A DNA stretch of 64,000 nt from Klebsormidium nitens. Lineage: Eukaryota > Plantae > Klebsormidiophyceae. Positions 1 through 64,000 of this stretch are shown here, piece after piece. Numbering within the stretch: the stretch's first letter is position 1; each line of letters opens with the position of its first letter. The stretch covers positions 127,718-191,717 of the forward strand of contig DF237064.1 in the NCBI GenBank assembly GCA_000708835.1. The letters run 5' to 3'. The notes beneath the pieces are model-generated. The model had not been told where the DNA came from and searched no databases. It saw nothing but the letters and a program-made list of their open reading frames with translations. Made by a program: the position numbers and the translations under genes.

Positions 1-3000
1 CGCTTCCTGACCCGCAATATTAGCAACACTCCTGCCTGGTGCCTCACCTTGGGAAAGCCGAACATTGTCGTAAGGATCGCACAATTCAGCGGGGGCAGTT
101 TGCCCCACCGGTTGCCAGACGCAATGTGCTGGTCGAGAGCCAACAAGTCGGAGACGACTCGAGTGGGGGAGGACGATTGGGCGGTCAGGGCGCGTGCAAG
201 CGCCCGGCAGACCTGGACAAGGGAGAAACAACAGAAAAAGACCTTGGTTCATTCGAAAAACAAGTTTGCCAAGCCGGTTGTCTGATAAAATGTGCTGGTC
301 GAAAACCAAGAGGTCGGGATCAACCCGAGAAGGGGAGAACGATTGGGCGATGAGCACACGCGCATCCGCCCAGCAGACCTGGAGAAAGGGAACCCACAAC
401 GGTGTTTGTGGTTCCAAGGGGCCAAGTCTCCTGAGAAGTTTCCGTTTGTTTGACGTAGATTGCTGATCCCGAAAGTCCCGAAAGGTCTGAAAGGGCTGTT
501 GGTTCTGAAGATTTTTGGGGAAACGGACGACTAAGTACTGTGTGCGTCCTTGCTCAAAAGCGTCGCAGACCCTGGGCTTTGAAGAACAGTACTAAATCTA
601 TAAACCCGAAGCAACACTGGAGAAGCTGGAATAGAGGAGAGGCGTGTTCAGCTTGCTAGAGCAACCGGCCAGCGAGCTAACCAACGGCCAGACCAAGGTT
701 TCTCCCGGCCAGGCCCAGTTGATTTTATTTCCCCCCGAAACGCGTGTTCAGCTTGCTAGAGCAACCGGGCAGCGAGCTAACCAACGGCCAGACCAAGGTT
801 TCTCCCGGCCAGGCCCAGTTGATTTTATTTCCCCCCGAAAGAGAAGCACCCTGTGGCTCCACCTCTTAACGTCCCCGCGCTTGTCCCTGAATTAGCTTCC
901 ACGATTCCACAAAGCCCGCTTTGCCGTTTGCACATCCCCTTCGTGAAACAAGTCTGCAAAGCCGCAGGGCTCCTGAACCTGCAAGTAGGGGCGACAATAT
1001 CGGAAAATTCGGGAGTTCAAAGCCGATTTCTACCCCTTTCGCTTCAGATATGGACGATCGCACTAACCTCCTTCTCATAAGTGCCCAGACGGCCGCAGCT
1101 GGCCACGAGCGCAGCGATCACGCCTCCCCGGTTCTCCCGCAGCAGCTGCGGGAAGTGCTCCTCGAGTTCCTCCGCGGCAGCTCTCACCTGCGGATATAAC
1201 TGAATGTTAACCAGACCTCGGCAAGAGTTCCTGCATACATCAGGCCTGCGAGAGTTGGATGGGGGTTCGAAACGACTTCCGAATCCCAAGGACCGAAAGT
1301 TCCGCAAGCAAATGCCGAAACTCGGAGCGGTGGAAGACCCGACGTGATGACTCGCTTGCAAAAATAGTTGTGCCTCTCCTGCAAGAGCGACGCAATGACC
1401 AGAACGCTGTTCATTGACCAGAAACATTGCAAGTCAGATCATATTATCTGTTGCTTGAAACAATCCTGGGAAAATATGTGTAGTGACAGGAGCGATACTA
1501 TGTCTCGTATGATGGCTCAAATGGGAGAGAGCTCTTGCGGACCAAATGCGCGCCTACTTGGCAGAAGCAAAGCGACTCTAAGAAAAAGCTTCGTAGGAGC
1601 CCCATACACATGGATCTACAGTGATACCAGATGCGAGCCTACCAGATCGGCGCCGTGGGCTGCGGCAAACATGGCCTGGAGCACGAAGTTGGCGGACGGA
1701 TGCAGCGCCAGGTCTTTCAAACTGCCCCGGAAGAAACGGTCAAAGAACTCGCTTTGAAGGCGGGGCGGAGAAACCTTGACAATCACCTGCGGAGAAAGAC
1801 ATGGGTTGGTGAGGTGGTTAAGCGAAATCGAATCAAGCCGTTGAATTGGAGCCTGGAAGCTCTTTCAGGCTGCCACGGAAGGAGGCATAAACAGCGCGGC
1901 CTGGAGGTCAGGCGGGGACAATTTCACGATGACCTGAACAAACGAAGCTTCTGCTACTTGTGGCTTTCGATCTAGACTTCTGTCGTTTGTTTTCAAAGGT
2001 TCCTATGGATGACCCAGGGTCTCGCCATAGTCCTTAGTTAGCTGTTCCTGTCTATATCTATTTTACTCGTAAGTTAACGGGAATTGATGCAAATTCAGCG
2101 GCGTCGAAGCAGTCCGTTGAGCGGATCGTGCAACTGCCTGCTTGAGAAACGGCCCAACACCAGCAATGCCGTGTACGTATCGGTGTGAAAGATTGGATGG
2201 TAATTATCAATCACGTCCCGAACAGGAATTTCGCACCTCCGAAAGACAGGTGCCAGACCGAGTCAGAACAGGAGAATTGCAACTCTGAATAATGAAAGCC
2301 AGAGTGGTTGAGAGAGAAGTGAATCAAACAAAGAATTGTCCAAGCAGCCGAGAACAGGCTCACCTCGACCAGGTGGCTGCCGCTTCGCTCGCGCATCAGC
2401 TCCGCGACTTCGTCAGGGTCGGCGCTCGCGAGAACCTCGCCTGGTCTAGTTGTGATGACCTCCTCGGGGCAGCCCAGAAAGGCGCGCACCATTCGTTCGA
2501 GCGGAACTTCTTGACCCTCAAGAGCGAGAAGAATGGCCTGCCGAGAAAAGATAAAATACTCAAGGCGAGGGCTTTTGTGCATGGAGAAGCTGAGAATCAG
2601 GGGAGAGTTTGCGGAAGGGAGCGTTGCAGATAGAGAAGCTGGGGACGAAGGGAAAGGTGAAGGCTGGGGCCTTTGCAGATGAAGAAGCTAAGAGCGAAGG
2701 AAGAACTAAAGGCTGGAGGCTCCGCAGATAGAGTACGATCGGCTGCAGTCCTGAGATAGACGATACCGTTCAACTTTCTCGTGAAGTTATTCCCTCCAAA
2801 GCCAGTCCGGATAGTGTGCAACAGACGAGGGCCACTGCTTCCTCGGAAACGAGAGGAGTTGCAAGAAAAAACAAAAGCCTCCGAAAATGCAATGTGAAGA
2901 TCGATTGGCTTAAAATGCTGATCTTGACGATTTTCTTTTTATCAAGAGAATATGCTCTACTTTGAAGCTCAGGAGTCGAAACATTGGGATAAGTTACACA

Positions 3001-5284
3001 GCTGTCAGATCGGGACAAAGCCTAAGCGAAGACACTCGAACACGCATAGACCCACTGCTGATGTCAGTATCCCCCCAGAACAAGCGTCCAAACCACCCTG
3101 TGACTCCACGCGAGACCGATCCAGACAACCATAAACGAGTCAGCTATGCTTTCAGGACTGCCCGAATCAACGTAGACAAAAGATCGACCAACCTGCAGCC
3201 CCGGCCCTGCTGACGAGTCCAACCTCAGCTGCTTCACATGTGGCCCGGCCGCGGCAGCTATTCCCTCCGCAAACTGCGCCAGAAGCGCTGGAAACGGAGC
3301 CTCAACCGGCCTTTGCCCCCGGTTATTCCCTCTGGGCGCACGCTGCCCGTGCCCCAGGTGCTTGGATTGGCCCGGTTGAACGTCCCGGCCACTCAGAGTG
3401 GAGAGGATGCGCCGCAGGACGTGGCTCCCGTAGCGGTCGCAGAGGAGGTCGACAGCGGTAGCGCTGGCGGCCTGAAAATGCGAGCATGTCTTTGTTCCTC
3501 GACGAAATATGAGCATTGGTGAAGTGCCTTTTGAAAGCGTCCCAACTGCGACATGAGATTGCAGGGCTTCGACTAAGCAGGACTTGAAAGGTTGAGGCAA
3601 AAGGGGGACGTAAATCGGCAACTCGCAACTGAAGCGGGTAAGTACGGATTGCCGGATTCCAAAATCTTCCACCTCCTGCCACGAAAATGGCTAACACATT
3701 TTCCGTGCAAGCAATAGATATTGGAAGGAAATTACACTGAACATACAGAACCAAGAAGAATGCTAAAAACCGATGGCAATCACTACGAAGTCCCCCCCAT
3801 CGAAAGGCACCAAGTGAAGCCAGCGCCAAAGTACGCAGATGAAGGAGAGCATACTGAAGCAGACTACCGAAAAGAAAAGAACCTGCAAGGTTAGAATAGC
3901 GAGCCCCACCTTGCAGACAGCCGAAAGAGCCTGCCCCGCCGCCCCCACATCTCCATGCTGTTTGAGCGCTTGAAGCGCCGTTTCTATGATGTGGCTCCCA
4001 GAATGGTGGCGTGCCACGGCTTCAAAATGGTCCCCGCATAGGCCAGTTAGAAAGGACAGGAGGCTCGGCAGCTCCGCTGACGTCAGCAAGGCCTCGAGTG
4101 TGCGGCCACAGGAGGCGTCGCACGCGAGGGCCGCCTGGGGGGAGGAGAACTTCCTTTGAGATTCACTTATTTCCCATTTCTCCACAGCAGCCTTGTCGTT
4201 GTATCCAGAACTTTGACTCTTGCATATTCAAGCAGGAGTTTCTTGCGTACCTTTCTTAGTACGCCTCTGCAGACTGACCTCTGAAGTGCTGGCCAGCTGA
4301 TCATGATTGAGGTTTGAGCCGTCTGTTTGCATAATCAAGATGTGGTGTCTTTCTTTTGTTGGTGCAATAACTCTCTTCCTTTCCACACGATGCACAATTC
4401 CTGGCATTCAACGAAGCATGGAGACCGATTCACCAGGAAAGAATGCATCCATCCCCTCGCTCCCGCTGCCCTCAGCTCTTCCGCCCCAAAATACTCAATA
4501 TATCCATTGGTGGTAATGGATGCAGCAAAACTGTTATAAGCTGAATCAATGAAAACGTGCATGTGTAGCTGTTGATACGAATGGCTCATACCTCGCTTCC
4601 TTGTGCTTCTTCCAGCCCGTTGTTGCAAAGGATCGTCAGCTCTGTAGAGGACAAGTAACAACAAGAATGAAAGAGGTCAAGAACTGCGATGGCTTAGGCT
4701 GTCTCTGGGGCAAATCCCACTTCTGCAAGAAAGTTTCAAAAATAAAGGGTCCCCTGACACAAGCAAATAAATGTAAGGAGAAAACGGAGCACAGCTATTA
4801 GATATCACTTCAGCATTCATGAGGAAAAACACACGTCCAACACCAGAGGGGGTGGACACAAGTCGTAAAATCTTTAATCAAAGTGGTCAGTAACAATGAT
4901 CATCATGGCCAGAAAGAGTGGTGGTTAAGCGGTCCGCACACATAGGTTAAACCACCACCTCAATCAACATGCATTGTTTTTCGTCGACGCTTCGCAAAGA
5001 GTCTCACCCTCTGGATCTTTGATGGTCCCATTTGGCCCAACAAGTGGCGCAATCTCCTGGAAATACTGCCGCAAATCTGCATTCAATTTTAAGCCCTCGC
5101 CCAGCACTGGGTAACTCTCATTGTAACTGTTGTCCCACTCTTCGTTGACTCCTCTACAACCGCCAGCTTCATAGCCCTTCCCCTTTCCCTTTCCTCGAAA
5201 ATCTGAACGCCCTCCTTCAGGTTGGCCCCTGCCAGAGTACTCGCTGCGGGGACCAGCATTCTCTCTGCTCTTGTCACGCCCCAT
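1..5284 (-). CDS. APUM23: Nucleolar Pumilio-repeat protein (APUM23/NOP9-like), multi-exon, 3' end beyond the left window edge
   Basis: ATG at 5284. Exons include 5284-5008, ~4648-4590 (ELTILCNNGLEEAQGSE), ~4134-3910 (LACDASCGRTLEALL...HHSGSHIIETAL), ~3475-3190 (DRYGSHVLRRIL), ~2520-2362 (MRERSGSHLVE), ~1189-1068 and 212-48, with GT-AG junctions. Repeated GSH-x-x-E/R motifs are typical of Nop9/APUM23 Puf repeats. Confidence 0.82.
255..392 (-). repeat. Degenerate intronic copy of the acceptor site plus 5' part of APUM23 exon 212-48
   Basis: The copy reads ttctccag|GTCTGCTGGGCGGATGCGCGTGTGCTCATCGCCCAATCG (starts 378). The real exon reads ttgtccag|GTCTGCCGGGCGCTTGCACGCGCCCTGACCGCCCAATCG (starts 212). 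Similarity continues for ~120 nt. Confidence 0.85.
642..840. repeat. Near-perfect 2 x 100 bp tandem repeat in an APUM23 intron
   Basis: GCGTGTTCAGCTTGCTAGAG...TTTCCCCCCGAAA occurs at 642-740 and 742-840, with one substitution seen. Confidence 0.95.
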
Positions 5285-6238
5285 TCTTGCGTTAAAGTTC
5301 CCAGAACAAAACTAAAAACACTTCAACAGGTGGCACTGGCAGCCCCCTCTTTGTTGCCTTCCCCTCTTCGTTGCCTTGCCAATGCAAGTTGCACTTGCAG
5401 TCTCTGCGCCCAGAAACGCTGAACAGTGTTTAGGGTTTTCCAATCTGCGACTTCGAGCATATTAACTCATGAAACTTTGTGTGTACATACTTGAGGCTGA
5501 GCTGTTGCATCGTTTTGGATGCGCTGAAAAGCGGGTAAAAAGCGCAAAAGTGGAGCTATAGGGCTGCACATTCCACCCCCTCCAGGTGGAACCATCATCC
5601 AGGCGCCCGTTCCGGGAGGGAACTCCTTGTTGCAAGTATCCACCGCAGATGGTGCCAAGCCGCAGCGCCTGTGCTTGAGCAACCAACAGCAACTCAGGTG
5701 AGGGGCAGATATTTGCCGTCTAGCTTAGCAGTCGCCAGACGAGCAGGTAGGGTAGATACAATGCTTCCAGAATGCAGCAAAGAGACTCTCGTTGCTCTAG
5801 TTATTTGATTTCAGACTGAATCGAAGGTAAAACAAATGCGCGTTGATTTCCAGAATGGTCCACTTTTATCGCAGACATGGCTGGCGAATGGCCTCTAAGC
5901 AATGTCATTACAGAGCAATGCGTTTGCTATTCTGCATAGGCGCCAAGACAAGGATGAAAATCTGAAACCCTTTAGGACATATGCAGGCCAGGATTAAAAT
6001 TCCAGTCACCGACCAGCTACTCAAGCGAGCTTTGAGGCTCTTAGACCGCGGTCATCAACCAGATTTTGATGCATTGGAGCAAGTGCACAACAATTTGAAC
6101 CATTTTGAGAGATGAGACTTGCGTTCCAATGCTATCGTCTCCGATTGAACATTCTAATTTGCTGCCTCTTTGCAGGAGTTGCTTGCTGCATAGAGCTGCT
6201 CACTCGTGGCTTTAGCCTTTCATTAGTTTCTTGGAAAG

Positions 6239-7704
6239 ATGGCGGCAGCAGTAGCAGCCAGCAAGGGACTGGTTCTGGCCTCTCTTCCATGGGCTGCTAC
6301 CACTAAGGGGTCCTGTCTGAAGGGACTCCGTTGTCTGCCGCCACTGCCGGCACGCGGTCGTCGATCTCCCTGCTTGAAACGCTCAGCAGTGAAGCAGTGC
6401 CGCGCCGCCCTCCAGGAGGGCACAGAGCAGGGCCTGGAGCGTAGCTCCAGGACTTCAGAAGTCGTTGAACGGGTTGTGTCGGAAGCTGAGGTAGGGAGAC
6501 AATCTGCCTTCTAAGAGGGATCTTGCTGCAATGAAAGGAGTTGAAGCTTTCATTCTGGAGCACCTTGCATCATCATACTTTGTGGTTGTTGAGTCCGTGA
6601 AAATCCACATTACTGACCGAGCTTCAAGGACTCAGCACTGTTTGCATAGGTTGCTCTTGAAATTCTTGGGCCTCAAAGTCAGCAGTGAACCAGGCTGTCA
6701 CAATTCAGAGTGCTATTCAATCTTGCAGGCAGCGTCAAGTGGCTTCGCTGGGTTGCCCGCTGGGTTGACGATCTCATCAGCGGTGTGTTTGCTAGAGGTG
6801 AGTGAGAAACTCCCCCCACTATTTTCCTTCCTTCAATGCAGCACCTTCCTTGTATGTATGTTTTTGAGCGTCGAGGAAATTTTGTGTGGAATTTCAGCAA
6901 CATATTCCAGTCCGGATGCACCTTTGGGGGCAAAGTATCGCCGCCGCAATCACTTACCACTTCAGCTGTCTGACACAAATGTGTGGTCGTGACAGCTATT
7001 TGCCACTGGTGTGGCGGAAGCGAAGCATGCGCCCCAAGTGGACGCCGGAGCCTTCTTCACCAACTTGACCGTCGATGGGCTCATTGAGTGGACGCTCACG
7101 GTTGGAGCCTTGACGGTCTTCTACTTCCTGGTGGCTCCGGTACGACGAGCGCGCCCGTTTTGGTTTGTTGAGTATGCAACAGAGACTCTTTTCCTGATCT
7201 TGCAAGTCTTCTTCACAGTGTCCAAACCTTGCTTATTCCCAGCACGCAAGATCGGTGCTTTTTGGGGTGTCTTCTTGCACAGACATCGAACCAGCACCTG
7301 TGGTCCCACGGCCAATTTGATCGCATCAGTTCAATGTCTTCTGCAGCCTGTTCTGCTCACGTACTTCCTGAAGCGGTGGAAGAAGAAGCAACTCGCGGAG
7401 ACCATGTTCATGTTTGCAATGGTCTTCATCTTCTTCCCGGGGTAAGATCCGGTTCCATCTTCTGTCTCTTTGTCGTGGGACTTTCAACGATGGTCGAGCA
7501 GGGGTATATCTTGAAGCAGGTTGCAAGCATCTCGTTAGCTTCTTGTTTTTCCATTTGGAGGACTTTACTCACGATTTTACTCGTTTTCTTTGCAGCCTCA
7601 TGATCTGGGCACCCTTCATCAACACAAGGCCTTTCGCTAGGGCTACCGGAAGGTACACAGCGGAGACAGACAAGGCAGCATTCAGAGGAGACGAGTGGAG
7701 GTAG
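6239..7704 (+). CDS. ndhL: Chloroplast NDH complex subunit L with transit peptide, 4 exons
   Basis: Ala/Ser/Arg-rich N-terminus (MAAAVAASK...QCRAA). Spliced exons (6239-~6490, ~6996-7139, ~7348-7441, ~7596-7704) give YFLVAPPVLLTYFLKRWKKKQLAETMFMFAMVFIFFPGLMIWAPFINTRPFAR, matching the NdhL signature (..RW..F.FFPGL.LWAPF.N.R). Stop TAG at 7702-7704. Confidence 0.92.
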
Positions 7705-8899
7705 TATATGATGTCACTCGGTCACTTAGTACTTAATTGCGCGTAAGGAAGGGGTGATCCAAGAACTGTTCCATATTGGAAGCTGCACCATCTGGATTTG
7801 AAGGTCAGTTGTGGTTGCCCTGCAGACGCTTCTTATCGACCATTGACGGTAAACTGCGTCTTCATTCACCAGACTAATCAATACAAGGTGGTCGAACGGG
7901 CCTGTATAGCCAGCCAGCACCATATGACCAACCAAGCTACCTAGCGCGGCCGCCGTTTACTCATGTGCCTGCTGGCCTTGCCGCCTAGACGGAGCATTCT
8001 GCTGCTGCATATGCAACCCTAGCCGGCTGACTTTGTAACGAAGATTTGTTGACGCGGGCCACTGATGCTTCAGTGAAACAGATGTCAATGCATCTAGCTT
8101 GGGTCTGACACATTGAATGCTGTGATATGAGTCGGAGCCGCCCGGATTACTTGTGCGAAACCTTTGATCATTCTTGCTTCCGGCTCTGCCATTGGTATCA
8201 TTGGCCGCTTGCCGCTGCTGGCATGTCAGGCGTGTTGATCGCTACAAGCTGACAAAGTCGACTAAGACTGATAGCGCACATGTGCGAATCCGGCCTGATC
8301 ATTTGCACTTGATGCTAGTGCACGGGGGGGCCCAAGATCAACCGGCCAGCAATATTACTGCCATGCAGGCTGAGGGCCATCACAACAGACATGATTGCCG
8401 TCACTGTCTGATCGGCTAGGGAAGTTTCGATACGATCAATTTGTAACCACCTGGCATCTACCAATCGATCGACCGCATCTATGATCCTGCATATACTGAT
8501 TCCAGCTAGAAAAGAGGTGCGCATGTGGCACCCAAGCAGCAGCCCGCGCAGACGGTCCTTTAATCCGAATCGACTGAATCAATTGATGACCCAAGTCAAA
8601 CACCATATATAGAGTCTTGAACTGGTGCCCTTAAGTGACGTGATCATCCAAATTAGCTGTGTCAGTATAGATTCATGAAAAAAATACTTATGTTCAGGCC
8701 TGCATAAGACGTATGTTTTTCAGGTATGACCCGGAGCACCCGGAGCCGCCCCAAAGGCAGTTAGGCTTATTGGCTACCACTATACAACGACTGAAAAGAC
8801 GAAGACCTACACTTCCTCTACCAAGGAGCCTTCGCATAACAACTCGTCCCACGAGATGCGAAGGCACCCTCCTGCAGACTGATCGGGCACTACAAACGG

Positions 8900-10121
8900 C
8901 TACCGACCTCGCGGGGCTGCCATCTGTTTTAAATGCTGAAGAGCTTTATTCTGAATCCATTTCCGGTCACATGGAATATAAGCACTCAGCTCCTCGTCGA
9001 GACTGCACAACAGACAACAATTGCGGTTGAGCTTTCACAGATCGTCTTGTTGGCACCAGTTTCCTTAATAGCATTGAAGATTCACCAAACCTGCCAACTG
9101 TACGTGTTTGAAGAGAGGTGGTTGCTGGCTCAAGGGCACAAGCAACTTGCGACCATAAGATGGAAACAGTACGACCGAGAGTCATGTCATCAGGATAACA
9201 CAAGTAAGAGAAACGGATGGAGAACTTACACGAGGGCACTGATATCATACAGGCTGTCGATATATCCTGCGGAAGGGCCGGCAGAGGAGTAAGGTGAGGG
9301 GGGTCACCTCAAAACCACGGACTCCACAGAGATGAAGGAACCAGGAAATGAGGTCCAGGTTGGATTGGCTCACCAGTATCTTGTTTTGCTTTCTGGACGA
9401 TTTTAGATCCAGCGGAGCCATCAAAAGAAGCCTGTGGCACACTTGAAGCACTCAATCTGAAGCCCAACGTTTGTGTATGCGAAGGACGTGTCCTGATGAG
9501 GAAACTTCAGAAGCATCTTCATTGGAGTGCGGTTAAAGTAACTAGAGCAATGGAAGGGGCATACCAACGAGGGTATTGCAGCTTGTGAATTGCAGACGCA
9601 GTTATGTGGGCAAGGGGCTGTGTGTGACGTCCACTCACCGAACAGGTCGGAAACATCGTAAGTAATATTCCGCACGTTGGGGCTTCTTTCTTTTAGAAGT
9701 TTCTCAAATCTTGCACATAGGGCATCCATGGCTGCACTGATGGTATCATGCGATTCCCAGGTGCGAGACCCTTGGGCCTTTTGTAGCTGATACAACATGA
9801 TTGTGTGGCCATTACTTGAGGACCCCTGCACAGCAGAGGGGGACAACAATCTGTTCAACAGAAAGCAGGAATTCAATCGACTCTGCCCGTACAGCTCAAT
9901 GCTTGCTGTCAGCTGCGTCTGCAGTACAAGACGCAAAAACTGTTTGCACACAGATGAGGCATTGTGTAGCAAAATCCTAAACCACCTGTCACATCCAGAA
10001 GTGCCTCAAAAGCATTTCTTGGGCCTGATAGAGTGTTGGCCACACAAACAGCCACATGCTCAAAAGGTGAGCAGGATGTTGAAAACCTTGTGTTACATGA
10101 CCTTTAGGTTGGGCTTACCAT
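8900..10121 (-). CDS. ERH: Enhancer of rudimentary homolog, 4 exons
   Basis: The first exon is ATG only (10121-10119, then gtaagc). Spliced product: MGSSSNGHTIMLYQLQKAQGSRTWESHDTISAAMDALCARFEKLLKERSPNVRNITYDVSDLFGYIDSLYDISALVLDEELSAYIPCDRKWIQNKALQHLKQMAAPRGR*, which matches the ERH family throughout. Confidence 0.95.
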
Positions 10122-10983
10122 TTTGCAGCGACTATGCGCCACCCGCAGATTGGGGCGCTGTGTTGAAGCTGACACCCTTGCCTCGTGGACTTCAAAGCTG
10201 CTCGGAGGCTGCAGCAGAAGCCTAAGGCAACTACGGTACTCTTGTCAATCCGTCCACCCTCACACACTTCGGGCACTGCTGTTCTGCTCGAGTTCTCAGG
10301 TTGTGGGAAAGCTGTGGAACATATGGAGCTCTTCTTGTGAACGTGCAAGACAGACACAGCGAAACGCCTAACCTTTACGTGCGGTTAGCCTAACCAGCCC
10401 GCGCCGCTGGTAACAGAATCCACCCGGAACACTCAACCGGGAAGCTGCCGCAGGACATCTCGAGGTCGGCAAACCCACCAGTGGCTGCCCTACGTTTCAC
10501 ACGATCGCCGTCGCAACAGAACAGGTTCGAAATGGTCAAGGGAACGAGAGCGACCATGCATCATGCAAGCTAGGGTTGAAAGCCACGAGAGAATCAGCTC
10601 GCAGAGTTGCAGCTGGAGGAGTGGTTGAAACATCGATGGCTGCGCAATGGCGGTGACGCACGTAGCTATTTGGAAGCTCTGCTAGCGAGCGGCATACATT
10701 CTCCTTGAGAACAGTTGATGGCAGGTGGTGGTCAGGGGCAAATCCGAAGGGCGCAGTGTATGACCTGTGAAAGAACGCAAGGTCCAAAAGCGACCTTATT
10801 GACTGCACCTGCAAACCAGCAGAAAATCATCTAGAGCACTTTCCTCGTGCTTTTCCTGATCAGGATTCCCTATCTAAGCAGTCTGATGCACATCAAAGGG
10901 GGGCCTAGCACCTTGCGGTGCATTACCAAAAGTTTCCTTTGTAGCTAGTGAGCTGGCTCCCAGCTGCAAAACCCCTCAGCATA

Positions 10984-13900
10984 ATGCACCTCTCCGCTGT
11001 GTCTTGTCTTGGGGTTGGGGCCCTCACATATTCCATCTCCCCAGCATGGCTCCTTTTTGGAGCTCTGTTTGCCACCCTGTGGGACCATTTTAGGAGTCCG
11101 GCGGCAGGCCAAACCCTACTCACTTTAATCTTCCCCTTTGTTAGCTGGCTATCTTTTCGGCTCAGTCTGATCCTCGCCTTGCTGGTACACGAATGGGCCC
11201 ACCTATTGGCGAGACTCCTCCTCCAAAGCAGAAGCTGTCTTCCTGCTGACGTTGGTGAAGCTCCGAAGCGCACAGCTGACGTCAGAAGCGCCGATTGGCG
11301 CGCCAACGTGAACCTCCGGGACTGGTGTCAGTGCTTGCTGCCATGGCGGCCCATGCCGCGAGGCATGACACCACACGTTTGTGGTCCCAGCTCAACCAGA
11401 TCAGGGGGTTCTGCTCAAGGGGGCTGGAGGGACGCCTGCGTGCGCGGGTTTGGGTGGCTTGCAAGCGCTGTGTTCTGTGTTGGAAGCTGGAGCGTGAGAG
11501 GGTCGCTGGGGCCAGTGGGCGATTCCTTGCAGGAAGAGCTGTTTCAGGTGGGCTGACGGATTGAATCCAATGTGACATCATGCCATTGCTACTACTGCCA
11601 CAGCTGTTCTGGGGTTGTTCTTTCTGGATACATTCAACTGAATTAGCTTGAAAAAGTAAAGACAATGCCAATACCAGCTGAATTGGCTCCACAGTGCACC
11701 ATTTGCTGTAAATATCCTGAGATACTCGGTGTCCATTTGATCCTTGGTGTCTAATGTCCAGGTTTAATGCAATGGCTTCCCCCATCTCTGGATTCTTTGG
11801 ACCCATTTCGTCTTGGCACCGAGGAGAGCCACTCTCATTCATGTCGCTCTCTTTCAGAGATTGCCAGCATCCATACTTGCTGAAAGACACTCGAGGCCAA
11901 TCCAGCCAGCATTTATATTTTGCCTGCTTGTGCTGTCCAGGTACCCAACATGTTTGCCCATCAATTGTTTTCACCGCGGGATCTAGAGTTGTCCTCTCCC
12001 TTGTCCCCTGTCTTCTTGCCAGGCACATTCGCTTAAGCTTTCGAGAACGAGCACATCAAGCATTTGCTCCGTGATAAGTATGCCCGTGACAAGAGGAGTG
12101 CTGAACCGACAGTGAGGTACTCAGTAAAGGTCGACCACTCCTTGCCAGGCCTGTTCCATTGTCCTGCTCTGCTCCACCCTAACGGACCTGTGCGAGATGC
12201 TGGGGCTGGCGCCGTCAAAGGCGGGCGTCTACCGCTGCGGCAACTTTGGGCTGCTTGTGGCAGGCGCAGTGGAGGGTGCCCGCTCCCGGGGGCTTGACTG
12301 CCTCCGCGTGTTGCAAGATATGGCTGCTATTTCCACGCAGGTGCGTGACAACCCTCTGGACGCGATCCCATCGACAGAATTTGTTTTAGATGACTTTAAT
12401 TGCCCGAGATACTGCCAATCAATTGTTCATTTATCTTATCTCGCGAGCTCTGTCCGGCGCAGCCGACGAGCTTCTATTCGAAGATCAGGGCACTCAGTTG
12501 ATCTTAGGTATTCGGAGTCTCCTTGGTATGGGTCAAGCTCCATGAAGATCAGCCGAGGTTTGTTGGCTGCAGCAGCTGTATGTGGAAGATGAGCTAGGTT
12601 TGTTTCTGGCTTGCGCTGGGCATAACAAGTAATGCGGTCTAATTCAACTCCGAAATCGCAGGTCCTTGCTTCTGCCTCTCGCGTACAGATTTGCCTGAAC
12701 TACCCTGCGAACGCTATCTTGTTCGTGCCCTTCACTTTAATCCAGGGTGCGCGACTCTGATGTTTGAAATAGCCACGTACTTCCGAATTGCCTGTTAATG
12801 CTGCTTGTGCAAATGATTGGTCCACAGGCAGAGACCTGTTTCCATCGCTTCCCACTCTCGACAATGAACTTAAATTCAGGGAAGCTCGATTCTAACAGCC
12901 ATTTTACAAGTAGGACTCCTGAACAGGAGGATAAGCTGGTCAAAAGAAACAAGACGCAAGAACAATCAAGGTGTCCAGCATCCCTAGTCAGTCAAACTGC
13001 AAACCATTGTGTGGGTTGATCGCATGGGTTGACGTTGGCCGCCCTTTTCATGATCCAGCGTGGCGGCCAGTCTGGGGGACTGGTGACGTTGATCCAGTCG
13101 GAGGGGGGCCAAGTAAAGGGGCTGCGCGAGCGGGTGTGCCCAACCAAGCGCCAACACCTGGCCGTGCTGGTGAGACGCCAAGTCGATGCCCACGTCGACA
13201 TTCCACGTTCTGAAAATTTGAACGTTTTCAATTTCAGGTTTCGGCGTTGCAAGTGCAGAATAGGTCGCAGCTGCCAAAAGGCTGCTACTCCATATGCAAC
13301 GTTCCCTACTACGCTGTAATTTAGCTTCATGTGATGACGGCCTTTGGACTTCAGGGCTTCGAAGTTGAGTTGTGGAAGATCGGATCCGGGGACTACGTCC
13401 TATAGATTCTCCTCTCATTTGATTACCCGCAAATATTTCAGACGAATTACCAAACGAAGACGCAAGTCGGTTTCTCATGGATCAAACCGCAAAATTAGCA
13501 GCTGAATAGAGACCGTCAGGTCATTAGTTATTGACACGCGACTTCGGCTGCGTGTTGGATTCTGAGATTGTCCGAAAAGAAGGAAGCTCAAAGCTCTCGG
13601 AGCTTTGGCTAGGTCACAATTCTGATTCATGAGCAATTTTAGGGATGCTAAACCAATTAGAAAAAGAAGCAGAAGAAGAAGACTACGAGATTGAAGAGCT
13701 AGAGGACGACCCTCCAGAGTGCTCCACCCTGAGCAGACTACTTGTGTGCTGTCTTGTTTCGCATGTTCTATCTTCTGAGCGCTTTTTGTCCTCCTCAGCT
13801 GGCGGCACGTTTCCGGCGGAAGCTGGGCTGGGCCAGCCTGTGGCAGTGGCTGCGCCGTCTGCTGCTCTGGTGGCGACCGACCGGGAAGAGCGCCCCGGGC

Positions 13901-16900
13901 GCTGGCCCCAGTGTGCGCCTCTTCCTGGGCCACACCCGGTTCGCCACGTCGAGCATCCCTAGCGTGCGCGAGAGCCACCCCCACCAGGTAAGCCGGTGAA
14001 GGACTTGCAAGAAGGCCGTGCAGTCCCCCCAGGCGTTGAATGATTCCTTAAAAATGCTGATAATCAGGTCTTGCGTTGAGGACCAGGAGTTTGCTTTGTT
14101 TGTCCCTTCTACATGACACGTTGTTGTCAAGAAAAGGCTTCGTCTTTTCTGCAAGCCACTCTTGAGACCGTCCACAGCAATCAGCCGGGCTCTTAACACA
14201 GAGTACGGCCTGTCGGACTCAACCTAGTAAGTACTGGTGCTGATTCGACCCACCGGTAGGCTCGACCCTCCGCTGCATCCCCCATCCCTCGATGCTAGAC
14301 TAATGCTGTAAGCATCTTTCTCTTTCCGAAGCAACGCGCTATTTTCAGAAGCGTTCCATCTTATACACTCCTTTGTTTTGACCTGCAGTGGACCCCCACT
14401 TTCCGTTGCAACATGTGGCGCCAGGGCCGGGGCATGCAGGCGGAGCAAGTCGGCATTTACATCACGCACAACGGAGACTTTGAGTTCTGGTCGCTCTTCG
14501 GACGTGACCGGACGCACACGGAGATGGGTTTCTGGCTGCAGGTAGGTCCAGCTTAATGCAAAATGTTATACGTGGCGGCTGTTGCAATGTGAAGGAGGGG
14601 AAAGAGTCCGAAAATCATGCAAGCGCCTCGCTGATTCCGGAGGGAAAGTTTTCGCGTGCACTGAGACTCCGAAAGTGCCAGTGCGATGTCACTGCTTGCA
14701 CGTGACGCAAATTCTGAAGCAAACGAGTCGAGTGCTATGCCGTCGTATCCGACTACGATGTGTCTACTTCGACACTGATACAGACTTCCTTGAAGCCTGA
14801 AGTTGTAAGATCTTCGTGCCGGGAAAACAATAGCCAACGAAGGAGTATTTACTGGCATTTACAACCTTCTCTCCGACTGCAGCGCGTCCTGGACTGCCCC
14901 CAGTCGGCGCACTGCGACAGCGTCATGATCGGGGGCCTCGTGGAGCTGCTGCGCACACAGGGCCTCTGGATGCACTCACTGCGCCTCGCCTACCACCAGG
15001 TAAACAGGGCCTCCACAAGCTGTTTTTAAATGACCTTGCACAGTGTCTACATTCCCTACGCTTTTGGAAACATCGCTCTGCGTTTGCACAGTCCGTGACG
15101 CATCTTTTCGACATGCTTTTGGACTCCCGTTTCGGCTCGGGGATTGCCTAGTAAGGCGAGGATCGCAAGCGATCGACCGTGGTCCTTCCATATTGCCCCG
15201 CATTCGCTTTTTACGGCGAAATACCGTCTTTGAGGAAGTCTCCTCCAAAATAATGTGCGAACTCACCGACAATCAATATTGGAGGGGTATTTGAAAGGAG
15301 GTCAGACAACACATGGTCAACACACTCTGGTAACTGGACTTCAACGGGACAGTAACTGGGCCAATTTGGGTTCTTCATTGACAGAGTATCTACTCATGTT
15401 CGTCTTGCGTGTATGCAGACGGTGACGCACTCCTTCGAAGAGGTGTTCGATTACGGCCTGCCGAGCGACCCCGCGACCGCCAACGCGGCGCCCACGCGCG
15501 CCACGCTGGACGTGCTCGCGCGCATCGCGGAGGCCGCCTTCCTGCGCTTCCTCGACCAAGCATCTCCAGGACCAGAGGTGCGCTTGGCCATCTCTTATTT
15601 TCTTAGAATGTTCTGGTTTTGTAGGGGATCGTGCCCTTTTCCGGCAGGTACCGCCAGACAGAGGCCATCCGAGCTTTGTGTTTAGCAGGTTCAAAGTTTG
15701 GAGCACGTTTCTGCGCTTCCTCGGCAAAACGAGCGGACCCCGGTATGCCACACGAGAACCTGAACCAAGTATTGGTACACAAACTAAACTTCTGTTGGTT
15801 TTCTGCTGGATGTTTGAAGCAAGGGGTTCCCCACTTTCAATTACGCCTCATCCTCACTCTCGCCTGTTCGGAATCACGAGAAATTACCAACTTGAGTTTG
15901 CTGAGTGTTGAAACGTCGAAAAGGATCGCAACAATGTCAGGAGGCATGCGCGGGCGCAAGTAGATTTCCATTGGTCCAAAAGAGGTCCACTTTCCCCTGC
16001 GGTTCGTTTGATGAACCGGGTTCCAGGCACATGTAGGCAAAGCGCAGGGTTCGTTTCCTCTCTCCTCGCTCGTGGGCGGTTTCTCAAAACTACACCCGCT
16101 GTTACATTGACGCACCGACTGTATTGGAGACGGGTGGTTTGCTCACCGAGTGTTATTTGCAAAAGCGTGCTGACGTCACTTTGTGTGTGGGCTGTATGCG
16201 CAGAGTCACCAGAGCGGACGTGTGCACGGGGAACAGGAGAGACGCGCCGGCGCCGGTCCGCACAGCATTGAGTGGACCGAAGAAAGCATGGAGAACTTAT
16301 CCCAGGTATGCCAGCGCGAAGTCTGCCGTCCACATGGAGCAGTTTCAGGATATCGACTCAACTCTAGATTGAGAGCTCCATCCAAGTGCTGAGAGGAGCG
16401 GGGCTAGACAAAGCGTCTGGATCGCACGGTTGTTGAGCGATTCGCGAGGTTTGTTATGGGTTTGCTTAGCGGGGCGGCCCCGTTGCTGGAACGTACTTAC
16501 AACCGACGCTTAAGAACCCCGCCCAAAGTACAGATCTATGAAATACGGGAGGAACACTGTCACGTTTCCGGTGCAGGCACTCAAGGCGGCAGTGCTGAGC
16601 GACGCCTCACTGCGGCTTGAGTCTTAACCAAGCTCAACTAATCAACAGAACGTACAAAGTCCACAGACTGACGACTAAACCAAGCATACAGAAAAGTTAA
16701 GAACGATAAGGAAGCCTTGCCATGTGTCTGGTGCAGGCCCTGAAGGCGGCGCTGTTGAGCGAGGCGCCGGCGCTGCTGCAGAAGAACGCCCCCGAAGGGT
16801 TCCGCACCCTGATCGAGGACCTGCAGGTCGGGCGTGGGGAGGCGTTCTTGGAGCTGCTTGCGCGGCAGGCCGTTGTCAACTTCCTGCACAACGACCTGCA

Positions 16901-19900
16901 CTGGGCCGTCAAGAAGTTCCTCGCCAATGCAAAAGTGAGCGACTTAGCTTGGTCGCCGACGAGAAAATATGAAGTTTCTGGCGGAGTCTCGGCAGTGGAC
17001 CTTCGTCAAGTCCTTCGGAACAACCTGCATTGGCCTGTCAAGAAGTTTTCTCACCAACGCTGAAGTGAGCTATGTCAGGTCGTGTCCAAAGCGATTACTT
17101 AGAACTCTGAAATGCCGATACCTACTAAGACCCGGCACTCGTTTGCAAGAGGCCGTCGTCAACTTCCACATAAGGATCTGCCGTGAAAATTTTCTCTGCA
17201 AGCCAAGGCGGGCTTGTCCTCCTCTTCCTTCCTAGAGTCTTTCATTTATAGAAGCAACCCCCGTTGGACTTCAACTCGTCGTCCTTGCTGCGCTGAAGCA
17301 GCCATTTTTTTTGAGCTGAAGCTATTGTGACGTCACTTTCGTGGGCTGAGCGGAAGGTACCTTCCTGCGCAGGGCTCGTTCGGACTGGCGGTGTGCTGCA
17401 CGCTGGACCCCAACCGCATCGTCCTGGCTCCGTTGGATCTACCGCTGTCCGTGGGCTGACGCTAAGCTGCACGTCATTTGCCCTAAGCTGCCGCTAAATC
17501 TGACGTCACCATTCTTGCGCAGGGCTCGTTCGGGCTAGCTGTGTGCTGCACCCTGGACCCCGACCGTGTCGTCTTGGCTGCCCTGAACCAGCCGCTGTCC
17601 GTGGGGCTGGCACCCGAGCAGCGCGCGGTGCTCTACTCATCAGAGGCGCAGTCTCTCAAGGTCAGAAATTTTGTGGTCAGAAGCGATCTTCGGGTTTCAC
17701 GAGCAGAGCTCGGCTCTAGAGTCAGGGGTTTTATCGTCAAAGCTATCAGACTTGACAACACTTCCCTTCTTGCCGCTTCAAGGCCTTGTCTTTGATTGCC
17801 TTTGGCGGGCAAGGTGCCCGCGCCAAGCCGTGGTCTCCTTGCCGGAAGCGTCGACTGCGAACGTTCACACAGTTTCTAAGGATCAAGTTGCTACTTTGGT
17901 TGAGAGGATAAGAGAGTTGACTTGCTTTTTGGAGGCATTGTGCGCGTGGGCTTGGAGGCAGCTTCAGAGGACCTTTAAGAACCCGCTAGTAACTCAGAGG
18001 ATCTTTAAACAAATACTATAACTAACGACTTCAGAGATGAGCTTGTATGTCACGCCCATCTTTTGTCGCCAGGGGCAAACAGACGTTGGAGGTTGTCGAC
18101 CCAATCAGCCGTTCTTCCGTAGCCTTCTGAAGCGTCGTCGTTTCTTGTCATCGAGCATTTGGCCTTCTGAAGCGTTGTCGGTCCGTCTCCAAACAGACGT
18201 CCCTCTCGAAGCCGGGCGCGAATGGACCAGTGGAAACAGTGGCGTGGCGCGTAGATCTGAACGAGGCAGACGGCGAGGTTCTGGAGATCAGGCTGACGTC
18301 AGGGGGCGGAACGCCGGGTCAGCCACCGAGCCAGTAAGTAAACCAGAAGATCAGCACTATCTTGCTTTGCGACGGCAGAGTGGTGCATGCGTCATGAATT
18401 TGAGCTTTACGCACCCCCCGAAGGAGCACCTCCCCTTGGCGTAATTTAATGGCTTCTTCGGCGTTCGCAAGTCGAGGGGAAGAGCCTGGTTGTGCCAGGG
18501 CTCCACTTCCTATCTTTTTGAACGGGGGCGGAAATTGGACCTCAACCCTACTTTCTCCGCTCCTAACCTCCGATGTTTTCTAACGACAAAAACTGGGTTT
18601 ACTTTTCCTCGTCTGCAGACACTCCACAGACGGGGAAGCTCGCAATGGAAACCCAACGAGCGGGAGTCAGAAGGGACTGGTGGCCGATCTGGAGGCCGGG
18701 AACGGGGGCGACCCGCTGATCCAGCCGCTTCCGGATGCCGATTTTCTGACGCTGCGGCTCTACAGCCGGAGGCAGGACAAAGCGATTTCTCAGGTGCGGG
18801 TCGTGCCTCACTATCTTCGCTGATGGCTCAGATAACGTCTGCGCCTTAACCGCTCGTTGCTGGTTAGAAATTGCTTGGCATAGTCTCGACACAATTATCC
18901 AGCTTGAATGCAAGCGATTCTAGGTCAGACTTTGAAGTCCTGACCATGATCTCGGCAAACGCTGGAGATTCAGTTGAGGGCGCGGGGTTGCGGACGTCGC
19001 TCTTGGCCGCGCGTATCTCATGCTCCCTCGCTGCCTCCTTGCATCCAAGAATCATCGGGAACTATTTCTGTCTCTCCTTCAACCACGCCCTATTCATCAA
19101 CAGAACCGCTGGGAGTTTCCTAAGCAGCAGGCAGGATCTTGCTTTCTTGAGAACACCTTACAAGCCGTAACGCCTCCGACCTTGGTGAACAACCCGCGGC
19201 AGTCCACTTTTTGCATCGTTCTAGTTCTGTTTTCACTATGCGTTTGCCTGTAACAACGCGCCGGATACCCATTCTTTTTGCAGTCCGAGTTCGAGGCCTC
19301 TCAGCGACTCGTACAAATGGCAGGCAACCCGTACATTACGTTCGACGACCCTGTGATAGAGCATGACCTGGTTGGAAACGACATCCAGGTACGTCTTTGT
19401 GAGCGAAAGGAACTTCGGTGTTCATCTATCTTATTCTTCTTTGTCAAAAGATCCTACAAAAAATTCCTAAGAGATCCTAAAATTTCCAAGGATGGTAATC
19501 CTTTCGAGGCAGTATACAGGGGGTATTGTCAAGGATCTTGTCGCCACGTTACTCTAATCTCAATGCCCCAGATCGTGCAAATAGCTCACGGGAAGAGAAC
19601 TATCGCTGACTGGGGAGTTTTCGATCGGAGCTGGAAGCTTTGAAGTCCTGATCGAGCAGGGTGGCTGACTTCCCTCCTATTTTCCAGGACATCCCTCGTG
19701 TTCTGGCGACCATCCGCCGCGAGTGGACCACTGTGGGCAGTCTGAATCAGCAGACAGCGGGCGCCCTCTTGGCGCTTCTCCAAGAAAAAGCGGCCATGAT
19801 TGGGGACGCGCCAGGGGATGGGAGCACGCGCAAGGAGATCGACGTGTTGGTTACAGGCGTGGAGAGCAGCCTTTGGGTCGGGGAGCAGTTTGCGGCGGAC

Positions 19901-22900
19901 CTGCAAAACTGTGAGGCCGCATTGAGCTTATTTTCTTTGATCAATAGGTGCATCCTCCACACTCACGAAGAAGAGTCTGCTTTTGCGAGCCACGCTGCTT
20001 CTGCGGAAGGTTGCCATTTGCGCATTGCCGAGCGACAAATTGTCTGCGGCTGGCTTTGCATGCAGTCTTGTTTCTCAAAACCAATCCCCCGAAGACTCCT
20101 GCAACAATTGCACGAAATGCAAATTAAGCGGCAACCAAGTTGGCGTGCTCGATACAACCTGTGACTGGGTATCATCTCTAAGTAGCTTTTCCGTTAGTAT
20201 AAACCGTGCTGAAGCTTGATAAACAGTCACCCCTCGTCAAACAGCGCTCGGGCCAGTTAGGATGCTGCTGACCTCCTACTTCGACGGAAATTTTGCAGAA
20301 AGCCGCTGTTGACTGCACCTTGTGTTGGGACCCTAAAAGTCGCTTCTAGACCTAGTCAAGCCTCTGACCATAAGCCATGTCTCTGCAGTCCTGCCCCAGT
20401 TGCGCGTCGTGCCCATCTCGAGCAACAAGGTGATCGGCGTACTGGGCAACGCCCGGGGCAAGATTTCGACGGCCGGCTTTTCCTTCTGCCGCCTCACGAG
20501 CAGCCTGCGCAGCACCATTGTGATCGCCATCAGCCAGTCGGGGCAGACGTTCCCGACCCTGCACGCCACGCGCATTCTGCAGAGGGAGTGCCCGGGGTGA
20601 GCGGCCGGGGGAAGGGTCCAGTGCATTTTGAGTGTCGGCTTGCAAAAGCCGGGAAGTCCTCAGAACTCGACCTTAGCCGAGCAACACTGCAATGTATTCC
20701 CATGAAACGGAAAGTTGTTGCTGGAGTACGCTTGCAAAGAGGTACTATATCCTCGCAGATTTAGAAGCAATTTTCTGGGGTGCTAAGGTTGGCAGTTTTT
20801 GATTCGATTCCTCTCCTGGGTCGGCCTCAACTTGCGACAAATTTGCGGCAGATTTGAACCACTTTGCGCTTCACAACTTGGTCCAGGGCCAGAGCCCAGT
20901 TTTCAATTCTTCAAGTCAACAGTACATGATTCCTCACGGTTGCGCCTTCACCGGCCTGCCTTCGAGAGTCTGCCTGCAACGGGTCTTTGACGACTTGTCT
21001 GAACGGGTCTTTGACGACAACTGAGCACGCCACGTGTCGTGTTGTAGGCGCGTGTTCGTGGTGAGCGGTCTGCTGGACGGCAAAATGTCGCAGGCGGTGG
21101 GTCAGCGACTGGAAGCCGGTGCGGCATTCTGCCAGCGCGTGTTCTGGACCGGGGCCGGCTGGCGCGCCGCGGAACCTGCAAGGTGAGGGCGGGGTATTTT
21201 GACTAGGTTCATAAAATCAAACTTGTGCCTAAGGAGTTATAGTGGTTGAGGTTGTCACGTGTCGTCGTCGATGGATTGCCAGCGCGTGGTCTGGACCAGG
21301 GCCGGCTGGCGCACTGCGCGGAACCCGCAAGGTAAGGGGAGGCGGATTAATCAGGTTTGGATAACCAAACTTGTGGCTAGTCATTTGTCACAGTGGATGG
21401 ATCATCACGGCTTTGTTTTGACTGTTTGCCACGCGGTGTCTCTACGAGAGCTGGATGTCGCGATGCAGATCGAGCTTGCGAGGTAATGGGATGCGATTTA
21501 GCGAGTTTGAGGAGCTAGATGTTTGGGAAACCGCTTATCAAAGAAGTTTTGGAATGTCGTCGCGTGGTTTTCAAAGACGGAGCTGGCTGGCGCGCTGCCG
21601 AAGCTGCAAAGTACGGGGCGGTTCTATTGAGTGCACCGTGACATGCTGAGTAAATGGGGCTTGGCTCGAGTCCAGAAAAGGTTTTGATTAGGCTGCAGTC
21701 TGACGTAGCTGTCAACAAACCGCCTCTTTTGAAGCGCATTGGGCTTCTCGGTGTTTGCAAGCCCGCAAAGCCTGCGTTTTCTTCTGATTATGATTTTGCT
21801 TGTTTGCAGTGTGTCCTGTGTTGCCGCCCACGGTTAATACTCTGACGGAGCTGCTGCTTTGTTTCGGACGTCCAGCTGAGGGCTGCCGCCAAGCAGAACC
21901 GGGACTTTTTTATTAAGTAAACGACGACCTTTATACCCTTCAAGACTTGCCTTTTGTCTCTTAAACTGTCCATAAGATTGACACTGGAATCGCTCTTTTG
22001 CAGTGTATCCTCTGTCGCCGCCCACGCTACTCTGACGGAGCTTCTGCTCTTCTTGGGCGACCAATTGAGGGCTACCGCCAAGCAGCACCGGGGTCCCGGG
22101 CCTCTTGGCCTCCGCCTCACGCGCAATGACATCAGTGAGCGCCGCTTCTTGTTTTGGCTTTAGCAAATCTTGTGGTGGTCAGTGAGATCAGAAGAAGTGG
22201 TCGGGCGGTCAGAAAAGATGGTCATCGCGTGTCAGGGGTTCTTGTGTTAGCAATTCATGGTGTCAGGCTTTCTCCAAACAGATTTATCCTTCTGGATCTT
22301 CAATTCATCATCCAGAAAGGGGATGCACTTTTCCTGAATGCTGGTCACGCTTGAAAAGAGCAAATGGTGCCCCCTGTTCGGCGAGCAACACCTTCCCTCT
22401 TTTTGTTTCAATTGTTGACTGTTTCTTCACATTGTCCCCCCAGTTCTCGTAATTGCACTCAGTATCTGACTCATGAGGATTCTCCTTTCGCTGACGGCAG
22501 AATGGGCAGAAAGACTTTTCTGACAGCAATAATTGCTGCTTGCAGAGGACATGGGCCGGGTGCGAGACGCCTTGGTTGACAGCACAGCCGGAACGTAAGT
22601 CCACTTTATCTCAGACAAACTCCAACTTAGGTAATCAGACAGTTGATCGAAGCTTTTGCCCTGCCATACGACTTCGCCAGATAAGCTATCGCGCGTGCTT
22701 CAAAAGACAAGGAAGAACAGGGTCCATTTTCTGATAGGACGCGCCAGAACTTCTGTTTGGAAGCATGCCGCAGGCGTTTCGACCTAGAGCAGAAAGACAC
22801 ATGATCAATGCGAGCTTCAAGCCCTCGTCTGCCCGAAGAGCTGTAGACCTTCTGTACGAGCTGGGAGTTCTGAATATCATCGGCCGACACAAGAAAAAGC

Positions 22901-25900
22901 AGTCTCTTGCGTTGCTTACAGAAACGTTGGAAGTCCTCTTGAAGAAGTATCTCCCCCTTACATGTCTCCATTTCTCCTCCAGGCTGACTGGATCAACCGC
23001 AAAGGGCGACCACATCCCCTCTGCGCTGCACTCTGCGCTGGTCGCCCAAGGCCGCTGCTGGGGGCACCATATCATAGAGACCCCCGTCGCATGGATGCTG
23101 TCATCCATCTACATCTTCGCAACCGTCATCTCGGGGTGGCCGCTCTTTACTGCAATACGGCGCGGGATCGGTGCAGGTGGGTGTTTTCTTGACGCCAGCT
23201 TCAGAGTGTTGCTGTGCTGACGTCAGATTCAGGGGTTACCACTGTTTGGGCGACAATGTGTGGTCTAGGGCGGGGTTATCGCGCACTGGATCGGTGGAAA
23301 GAAAGATTGTATGGATATCAACTCACTGGCGAGGGGGCCTGCCAACAAATGCTTCTCATTAAGTGTGGAAGCGCAAGTGAAGAGGCGGGTGACCAGAGGC
23401 ACAGAAAAGACGATGAGAGGGAGATAAAGTAGGCGAAGAAGGAAAAGGGACCAAATGCTGGCCTGCGACTTCGCCCCTTTCCACGTTGATTTTACCTGCC
23501 CCATCTTTCTCTATCTTCCGTCTGCCTCCTTTATCCAAGCCGTACCCTTTTACATTTGTTCATTGTCCTCTTGATTCTCCTGATTTGCAAGGCACATCAT
23601 TCTCAGCGCCTATCCTGACGTCACTCTCCCTTTACAGGCGGGCCCGGCGGCGAGTTCCTGGTGTACTTTGCGCACGCCCTGGACGCGCTTTCTTACTGCT
23701 TCCTGCCTCTCGTGTTTTCGTACCTCCTCCGTGTGATCCAAGGACGACAACTCTTGGCCCGCCTCGGGAAGAGGTGAGCTCTTTTTTCCCCACTTTGATT
23801 TGGGCCCCAACCGCTAGTCTAGGCTTGCTGACGTTTTGATAGGTAGCGTCGATTCGGATGCTTCACGGCGCCGTTTTTTGACGCACGGGTTCTTGATCGC
23901 GGAGCAGGATTTTCTTCTTCACGTTTCCTCCCTAGAATATGCGCCATTCACGTTCCTTCTGTAGTATAAGCGCCATTCAGGTTCCTTCTGTAGAATAAGC
24001 GCCAGCGAAGGAGACCTCTCATAGCATATATCACCGTTGAAGGTAGCTGAATCTGCGGACAGCACATGCAAATCCTTTCTTCAACTGTTCTATGGCGGTC
24101 GTGCTTGCTTTAGCTGCTATAACCCTGTGGCACTGTTGTTGCAGGACGCTGGTGATCGGAGACGTTCCTTACGTGCACCAGCTGCTGGAGGTGTATGTCT
24201 CCAAGCTGGTGAGTGAAGCGGAACGCGTTCGTGAGATTAAATCATTTTTCGGGGGACATTGTACAAATAATTCAGAAGCTTTCAAGATACAAGGGAGAAA
24301 GACCACAACAAAATCATTACGATGAGGAAGGAAATAAAAAGAAGAAACACGCACAGCTAAGACGGAGAAGGCAGCTTGAACAAGGATCAGTCCAAGATCT
24401 AAAAGAAATCTATCGAGCAGCTAGCATTTGACATAAACAGAACTCGCGATTTTTCAGAATCTACAGTAGAAGATTCGGGAGTAACGACGCTGGTGCTCTT
24501 CGGCTGACGTGACATCCGTTCTCCGCAGTTCGCCCTGAGCTACAGCATCGCCAGTATTGACGTACACGGCAGCAACCCACTGGACCACCTCGTACACAGG
24601 TCAGCGAGCCTTTCCGAATAGCTGAGACATGCGAGGTTTTGGAACCATTTGTCAAGGTTTGTCAAGCTTAGATCGACCTGCAAGCACTGGCCGGCCTTTG
24701 TCCGTGCAGCAACCCTGCCAAACAAGGCTCCTCAGGCCTGCGAAGTCTTGAAGGAACTAATCGTTTCTGACTAAGGCAGTCTGTTTTCTTGTTGTACGAT
24801 ATAGAAAGAAAGACACTGGGACTTGACCAAAGCCTGCCCTAATCTGATCGTACCACCTGAAAACGATGCGTAGCAAGAAGAAGCTGCCCCCCCCCTAACG
24901 TGTCGGTCCTCGAACGCCTCGGTTGACCAAGTCCGGGCTGAACTTTCGACATTTCCTTGTTGATGTCTCTCAATCTTCGTCAAGCAACTTCCTGATTCTG
25001 CAATGCTTCATTCGTTTGCAGGTTTACCCACCGCATTCCTTGTTGATGTCTGTCGATCTTCGTCAAGCAACATCCTCACCCCATATTAACCTTGTCTGTT
25101 TGCAGGTTCACCCATCGCGTGGTGCGCGGCGTGTTGCTCGCCATCGGGCGGCCGGACGGGCGGCTGTGCACGCAGACCAAGAGCGAGTCGTGGGTGCTCA
25201 TGGCGCTGCTGCAGTGCAAGTCCATCATCAACGGCGGGTGAGCCGCCACGTGTCACGTTGCGTCAGTCTGTGACGCGCCTCTGCAGATGCTGTCCTAGTT
25301 GCGCTTTCGGTGCCAGGCGTTACACGTTGCGTGACGATAATCCGTGACCCTGGTCAGTTTAGGCAAATATGTATGCCGTCACGTTCTGCAAACGCCACGG
25401 GTGTGGCCGGCGCCCTCCTAAGGAACTGAAAGAACTTTTGACACCACACTTAAAATAGGTGACTGAGCGCTGTCGCCGAAGTCAGCAGCTGGTGTCAATG
25501 TGTAGGAGGAGTGTAGGCACGTATCTTGGGCGATTGGCGCTCGTTCGTAGGCCTGGCTCCTTCCATATTGGCTACTTGTAGAAGAATCCAAGCACGACCG
25601 TTCGAGAAGACAGTTGGACGAACATAGCCTCCTCTTAATCGTAGTGCTGCCGCAGAAACGTTCAAAGCGGCCAGAATGCAAACCTCAAAGCTTCAATCCC
25701 GAGCAAGCGTCCACAAGTCCATTCGATCTTAAGACCCTACAGCTTCAGAAACCCACATATCTTTGGATCCGTGCGTTCCTCCTTGCAGTGCCGATGCTGA
25801 AACTGATACCGTGGGCCACAACCAGATGGTCCTGGTTTCCCTGACTCAATTTCTCGAGAAACCGCCCAAAGATTCTGCAATCTCAAGACCCTAAAACCTT

Positions 25901-28900
25901 CCAATGACGCATCTAGACTTTGGCATTCCTCTTTGCAGCGCCGGCGCAGAGACTTTCACGGTCGGCCATAACCCATACCGCAACCCCATGGTCATGGACG
26001 CCTCCGTAATCCTTCCGAGCAAGCGCCCCCAGTTCCTGTGCGAGAAGATGATCGGCGTGGATGCTCACGAGCCGCTCGCGCGGCTGGCCAGCATGGGCCA
26101 CGTGGTTCGCGGGGAGGGCGCACACGAAGCCGGGTCCAAGTTCCACGACCTGGACGGGCGCACTGTCGGGGAGCATCTGATGCAGGAGGGATCAGTGCAG
26201 CGCGCCCGTCGGCTTACGGTGAGGAAACCTGGTCACTTTTTGATTCAGAGTTTGGGGTGTAAACGAGTCAAGGTGGTTTTTGGTGGGCTCATGGGTCACG
26301 TGGTCCGCGGGGAGGGCGCACACGAGGCGGGGCCAAATTCCACGATTTACACGGGCAGACCGTTGGGGAGCATCATTTGATGCAGGAGGGATCGGTACAG
26401 CGTGCGCGTCGGCTCACAGTAAGTGCTGAGGGCCATCTTTGGTAGCTCCAAAGTTCTGGCGATTTGGACTTGTAAGTAAGCGTGCGCGCGCGGCGACTCA
26501 CAGTGATCCAGTTCTGTGCTTTGACGTTTCAATAGTACGAGTTTGCGAGACTTTCCGCTCGCGGGGAGGGCGCACGAGGCGGAATTAAAATCCCCATGAT
26601 TTGGACTGGCGCGCCGTTGGCAAGCATATGATGCAAGAGGGGTCGTTGGCTCACGGTATGTGTCGTGTTGCCAACAGTTTCTCTCGTTTCACGTTGTGAT
26701 GTAGAGTTCCAAAGTGTTTGGCTCGCCAAGACGGTTGACGTTGACTTTCAAAAACACGCGAGATGCCTGCTCCGAGTCCCATGATCTGACTGGGCGCAAT
26801 TTCGATGCGCGGCTGCTGAATGGAAAGTGCGGCGCGCGGAAGTGTGAAGCCTCGGAGCAACCGCCTTTACCCGTTGCGGGCGAGATTTTCGGACATACGT
26901 TCTCGTGTCCAGTACAACGAGCGGCAACTCTTCAAAGCCGTTCCTGTTGCAAGTTGTTCACGAGATCAACACGGTCATTCTGTCGCCATCAAACTTCTGA
27001 CTATATTTGGGAGATGGTACGTGATTTTGAGAATACAATTATGGAACCCAAGTCATCTGAAACGACTCTGAGAGTGTACATGTGCCGTCGCTGTGTGAGC
27101 CAGCTGTCGAAGTTCAAGTCAGCGACCCGGGGGCGTGACCAGGTTGTTTTTGCTGATAGGGCGGTCACATATGAATATTTTCGGGGTGCACCGTCCCTCA
27201 AGGACCGAAATTTCGTCCCTCGGGGACCGAAAACCGGTGATTTCGTCCCCCAGAATTTCAACTCGATATTCTGGGGGACGGTACGCCCCTCACGGACGCC
27301 GGTAAAAATACTTATGGAGGGTTGGCGGTCACTACTCGGACAGTCTGGCTCGCCGTATAATCCGGGAAGCTTCAGATTTTCGCGCGATGTGTCCCTGAGG
27401 GAAATATGACCAAAGCAGATTCTCAGGGAGCAGACGCTCCCTCAGGGAACACTCCCCACTTCCCCAAGAACTCATATGTGACCCCCCTATGAGATGGTAT
27501 TCAAGACTGAGATGGTATTCAAGACTGCCGTAACGAGCGTGTTTGTTTCCAGTTACGCTGACCATCTCTATCTCGCTTTTGCCTGCCAGCTGTCTATGCT
27601 CGCGCACGGTTCTCACCAGATCGACTCGGTGGAAGCGGGCGACCCGGGGAACCGCGAGCAGATCCTGTCCGCGATGGAACTAGACGTGCGGCGATTGTTG
27701 GACAGCCAGTCGCCTATGGAAGAATTCACCGAGAACCGCTTCCTCTCCCTCGAGCGCTACATCGCATTCCTGGTGAGTAAATAGATTGTTGTTCGAATCT
27801 GCTTTGATACTGCTCCACTTGCTTTTCGGTTCACGACTCACGAGGTTTGGACGTACCCACAGTCGATGCTGCTGACATTCCCCCGAGAAATTCGTTTGGA
27901 GTCGTAACCACGACTCCTGAGACCACGACCAAGCCGCGGATTCGGATCTGCTTACCTTCATTATACAGGTACTTGCCTTTTTTGCACCCTTTCTTATCCT
28001 TCAGGGCGACTTTTATCCATTCCCCGCCCCCAGAAGCTGAAATACGAAACTTTACAAGCGTTGGATACATTGCCGTACACCCCCGACCTTTCGAACTACC
28101 TACATCTCTCAGGTGACGTTTCACGCGATGGCGCGCACCGTGGCCTCCCTGTGGTCCCTCCGCTTGACGTGTTCCGGGTGCCCTCGTTGTATCTCTTAAC
28201 CATGTGATATTTACCATCTGACACGCAATTCACCTCTAGACCTTAAGAACAAGGGACTGTTTCACTCCCCAGGTAGCCTTCCACGCAATGGCGCGAACCG
28301 TGCTTCCCTGTGACCTCTCCGCTTCGACCTGTCCCGAATGCCCTTGTAGTCTTCCTTGTGCGTCCTGAAATAAAGCTTGAATGGATCTCTCTCTCCCTCA
28401 AACTGCGCCCATCATACCCGACTCTAACAAACACCCTGTTCTCAGTAGCAGTAAGCATCGAACTTGTTTCTTTTCCTAGGTGACCTTCCACGCGATGGCG
28501 CGAACCGTGGCCTCCCTGTGGCCCCTCCGCTTCGACGTGTCCCGCAGCCAGAGCTGCCTTCGCATCGCCACGACCGCCGCGCCGGTTTCCGCCGCCGATC
28601 TGGAGCGCGAGTGGCTCGAGAGCGCAACGGACCCGGACGAGGGCACCATCCACGTGCGCACGTTGCGCAGGCGGCCCAGGTCAGTCATCCCTCGAGCGTA
28701 TGCATTCCTTTGGTCACTAAATCAGTTATGAGGAAGAAGCAACAGGCCCATGTTCGACTGCGTGTGTATACTCCAACCAACCTCGGCAGACTATACTGGG
28801 ACGTACCCCTGAGATGGTTGAAGAAGATTGGTCAAGCCAAGGCCGCCACTTTCGGATTCGCACCGCCTAAAAGGCACTTTTTGTGGGAGTAGAAAGCCGG

Positions 28901-29672
28901 CTCCTTCCTCCCTTCTCTTTGTTGATGTCCCTTGTCCTACGTATTGTCTTCTACCTTGTCATCTCTTCCTCGTGCAGCACTGACGTCCACGTGTCCCCTG
29001 TGCAGCTTTTCGGGTGCCGACCAATACCCGGACCGCCACACGATGCCCTCGGTCCGGGGAGCCGCCCCGCTCTTCGCTTCCGTCCTTTCCGGCTTCCGCC
29101 GCTCCCCTTCCGCCTCCAAGTCCCCGCTCCTCGAGGGCGGATCCCAACGCGGGTCCTCCCAGCGCAAAACCAGCTTCGACCTCAAGGATTTGTCTGCACG
29201 GGGGGGGAAGCACGCGGGCGCGGTTCTACCCCCCCTCCACATTCAAGATGTCTCCGTTAAGGGGGGCACGGCCCGGCTGAACGTTAGCCCCGGAAGTTCG
29301 TTGAGGGGGGGCATGTTGGGGTTACCGAGCCCGGCGGTACACGCAGGGGGATCCCTCCGGGGGGGGAACGCAGTTGCGGGGCTGGCCCTCTGGCAGGGGG
29401 GGTCCCGGAGGGGAAGCACCGGGGGCCTGAGTGTGTTGGACGTGTTGCGAGAAGGGGCCTCGGAAACGGCCCTCGGAAAGGAGGAGCGGAGCCCGAGAAG
29501 CGACCGGGATAAGGAGTTGGCGGGAGCGGAGGGGCAGAGGGTGAGAAACGGACGAAGCGACGCGTTGCGTGCCAATTATGAAGACGGGGGTGCGACGAGT
29601 GACGACGCGCGCGATGATGGGGAGAGGGGGCCCGGACGGAGACGGAAGGGCAAGCCCGTGTTGGATTCTTGA
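10984..29672 (+). CDS. Large membrane-anchored GlmS-like protein: HExxH (M50/M50B-like) membrane domain + class II glutamine amidotransferase (Ntn) + SIS + TM insertion + degenerate second SIS + low-complexity tail; 27 exons, ~1670 aa
   Basis: Exons: 10984-11547, 12149-12340, 13059-13169, 13799-13987, 14389-14541, 14883-14999, 15419-15577, 16204-16305, 16737-16934, 17523-17660, 18197-18333, 18619-18793, 19284-19388, 19688-19910, 20389-20596, 21048-21182, 22004-22134, 22546-22594, 22983-23176, 23638-23773, 24145-24208, 24529-24599, 25106-25237, 25939-26218, 27590-27772, 28480-28679, 29006-29672. All are GT-AG and phase-consistent, totalling 5013 nt. Motifs: VHEWAH, CGNFG, RGGQSGG, GHTRFATS, HPH, HNGD, IAISQSGQT. 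The start codon is the least certain part. Confidence 0.85.
16566..17460 (+). repeat. Cluster of intronic exon-echo copies around GlmS-like exons 16737-16934 and 17523-17660
   Basis: Acceptor echo 16570-16611 (ggtgcag|GCACTCAAGGCGGCAGTGCTGAGC). Donor echoes 17004-17070 (ends gtgagc) and ~17148-17205. Acceptor echo 17361-17460 (tgcgcag|GGCTCGTTCGGACTGGCGGTGTGCTGC), 150 bp before the real exon start. Confidence 0.9.
21276..21905 (+). repeat. Exon-echo copies: two donor-side copies of exon 21048-21182 and one acceptor-side copy of exon 22004-22134
   Basis: 21276-21337 (TTGCCAGCGCGTGGTCTGGACC...GCAAG|gtaagg), 21556-21616, and 21803-21905 (tttgcag|TGTGTCCTGTGTTGCCGCCCACGG...GCCAAGCAGAACCGGG). Confidence 0.88.
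23941..24004. repeat. 29-bp tandem repeat (2 copies plus a partial) in an intron
   Basis: GCGCCATTCACGTTCCTTCTGTAGTATAA / GCGCCATTCAGGTTCCTTCTGTAGAATAA / GCGCCA. Confidence 0.9.
24953..25037 (+). repeat. 84-bp tandem duplication of intron end, acceptor and first bases of exon 25106
   Basis: TTCCTTGTTGATGTCT..ATCTTCGTCAAGCAAC occurs twice. tttgcag|GTTTACCCACCGC (25022) mirrors tttgcag|GTTCACCCATCGC (25106). Confidence 0.85.
26286..26800 (+). repeat. Donor-side echoes of GlmS-like exon 25939-26218
   Basis: 26286-26424 (ATGGGTCACGTGGTCCGCGGGGAGGGCGCACACGAGG...CGGCTCACA|gtaagt), 26557-26664 (ends GGCTCACG|gtatgt), and fragments near 26480 and 26770. Confidence 0.9.
27157..27489. mobile_element. 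Putative MITE (~330 bp) with 16-bp terminal inverted repeats and TA target-site duplication, in a GlmS-like gene intron
   Basis: Left end TA|GGGCGGTCACATATGA (27157-27174). Right end TCATATGTGACCCCCC|TA (27472-27489), one mismatch. Internal hairpin GTCCCCCAGAAT...ATTCTGGGGGAC and repeated GGACCGAAA/TTTCGTCC motifs. No transposase-like ORF. Confidence 0.72.
28105..28345 (+). repeat. Two acceptor-side echoes of GlmS-like exon 28480-28679
   Basis: ctcag|GTGACGTTTCACGCGATGGCGCGCACCGTGG (28113) and cccag|GTAGCCTTCCACGCAATGGCGCGAACCGTG (28274), versus the real cctag|GTGACCTTCCACGCGATGGCGCGAACCGTGG (28480). Confidence 0.9.
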
Positions 29673-31387
29673 GTGAATCGGCATGTCACGAAGCGGCTGC
29701 CATTTAATTGGTTGCGAAACGGAGAAATGCAATTATTGGGTTCCCATATTCTAAAAGGCTGATAATGAATACTCTAGTAACTAACGAAGGCAGATAATCA
29801 TATTGAATGGATCGGGCCATTCTTCAAAGTACCATCACCTATCCAACAGAATGCTAGACGGACAAGTAAGAGGTTTAAGGTGGAAGAAGCTACATTCGAC
29901 ATCGGATCGAGACTTCAAGAGTTTCTCAGATATATGCAACTGAATCGACGCCTTCTTCGCGTAGGTTGACATTATAACCTTAGTATACTCAAGTTGCGGA
30001 TAAGTTCAATTCAAAGGAATTGAACCAGGAAAACAAAAAGCAGCTCAAAGGACAATCTATTTCAATTGTAAAATCTGCATTGTGACTCCTGATTCCGACT
30101 CGTTTGATGCAGAACTGAACTTGATGTTCTTCCAACTAGCTCTTCAGGCTTCGATCCTAGCTTCGTAAATGCCAATTGCCATGTCGTCCGACTTCTGCAT
30201 GTAGTTGATTGTAAGCATGATGACGGTACTACTTGCCACATGGGCGGCCGACGAAATTGCATAAGTGATAAGATATGTTAAAAATATATCTTAATATATC
30301 TTATCTTAAAATTATAAGCCATGGCCCATCATGTATTTGGGAACGTACTGCAATCGGATAATTAACTTGAATTCAGATTCGTCATTTGAACGTCTTTTCC
30401 ATGTTACGAGCATAAGCTCATGGGCTAGCTAGGCCATACATCTAATCAGTGGTTGAAGCAAGCACGATCGGACTTGATGTTGCTTACGGCGTAGAAGCCT
30501 CTAGCTCATGAGTACGCCAGGACTTGTCAGTTGGAAAGTTGTCCATTGGTCAAATTTGCCAGTTGCAACCCGGCCCATGCAGTCGCACAATCTTTGCGCG
30601 GTCTGCAGATCGATATGTTTACCTACTTCCACGCAGATCGGACGCCACGCAGAGGGCTGAAAATACTGTGGGACTGAAGTTCTCCTCAGTTTATCAGTGC
30701 TTCGACTACCGTACCAACACGCCGGTTGGGGATCAAGTAACTAGGTCGGCATTTTCAATTCTGCCCAAAACTTTCAATACGGTACTCTGAATAGTCTTCC
30801 ATACATTCTGCTCGAATTTTCAAATGAATGGAAATTCTACTATTATGTTATATCTTTGATCTTCTTCAGCTGGTGGAAAAAAGTTTTTTTAGCATATATT
30901 CCAGAAAGTTTCAAAATCCTCAGAAATTCCAGAAGGAGTTGCCCAGTTTTCAAACCGTACGTCACTAATCATTGGGCTTTTTTCCAAAGAGCCCTTACCA
31001 AACCGTCAATCACTTTGATCGGACGGTGATTGTGGGTTTAAATCGTTGCATGATCTTCTAAAGATCCCAGGCATATGTAAATTGACACTTGGCAGCTCCA
31101 TGATTGGTGGCCTTATTCTCGCCTTTGGTGGGGTGGTGCTTAGTGCTGCTGCTGCTGCTCCTCGGCCTGCTCTGGCTTTGCTGTGTCTAAATTGTAGAAC
31201 CCTTGCTTTTCTGATACGCCTTTCATCAGCAACTTCGGGTTTGGCAGCCGTCTGCAGGAGCTTGGCTGTTTGCAGCTCAGGCACAACGTTGAGGAGCTTG
31301 TAGCTGTCGTTGGAATTGCCAGACCTTCTTTGATCCTGATGTTAGTGGTGGTTAGCAAGGGCGCGCTCAACGTAAGATCAGATGAGG

Positions 31388-34300
31388 ATGTTGCGCGGTT
31401 ACCTGGAACTGAGAGGAACCATTTTGTTCCGCTTGCCTTTGTTGCTCCTGCTGGTTTCTGTTGGTCGTACAAGGGCGAGCTCCGGTGACAGAAGTGAAGA
31501 CTTCAGGTAAGATTTGTTTCCGTAGATCTGTTCATTGACTGGAAAAAAGTTTGAAACTTCATCATTGATGCAGCATTTTGTGACCTGTTTCAAAACAGAG
31601 ATTGAACTTTTATGAAGTCCTCTGCTTCGATGTGTACCTTTTGGCAAACTCTGCTTGTGAAAAGGCAACCAATGTAAGAGAATGGGGCCAACGACTTTCT
31701 GCCAGACTGCCAAGCTTTTGATTTTTAGGGTTTCGGTCCAAGGAGCCGTGTTATAGCGATTGTCCTTTTGCTACTCGATGTGGGCACACCTTTTGTTCAG
31801 TAGGCTGACATACTATTGCTTGTCATCTAAGAGCACACCACTCAGGTTGAATTCAGAGAGCTCACATCAATCACCCTCCCATCGGCTGGCGCTTTGAATT
31901 GGTTGGCGCTTTAATTTGACTGAGGTATTTACTCACTCTCTCGAGAATCGCTTGGTTTTGGTTGTCTACGCACCTCTATTGAAGGACATTCTGTTCGTTT
32001 CGGAATTGACCAAGGATGGTTTGCCGCTCCATAGTGAAAGTCGCTTGAGGGCAACCAAACTTTTCCACAGCAAGTGTTTCAAACTTGCGATCAATGAAGT
32101 GTCATCTCTCGGTCTTGCAGCGGGTGCCTCGCCAACTGCCGAGCGAGTGGGTGCGCATTTCTCTCGGCTCAAGCGACCAAAGGCGCCAAAGGTTCCACTT
32201 GCATCCCAGATTGCATACCGCCTGCGAGCGGTGAGGCCGGTGAGGGGGGAGCCGAGAGCAAACTGCTTACCACCGCTTGGGAGCTGCGGGTGAGAGAAGG
32301 TCGCTGTAGAGTTCCCTGTATTGTATCGGTAGTTCAAAGAGTCTAGATTGCTCAACAAAGGTCTTCAACGTCAAATGGAACTCCAGGTTGGCTTCTGAAG
32401 TTGTACGCTGCGTGTGCACGCATCTTCTCTGTCGTCAAGGAAAATGTGCAACTGTTTGCCAAGATCGTTACAGGCGAAAGGATTTTGTATAGCCAACTTA
32501 AACCTCGTTCAATCGCTTCCGTTCGTGATGCACAATTGTTCAGCGCTCGTTTTGAGGATGGACTTTCTAGATAGGGTGGAAGATGATGCTGTGAATAGAT
32601 GGAATACACAGTCGTTTTTTGATTAAGGATCGACGCATTCCCTCTTAAAGACTTATTCCCTGACATCTCCAATTTGACTTGAGCTCCTGACTCCTGCAAA
32701 GCTGCGTATGCGCACTTCGATATTCTACAAAGCCACCATGTTACGGCCAGCGATGGATCCAAGTCCGATTCCTCAAAATCATTTGTTTTGATCCTTGTCA
32801 GGCGCTGCGATGGACGTGCAACAGCGAATGCAAGTACCAGTGCATGGTCCAGCGGGAGGCCGCCAAGACCGGGGCTGCGCCTGAGAAGTACTATGGAAAG
32901 TGGCCGTTCAAGCGAGTGCTCGGTGCACAGGTGGGGGCACAATGCAAGTCATGCGTTTTCTCTCCGACCAAACGGGTGCTGTTCTAGTCATCGTTGTCCT
33001 TGACTTTGCAGTAGCTTGATGCGTTGTGTGTCCTCCTCGTATGCCGGTGAAGTTTCTTATCAACTGGTTTTTGGAGAAGGAACGGTGCGTGTGCTGCAAG
33101 CCAAGGACCATTGGTGCCAGTAACTGGATTAGTTCTACTTTCTTTGCAATGATGTCGAGCACCGAACATCAATCGGTGAGGAATCGGTTGCTGGTTCCCT
33201 AGAACCGGACCGAAGGCGGTCGTGGGCTGCAAATCTGCGGGATGCTTGCCTCGTTGTACGCTGCAGGAAGAACCCACTCCCTTTTGCTGAATGGAACGGT
33301 TTCGCTTCGATCTTTGCGTTCTTGTGGAAGACCCACCGAAGCTTAAATCTGCCAGGTGAGAGACGAGCCTTCAGATCCTCTGTGGTTGACCAATCCGAAC
33401 GCCAGCGATTGTTCCCGTCCTTGCAGGAACCCGCTTCCCTCCTCCTCTCCCTTCTGAATCTTCTGGCGCACGCGTATGGCCTGCTCAGCCTGCGGCGCAC
33501 CGTTGCGCGGCTGCCGCTGGTTGAGGGCCGCGCCGCGTATCCGTACACGGGGCTGTGGCACTTGTATGCAATTTTCAACATCAATGCCTGGCTCTGGAGC
33601 GCCGTATTCCACGCCAGGTGAGGATCAATTGCTTTTTGGTGAATTTGAGATTCCGCAAGGATAGTAGGTGTTTCGGAAACTTCTGCTTCCAGAAAAGTGG
33701 GGCAAAACGCCGTCGACGTAGGGCCAAGTATCGAGAAGTTCATGCGTAAGGGCGTGTCTGAGCGCTTCGGAGGGTATGTCATGCAGTGCTCGCAGGACTT
33801 CGGACTGGGTTGTTTTTTATCAAGCTCGGTTGAAAGGCAGACAACCAAGGCTTTGCCAGCATTTTCAGGTAGGGTAGACCTGAATAGAGCCGTATCAGTA
33901 ATGGTTTCTGGCAGATATTGTCGGAGGGAAGACGGCCAAGAGTGCGCTCTGGAAGCACCTCCACCCAACGTTTGGTTAGGCAAGCCTCGTGAGGAGGCGG
34001 TCTGTGCTGGACCAAAAAGCGAGACGCCAATCTTCAAGTATTGCAACCGGTTAGCTGTTCTGGCCGCCCAGAACTGCACGAAAGCCATCAAAGATCTTCT
34101 CTGAGATCCTCCGAAGTATCACACTTTTGCAAGCTCTGCAATGACGGATGTGTAGCCCTTTCTGCGTAACGGCTTGACGTCGCTGCGAAGAAAAGAGCTT
34201 GTGAGTCCTGTCTGAACCTTCTTTGGCAAAGTAATGAGGTTCGCTGGGGCAGTCTGCGGACCTCGGCTAACAGTTTTTCCTGCCTGAGTAGATACTGACA

Positions 34301-35638
34301 CGCAAGCAGCACTGATGCTGGTACCTGAACTTGGCGGCAGCTCAAAAAAAATCCTTTCAGGTCCTGTTCGGTCACATCCTCGTGGTTTCGGAGTAGGAGT
34401 GACTCCATTTTGTTTAAGGTTTCGTCAGAACGGCAATCTTATCAGCTTCCGGGGACCATCTGTTGGCCCCGAAAAGACTTCATCGGTCTGTCCTGTTCCT
34501 GCGTAGGTTGGGCAAACGGTTTGGGGCTTGTCCCCCATTGTGATCTGCAGACGAGAGCCCCGACCGGTCTTTGCAATTGCAGCAAGGGGACACGTGTCGT
34601 TGAGTCTCGTCAATTGCAAAATCAAGGGATCAAAGCTTTGCGGCATTCGCGGATGCAAAGTGAGAGTTGATGACCGTTCCTAATGCGTTACAGGGACTGC
34701 AAGGTAACGGAGCAGCTGGACTACTACTCCGCGGTCGCGCTCCTCGGCTTCTCCCTCATCGTCGCACTGATCCGGGCGCTGGGGCTCCGAACCGAGGCGG
34801 CGCAAGTGACCGTGTCCGCGCCAATCATTGGCTTTACCACGACGCACATCTTCGCTCTCATGACCTTCATTGACGACTACTGTGAGTTTTTCTACCTTCT
34901 TTGTTTCGTGGAGCTGTGACGCGAGCAGTCGAGAAAAGTTCTACCTGATTGCAATCACGAGTCGAGAAGTGGAACAAGAGAGTCCTTTGAAGTGAGCAGA
35001 CTGCCAAAGCAGTCGCTCCACGACGAATGTGGTGGTGTTGCAATAGATTCACGAAAGTGGTCACGAGCGATTTTGCACTTTGACAATTGCATCCAACATT
35101 TTCGAGTCGCGTACCTTAGGATCAACGAACACAGTTTGAGGGTGCTTTTCTCTCGTAGTGCCTTTCGACCTTTCATAATTCAGCTTGGCGTGGCTGAGCC
35201 TTGTGTAATCGGCCCTTGTTAATTTCCGCCCTTCGATAGAAGATGCAATCGTTGATTCTTCTATCCGTACTCTTCGTTACACTTGGCAACCGCTTTCGTC
35301 TCGCATAGCCACCGTCCGTTTCTGCAGCATGGAACATGAAGGTCTGCCTGACGATGGGCGCACTCCAACTTGGGACGTGGGCGATTTGGGGCGTTCGGTC
35401 GAGACACCCCAGTCTTCTCAAGCTGCTCGTTGCAATCTTGGGGGTTGCTGGTGCGACTGCGCTCGAGGTGTTTGATTTCCCCCCTTATTTTGGAGTTTTT
35501 GACGCGCACTCTCTGTGGCATGCTGCGACGGTGCCACTTGTGCTACTCTGGTGGAGTTGGGTCAACGATGATGCTCGATACGTCGCTCAAAAGGCTTTGA
35601 AAGGCAAAGACGTGGCAGAAAAGGGCAAAACTAGTTAG
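31388..35638 (+). CDS. PGAP3: Post-GPI attachment to proteins factor 3 (Per1-like), multi-exon
   Basis: Signal peptide followed by ASSGDRSEDF, then CLANCRASGC, CNSECKYQCM..KYYGKWPFKRVLGAQEPAS, NAWLWSAVFHARD..TEQLDYYSAV, and LEVFDFPPYFGVFDAHSLWHAATVP. Stop TAG at 35636-35638. One small internal exon may be unresolved. Confidence 0.95.
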
Positions 35639-38407
35639 AAGTCGTGTGGACGTTTGCTTGCACTCTGCGTATATAAAAACTCAGGTAATTGCAACCTTAG
35701 CCGTGGTAGTTGATAGTGTCTATGTCGGACCCTGCCCTTACAAGCTTGCGGTCTGGCTGCGGCGTTGCAAACGAATTGGCGAGGAAGACTGGATAAATCA
35801 AGTCCAAATGTTGATGACTGTGTGACACTTTCTAATGGGACTCGCTTGACGGCCCGCGGCGGCAGCATCACATCTCAACGTAGATTTATCACAAGGCATT
35901 CAGCAGTCGTGCACGTGACATAGGTATGCCAAAGCGTGCGTAATTTTCGTACACGTTGGTCACGCTTGCCTCCTGTGTCCGATCAGCATGTGCCATCGGT
36001 TAGGAACTCATTGCGTACTGTACGAATGAGTCCGCGATCGAGCTTGCGTCCAGAGCTGACCGAGCGTACAGGACAGTAAATTAGTGACTGATAGTACGCC
36101 GCGCATTGCCGGGCCAGGCTGGGCTCCTCCGCCACTGGGCCAGGTCGTATTGAGTGCTCAATGTCTGTCAGTGACTCACGGTCTACTCATGGTGCCCGTT
36201 GTACCAGGTCGGTACGTAGACCGGACAGTCACGATCAAGTCACAATATGTCCACGCGCGGTGTCCGGGCACGGCGACCCGTTCAAATATGTTGAAGCAAT
36301 TTCATGATTGCACTCACTGAGGCCAGTGCATCTGCTTGAATAGCCTGCCCGGCCGTGCGGCTTGTAGCACGTCGCTTGCGCATATATATTTCACAAATAC
36401 GCCAGCTAGCTTAGATTGCCTGGAATTAGTGAGTATATTGAGTGGCCGGACTCACATTCTCGTACTTCGCAGCTCAATTCAGATATTTCATGTGTCGCCG
36501 GTCGACCATACTCACCGTCGTAGCCCCCGGGGCGGCCCCTTCTCTACACGTCATGAACGTCGATCCAAGGCGACGCAAATGCTGCATGTATCGAATTGAT
36601 CACGTACTGGCAGCATGAGTCGGACTCCATAGATCCACAGGCTTAAGAAGGTGCTTGCCTAAGAAACTTGAAAGCGGCCTGCTCGTGTGTTGTGTGCACG
36701 CTCGAACCTGACTGAGAGGGTGTCCGGGCCTATGGCGGGTCCCTTATCCCGCTCTCAGAGCCGAGCTGCACAGTGATCATATACTTACACTTTTACACTT
36801 TAGCTCGACAAAAGCCTCCGCACAGTATACCGTACATAACCCTGCCCAAAAGCCCCTGGAAACGTGCCACCAGTGCCGAATTTCAAGCTCAGGCTGCCTA
36901 TTTCTCGCGCTTCGACCACCGTAATTACTACACAATTACCACCGCGGGGACCACAGCGGGCGGCCAGCTTAAATCTGTACGTTCCAAAACTTGCAGTACT
37001 TTCATCCTAGTAAGTCAGTATGGTCGATCATACAGTCTTGATCAGCCGTGCCCGCGTTTCCTTACTTCACATCGACTTCCCTGGCATATTAGCCTTCAGC
37101 TAGCCCCCCTAAGTGGACAATCGCGGCGTTGCCTCTGGACCTTTAAAGCTTTGCTGGTTCCTCTCCGCGTGTTTGCACGTTCTGATTTGCAGTATTGAGA
37201 CAAGGCAATCTCGCGGTCATGATGATGAATCACCCTGACGACACCAGCAGCTTCTGCTCCAATTGACGCCCAAGCCTTGCCTTCATGAGATCATGCAGAA
37301 GGTACGGTGAATATTATTCCTTCGAAGTCGCGGCCGCACTGCGCGACTGAGGGTTTAAGACAGGCAGGCTCCACAAGTTCGGGTGCCAGCCTACGTAGTA
37401 CCGTACCGTACGGACTGAGGACTCCGGGACCGTCTGATCAATCCACTGAGCTATCGCGGGTGCGCGGCCGCGCGGCCCCCGGTCCGATCACGGCGTGCAT
37501 CCCATGCGCACCGGCTGCGCACATCCAGCAAATTCATGTTAGCCGTCCAAGGAGGCGCCTGTCCATTTGACCCTCGAACAACATAGTCACTTGGCTAATG
37601 TTTACTTCTAGTAGCTAGCTTTGGCATTCACGAGTGGGCCTGCAATATCAGGAATCCTACCATGCGCGGAGCCACCACAACATGACACATGCATTACCAA
37701 TTCAGTGATGGTAGGCCTGATTTTAGCTGCTGGAGGGAATGTTTCGGACCAGATCCCAGGCGCCGGAACGTATCGATACATTGAATGATGGCGCATAATG
37801 ATGAAGAGGTGCCTGCTGTACGACCGTAATGAATGCCAAGCATATTGCCGGAGTAGGTTTTACAAGATAGTGGACATGGAGTACTTCGCCGGGATGACAG
37901 GCAGACATATCGTTCTTGCTGGTACTCATTATGGACGTAAACTTCAAAAGTAGCCACAAAATGCTGTAACCAATCAAAATGAATGACAACAAGCGGGCTC
38001 ATGCCGCGCTTGTTGAAAACTCGTGATGGGATTCCCTTTGGGGGTCCCTCCTGGGATTTTCTCCATGCTCTCATGTTCGAAGCAAAACTTTCTGATACCG
38101 TCAAAACAGCCCACAGAAACAAGCAGCCCAATTCGTTTCTCTGCTCGATCTACACGATTGCCGCCACGATAGCGGGCAGCTTACGACTTCTAGACGTCGA
38201 CCTTTAATTGCCGTATTCGACTTCAACCCTTGCTCACGAAGTGCTCACGTTCCCATGCATGATTGGTTCCAAACCTGACCGTCTATACTGAAGAAGTCCC
38301 GCGACCTTCAACTAGACTACAGAAGACGTCGTTCAACCTCAGCTACGTGTGCACTGTAGATTATCAACGCAAGCGCCGTAGACCATAAGCTATGCCTTCC
38401 CGTCCGG

Positions 38408-41400
38408 TTATTCCTCATCCTCGCACTTTTCCGCGACGCACGCCCGGCTGCGCGTCTTCACGTCTGACGTCACCTCCTTGGTGAGGCACTCCTAGAAGCT
38501 CTTGTTCAGCTCCTCTCTGTCCAGGTTGCGCCCGATGAAGCACAGCCGGTTGACACGTGTCTCGCCCGGCTGCCACGCCTTCCCGACGCCGTTCGCGGAT
38601 GACGTCATGCCCATCAGCATGTGGACGCCTGCGCACGGGGTGACGTAATGTTGGGAATCAACGATGATCAGTAGTAAGAATCGACGTGAGCAGCTGCTGA
38701 AGACGGCGATGGTCCTGGCATTCTCGTCATGCTGTCAAACCATTCAGCCCTCTAAGTTGTGGAGGAGAAAAGCAGGATTCTCAGCGTTCCGGTCAGATGA
38801 GTAGCCGACCGTTAGAAGAGTTTGTTATCGGTAGCCCTGTTCATGACGGGGCGTTTTTGTGGAGGCGACGTGTTTCTCCGACCAAAACTACCAGCGGGAG
38901 CCCGAGTTGATACGGATAAAGCCTGAACGAATGTCCGAGAGAGATATGGCTTCCTGCTCTTTCGGCGCTCAGAGCTTACCCTGGAACACGAACTTCTCGT
39001 CCGTCCCCGCAACGGATAGAAGCCCCTTGGACCGGAAGATAACCGTACCCTTCTCTCTCAGAAGCGTGCTCAACCATCTGCATACAGAGAAAGATGGTTA
39101 GCAAGAAGATATAGAAGGAGGATCCCATGAAGAGACACGTTGCATCAGACCTTACCTGCCGTATGACGGCTGTCTTTCACTTGCGACAAGGACTTGAGTA
39201 CGTCGATCAGACGTCAACTTTGCAGACCGGCCTGATTGTATCTTGGCAAGGAAAAAGTGACAGCACCTTGCATATCCATCACTAGAAACCTCGAATGGCG
39301 GTTGCAAAAGGTGCAAAAGTTCCGTCACTCTAAGTTAATAAAGGCGGCTCTGCCAATGACGCAGGTTGCAATAGAAAGAGGTTAGCTCCGAAAGCGGAGC
39401 AGTGGAAAACAATCGGGGAGGGCGCACTTGTTGAGTTTCTTCATGTCGACGTTGCCCTCCAACAAGATGCCCACGCTGGACACGCTGACGTCATGCATGT
39501 GCTCAGCATCGACGTCCATAAACTCGGGGTCCATCTCCATGACGCGGCCCAGGTCGAACGCCTGCGCGACACGTGGCACTTTCTTAAGAGACCGATTGCT
39601 TCCCCTTGAGCGAAGCGATGCTGGCTCATATGCACGTCGAGGTTTATCTCACCGGAAAGCACAACTAGTGCTTGGAAAATTTCGGTCTGGGAAATTTCTC
39701 GGACAAAGAGCAGAATGAGATACCCGTTTTCACAATTTGATGAAGTTGCAACAATTATTTGGTACAGGCAAACCGTCGAAACGACACGAGTCCGTGGATG
39801 TATTTTGCAGAATGTGCTGGCGTCGATCAAGTATATTCTTGAACCTCTCTTCACCAGTACAAGTGTTTGGATATCCGATCCCACTGGGCGACCCAAAGGC
39901 TTGCAGTTGCCTGCTTTCTACGAATGCTCGAAAGCAAGCTGTTGCGACGAATCTTTACTTAACGATACAAATAAGCAATCTCGGGATGACAGAGGAAAGT
40001 TGGATCAGAGAGGACAAACCAGTACGTGCGCGGACGCTCACCTTCAGGCCCAATATCTCATTCAGAGGCACGCGCGAGTTCTGGCAATCAATCATGTCGC
40101 AGTACTGTGGCGGTTGAAAGCAACACGTGTCAGTTCGACGCCTTCGGAACCTTTGCTTCCAGTATCGAGGAAGGGGATTGCTTCTTGTAACCTTTCCTTG
40201 CCGGGAATTCTGTGCTAAGATGGAGATATGATCGACCAGACAACGTACGTACAGATTCGGAGATAAGTAGGGCGGCACCTTCATGCATTCCACTGTCAAC
40301 TCCATTGCCCACTTTTTGAACAATCCTTCTCTCGTCTTACCAATCAGTTTTGAAACCTTGGTGTTTCTCCTATTCAACCATATACTCTCTCAAGAAAACT
40401 CTGACCAAAGGCGTCTGCACCACTTAGTTGGGCACTTTGTCACGATGAATGATCTCGTTTTGCGGTAGCCGACCGCAGCAGTCGAGAGGCTTTTCTCACC
40501 CTGTTGATGGCGCGGATGCTCTTCTTCACTCGCTCCTTTTCTTCGGGCGTCACGAGATCGATCTGAGAACACATTGTTTTTAAAGATCAGCCTCTCCACC
40601 AGGGCGTTGGAAGCCACACTCTTACGACACGATAAATCGTTCTTGCGGAAACTCGCAGGATAAAAGGTGAGTCCGTTCTTACAAATCGAAAGAATTCTGA
40701 TAAGCGTGCCGCTCTTACCACGTTCTTCCAAGCACGATGCCGAGAAAATCAGACGCTTTAGTGCTTATCCTTTTTGAGTCGGAGGGTCAAAAAGTCCAGC
40801 TCAGCTTCCTGGCCGTTCCAATAATAATCACCATCCAAGACCTTCTGTAAAGGCTTGGGTGATGATTCATTTACCTTGTTTAGTAGGATCTTGTCGGCAA
40901 ACGCGACCTGTTCAACTGCATGAGAGAAAGGCAGAGGGCTCAACACTTGTCGTGACCAAATCTTGAATTATGCTCAGGTCAGCAGTTTCCGTCTGGCTCT
41001 TTGTACCCCTTGTGTTAACCTTGAACCTGTCAAGAAAGGTCTTTTATCACTGACCGGCCTTGGATTTTGATGTCTTTCAAGGTCAAGCCTCGCCGCTGGG
41101 AATACCAGGAACGGCACAGCGCTTGTCACTCCCACAAACTTCGAACCCAGCGAGTGCAAAGAAGAACATGGTTGGCAGAGTATCCGAAGCGGAGTTGCCT
41201 CGTCCCTCGTCACGACTCAAACAGGGGAATCTGGGATTGTCCTGCCCCAGTTCTAGCAGTCACTTACACTGGATCAAAGCCACTGCCTTTCGACGCACTT
41301 CAGAAACAGAGGCCTCCGCAACTGACTTGGATGTTGAAGATCTCTGCCTTGTGCTCCGCTCTAATACATAACACTACCCAAGCAGAGAAAGGACTGTCCA

Positions 41401-44400
41401 TGTACCCACGTTTTTTTAAAAAATTGACCGTCTAAAAAGCTCTGTTTGAAAGCAGACAATCGGGGCCGCTGATCTTCCTTTTCCTTCAACTGCGACTAAT
41501 CTGTGACTCGCCATATGGTTATGTGACCTTCCCTGCTTTTGATTCAGAGCCTGTGAACCACTGAACCTTCGGATTCCAACCTTCCCTTTCCTTCGTTTCA
41601 GACCCTGTGACTCGCGTGAACCTCTGAATCTGACCTTCCCTCTTTTTCGATCTCGGACCCGTGACTTTCAAAGTTATAGGAACGTCACGGGGCCGGAGAA
41701 AAAGAGCCCACATAATCGTTCTCGGCGCCGACCTTGCAGATCCCCTCGCTCGATCGGACCCTGTGACTCGCTGTAATCTCGAAGCTTCCCAGCTACATCA
41801 AATAAGGAAACAAAAGAGAGGTTCCACGTACCTTACCCGTTCTCGACGCCATCGGGCTTCTTCTCCTTGAGGTGCTGCTCGATGTGCTTGGCGTCCACGA
41901 CCGTGAGGATGGAGTCGATCGTAAACAGGTCCTTGATGTCGTCACCCACGAAGGACGTCTGGAACAGAGAACAACAAAGCCCGTACTTCTGATCTGTGTT
42001 CAACTTTCCTTGCTCGAAAACTATCAGGCAGGAAGGAGTGTTTCGGCAGCTGAAACGAAACTGATCAAGTACACGTGCAGAAGCCGATCTTGGGCGGAGA
42101 AGCACACGTTTCTGAGCTTTTTGTGAGGTGTAAGTGAAACAAGCGGAAGACTGAAGAGAAGTCACGGCCTGGATGCCAAACGGATTCACTTCTCACCTGA
42201 GCGACGGGGGCCGGATCTGCAAGCCCAGTGGTCTGCGGGACAGATAGTGATGGGATCAGGGGACTCAGACAAGTCCAATGCAGCAAGCCGTCTGCGAGAA
42301 GTGGCCGTTCCCTTGTGCAAGAGTTTCTCGGTTTCTCCACGAACTCAATCTACTGCACTTTTTAAACGCGGGCTGGCATGAGCGAATCCTTCTTCGTCCA
42401 TGCACAATAAGCATTCAGGTGACGAATCTACAAAATGGCGCACCAAACATGCCGTGCGTGTCGAGTTGCTCAAAGGAACGGCCCGTTCATCAGCCGACCG
42501 AACGAAACAACGGTCAGACGCGCAGCGATTAGAGACTGCGCACCCTTCAAACGAACATGCGAAGTTTTTAGCGATAGACCCATAAGAACGATTTGGCTTG
42601 TTCCAAAGCGCCGCAAGAAACGAGGACGGGGTCAGCCGTACCTCGATAATGATTGCGTCGAACTGGTTGCGCCGCGCAGCCAGCTTGGTTAGGATGCGGA
42701 TGAGATCGCCCCGGACGGTGCAGCAGATGCATCCATTGTTCATCTCGAAGATTTCTGTACAAGGGAACAAGGGTAGTATTTTTAAGCGGGGGTCATGAAC
42801 GCGTTCCTTTTGCGCTGGCTCAAATGCCGCTCCAAGAGAAGGCCGTCCAAAAGGTATCTTTCTTATTTTCGATAGGGCAGTCGACTGTAGAATTTTGCTT
42901 TTGCAATCAACTCTAGCGGCTGAAATGACCCAAGATATGGCCGGTGGTGACTTGATGCGTCTTCCAATACGTGGAACTTATAAGTTGACAGCCGGACAAA
43001 GTTGCTCCGTCTGCAAAGGGAAAGGTTATAAGATAATGGGGACTAGGGTCCACGACCTTACTGACGACACGTAGCAGAAACATTGTCGCAAACTGTTCGA
43101 CGATTGAGCGCTTTCCGAGCTTTGGAAGTTTTGAGAAGTATCGCTGCACTCTGCATGGAAATCTGTTGGGCCTTCAGAAGGCATATAAAGTCAAAGTCGT
43201 GTCTCAGCAAATCTAGTGTCAAGGACAGCAAAATCGATACCAAAACAGACCTGAGGACCGCCGTTACTGGGCTGAATCGATTTCTGGTGACCAAGGATCC
43301 GCCAAACCCACCTTCTTCCGTGTCAACGACCAGAGCGTCATCGATTCCAACCTCACCAAACCTGCAAAACAGAGCTTCAGTGCTTGGAGCAATCAGTTTG
43401 CATCTCGAAATTGTGACAGGAACTTCATCTTTCTCTTTGCAAATGTAGCAACGAAAGACACTAGGCTCCGAAAGGCAGATTGGAAGAAGCCAAAGGTCTT
43501 TGACAAAACTGGAAGACCACAGCAATGGGTCCAGTAGTATCCAGCACATCAAGCAAGGCCAATGAGATAGAAGCCCGGAGTTTTGGCTCAAAGATGCCCA
43601 ACAAGGAGAGAGTCATTGAGGTAAGAAAGGCCAGTTTGGCAGAAGCCAACAGTGACTGGAAGGTGCGGGGCAAACGATAACGGCCCACGTACTCGATGAA
43701 GGCAAATAAGTGAGAAGCACTTTTTGGCTAAGAAGCCCAGACCTGTGAAGCCACCTAATTGTAAGCGAATGCTATTCATTCGCCCAAAGCAAACAACACA
43801 CTGCAATAGAGATTCAGAATGCGGACGTTGCACTTACTCGTTCTCAATGATGGCAATCTTCATGCCATGGTTCTCCTTCAAAACTGCAGGACAAAATCCA
43901 TACCTCAGTGAGAGGAGAACCAGAGATAGCTTGAGTCCGCAAAGTATCAGCGTTATGGGGGTCGAAAGGTCTGGATTTGCAAAGAGGTGGCTCCATGGAT
44001 TTCCTCTTGTACTTTGCAGGTACCTTCCCCAGGGGGCTTTGGAGACTCCTGTGGCCATCCCTTTGGCTGCCCATAGATTTTGCCTCTAGGTCTGTACAGC
44101 CAGACTTCCCAATCAATGCACAAGACACCATTTCAGCGGGGCTCGGAATCAGCCAATTGCACTCACTACAAAAGGATCTCAGGCATCCTTCAAACCCGCT
44201 GCAGCACGAGGCACCTGAATGCTTCTGCGTCGGAAACTAGAGCATCAATGGCGCCACCAGCCAATAACTTCTATCCGTTTTAGTGCATGACAGCTCAAAG
44301 CAGATGAGTAGCTTCGCATACATAGGCCTGCTTACTGCCGATCTAGGTGGTAGATAAGGACGAGGTGAGTCCAAGAGCATAAGAAGGGGAGAACCAGTTT

Positions 44401-44674
44401 CACTACTTTCAGAAAGCTGAATCCAATTTCCCTTTCGAAATTGTGCACAAGAAAGCTATGTAGAGTAGAATCAAACCACTTCGCTGCCCTCAAAGTGGTT
44501 TGCAGGACTGGAATCGCGACTTTCCGCCAGCTATGCGCTTGACTTGGAAATCCAGTGCGGTGCTCAGTACTTACTATAGTTGATGAGAGTGGTCTTTCCT
44601 GCACCCAAGAAACCAGTAACCATAGTCACTGGGATCTTCTTGACCGCTGTACCATTGCCGTTCTGCGCCGCCAT
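38408..44674 (-). CDS. CBWD: CobW/COG0523-family (G3E) P-loop GTPase metallochaperone, ZNG1/CBWD-like; in-frame TAG at 38494-38492, next stop TAA at 38410-38408
   Basis: Spliced motifs: IPVTMVTGFLGAGKTT (Walker A), IAIIENEFGEVGID, NNGCICCTVRGDL (CxCC), IIIETTGLADP, VVDAKH, EQVAFADKILLNKIDL, IFRSKG and NRLCFIGRNLDRE (CobW_C). ATG at 44674. Confidence 0.92.
41501..41772. repeat. Degenerate ~54-bp minisatellite in a CobW intron
   Basis: ACCTTCCC recurs at ~41526, 41579 and 41633. CTGTGACTCG-like motifs recur at 41501, ~41605, ~41660 and 41761. Confidence 0.7.
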
Positions 44675-45666
44675 CGTTCCAAGCTCGAGTTTTCCCCGGT
44701 TTCAAGCGAAGTACCCTTCAAACCCCGCAAGCGCTCGCTCACAAGACAGGACCGCAAAGGTTTCGAGTATGCACTGAGCTAGTAGCTGCAAAGCTGGCTG
44801 AATGCGACACAGTCCGCTCGTAGATTCGTATGCTTCTTTGAAGTGCGTGATGCAACACTTGACTCTGGAATGTAGACAACAGGAGGTCTTGATTCGACTT
44901 CACTCACAGCTCAAAAGCAGTCATAACACCTACTAGTTACGTAGTCAGCATAGGAATAGGTTCTGGCCTCGGTTGCTTTTGTACCTACCTAGGCAGCTAG
45001 GCAGCCAGTGGCCACAGCGAGCGGAGCAATCTTCAAAGTACCGTAAACGTGGCCTCTACATGAGATATTGCTGACCACAAATCCGGTCCCACGAAGTTCT
45101 CATTCAATGGACGTGCATGGAGTGAACGTGTACCGGTGAAGCACATTACTACTTAGGTATACAGATTCCACTAGATTCGAGTGTACGGTAGGTACCGTAT
45201 TGCTTCACCATGTACACACATAAACGCCATGTAGGTATCTATTTGCGTGGCAGGGCAAATCGAACTGTGGGCGCCAGACTGCAGCTAGCCGTTCTCGCAC
45301 TCCAACCTTGTTGCCAATCGGCGAGAAAGCAAATTGGTTCATACACACATACACGATTGTAAGCAGAGTGTGGGCCATTTTGGGACTCGTGCATGAGCGG
45401 TAAGCAGATCCACGACGACCTTGCCGCTGGGGCAAACCAAGATATGCTGAAGATTCAACGAAAGGGACAACGCACGAATGGCACTGATGAACGCGGACGC
45501 CAAATGAAAGCCATCGCTCAGCCTGGCATGCTGTACGCGAAGGATTCACATCTTTCCAAACTCCGTGAATTTCCACACGTTGTGTAACGGATATCAGCCA
45601 GCTTTTGACAAACGTTACGCTTCAGACAAATATATGTTTTGACAGATGACACGACCCTGGTCTTTG

Positions 45667-48600
45667 TCACCTCCTTGACGGCACTTTCTTTTTCTCCTTT
45701 GCTTTCAGCGCCGCCTTGGCGAGCTCCTCCTCCTCCGCTTGCTGCTCCTTTTCTAGCCGCTCTAGTTCCGTCAGCACCGGCCGCAACTCCTCGTAGCGCG
45801 CCTCCGCCAGCTCGAAGCCGTCCCTGCGCACACGAAAAACATACATCAGGGATTGAGAAAAGCAAAGGCGAGAGCGAAAGAGGTGCAATTATCTTTACCC
45901 TCGATGGAACACCGGCAAGTGCGTCCCGTTTGCTTTCGCCTCCTTTGCGACCACTGTTTTGAGAACGAGCGCGCTTGGGTTGTCGATGTGCCAAGGGGGG
46001 CGCATAAGGGCGGAGAAGCCCCAGCGGAACAGAGCGCAAGTAGTTCAGAGTGTGCACGTTTTCCGAGCTTCTAGGCCTTCACCTCAAAGAGAAGCTTTAG
46101 GCCTATCATTACCAGGGGCGGTGCTGTTTCCAGCGGATGACAGCCATCGTACAACTTTGCACCTTCTACGACTTCGAAATAGCAACAAAGATACTTTACT
46201 CCGTGGTGGCAAACATGCCACGCTGACCAGAAAAGATGTGCGCCAATGACCTGTCAATTGCAGTGTGGATTTCAAAGTGTCCACGATATTCTGGTTAATT
46301 TGTCTGAAGCTCCAGGTTATCACTCTAGCAAACAAATCAAAGAATTTTACATTAAGGCAATGGCATTCTTACCTTCGAAGCTCCTTGCCCGTATGGCTAG
46401 TGATCTCGTACGCTTGTATTTGCCAGTGCTTCCCTGTCCGCGCGAAGAACTCCCGAAGGCTTTCTCCTGCCTGCAAAGTCCGGGGGTAGGCAGTCGCAAG
46501 CGATACAGACCATTGACAAAAACTTCCGAGCGCCAACATTTCGAATCTCGAGGCCTTTGCGTTTGCTTCTGAGTTGACCGCAGAATATGCGTCCGAGCTC
46601 ACGTTGTATTTACAACCTCTTGGTGCGCAATCTTTCACTCTCTGATCGGAAATCAATAGAATGGCGTTACATCGTTACTGTAAACTGTAAAGTGTAAACT
46701 GTACAGATCCAACTGATGAGCTCCTGACAATATCGTCCCTGGATCAGTAGCCAGATTTATCTGAGAAAAGCACATTCCTAGGTCAGCGATTACAGTCATC
46801 GCTTCTTCTGTTTACTCCTACATACACAAGCAGCAATTGCGGACGGCTCCGCCTTACCAGCGGCGTCCGGTCCGCGTCCTGCAGTCCGAGCTCCGACCGC
46901 AGCCTGTCCCAGCTCGATCTTCCGCTGCTTCCGCAACATCTTTCCGGCCTCAATCGCGCTTAGCAGATGAACACAGATTTCGGACGGCTCTGAACTTACC
47001 AGTGGCGTCCGGTCCGCGTCCTGCAGTCCGAGCTCCGACCGCAGCCTGTCCAGCTCAATCTTCCGCTGCTTCCGCGACATCTTCCCGGCCTCAATCGCGC
47101 GGAGCGCCGCAGCTGCTTCTTCTCCGGCCGTCAGGGGGGCGGGCTCCTCGCCTTCCTCCTCGCTCTCCTGCAGAATCGTTTGGCTGGCATTGGGATTTGA
47201 CTTTCTAGAAACTGCTCTCCGTCGATGGAGGATTGGCTGCAAACAACTTTCTTTATTGACGTCGTGGAGGACTTCTTGGGGGCGAGTCATCGCGGCCTCA
47301 CGGTTGACTCCTCAGCAGAACGCGCAATCCAGGGCTCTCGGGAAGGGAATGACGTCGACCGCCATCCTGCTGAGGACGCAGTGATCAGGAGGGACGAGCG
47401 GAGCATAATGCCAACGTTGTGTACTCTGATTCCGACTCAAATCGATTGCAACCAGGCAACCGCGGCTTAACAAGTTAGCAAGTGCGTGTCACCCTTGTCG
47501 TCCCCGCGGGATGCCTCGATGCGTTAGCGACAACTCAAATTGCTCAGTCCACCAGCTTCTACACAATCAGTGTCTTAGCCATGCAAACTTTTTCTTTCAA
47601 GTGCCTTTTGAACCACCGCGACGACAAAAAGTCAACAGATCACAAAATGTTATGGGTTGCACCACAAGAACGTGCAGAATCTTTCCCTAGGCAATGGAAC
47701 GCCGCCCCGGGCTTTGGGCACCTCTGACGCTCACCTCGTTGTCACTGCTCCCTTCCTCCTCCTCCTCTTCGTCATCGTCGCTCTCTTCCTCGTCTTCTAC
47801 CTCGACCCAGTCCGTCTCCGTGGCCTGCACAAGACCAATTTCGAATTCTTACATTCTCTCAGACCGACTAGGGACGGCTTCGCAGAGCAGCGACAAAGTC
47901 GAGATCCTGAAGACTGCGTGCGTCGCTGTTCGTCAGGTTCTGCTAGTGAAGCATAACCCCCACGCTGTAACCAGGAGAGTTACGCCGCAGCTTATGTTGC
48001 AGCGCAAGCTGCAAAGGCCCTGAGTAGCGACGTGCCATTAGCCTGTTCCCCGGCGTCTAATGGGTCTTTACCGCCAGCAAATAAATTGAACTGCTGCCAG
48101 CAACTAAGCAACAAACTCCTGCTATTTCGTTTCCCGGATGAAGATGATCAAGAAGCACCAACGTATCGACGTGAACACACCGACGAGACTGCTTTTAACA
48201 GATTAGGCTGGCTTTGAGCAATAGGCGGCTCAGAAAACCACATGACTATCGTACGCTCTGCACTCCAGGCCGCATCCAGGCTTTGGGCTAAACCCCTGAG
48301 CCCTCGAAACGTGCACCGTACACTGACGGAGCAACAACAACCATAGCGCCCAGTACCTATTTTTCGGCCTGATCACATCCATGATCGCCGCTGACGTCAC
48401 CTCATATGCTGACGCCATCACGCCCACAAAGAAAGCGGAGCGCGCACCTCGATAAGTTGCGTCCAGCCGTCGAGCTTGGCGAGGTCTAGCGTCCACAAAT
48501 CGTCCAGCGTGATCTCCTTGTCGCCAGCCTCCATGATGCCGCCGTACAGCAGCAGCATGTTGCCGCTCACAACTAGAGATGCGTTGATCCGCCCGCAAGG

Positions 48601-51600
48601 AACGGAAGGCTGCAAAGAAGGAGAGATGAGATCTGGTCACGGATCGACGGGTGCCTCGTCCAGGATTACAGGAGAAATCAGGAGATTTGGGATTATGAGC
48701 GAGCAGGGGGCCTCCATTACAAATACGAGAGAAGGTAAGGAGTACAGTAGGTGCCCAAGGGTTGAACAAGCGTCGATGCATGCGAATTAAGCTGGATGCA
48801 GTAGCATAGAATCAGTAACATTTGATACGTTCCCTCTTCTCTCTACTAACGTGGAGAAAGTAGAGGTGGCAACGCTGCACAACTCTCAAGGACGACAGAG
48901 TAACGGCTCCATTGCAAGCACTACCTTTCCTGCAGTCTATCAACGGACACGCACAGAATACGCAAGGGAACACACTGAGTTCTGTGCCACCTGTGTTGAG
49001 AGTCTTGGCCGAATCTCCGCTGAGCAAGAAGAAAGTCAGAACCCTGCAAAGCTTGCTCGACGAGCTTCTTGCAGATAGCACCAAGGATTTGCGAAGTCGG
49101 AGAAACAGATGGACTCGTCAGATGCTCACCGCATCTTCGCTTTGCTCGGCTTGCTCCTTCGATCGACTCGGAGCCTCCTCCGCACCTCCCTTCGCTTCTT
49201 CCGCCTCGAACCGCTCCTCTAGTTCCTCGTCCAACTCCCCTAGAATCGCATCCGCCGACAACTCCTCCCCTCCGCCAGCGTCCTCCGGCGCGTCTTTTTC
49301 GGTTTCGGGGGGATCCGTTTCACCCGCTTTCGGACCGCCTGGCCCGACTCGCCTCTCTACCTCCTCATCCATTTCGCCCACTATGTCGTCCAAGTCAATC
49401 TTCCCCACCCCTTCCCCAGCGTCCGCCACGTGTGCGTCCTCATCGTCCGCCACCTGGGCCTCCCCGGTAAACTGCCGGTCCATCTCCTCGATTAAACTTT
49501 GTCCCTCTTCCGAGTTTTCCGCCGCTGCTTCGCTGCCCCCCGCAGCGCTACTCTTCAGCCCCCCTCGCTTCTTCTTCTTCTTCTTCGCTTTACTCGACAC
49601 AACCTCCTCGACTTCTTCGTCCATCTCTTCGACTACCTTTTCTGCGTCAAAGTCGTCCCCGCTTTCCGCATCGTCCTCCTCTACCTCTTTCTGGGCTTGC
49701 ACTTTGGCGACCGGCTTGGACTTTGTTCGGCCTTTAGGGGCCTTCGGTTTTCGCAACTCTAGAGGGAACCTGATGCAGAGGGAAGTTCCATATGCGATCG
49801 GCCTTCTTACTCGAGCTGGCACTTACGTTAGCAGCGAGCAAACATCATAACCTCGACTGAAACAACCAATCGCTTGTTAGATGACTGACAAAAGAACGGA
49901 AAATACCCTTAGATTGGACAAGTCGTCGTTTACCTCGATTCAACAATCATTTCCACGAAACAATGAGAAGAAGTAGGAATCTGATGCAGCCGGGTTCATG
50001 CACGTTAATGTTGTATGCGGCTTTAGTGAAGTCTACTGGGATTCTAATAGAAGAGGTCTGAGGATCTCCGTGAAGTACGAATTGCTTTTGGCGAAGTAAG
50101 GAAGGCCATCCCGCCCCGACTCAACCACTGCCGAGCCAAAGAATAAGCTCAGGAGTAAACGATAGCGCGTGCTCACCATCGCTTATTGTCCATCTGAAAG
50201 ATGAACATCTCGTTCAGAAACGTGCTCTTGAGGTCGTCCTTCTCCTTGTCCTCCGCATCGACCACGCCGCCAAACATGACCGCCCGCTTCTTGTGCACGC
50301 ACAGGGAGAAGCCTGCTCGAGGGCCGGGGGGGCTGCCCTGCTTCTTGACCTGCACAAAAACAATAGAAAGACGGTTTAAAATTATTCCGAAGCTTGTAGC
50401 TCGCGATTCAGATGAGGATGTTCCATTCCCGGTTCAAAAACTCCGGAAGGAGGCATGCGTGCTGCGGCGAGGAGTATTTGCCGCAGCACGCAACAAGTGC
50501 AGCAGGCAACACACGGCAACGTCCGGCGCCTTCAAAAAGCCTATGGCATAGAGCGGATGCGCATTGGCAATCGCTGCCAGGACGGGTCGTCATGGTCACA
50601 CTACCTGTAAGGTTCCGCGTCGACCGAATTGGCTGAGCGCTCATCTCCGGTCGTGACGACCAATTAGAACGCTTCGATGGATCAAGTGGGAGAAAAAGTA
50701 CAGACCTAGTACAGATTTTAGCTGGACCGGTACTATCCAAAGCTGTACGCGGACCGGAGATGCAAAGCTGGCGAGCCAAGCAGTTTTCGGTCGACGCGGA
50801 ACCTAAGGCTCTACAAACCCTCGGAATCTTGTCGTGTGGACCATGCAGGCACCCGAATATTTGTCAAGATTGAAGACCAAGTCTATATTCTCGAAATGGA
50901 GCATAGCGGCTCTGACATTGGCAAAAACCATGTGGCGACCACAGAGACTTGCATAGGTCACCATCACGGCCCGAGGCGGTTTGAAGCGTGCAGATGCTCG
51001 CCAAAATCCTCTTCCAGAGGGCGAAAACACTCACTTTGTTGACACTGAGCAATGATTGCTGCGACCAGAAAGTTGCAGAGTTAGACAACCTTGAGACGGC
51101 AACTGACAATCGCGGCAATAAGCCGCCCTTTTCTCAGTTAAGGTCTGCCAAGGGGTCTTCCCGAAGATTTCAAAGAAGGACTCGAGGAACAAGCACAAGC
51201 GCAGCTTGGAAATACCAATCCTTCCACATCTAAAGACGATAAAAATGAAGGGACTTGCGACATATAGAAGATGAGGTCTCCAACAAGAAAAAAAATGTGG
51301 CGGAAGAGGTGTGCCAAGAGAAGCTATCACTGACCCGGGAAAGTGTCCACAAAAGGCGAAGCTTTTCAATAAGAACACGACCACCAAAGTCTTCCTTCTC
51401 AAATTCAAAGAAAAATTCCATCTCAACCTGTTGGCGTTCAAATGTTGATAAGATAAGTGTCAACACGAATACGTTGGGCTGACGTCTCTGGCTTTCTATC
51501 ATACTTAGCAAGATTCAGCGACGAGCGTTTGAGGTATGAACTCAAAACGAACTGCTCCGTCTCAGGTAGACCCAAACCAATCGAATGCACAGGAAGTAGC

Positions 51601-54600
51601 CGCTTCCGGGCAACTTATGCCGCATGATTTCAACACTTCGCACTTACGCACTTGACAAATTTTGTCCGGGAAAATGCGCCTCTTTCAACTTGCAAGACCA
51701 ACTTGCAACTCATCGAACGGTGCAGCAACTTCGAATCGGATAGGATGAAGTGGTCGACGTTAGAGAGACTGCCAGCATGAACGCAAACAACAGACTTGGA
51801 CCCTTTCACGCGGTGTCTTTCTGATGAGCATGACGATTGACCATCGATGATGTGACGGCGTACGCGCAACGGCCGCGCCGTGCCGCTACTGCTCCGGCCA
51901 TCAGTGGAAGTAGGAAATAGGGAGGCCAGTCCATTCTGAAGCGTACTCCTAGGAACGTCATCTGGGGCGTCAGAAAAGTCTCTTCAATCCTGGCTTCTTT
52001 GGTGCCAGATGCTCGACATCACAACCCAAATCAGTAAGCTTCCTGAGGAGGGACTAATACCAAGGGTGCATGGACAACACCAAACCTACGGTGATGGAGT
52101 TGGCCACCATGGATTAAGTAAGGCACGATGAAAACACAGTGCAGATTCTTTCACCAACCGTGGCCATCTGCTTGTGATGAGCAGAGCAAGTCTGGCCATG
52201 ACCTCTTATAACTCTTCGACATACTGTCCATGCACTTGGAACCTTGTCTCAGTCCCTGTAAAGTGTTTGTTCTCTAGTAGGTCACGCTCTTCCTCGCTAT
52301 GGGTAGAAAATCACACTTTCAAAACTTAACGACCATCTCGAGTGCAACTAGTGGTGGCTTCAGTCTCAACTGCCTCGTCTAACAGAGTGTGCCAGACACC
52401 TTCCTCAAGGCCACCAGGATTTGACCCGCTACTTTGAAAATTACAGAAAGAGGGCGGAACAACGACACTTTTAACACGGTCTTTGACACTTCCCAGACTG
52501 GCAGCGTCATGAAGCTGACGGCTTTGAATAGCTTGTTCTTGTGCGGCGCAAGCTTTCCCGGTCTATCCAGAGCGCTATGCTCGAGATTCACCGAGAGCTC
52601 ATGGAGCTGCGCTTGTTGAAGAAGGAAAGCAACGGAAATCCCTCAGATGCTCGCGCCAACCAACAACCTCTCCCACGCGCACGTGATTGGAGTCACTTGT
52701 AGGAATTCATTGGGGGCCGAGGGGGCGTGTAAACCGATCTAGATACGGTTATTTTTGGTAGCAGGCCGATCGAAAAGCTGGCTCCGCCGCATGCAGAGAG
52801 AGAAACTTGCCATTGGTGCAAAGTGCTAGCACGTCACAGCCAGGCGGACCATACGTGGATTATGAGATGCTTACAAAGATCTACAACGGAGGGTAGAAGG
52901 GGTTTGCATGACGACCGGAATACGCCCTCGGTGCGAAGTACGGACGTGCTCAACACAACGGTCCATTATGGAAGCAAGCTTCCAGGTTGTTTGCTTCCAG
53001 CAGAAAGTTCACAAGAATCAAGTTTCCAACTGATGAGGCCTCCTGATCGGAAACCAATACTATATTGAGCCAGAAGCTCACAGCAGACATCGTCATTGCC
53101 ACAACGCCAACAGAAGTGCGTTGGCACAATAACCCTTGCGCTTATTGCACCAGACAACGAATACCAAAACAGCGCTACAACAGGGCGCTTCAAAACCCCG
53201 TTACTTTGATGATTGCAATCAGAAGACGATACAAAGAAACAATACGACGAAGACGGGGCTTCGAAGAAACTCATTGGAGCCGTGGCAATCCGCTGGGCGT
53301 CGTCAACTCACCAGCCGCAATGCAAGTAGGCTGTAAGCACAGACGTCCATCTTACAGAAGCAGTATAAGCACTTCAATTTTTGTAGAGACACGGTCGAAC
53401 AAACCGTCACCAAAAGCACCGTCCCTCGTTCAAGCCCGGCGTACCCAGGCCCTCATCCGAGAATGGCCCGTAACAAACACAAACAGAAATGGTGCGACAC
53501 TTCTGCTCCTCCTGATTCCCTTCTTTTGACAATTGATTATTGAGTACGTTCTGCTCTGGCCCAGTGCTTTATTGCAGCAGCCAAGGCGCAGCAAATCAAC
53601 CTCGTTTGCCTTTATCGCCGACAACACCGTTGACTTTCTGACTCACCTTGTCACAGTTGCAGGTCCGCAGTTGCAGGTCCGCAGGTGCAGCCACCACATG
53701 TTCGCGACAACATTGCCTCGGGTAATAACGGACTTCAATCGCTTAGCCCTCTCGGTGAAAACGAGATGCTCTTTCAGGTGAGCTACTTACTCGAACGGCG
53801 GAGCGGAGGACGTTAGTTGCCGTGCCCCCCGTCTTTGGTCGCTTTGTAGTTCTCGAACCCCTCAAACCCTACAAGCCTCAAAACCTCTAAATCCAGAAGT
53901 CCAAACTAAGAGGCTCACCTTTCCCCACGTGCACGTCCGCGGGTCCAGGTACCACCTGGCTGCGAGCACGTTGCCCTTTGCCTCCCCCATCTTTGAACGC
54001 CTCATTAGTCTCGAACCACTTAAACCCTAAAAGCGTCACAAAATCTTAAAAACAAAAATCCAAACTAAGAGGCTCACCTTCTCCCAGGTGCAGGTCCGCG
54101 GGTCCAGCCACCACATGTCCGCGAGAACGTTCCCCTTGTCGTGTCCCCCGTCTTTGGTCATCTTGTAGCTTTCGAAGCCCTCAGACCCAATAAGCCTCAA
54201 AACCCCTGAAACCCAAAAGTCCAAACAAAGTGGCTCACCTTCTCCCAGTTGCACTTCTACGGGTCCAGGCACCACAAGAACGTTGCCCTTGTCGTAGCCC
54301 CCGTCTTTTGAGGTCTGAAATCCCTCAAACCCTGTAAGCCTCAAAATCCATCAACCCCGAAATCTATACAAAGTGGCTCACCTTCTCCCAAATAAAGGTC
54401 CGCGGGTCCAGGCACCAGATGTCCGCGAGCACGTTGCCCTTGTCGTCGCCTCCCCCGTCCTTGCTGGCCTTGTAGTCCTTGAAGTAGCCGCCGTACAGGA
54501 ACACCTCGTCGCCATTCAACGCCATCTGCAGGAACGATCGCAGTGCTTGGTCAGTTGCAGTCACAGGGCTTCCAGTGACCTCGCTTGGCCACAGTTGTAC

Positions 54601-57600
54601 AACTGTCTTGGACAAGAACAGACTCTCAGCATCAGCCTTCATAGACTTGACAACAAGCGGTGGACGGCCAGAGCGCTGAAAAAGGGACTTGTCACGTCCA
54701 CAGTAGAGGCTTATGACAAACCCACGAGTGTTCAGCGTCAAGGAGACGGACAGAATCGTTCGGTTTTGAATCGAAACGAGCCACGCAGCTTAGGCACGGA
54801 ACCTTAGCATTTGTCAATACGATGGCGCAAGATTGTGTTCACCCTCCGTAAGGAATCGGCTAAGGGCACCTCTCGTCCAATCATCCGGAACACGTATTTC
54901 AGCATCTCTTCCAGTCAACCAATAAAACTCGGACGACTCCGAATACCTCACGTGCTGGGCTCCAGGAACCCGTTCTTTGCTCACTGCCTCTTCCAAACAT
55001 TGCTTTTTAGGCCAACCAAGTAACTCAGCGAAACAGTCAGATATGATCGGGCGCAAATTTCCGAAACAATAAATCAGACAGCCGGGCGGTTGACCAGCAA
55101 GTACCGATCGAACTTAAGATTCCTAGGATGATTGATGGCGCCAAAGCGTGCAACCGGGGTGGGCTCTCGGTACCCACTTGGGCCTTTCACAGCCTTTCGC
55201 CATTCCCCACAACGACAGCAGCATTCAGCTGATGCCATTCGCATAACGGCAGATAAGTAGATCAAAACGTCGCCTGGTATATTGATGGCATCTGAGCCAT
55301 TGTCGGGACCTTTGTTTTATGGCCTAACGGTTTCGTCACCATTCCGCATCTCTGTGTACTGGCTGGACGTTTCGAGAAGTCGGAATACAATGGTCAATGA
55401 TGGCACTTTTAGCATGCTGACAGAACTGACGAGTGGCCTCAAACGACTTAACAAAGCATAGACAATCAGGCAGGCCGGCATAGCATCGCCCACATTCTGG
55501 TCGTCAGTCGTCACATAGTAAAGTAGACCAAGATAGGACATGATTTCGCAGGCAGATCTGGGATTTTGCAAGACCGGCATCATCGAGATGCAAACGAATC
55601 CTTGGGCCGGGTTCCCACTCAAGCGGCTTGCATCCTCGCCGGCAATAAATTAAAGCTCCACAAAATCGCAGATGAAGGGCATGAAAACAAAACGAAATGC
55701 TCAACTTTGGGGCAGAAACCAGAGCGTAGCATCAGCCGAGGTGGTACTTAAGGAGAACAGACTGCAAGAATGAACAATCCAAGGTCTTCATAAGGTTTGC
55801 CCAAAAACAACACAGCTCCTGAACATGCGGTCGATGCCGCAATTTACGAACAGCACCGTTCCGGGACTATTGTTGCGAGATCAACCAAAACAGGGCACAG
55901 AAGATTCTCCGCATGCTCACGTTGCTGCGGCCAGATCCAGATTGGTGGCAATCTCAGAATTGCAATAGAGCAGCACTAGGGCAGGCCCTCTGTCCGGAAA
56001 CCGGAAGGACCCTTGTTCCTCTCTACATCACCGCTTGGAAAAGGCAGGAAGGCAGCATCCAAACGCTTGTACATCATTGAAAGCAGAAGGCATGCAAATC
56101 AACCGGAGAAACTGCTTGAAGTATACGCGAAGCCATTTCGCCGAGCTGAGAGTCAACTTCGAAGCCGAAACAAGAAGCGCCTTGGAAAGGCGTTCATACG
56201 ACCTACTCACTAAGGAGGCGACATAGTTGAGGGCAAATAAGTGACACAAAACTGCCGCCTTGGACGTTTGCAGAACTGTCAACATGCGAGCGGATTGCAG
56301 CTTTTCAGAAGGCGGGGATCTTGTGAGCACGGTCAACTATTGGATCTCATACCGCGTCCGAAGGCTGGCCGCTTGATGGGCACTAGCCGTCCAAATCTTC
56401 GCTCACCAATGCCTCCACAAGTTGCCTTTTACCAAACACGATCATACGCAAAGACGTCAGACACACGGAAATCACCTCCAAACCCATTGCTTCGAAAGAT
56501 TCCAGCGCACAAACAGCAGTTACGTCGGACGAACAATTCTCGTGACCAACCGTTGGCATCAATATGTTCGAGAGAACAGTACGATGGGCTGCCAGGGCCC
56601 AGGCTGTTTTATTACGGCCTTTGGTAGACAGTCCAGCAAGGATGGCAACGGAGCAGCGCATGATCGTCAGACTGCAAAAGCGTCAAGTGCTAAGAGAACG
56701 TTTTGAGAGTTGTGTTTGACTGGATACCAACAACGACAAGGCTTAAATGGCATCAATATCGTTGAGCAAGCTAAGTGGGTCCTTGGCAACCCAATGATGA
56801 CTCCTCATTGCCATCCAAGGGACCCTCAGTCACCAGAAAAGAAGCACAATTAGAAGTGCATGCTAGCTAGGACGGATGAAGTGCGCGACATCTAATTCTG
56901 TGAGCGCGACTAACGCCATGAAAGCTAAGGACACACTAATAGAGCAGATGTGGCTCAAAATCGCCTTCATGGGATCGCTCAGCAACAGGAGCACGACGCG
57001 CTAGTGCAGAAAAGCTGGGTAGTAGCGCAAAGCGTGGGGTCCTGTCATCTCCTTCCAACCAGCTTCCAGCCCAGGGTTTAGGCGATTGACGCGCTAGCGT
57101 TTTATTTCTATGCAGCCTCCGCAACTCTCAAGAGACTAGCAAGCGGTGCAGTACAAGCAATGCAAAAAGATTGGCAAGCTCCTGAACGTACGTTGCAAGT
57201 CCTTGCTGGCAGTGACCAGTAACTCCAACAACTGACCGCTCCAAGATACGGAAGCAACGAAAGGGGAGGCTTGTGAGAAGCGCAACCTCGGAAAAGTTTG
57301 GGTGGCATCCAGCGGAGGGAATCCGGCTGTGAGTCTTTCCCAAATATGCGTGGTCCGTCATTGCCAACATTTTTAAACGCGTCGTGAGAAACTGTATCTG
57401 ATGGAAGCATTGGTCTTTGTTGTATGTGTTTGGTGCGGGTTGGCAAACCAGCGACGATTTGACACTACCACAATGCTTCGAGAGACGGGAGAACCAAATC
57501 GAGCATGCAACAACACGCAAGCTTTCAGTGCTCACCATTGATTTAGAAAGGCGAAAGACTCTGCAAGCACACCTTATCATTGGGCGCATTGAGGCCAACG

Positions 57601-60600
57601 CAGAATGCGTGGCCGCTCACTTGGAAGGCGCTTCTGAGAAACACAGCGCTCGCCCCCGGCTTCTGCTTAATTCGATCAACACAAAAATCCAAGTTCAATA
57701 CATCAGACCAAGGCCGAAGAAGCGTTCTCTTTTTCACTGCGCAAAGTACATTAAGGCCTTCATGTGGCAGAAAAGCCATCCACACGAGAAACCCAAAGAG
57801 CAATGTAACTTCCCTGGAGAACGCTCCGCGGAGAGGCGCAGTTCTTGCTTGACCTCGGCACTCAACATCCAGATCTGGATCATTTGACCAATGCCCAAGA
57901 GGCACTCTCAATCGCCGTCACACATGCTCTCAAAGGCCCTCAAAGAAACCGGCAACACATGGCAACTAACCTGGAAAGCACTCCGCAGCGACGGCGCAAT
58001 CGCCCCCGGCTTCTGCTTGACCTTGGTCCACTTATCGACCATGTTCATTGCACCAGACCAGTACCAAACAAGCAATATTCTTCGGGTTTTGCCAGAGTAA
58101 TAAAAAGCTCTCAATGAAAAGGTAAAACCAATAACATAGATATTGCAGGATGCACCTGCAGAAGGTTGAATCTTACCTGAAAGGCGCTTCTGGGGGACGG
58201 GGCGATCGCCCCCGGCTTCTGCTTGACCTCGGTCCACTTCATCTCGTCCAGGTCGAGCACGTGCAGGTCGTCAAAGTAGCGCACCTCGCGCAGCGTGTCG
58301 TAGAAGCCGCCGAACACCAATAGCTTATGCTTGTATAAGACCATGCGGTGGCCGGAGCGCGGGCTCGGGCCGCCCTTGAGGTTGAGCTGCTCCCACACGT
58401 TAGTGTTAAGGTCCAGTCGCCAGAGGTCCTGAAGAAGAAAGGTTTGAGAAGTCGCAATTGTGTGCAAGTGGAGGGAAGCAGGACGTTCAGCTTTTCAAAG
58501 AAGATACGCTTGCCCAAGTGCAGGGTCAAATCCATCTTCAGGTTGCTATTCCCACACGTTAATGTTGAGATCGAGTCGCTGGGGGTTCTGAGGAAAGAAT
58601 GGCTCTCGAAGATGGATACCTGGCGCAAACATAGCGAAGCAGGGGGTTATGCGTGTGTAAGACGACCTAATGAGAGGCTCCGACTGCCCTTGAAACAGGG
58701 TGCTCCGAGGTTGGTGTTGAGGTTCAGTCGCCAGAGGTCCTGAAGAAAAGATGTATTTCGGGGACGAAGAGACGATCAGCAGGCGCAGCAAAGTCGAATG
58801 TCTGCTCTCACAGGACAACGCGAAGCGGGCTCTTGAGCCGCAATCACCAGCACGTGTCGATTGGGTTTTACCTAGGTGAGCACCAAACCAGCAGAACTTC
58901 GACAAAAACGGAGAGCCAAGCGAACTGGGCCCTTGAGCGAACAGAATGTAGCACCACGGATTGAGCCCCTCGCCAACGAGCGTGGCGGGGGCTCACCACT
59001 TAGAATGGACCAGCAGTTTACTCTGCCTGGTGTGTGACGAAAAAGCAGGCCGTGGAAGGCGGCGTTGCTTCCGCTTTTTCCCAGGGGTGAAAGAATTTGT
59101 TTTCAAGCGCGGATCCTTAGCCGCTAAGTGTCAGCGTACTTCGTTCGTGATTCAACTTCTGGATCGGGATCATGATCATGCGACCACGGGGACTCGACGA
59201 CTTTGTCAAGCAGACCAGTGACTTTAACACGTAGATCCGGATTACGGACACAAAGCCAGGTTTCAGGCTTGCATAACCGAGTTCAGAGTGTCTGCAGACG
59301 GCCTTCGTTTCCTTTACTCATCCACATCGAGCTCACACGCCTGGAAGATATGCCATGAAAACAGAATTGACACCGCAATCAAAACATACTCCAGCAACAG
59401 TAGCAAGCAACGGCTGTCTGACCTTGTAGTGATGGAATCGCTCCTGGTTTGGCGATGTGAACTCGCCCCCAAAGATGAACAGAAAGTTCTTCCAGGCCAC
59501 CGCTTGGTGGGCACTCCGAGGGGGCGGGCTGTTTGGGCTGGAGACGTGCTTCCATTCCTTCTTCTCGATGTTGTAGCGGTACAGGTCTCCGTATACATAC
59601 GTCTGGAGCGTAGGAAGGAGTACTGAGATCAGACCTGAGACCCGGTTTGTTCGTTGCCTCTGTCAATGCTCTATCCTTGCATAGGCCCTGGTAAGTCTGT
59701 TGGCAGATCAGAATGTAAACTGGACGGTTGGCAGGAGATTTTGTGATGTCAGAATGCGAAGGCTAAGGACCCATGCGAGGTTTGCCAGATATATCGCAAA
59801 GCCAAGGAGACGGAGAACTTGGGGAATGGATGAAGATGTGATTTGCTGATGCTAGGCCATTGGTGGTTATTAACCGGACCGGAGGGGGAGGGGAGCAATG
59901 GGAGCAAGCACGAAGTGACAGTCTTTTCTTGACGCTTAGAGATGTCAGGTCTTGAAGATTGAAAGATCGATTCCCAGTATTCAGGAAGAATCAATGATGG
60001 AGACCAGCGAAAAGCAAGCATCGCAGAACTGGCTTCTCACCTTGTCTCCATTGTAGTACTCCCCCCCATACAGAATTAGCTCGGTGTCTTTGAGAGGATT
60101 CAAGGTGACCTGAACAGGTCACAGCGCACGGCAAGGTTCAGCAATGGCGGAGCTGCAATAAGCAGACCCATTTGCAGAGAATCCATGCAATTGGATAGCA
60201 ACCCAAAGTATGAGACTCGTCATGCACGAGCAACAAGCGCTTCCGTTCACCATGTTACCTGATTTTGACTCTTTTGCTTTGGCATCATCAACGAGCCTAA
60301 GCTTCATTCATCCCCACCTGTCAAAAATGGTTATTTTCAACTTTCTTCTTTCTATTTCTCATCAACTGGCCTTGCAGAAGAATATTATGTACCCAGCGTC
60401 ATCCTCAGAGAGTCTCTGAATCAGCCTGTCAAAAGGCATGCATACCTGGTGCTCACGACTGGCCACTAAGCACAGTATCAACAAAGGTTCAACGTTTGTT
60501 TTTGAAAGTACAAGCACCAGCAGTCACTTACTGTGCAATTGCAGCGGGGCGAAGGAGCCGCCACATTCTCGTCAACTTGCACTTCAACCTTCTTTGCGTC

Positions 60601-61303
60601 CTCTTTCTTTATTTGAGCCTGCAGGGTGGTGCTCCAAAGTATCACAAGGCATGCATAGAGACTGACTGATGAACGACCGTCCATTGGCCTTGAAAATATA
60701 ATTGCCGCATTGAAAATACTGTGTGATTCAAAGCAAGCTGTGGACTAGGGTCCAAAGGCAAAAGCGCCGCAAACTGGCCGGTGACACAATGGTGCTCATT
60801 GGGGTTCAGAAAATTCTGAGAGCCATCGGGAGCACTTCGTTTCAACATTCTTTTTGTCGACATGGAGCAAGCAAATGGAGCCCAAAAACGAACTGGATTT
60901 CATGGATATCTTTGTTCGGTTGAAATAAAGCACTGCATTCTTCAGAGCCAGAGCATTCCTTTCGCTCGTGACCTGTCGTCAAAATGCACACAGACACAAG
61001 GAGCTCACACACTGCAGTTGCCTCACCATATGAAGTTGTGCAAAGCTACTAAAGCGAGGTGGCTAAGAAACAGGAAGCCCCATGAAATTCTTCATTGTAC
61101 CACCACAAGGCGCAACCCCCGAAACTAATTCTCACGGCATTCCGATGTATTGTGCAGTTCACAAAGCATACCAGTATCTTGTCAATGTCGTCTTCTTCCG
61201 CCACAGCCTTCTCCTCCCTGCGCGCTTTCTTCTCCTGCGACTTCAGTGTCTTCTTCTCCGTCTTCTCCTTGCCCTTCCCAGGCTTCTTGCTCTTCTTCCC
61301 CAT
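45667..61303 (-). CDS. KLHDC4: Kelch domain-containing protein 4 with acidic insert and C-terminal DUF4110-like domain, multi-exon
   Basis: MGKKSKKPGKGKEKTEKK...DDIDKIL; PSPRCNC..NPLKDTELILYGGEYYNG; SPNSPPPRSAHQAV; GPSPRSGHRMV; PPGPRAGFS; PCGRINA; C-terminal AGESLREFFART..WQ..A...GKELRRDGFELAEARY. Phases were consistent across the junctions I checked. Stop TGA at 45669-45667. Confidence 0.93.
46853..46960 (-). repeat. Young donor-side echo of KLHDC4 exon 47167-47000
   Basis: About 100 nt duplicated 142 bp downstream with 4 substitutions and a 1-bp insertion; it keeps a gtaag donor. Confidence 0.95.
53641..54345 (-). repeat. Array of five donor-side echoes of KLHDC4 exon 54525-54382
   Basis: Donor copies (GTGAG/GTAAG on the minus strand) at ~54238, 54077, 53918, 53790 and 53646, spaced 128-161 bp. 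Each is preceded by decayed KDGG..KGNVL.D.W.LDPRT sequence. Confidence 0.88.
57615..58750 (-). repeat. Echo copies on both sides of KLHDC4 exon 58428-58177
   Basis: Donor-side copies at 57965-58043 (KWTKVKQKPGAIAPSLRSAFQ|gttag), 57615-57705, and a partial copy at 57842-57880. Acceptor-side copies at 58549-58597 and 58713-58750 (cttcag|GACCTCTGGCGACTGAACCTCAACACC). Confidence 0.88.
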
Positions 61304-61878
61304 TGCGCGAAATTTAACCCCTTCTGGTCGTCCTTGTCTTGTTCTGGTTCTGACCTCTTCTCTCGCAAGCACAGCTGAGGAGTATGGGGCCCAATTAGGC
61401 AATCGCAAGCCTGAAGGGAGGTTTGCGCAATGGAATGCTGCTCAACTTCAAGGCTCGGAGAAAGAATGCTGACCAGTGTTCCGTCTTCACTTGAAACTGT
61501 GAACTGTGCGGCCAGCGCCGGCAGTGGTAACGGTTACGAATCAGGGGCCTGAGGTGGAGCCTACATGACCTGAAAACCGGCATTTCGAAACCTTTGATCC
61601 TCGTGATGAACGGCAAAATAGACGTTACCAGTGACGGGTTTTGATGAGCAACTAGCCATCTGTTGAACGGCATAAAAACCAGCCAACCTCATTCCGCCAC
61701 GTGTCCCCCCATTCCACGAGGAAGGTTCAAGCGGCCCCGCGCCGCCCGGACCGCCCCGGGTGACCACCCGCGCGCCAGCGCGGGGCCGGGCTCTTCAGCG
61801 GTACCTGTACGATATATAAGAAGCCAAAAAAGCAATTATAAGCTTTAGCAAGAGTAAGGTCACCAGCCTGGGACTGCT

Positions 61879-61946
61879 GGGGTTAGTTTGGGGGTTAGGG
61901 TGGGTTGGGGTGCGGAACGGGTGATTTTGTAGGTTAGGGTTTTAGT
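61879..61946. promoter_or_regulatory. Telomere-like (telo-box, AAACCCTAA) degenerate repeats upstream of KLHDC4
   Basis: GGGTTAGTTTGGGGTTAGGG and GGTTAGGGTTTTAG lie ~600 bp upstream of the KLHDC4 ATG. A regulatory role is inferred from plant telo-box precedent only. Confidence 0.35.
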
Positions 61947-62164
61947 GTTATTGCCGGAGCTTACTATTGCTACAACTCACTATTGCTAAATTGGGGGTCG
62001 CTCGGAGTAGGTACGGTACGGTAAGCCGGTACCCACTCAGTCATGCCAGAGATCCGGTCACAAGCTCGCGCGCCGGCCCCATTGCGCGCAGCGCGGGGGC
62101 GCGACCAACGGTACGTCAGCTTCGAGGCGCGGTCGCCGCGCGGCGTTCGTTTGGGCTCGATGAT

Positions 62165-62582
62165 CGCAAGTCTTCTCTCCTCAAGTTTTATATTCGATCA
62201 GGCAATTTCGGACTAAAAGCAAGACTTCACCACGGCATACCCACTCCAGCTGTCATGTTTCGAAAGGGATGCAGATTGTGCGTAGATAACCCTCTCGAGG
62301 ACGAACACCATTTTATGCTCACGTGTTGAGCATTTAGCAAGTCGGGAGCAAGTCGCGTCAGCTTCAAGTTATGTGGGCCAACATTGAAGGGAATCTCGTT
62401 CGTCTCGGCTACTGCAATGTTTGGATATACATGGTGCTTCTCCTTTAGCTCAGCTGTTCCATTTGCTTGGAAAAGGAGAAAGTGATTGGACTCCAGAAGC
62501 AGCCTCGATAATTGATTCTGCAGTGCGACGTTATTCGCTTAGAGCGACCGGTGAGTGGAAGTTGCTTCTGACAGCAATCTAG
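62165..62582 (+). mobile_element. Decayed non-LTR retrotransposon (LINE) ORF2 C-terminal fragment
   Basis: Reads KFYIRSGNFGL...CRLCVDNPLEDEHHFMLTC*AF, resembling the CxxC...EDExHFLLxCPAY zinc-knuckle at the end of LINE ORF2. After a stop and a frameshift it continues AQLFHLLG..W....I..AVRRY...W. Confidence 0.7.
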
Positions 62583-62929
62583 ATTTTATTTGAGGAACGC
62601 ACAGCTGAAAAATTCTTTGACTTGAACCCCAATTTTCTTCATCACTAACTATCTTCATGGTCTTGCTTCAAGAAAGTGACAAGCCGATGGCAAGCCTGTG
62701 ACATTGCGGCAAACCTCCACCCCATAGAGCAAGCCGGAATTGAAGCGCTGTCCTTCGATATCCAAGGCCCACTCTTTTGCATATAATCACTACACGTCGA
62801 ATTGATAACGGCTCATATTGCTTTTCATGGCAACGCCCGTGCAAGAGCTCGCGACCATAGTATGACTGCATGCTTGCACTCAAATTGTTTGTAATATCTA
62901 TAACGTTGTCTTATGCCAATGCCAGATGT

Positions 62930-62965
62930 CCAAGCCCAAGCCCAAGCCCAAGCCTAAGCTCAAGC
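62930..62965. repeat. (CCAAGC)n hexamer microsatellite, containing repeated AGCCCA (site II-like) motifs
   Basis: CCAAGCCCAAGCCCAAGCCCAAGCCTAAGCTCAAGC. Confidence 0.85.
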
Positions 62966-64000
62966 ACGTGTCCTTTTGCATAGCACTTGATAGCGATTTG
63001 GAATAAGTCGTTACGCGCCGGTACCTTTTTCCCCTTATTTGAAAAGATCCCCCAAACTATGAAGTACGGGGCATGGGATTTTTCAACGGCCCGGCGCGAT
63101 GACTTCTCCAATTAGATTTGCCATGGCTATAGTGAGTTGATGTCGATCTCAGGCTACGAATGGATCTAGGTCCCCACACCGCCGCTGCGATCTTCTTTCC
63201 AGACTCGATTGCAACTCTAGTAGTGCGGACAAGCCAGACTCAGAGGCAAAGAAGCTTAGTATGGAATAGAACCACCGGACTCGGTTTGGGAGACCAATAG
63301 TACTGTTAGTAGCTTCCAAATCTTACAAAAAAACGGCAAGATTGAGACACAAACAATTCATGTATTTTATGAGAAGCCTATGGCGTATTTGGCTGCGGCA
63401 AGTACGAAAAGAGACCATCAGTCCCGCTCAGCCATATACGGGCGAGCAGGCGGGGAGGCATTGGGGAGAAGACCGTTCCGCTCGAGGCCCTGGTACAAGT
63501 GAGTGGATGGATTACGAGAACGGGCTCTGCGGGAGTGCATTTCCTATTAGTGAGTAGGCAGAGAATGGCGCTGAGTCAACATCCCAGCAGAATGCGGGAA
63601 GGGTGACCGGGCTTGTCATTCAAGAGTCGAAAGGATATGTAAACGGTGAGGACGGGTTCGGTCGGAGAGTGGCCGACACAGAAAGTTTGATCCGAGGAAA
63701 GCTCACATGGCACATGTGCAGCACAAAGAATGAGTGTCCGAGCAGTTGCACAATCCTTGGGAGACCCGTACCATCAAAAGGGAGGGCACTCAAGCCGAAA
63801 AGAGGAAATTGGGTTCCACAACACGCTAGATATAACGTGCTTAGGGATAAACATGATATGGTGCCAGCTGCAGCTATAGACGATGGTAGTTGAGCGTGCT
63901 CATGACAATCGCGAGAGCTATATAGACTGATATGACCATGCATGCATGTATGCATGCAAGGGCGCACGAGCTATAGGCCTGGCCAGCATTCATATACATA

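Follow-up and report, generated by a model that had tools for sequence, protein, structure and literature searches.

An algal fusion of an M50-like membrane domain with a class II glutaminase: a possible built-in "cut to activate" switch

In a 64-kb window of the Klebsormidium nitens genome (the whole stretch of DNA that was analysed), a single expressed gene spans about 18.7 kb of the + strand in 27 or more exons and encodes a protein whose domain order is an M50-like N-terminal domain, an Ntn glutaminase and SIS-like domains split by a two-helix hairpin. About 40 relatives, spread over five algal lineages, show the same layout. Since many algal groups keep this layout, the fusion may represent a built-in "cut to activate" switch. 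Specifically, we give a little under even odds (about 45%) to the possibility that the fused M50-like domain cuts its own chain before Cys218, thereby activating the glutaminase in the membrane. To our knowledge, class II amidotransferases and site-2 proteases, both well studied, have not been linked before, and our literature search found no description of the fusion.

Gene structure and expression

The motifs that drew attention to this gene (HEWAH, TLTDL, VYR-CGNFG, RGGQSGG, GHTRFATS, HPH, HNGD and CDS) all lie where the original prediction had placed them. RGGQSGG falls in exon 3, GHTRFATS and HPH in exon 4, HNGD in exon 5 and CDS in exon 6, all in frame. The assumption that exons 1 and 2 share one transcript and one reading frame is borne out by spliced contigs from four studies, which join the two exons in frame (11547|12149). 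Transcript-like contigs, likewise from four studies, skip introns 1-6, all of which are GT..AG and of phase 0 (Table 1). The 5′ ends of the transcript contigs lie at 10573-10669, upstream of the ATG at 10984. Within the 5′ untranslated region there are five short ORFs that begin with upstream ATGs, and an in-frame stop is located at 10942-10944. The protein encoded by exon 1 shares 44-49% identity with its orthologous counterpart in a related alga (P0001/L001). From the spliced contigs and the comparison with the orthologue, we rejected the possibility of exon 1 being an untranslated leader or belonging to another gene.

Table 1. Features of the gene, in positions of the 64-kb window
Feature	Position	Strand	Basis
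5′ untranslated region	10573..10983	+	transcript contigs
Exon 1, coding portion (residues 1-188): M50-like hydrophobic N-domain without its last helix	10984..11547	+	transcript splice
HEWAH, His69/Glu70/His73 (codons 69-73), in a predicted long membrane helix	11188..11202	+	
Val132-Cys133, conserved P-H-V loop	11377..11382	+	DSSP of model, residue mapping
G-W-L-A-S motif, Gly157 to Ser161; Gly and Ser invariant	11452..11466	+	
Intron 1, 601 nt, GT..AG	11548..12148	+	transcript contigs
Exon 2: last N-domain helix, TLTDL, 16-residue linker, Cys218, first Ntn strand and helix	12149..12340	+	
Asp201 in TLTDL, candidate third zinc ligand	12185..12187	+	invariant where segment present
Cys218 of VYR-CGNFG, candidate Ntn nucleophile	12236..12238	+	
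Introns 2-6	12341-13058, 13170-13798, 13988-14388, 14542-14882, 15000-15418	+	transcript contigs
Exons 3-7, glutaminase core	13059-13169, 13799-13987, 14389-14541, 14883-14999, 15419-15577	+	splice joints, invariant columns
Exons 8-10, helical insert and last glutaminase strands (GSFGL...)	16204-16305, 16737-16934, 17523-17660	+	exon 8 start from a transcript loose end; other boundaries by comparison and splice signals
First SIS-like domain exons (approximate)	19688..22139	+	conservation with relatives L001, P0002, P0004
Phosphate-loop motif ISQSGQT, first SIS-like domain	~20385-20597	+	
Two exons with a conserved hydrophobic helix pair, putative membrane hairpin between the SIS-like halves	22984..23774	+	read from sequence
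C-terminal exons (approximate): second SIS-like region, DHLVHRFTHRV..GRPDGR block, then conserved tail	24143..29672	+	
Likely stop	29670-29672	+	predicted

The N-terminal domain resembles site-2 proteases

The N-domain is polytopic and comprises about 200 residues. For the analyses of family, fold and structure, relatives stood in for the window's own full-length protein. ESM features, a non-significant profile match and a fold search all suggest a relationship to M50 peptidases. The ESM-feature look-alikes of exon 1 are Peptidase_M50 clusters, with a score of 0.91. Searched against the PDB, the N-domain profile placed SpoIVFB (E 0.73) and RseP (E 1) near the top, neither match being significant. 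The fold search, for which the AlphaFold N-domain model of a cryptophyte relative rather than the window protein was used, ranked SpoIVFB, two RseP structures and mjS2P first to fourth among 48,161 chains. The corresponding VIA-align Z scores are 7.4-6.2 (rmsd 3.2-4.1 over 109-124 residues); values of 6-7 are within the chance range for helical models and those below 8 are not decisive for them. In this ranking, the modelled N-domain is nearer to solved site-2 proteases than to any other solved fold, in line with the M50 likeness originally proposed. By the aligned ranges, both the HExxH and the Asp coincide with the known ligands of the site-2 proteases.

In the same model, the equivalent of HEWAH lies within helix 37-77 and that of Asp201 at the end of the last helix. 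Canonical M50 peptidases have a second motif, NxxPxxxLDG, that carries the third zinc ligand, an Asp; here xTDL stands in place of LDG. A single beta bridge is seen in the model; it links the loop after HExxH, by a strand equivalent to Val132-Cys133 of the window protein, to residues -3/-2 before the Cys.

The two His and the Glu of HExxH are invariant in alignment A3 (28 sequences) and, across relatives, so are the G-W..S motif, the Asp of TDL and the context of the Cys. Since the mean column identity across the approximately 40 relatives is only 16%, this pattern is not due to chance, and the prediction that homologs would conserve HExxH and the distal Asp was correct. In HExxH proteases the Glu serves as the catalytic base and is not a metal ligand; its invariance therefore argues for hydrolysis, not for metal binding alone. 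Taken as modelled, the N-domain suggests a minimal site-2-protease (M50) core, with zinc-dependent proteolysis as its predicted activity.

Family models did not recognize the domain. Exon 1 matched no Pfam family at E up to 5, and seven relatives matched none at E up to 0.01, including PF02163 and PF13398. Pfam GATase_2/4/6/7 found no match in full-length relatives; the M50/M50B, GATase and SIS models, listed in the original prediction as a check, all came back empty. NCBIfam likewise yielded nothing over threshold with single exons or full-length relatives. With the N-domain model, neither Foldseek against the PDB nor a shape search of the ESM Atlas returned anything useful. Nor did we find stand-alone relatives of the N-domain: a two-sequence profile run against 1.84 billion representatives retrieved only N-termini and fragments of the fused family, and a word search with a 28-sequence profile led to the same fused family only.

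The segment preceding Cys218

The C-G-N-F-G motif is invariant in alignment A4, and the domain ahead of its Cys spans 120-380 residues in the family. The linker from Asp201 to Cys218 is about 16 residues long, against about 14-35 residues across relatives. The original prediction had named R|C as the cut site, a detail that does not survive comparison: the residue at -1 may be F, Y, L, R, H, W, Q, A or C. What is conserved is the aromatic or hydrophobic character of position -2: in 39 of 40 relatives this residue is one of F, Y, L and C.

The glutaminase and SIS-like domains

The model of the Ntn domain (pLDDT 88.7) has the Cys as residue 1, followed by a strand at 2-8. All of its top 50 Foldseek matches are GFAT, GlmS or PurF (probability 1.0), the best being GFAT-1 and GlmS with E ~1e-6. 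Residues R91, T94, N139, G140 and D174 are invariant in A4 and all present in the window gene model; their equivalence to GlmS residues was established by motif matching, not by superposition. The glutamine site, first noticed as a series of motifs, is thus conserved on a fold modelled as Ntn. The second domain models as a GlmS/PurF-type class II (Ntn) glutaminase with Cys218 as its candidate nucleophile. It also contains a large helical insert. In searches of the PDB, the glutaminase family profile found only PurF (E 0.8, non-significant though the right family), and phmmer with residues 235-1300 of a Klebsormidium paralogue gave no matches. In UniRef, some relatives are titled "Glutamine amidotransferase type-2 domain-containing".

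For the SIS region, the ISQSGQT motif is conserved among relatives and the ESM look-alike scores are 0.82-0.86. Single exon pieces give sub-threshold glmS matches of 13-16 bits at colinear profile positions, against an NCBIfam glmS cut-off of 381-418 bits. The top four matches of the region's profile in the PDB are all SIS proteins, at non-significant E values of 0.06-0.7. The hairpin exons are kept in L001, P0002 and P0004. In relatives of 1,400-2,200 residues, Pfam recognized no domain.

A model of activation and its rivals

Class II (Ntn) amidotransferases need the free alpha-amino group of Cys as the first mature residue. Because of this requirement, the protein would be made as an inactive precursor, and activation would come from a cut of the chain exactly before Cys218. 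The N-terminus expected after such a cut is marked by a Diacronema relative, which has no N-domain and begins exactly with Met-Cys. The most likely agent of the cut would be the metalloprotease-like domain itself, cleaving the chain to which it is fused. Substrates of site-2 proteases line up, in strand form, along the loop that follows the HExxH helix, and the segment before the Cys, with its conserved aromatic at -2, could fold back in this way against the corresponding loop. Once cut, the enzyme would remain tethered to the membrane through the hairpin in the middle of the protein, and ammonia derived from glutamine would then be passed to a phosphosugar acceptor in the manner of GlmS. More tentatively, a minimal intramembrane zinc protease might serve here as a built-in pro-domain that makes a single self-cut before the Ntn Cys, and calcium may matter in some lineages through EF-hands, which are carried by stramenopile members. 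Points against a protease role are the lack of Pfam M50/M50B matches, the replacement of NxxPxxxLDG by xTDL and a prasinophyte-like relative in which LQWAH takes the place of HExxH while the Cys and the glutamine site are kept.

The relative with the degenerate HExxH is also an argument for a serious rival, ordinary Ntn self-processing, which we consider somewhat unlikely. Here the confidently modelled Ntn domain would itself break the X-Cys218 bond by an N-to-S acyl shift, the route described for the short propeptides of PurF-type enzymes. The M50-like domain would be either released or kept, serving to anchor to the membrane or to cleave other substrates, and the gene would in effect encode a two-enzyme polyprotein. 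No protease would strictly be needed, because in enzymes of MEROPS family C44 the few residues before the Cys are described as autocatalytically cleaved (PMC9140057). However, self-processing does not account for the presence, directly before the Cys in five lineages, of a protease-like domain whose catalytic residues are invariant, nor for the docking of the strand before the Cys on the N-domain in the model.

It is improbable that the protein works uncut and at full length, whether as a glutamine-sensing pseudo-glutaminase or as an enzyme using free ammonia, with HExxH and the Asp forming a structural or regulatory metal site. Such a role would agree with the fact that no processed form is known and that the family is too divergent for Pfam GATase models; pseudo-amidotransferases do exist (PMC7605207). 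Yet the Cys and all residues of the glutamine site are invariant, as is the catalytic Glu of HExxH, and the Diacronema member starts as a working Ntn enzyme would. More improbable still is exposure of the Cys from outside, by an unrelated protease (e.g. in organelle import) or by a minor transcript or start near Met204: the five upstream ATGs, a low-depth contig within intron 1 (11882-12088, one RNA run) and plant Fd-GOGAT, which gains its Cys1 by transit-peptide removal, are compatible with it, but all four main transcript contigs start upstream of the ATG at 10984, the protein sequence of the N-domain is conserved to a degree well above that of a targeting peptide, and the orthologue has Leu in place of Met204, a reason to reject an internal start there.

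Comparison with known systems

The algal protein resembles several known systems in part. Like GlmS/GFAT, it has a glutaminase of the Ntn type followed by SIS-like domains, with motifs parallel to RGxDSxG, GHTRWAT, HPH, HNG, xD and the S-x-S-G-x-T phosphate loop. Unlike them, it is about three times longer, has its Cys at residue 218 instead of 2, and features a helical insert in the glutaminase, a hairpin between the SIS halves and a different C-terminus. The likeness to ferredoxin-GOGAT of plants is that Cys1 becomes N-terminal only once a long presequence is removed; the GOGAT presequence, however, is a plastid transit peptide that has no conserved catalytic-looking domain and is cut by the stromal processing peptidase.

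Like the M50 site-2 proteases (SpoIVFB, RseP and M. jannaschii S2P), the algal domain carries its HExxH within a membrane helix and has an Asp further along, in a later one; the loop that follows HExxH can likewise pair with a substrate strand. It differs in having xTDL for LDG, neither PDZ nor CBS domains and no Pfam match. Moreover, its presumed substrate is its own C-terminal continuation, whereas that of site-2 proteases is a separate membrane protein; we know of no cis-acting site-2 protease. PurF-type enzymes (B. subtilis, vertebrate PPAT) are also class II glutaminases made with a stretch ahead of the catalytic Cys, here an 11-residue propeptide, that has to come off (PMC9140057). Theirs consists of a few soluble residues and is self-cleaved, in contrast to a polytopic domain of 120-380 residues with protease-like catalytic residues.

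If cleavage by the fused domain is real, the family would provide the first example of a site-2 protease acting in cis and of an amidotransferase gated by a protease. With enzyme and substrate held at a fixed 1:1 geometry in one natural chain, it would also lend itself to the study of how intramembrane metalloproteases capture their substrates, and it would reveal a new membrane-level control of algal nitrogen or amino-sugar metabolism. Even if the Ntn domain cuts itself, the result is a large, widespread and unannotated family of algal enzymes.

Distribution

The fusion occurs in streptophyte and chlorophyte algae, haptophytes, diatom-like stramenopiles and cryptophytes; the searches that we ran found no land-plant member. 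The one long metagenomic contig examined is eukaryotic, with UCH and prefoldin as neighbours.

A glutaminase site behind an M50-like domain

The original prediction placed a class II amidotransferase site behind an HExxH domain and held it to be blocked unless the chain is cut between Arg and Cys. In the window (G+C about 52%), reading frames are short, broken pieces, as for an intron-rich eukaryote. A stop in frame 1 (10942–10944) is followed by an ATG at 10984 that opens a very hydrophobic stretch; in the joined frame, with 188 codons from exon 1 and 30 from exon 2, the cysteine is residue 218. Downstream frame pieces bear RGGQSGG, GHTRFATS..HPH, HNGDFEF and HCDS. Re-reading the sequence confirmed all of the predicted coordinates.

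Coordinates of motifs and tandem duplications in the window gene
Feature	Position	Strand	Remark
HEWAH	11188–11202	+	read from sequence
...STLTDLCEMLGLAPSKAGVYR-CGNFG...	12149–12340; Cys codon 12236–12238	+	different frame from exon 1; read from sequence
Tandem duplication	17362–17455 vs 17512–17605
Tandem duplication	21130–21171 vs 21277–21318 (and 21578–21630)
Tandem duplication	26092–26200 vs 26290–26400

A profile of exon 1, compared with 1.84 billion representative proteins, matched nine, each either showing this N-terminal domain ahead of CGNFG or being a fragment of a protein that does; among them are Klebsormidium nitens GAQ85582.1 (P0002, 1418 residues), one protein from Closterium and one transcript from Hemiselmis. 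P0002 in turn retrieved 36 long relatives (830–2260 residues) from Closterium, Volvox, Gonium, Chlamydomonas incerta, Pycnococcus, Chrysochromulina, Diacronema, a Thalassiosira-labelled transcript and unlabelled metagenomes, with no land-plant protein among them. The window gene would be a paralogue of P0002, and tblastn identities of 40–88% are consistent with this. Relatives are named either hypothetical or 'glutamine amidotransferase type-2 domain-containing', and Pfam recognised no domain of the architecture in full-length relatives, with no match to M50, GATase or SIS models. Stramenopile-type members (P0023, P0025, P0026 and P0033–P0042) carry EF-hands (PF13405, PF13499), which green-algal members do not.

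Counting from the cysteine, 20 aligned sequences show no variation in C-G-N-F-G, R-G-x-Q-x-x-G, G-H-T-R-F-A-T-x-S, H-P-H, H-N-G-D or D-S, and the window protein has all of these motifs as well. Sequence methods alone barely detect the relationship to GlmS and PurF. Structure prediction, which had been proposed as a check, does reveal a fold of the GFAT-1/GlmS/PurF type: in the model of a relative's glutaminase domain (pLDDT 88.7) a strand directly follows the cysteine, the best 50 Foldseek matches comprise only GFAT-1, GlmS and PurF (E about 1e-6, probability 1.0), and the TM-score, normalised to the isolated GlmS glutaminase domain, is 0.62–0.63. Since every glutamine-site residue is invariant, the family very likely represents a working glutaminase whose chain has to be cut before Cys218.

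The glutaminase is followed by a SIS phosphate loop (ISQSGQT), a conserved hydrophobic helix pair and a second strongly conserved block with DHLVHRFTHRV..GRPDGR. The SIS assignment is probable, drawing on several weak signals, namely colinear sub-threshold glmS matches, a profile search against the PDB in which the top four matches were all SIS proteins (E 0.06–0.7), and a language-model lead in the same direction.

Resemblance of the N-terminal domain to site-2 proteases

HExxH lies 96–260 residues upstream of the cysteine in nearly all members. In an alignment of 28 N-terminal domains with a mean column identity of only 16%, the H, E and H of this motif are invariant, as are the Gly and Ser of a G-W..S motif, and the Asp of (S/T)-D-(L/A), about 14–35 residues before the cysteine in relatives, is found wherever the segment is included. 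The conservation expected of HExxH and of a distal Asp is thus borne out.

Support for an M50 affinity comes from three separate lines. In language-model features, exon 1 resembles bacterial clusters of Peptidase_M50 (score 0.91, 171–174 shared features). Among the few near-top matches of the family profile in the PDB are SpoIVFB (E 0.73) and RseP (E 1), neither significant. Finally, when the AlphaFold model of a Hemiselmis member, built with the family alignment (pLDDT 83.5, pTM 0.77), was compared with 48,161 solved chains, ranks 1–4 went to SpoIVFB (Z 7.4), two RseP chains (6.6 and 6.2) and the M. jannaschii site-2 protease (6.5). The aligned ranges put HExxH and the Asp in register with the known zinc ligands of these proteases. 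We nevertheless call the domain M50-like rather than a member of M50, because Foldseek and Atlas shape searches with the model found nothing, Z of 6–7 does not decide the matter for helical proteins, the canonical LDG motif is missing, and profile searches, including that with exon 1, found no stand-alone relative.

Member proteins are present in public databases without functional annotation, and in the literature searched we found no description of a site-2-protease/M50 domain fused to an amidotransferase. The architecture joins two known kinds of domain in a way not described there.

Cleavage before Cys218

In class II amidotransferases, catalysis depends on a cysteine at the N-terminus with its amino group free. 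Extra residues preceding it are removed, and this removal has been described as autocatalytic (PMC9140057). The expected position of the mature end is indicated by a Diacronema lutheri member (P0044, contig L003, 3920–4120) that has no N-terminal domain, its open frame after a stop beginning Met-Cys-Gly-Asn-Leu-Gly, and by the lack of conservation of window Met204 in the related alga. No HExxH-bearing frame occurs in the 600 bases upstream of this member; an opposite-strand neighbour ends about 600 bp upstream of it.

We favour a cut in cis, in which the fused M50-like domain would cleave its own chain before Cys218 and the internal hairpin would then anchor the enzyme in the membrane. The catalytic Glu is invariant, and the M50-like domain always directly precedes the cysteine. 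An aromatic or hydrophobic residue occupies −2 in 39 of 40 members, a further point for such a cut, while −1 varies and Arg-Cys is not a conserved site. Moreover, the modelled N-terminal domain of the Hemiselmis relative contains a single beta bridge, between the loop that follows the HExxH helix (window Val132-Cys133) and positions −3/−2 (window Val215-Tyr216), and strand pairing of this sort is how site-2 proteases hold their substrates. The chief alternative is that the Ntn domain processes itself in the usual way and that the M50-like domain has a different role. It is supported by a prasinophyte-like metagenomic member (P0017, contig L004, 9701–10180) that has LQWAH in place of HExxH and retains both the Asp helix and the cysteine; neighbouring UCH peptidase C12 and prefoldin genes mark its contig as eukaryotic.

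Transcript and gene structure

Sequencing runs from seven studies contain about one-third of the sampled words of 10700–15700, matching the expectation for spliced RNA. Contigs from four of these studies were aligned to 10001–16000, and, despite the runs being flagged only as probable RNA, their intron-less joints speak for themselves. Each study yielded one long contig (1.3–5.1 kb) that starts at 10573–10669, runs through the ATG to 11547 and then jumps to 12149–12340, 13059–13169, 13799–13987, 14389–14541, 14883–14999 and 15419–15577, all skipped segments being GT..AG and all junctions phase 0. Exon 1 and the amidotransferase exons are thus joined in frame on one transcript, as anticipated, which speaks against exon 1 as a separate gene and against transcripts starting just before CGNFG.

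The 5′ leader (10573–10983, about 320–410 nt) contains five upstream ATGs with short open frames of 6–38 codons, suggesting that the main frame is translated inefficiently or under control. The upstream neighbour's transcript ends near 10270–10300, only about 270–370 nt from this gene's transcript start, and is represented by a separate, deeper-covered contig at 10118–10300 with a spliced continuation before 10118. Within intron 1, a 207-nt low-depth contig (11882–12088) in one run (X1), absent from the other three, may reflect a retained intron or a minor internal start site.

The exon after 15577 begins at 16204. The related alga's genomic contig L001, found through its orthologous protein P0001, displays exon-by-exon conservation with diverged introns until it runs out at 26107 of the window; tblastn places full-length relatives as far as 28632, and an open frame terminates at 29672. 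This gives a gene of about 18.7 kb with at least 27 exons, the boundaries after exon 7 being predicted from comparison and splice signals, as the reads extend only to 16000. Tandem duplications with a period of 150–200 bp and 75–90% identity repeat the ends of exons within the neighbouring intron. With its usable acceptor (TTGCGCAG|GG) and open frame, the copy at 17362 may be either a pseudo-exon or an alternative exon; of this pair, it is the downstream copy at 17512 that the related alga conserves.
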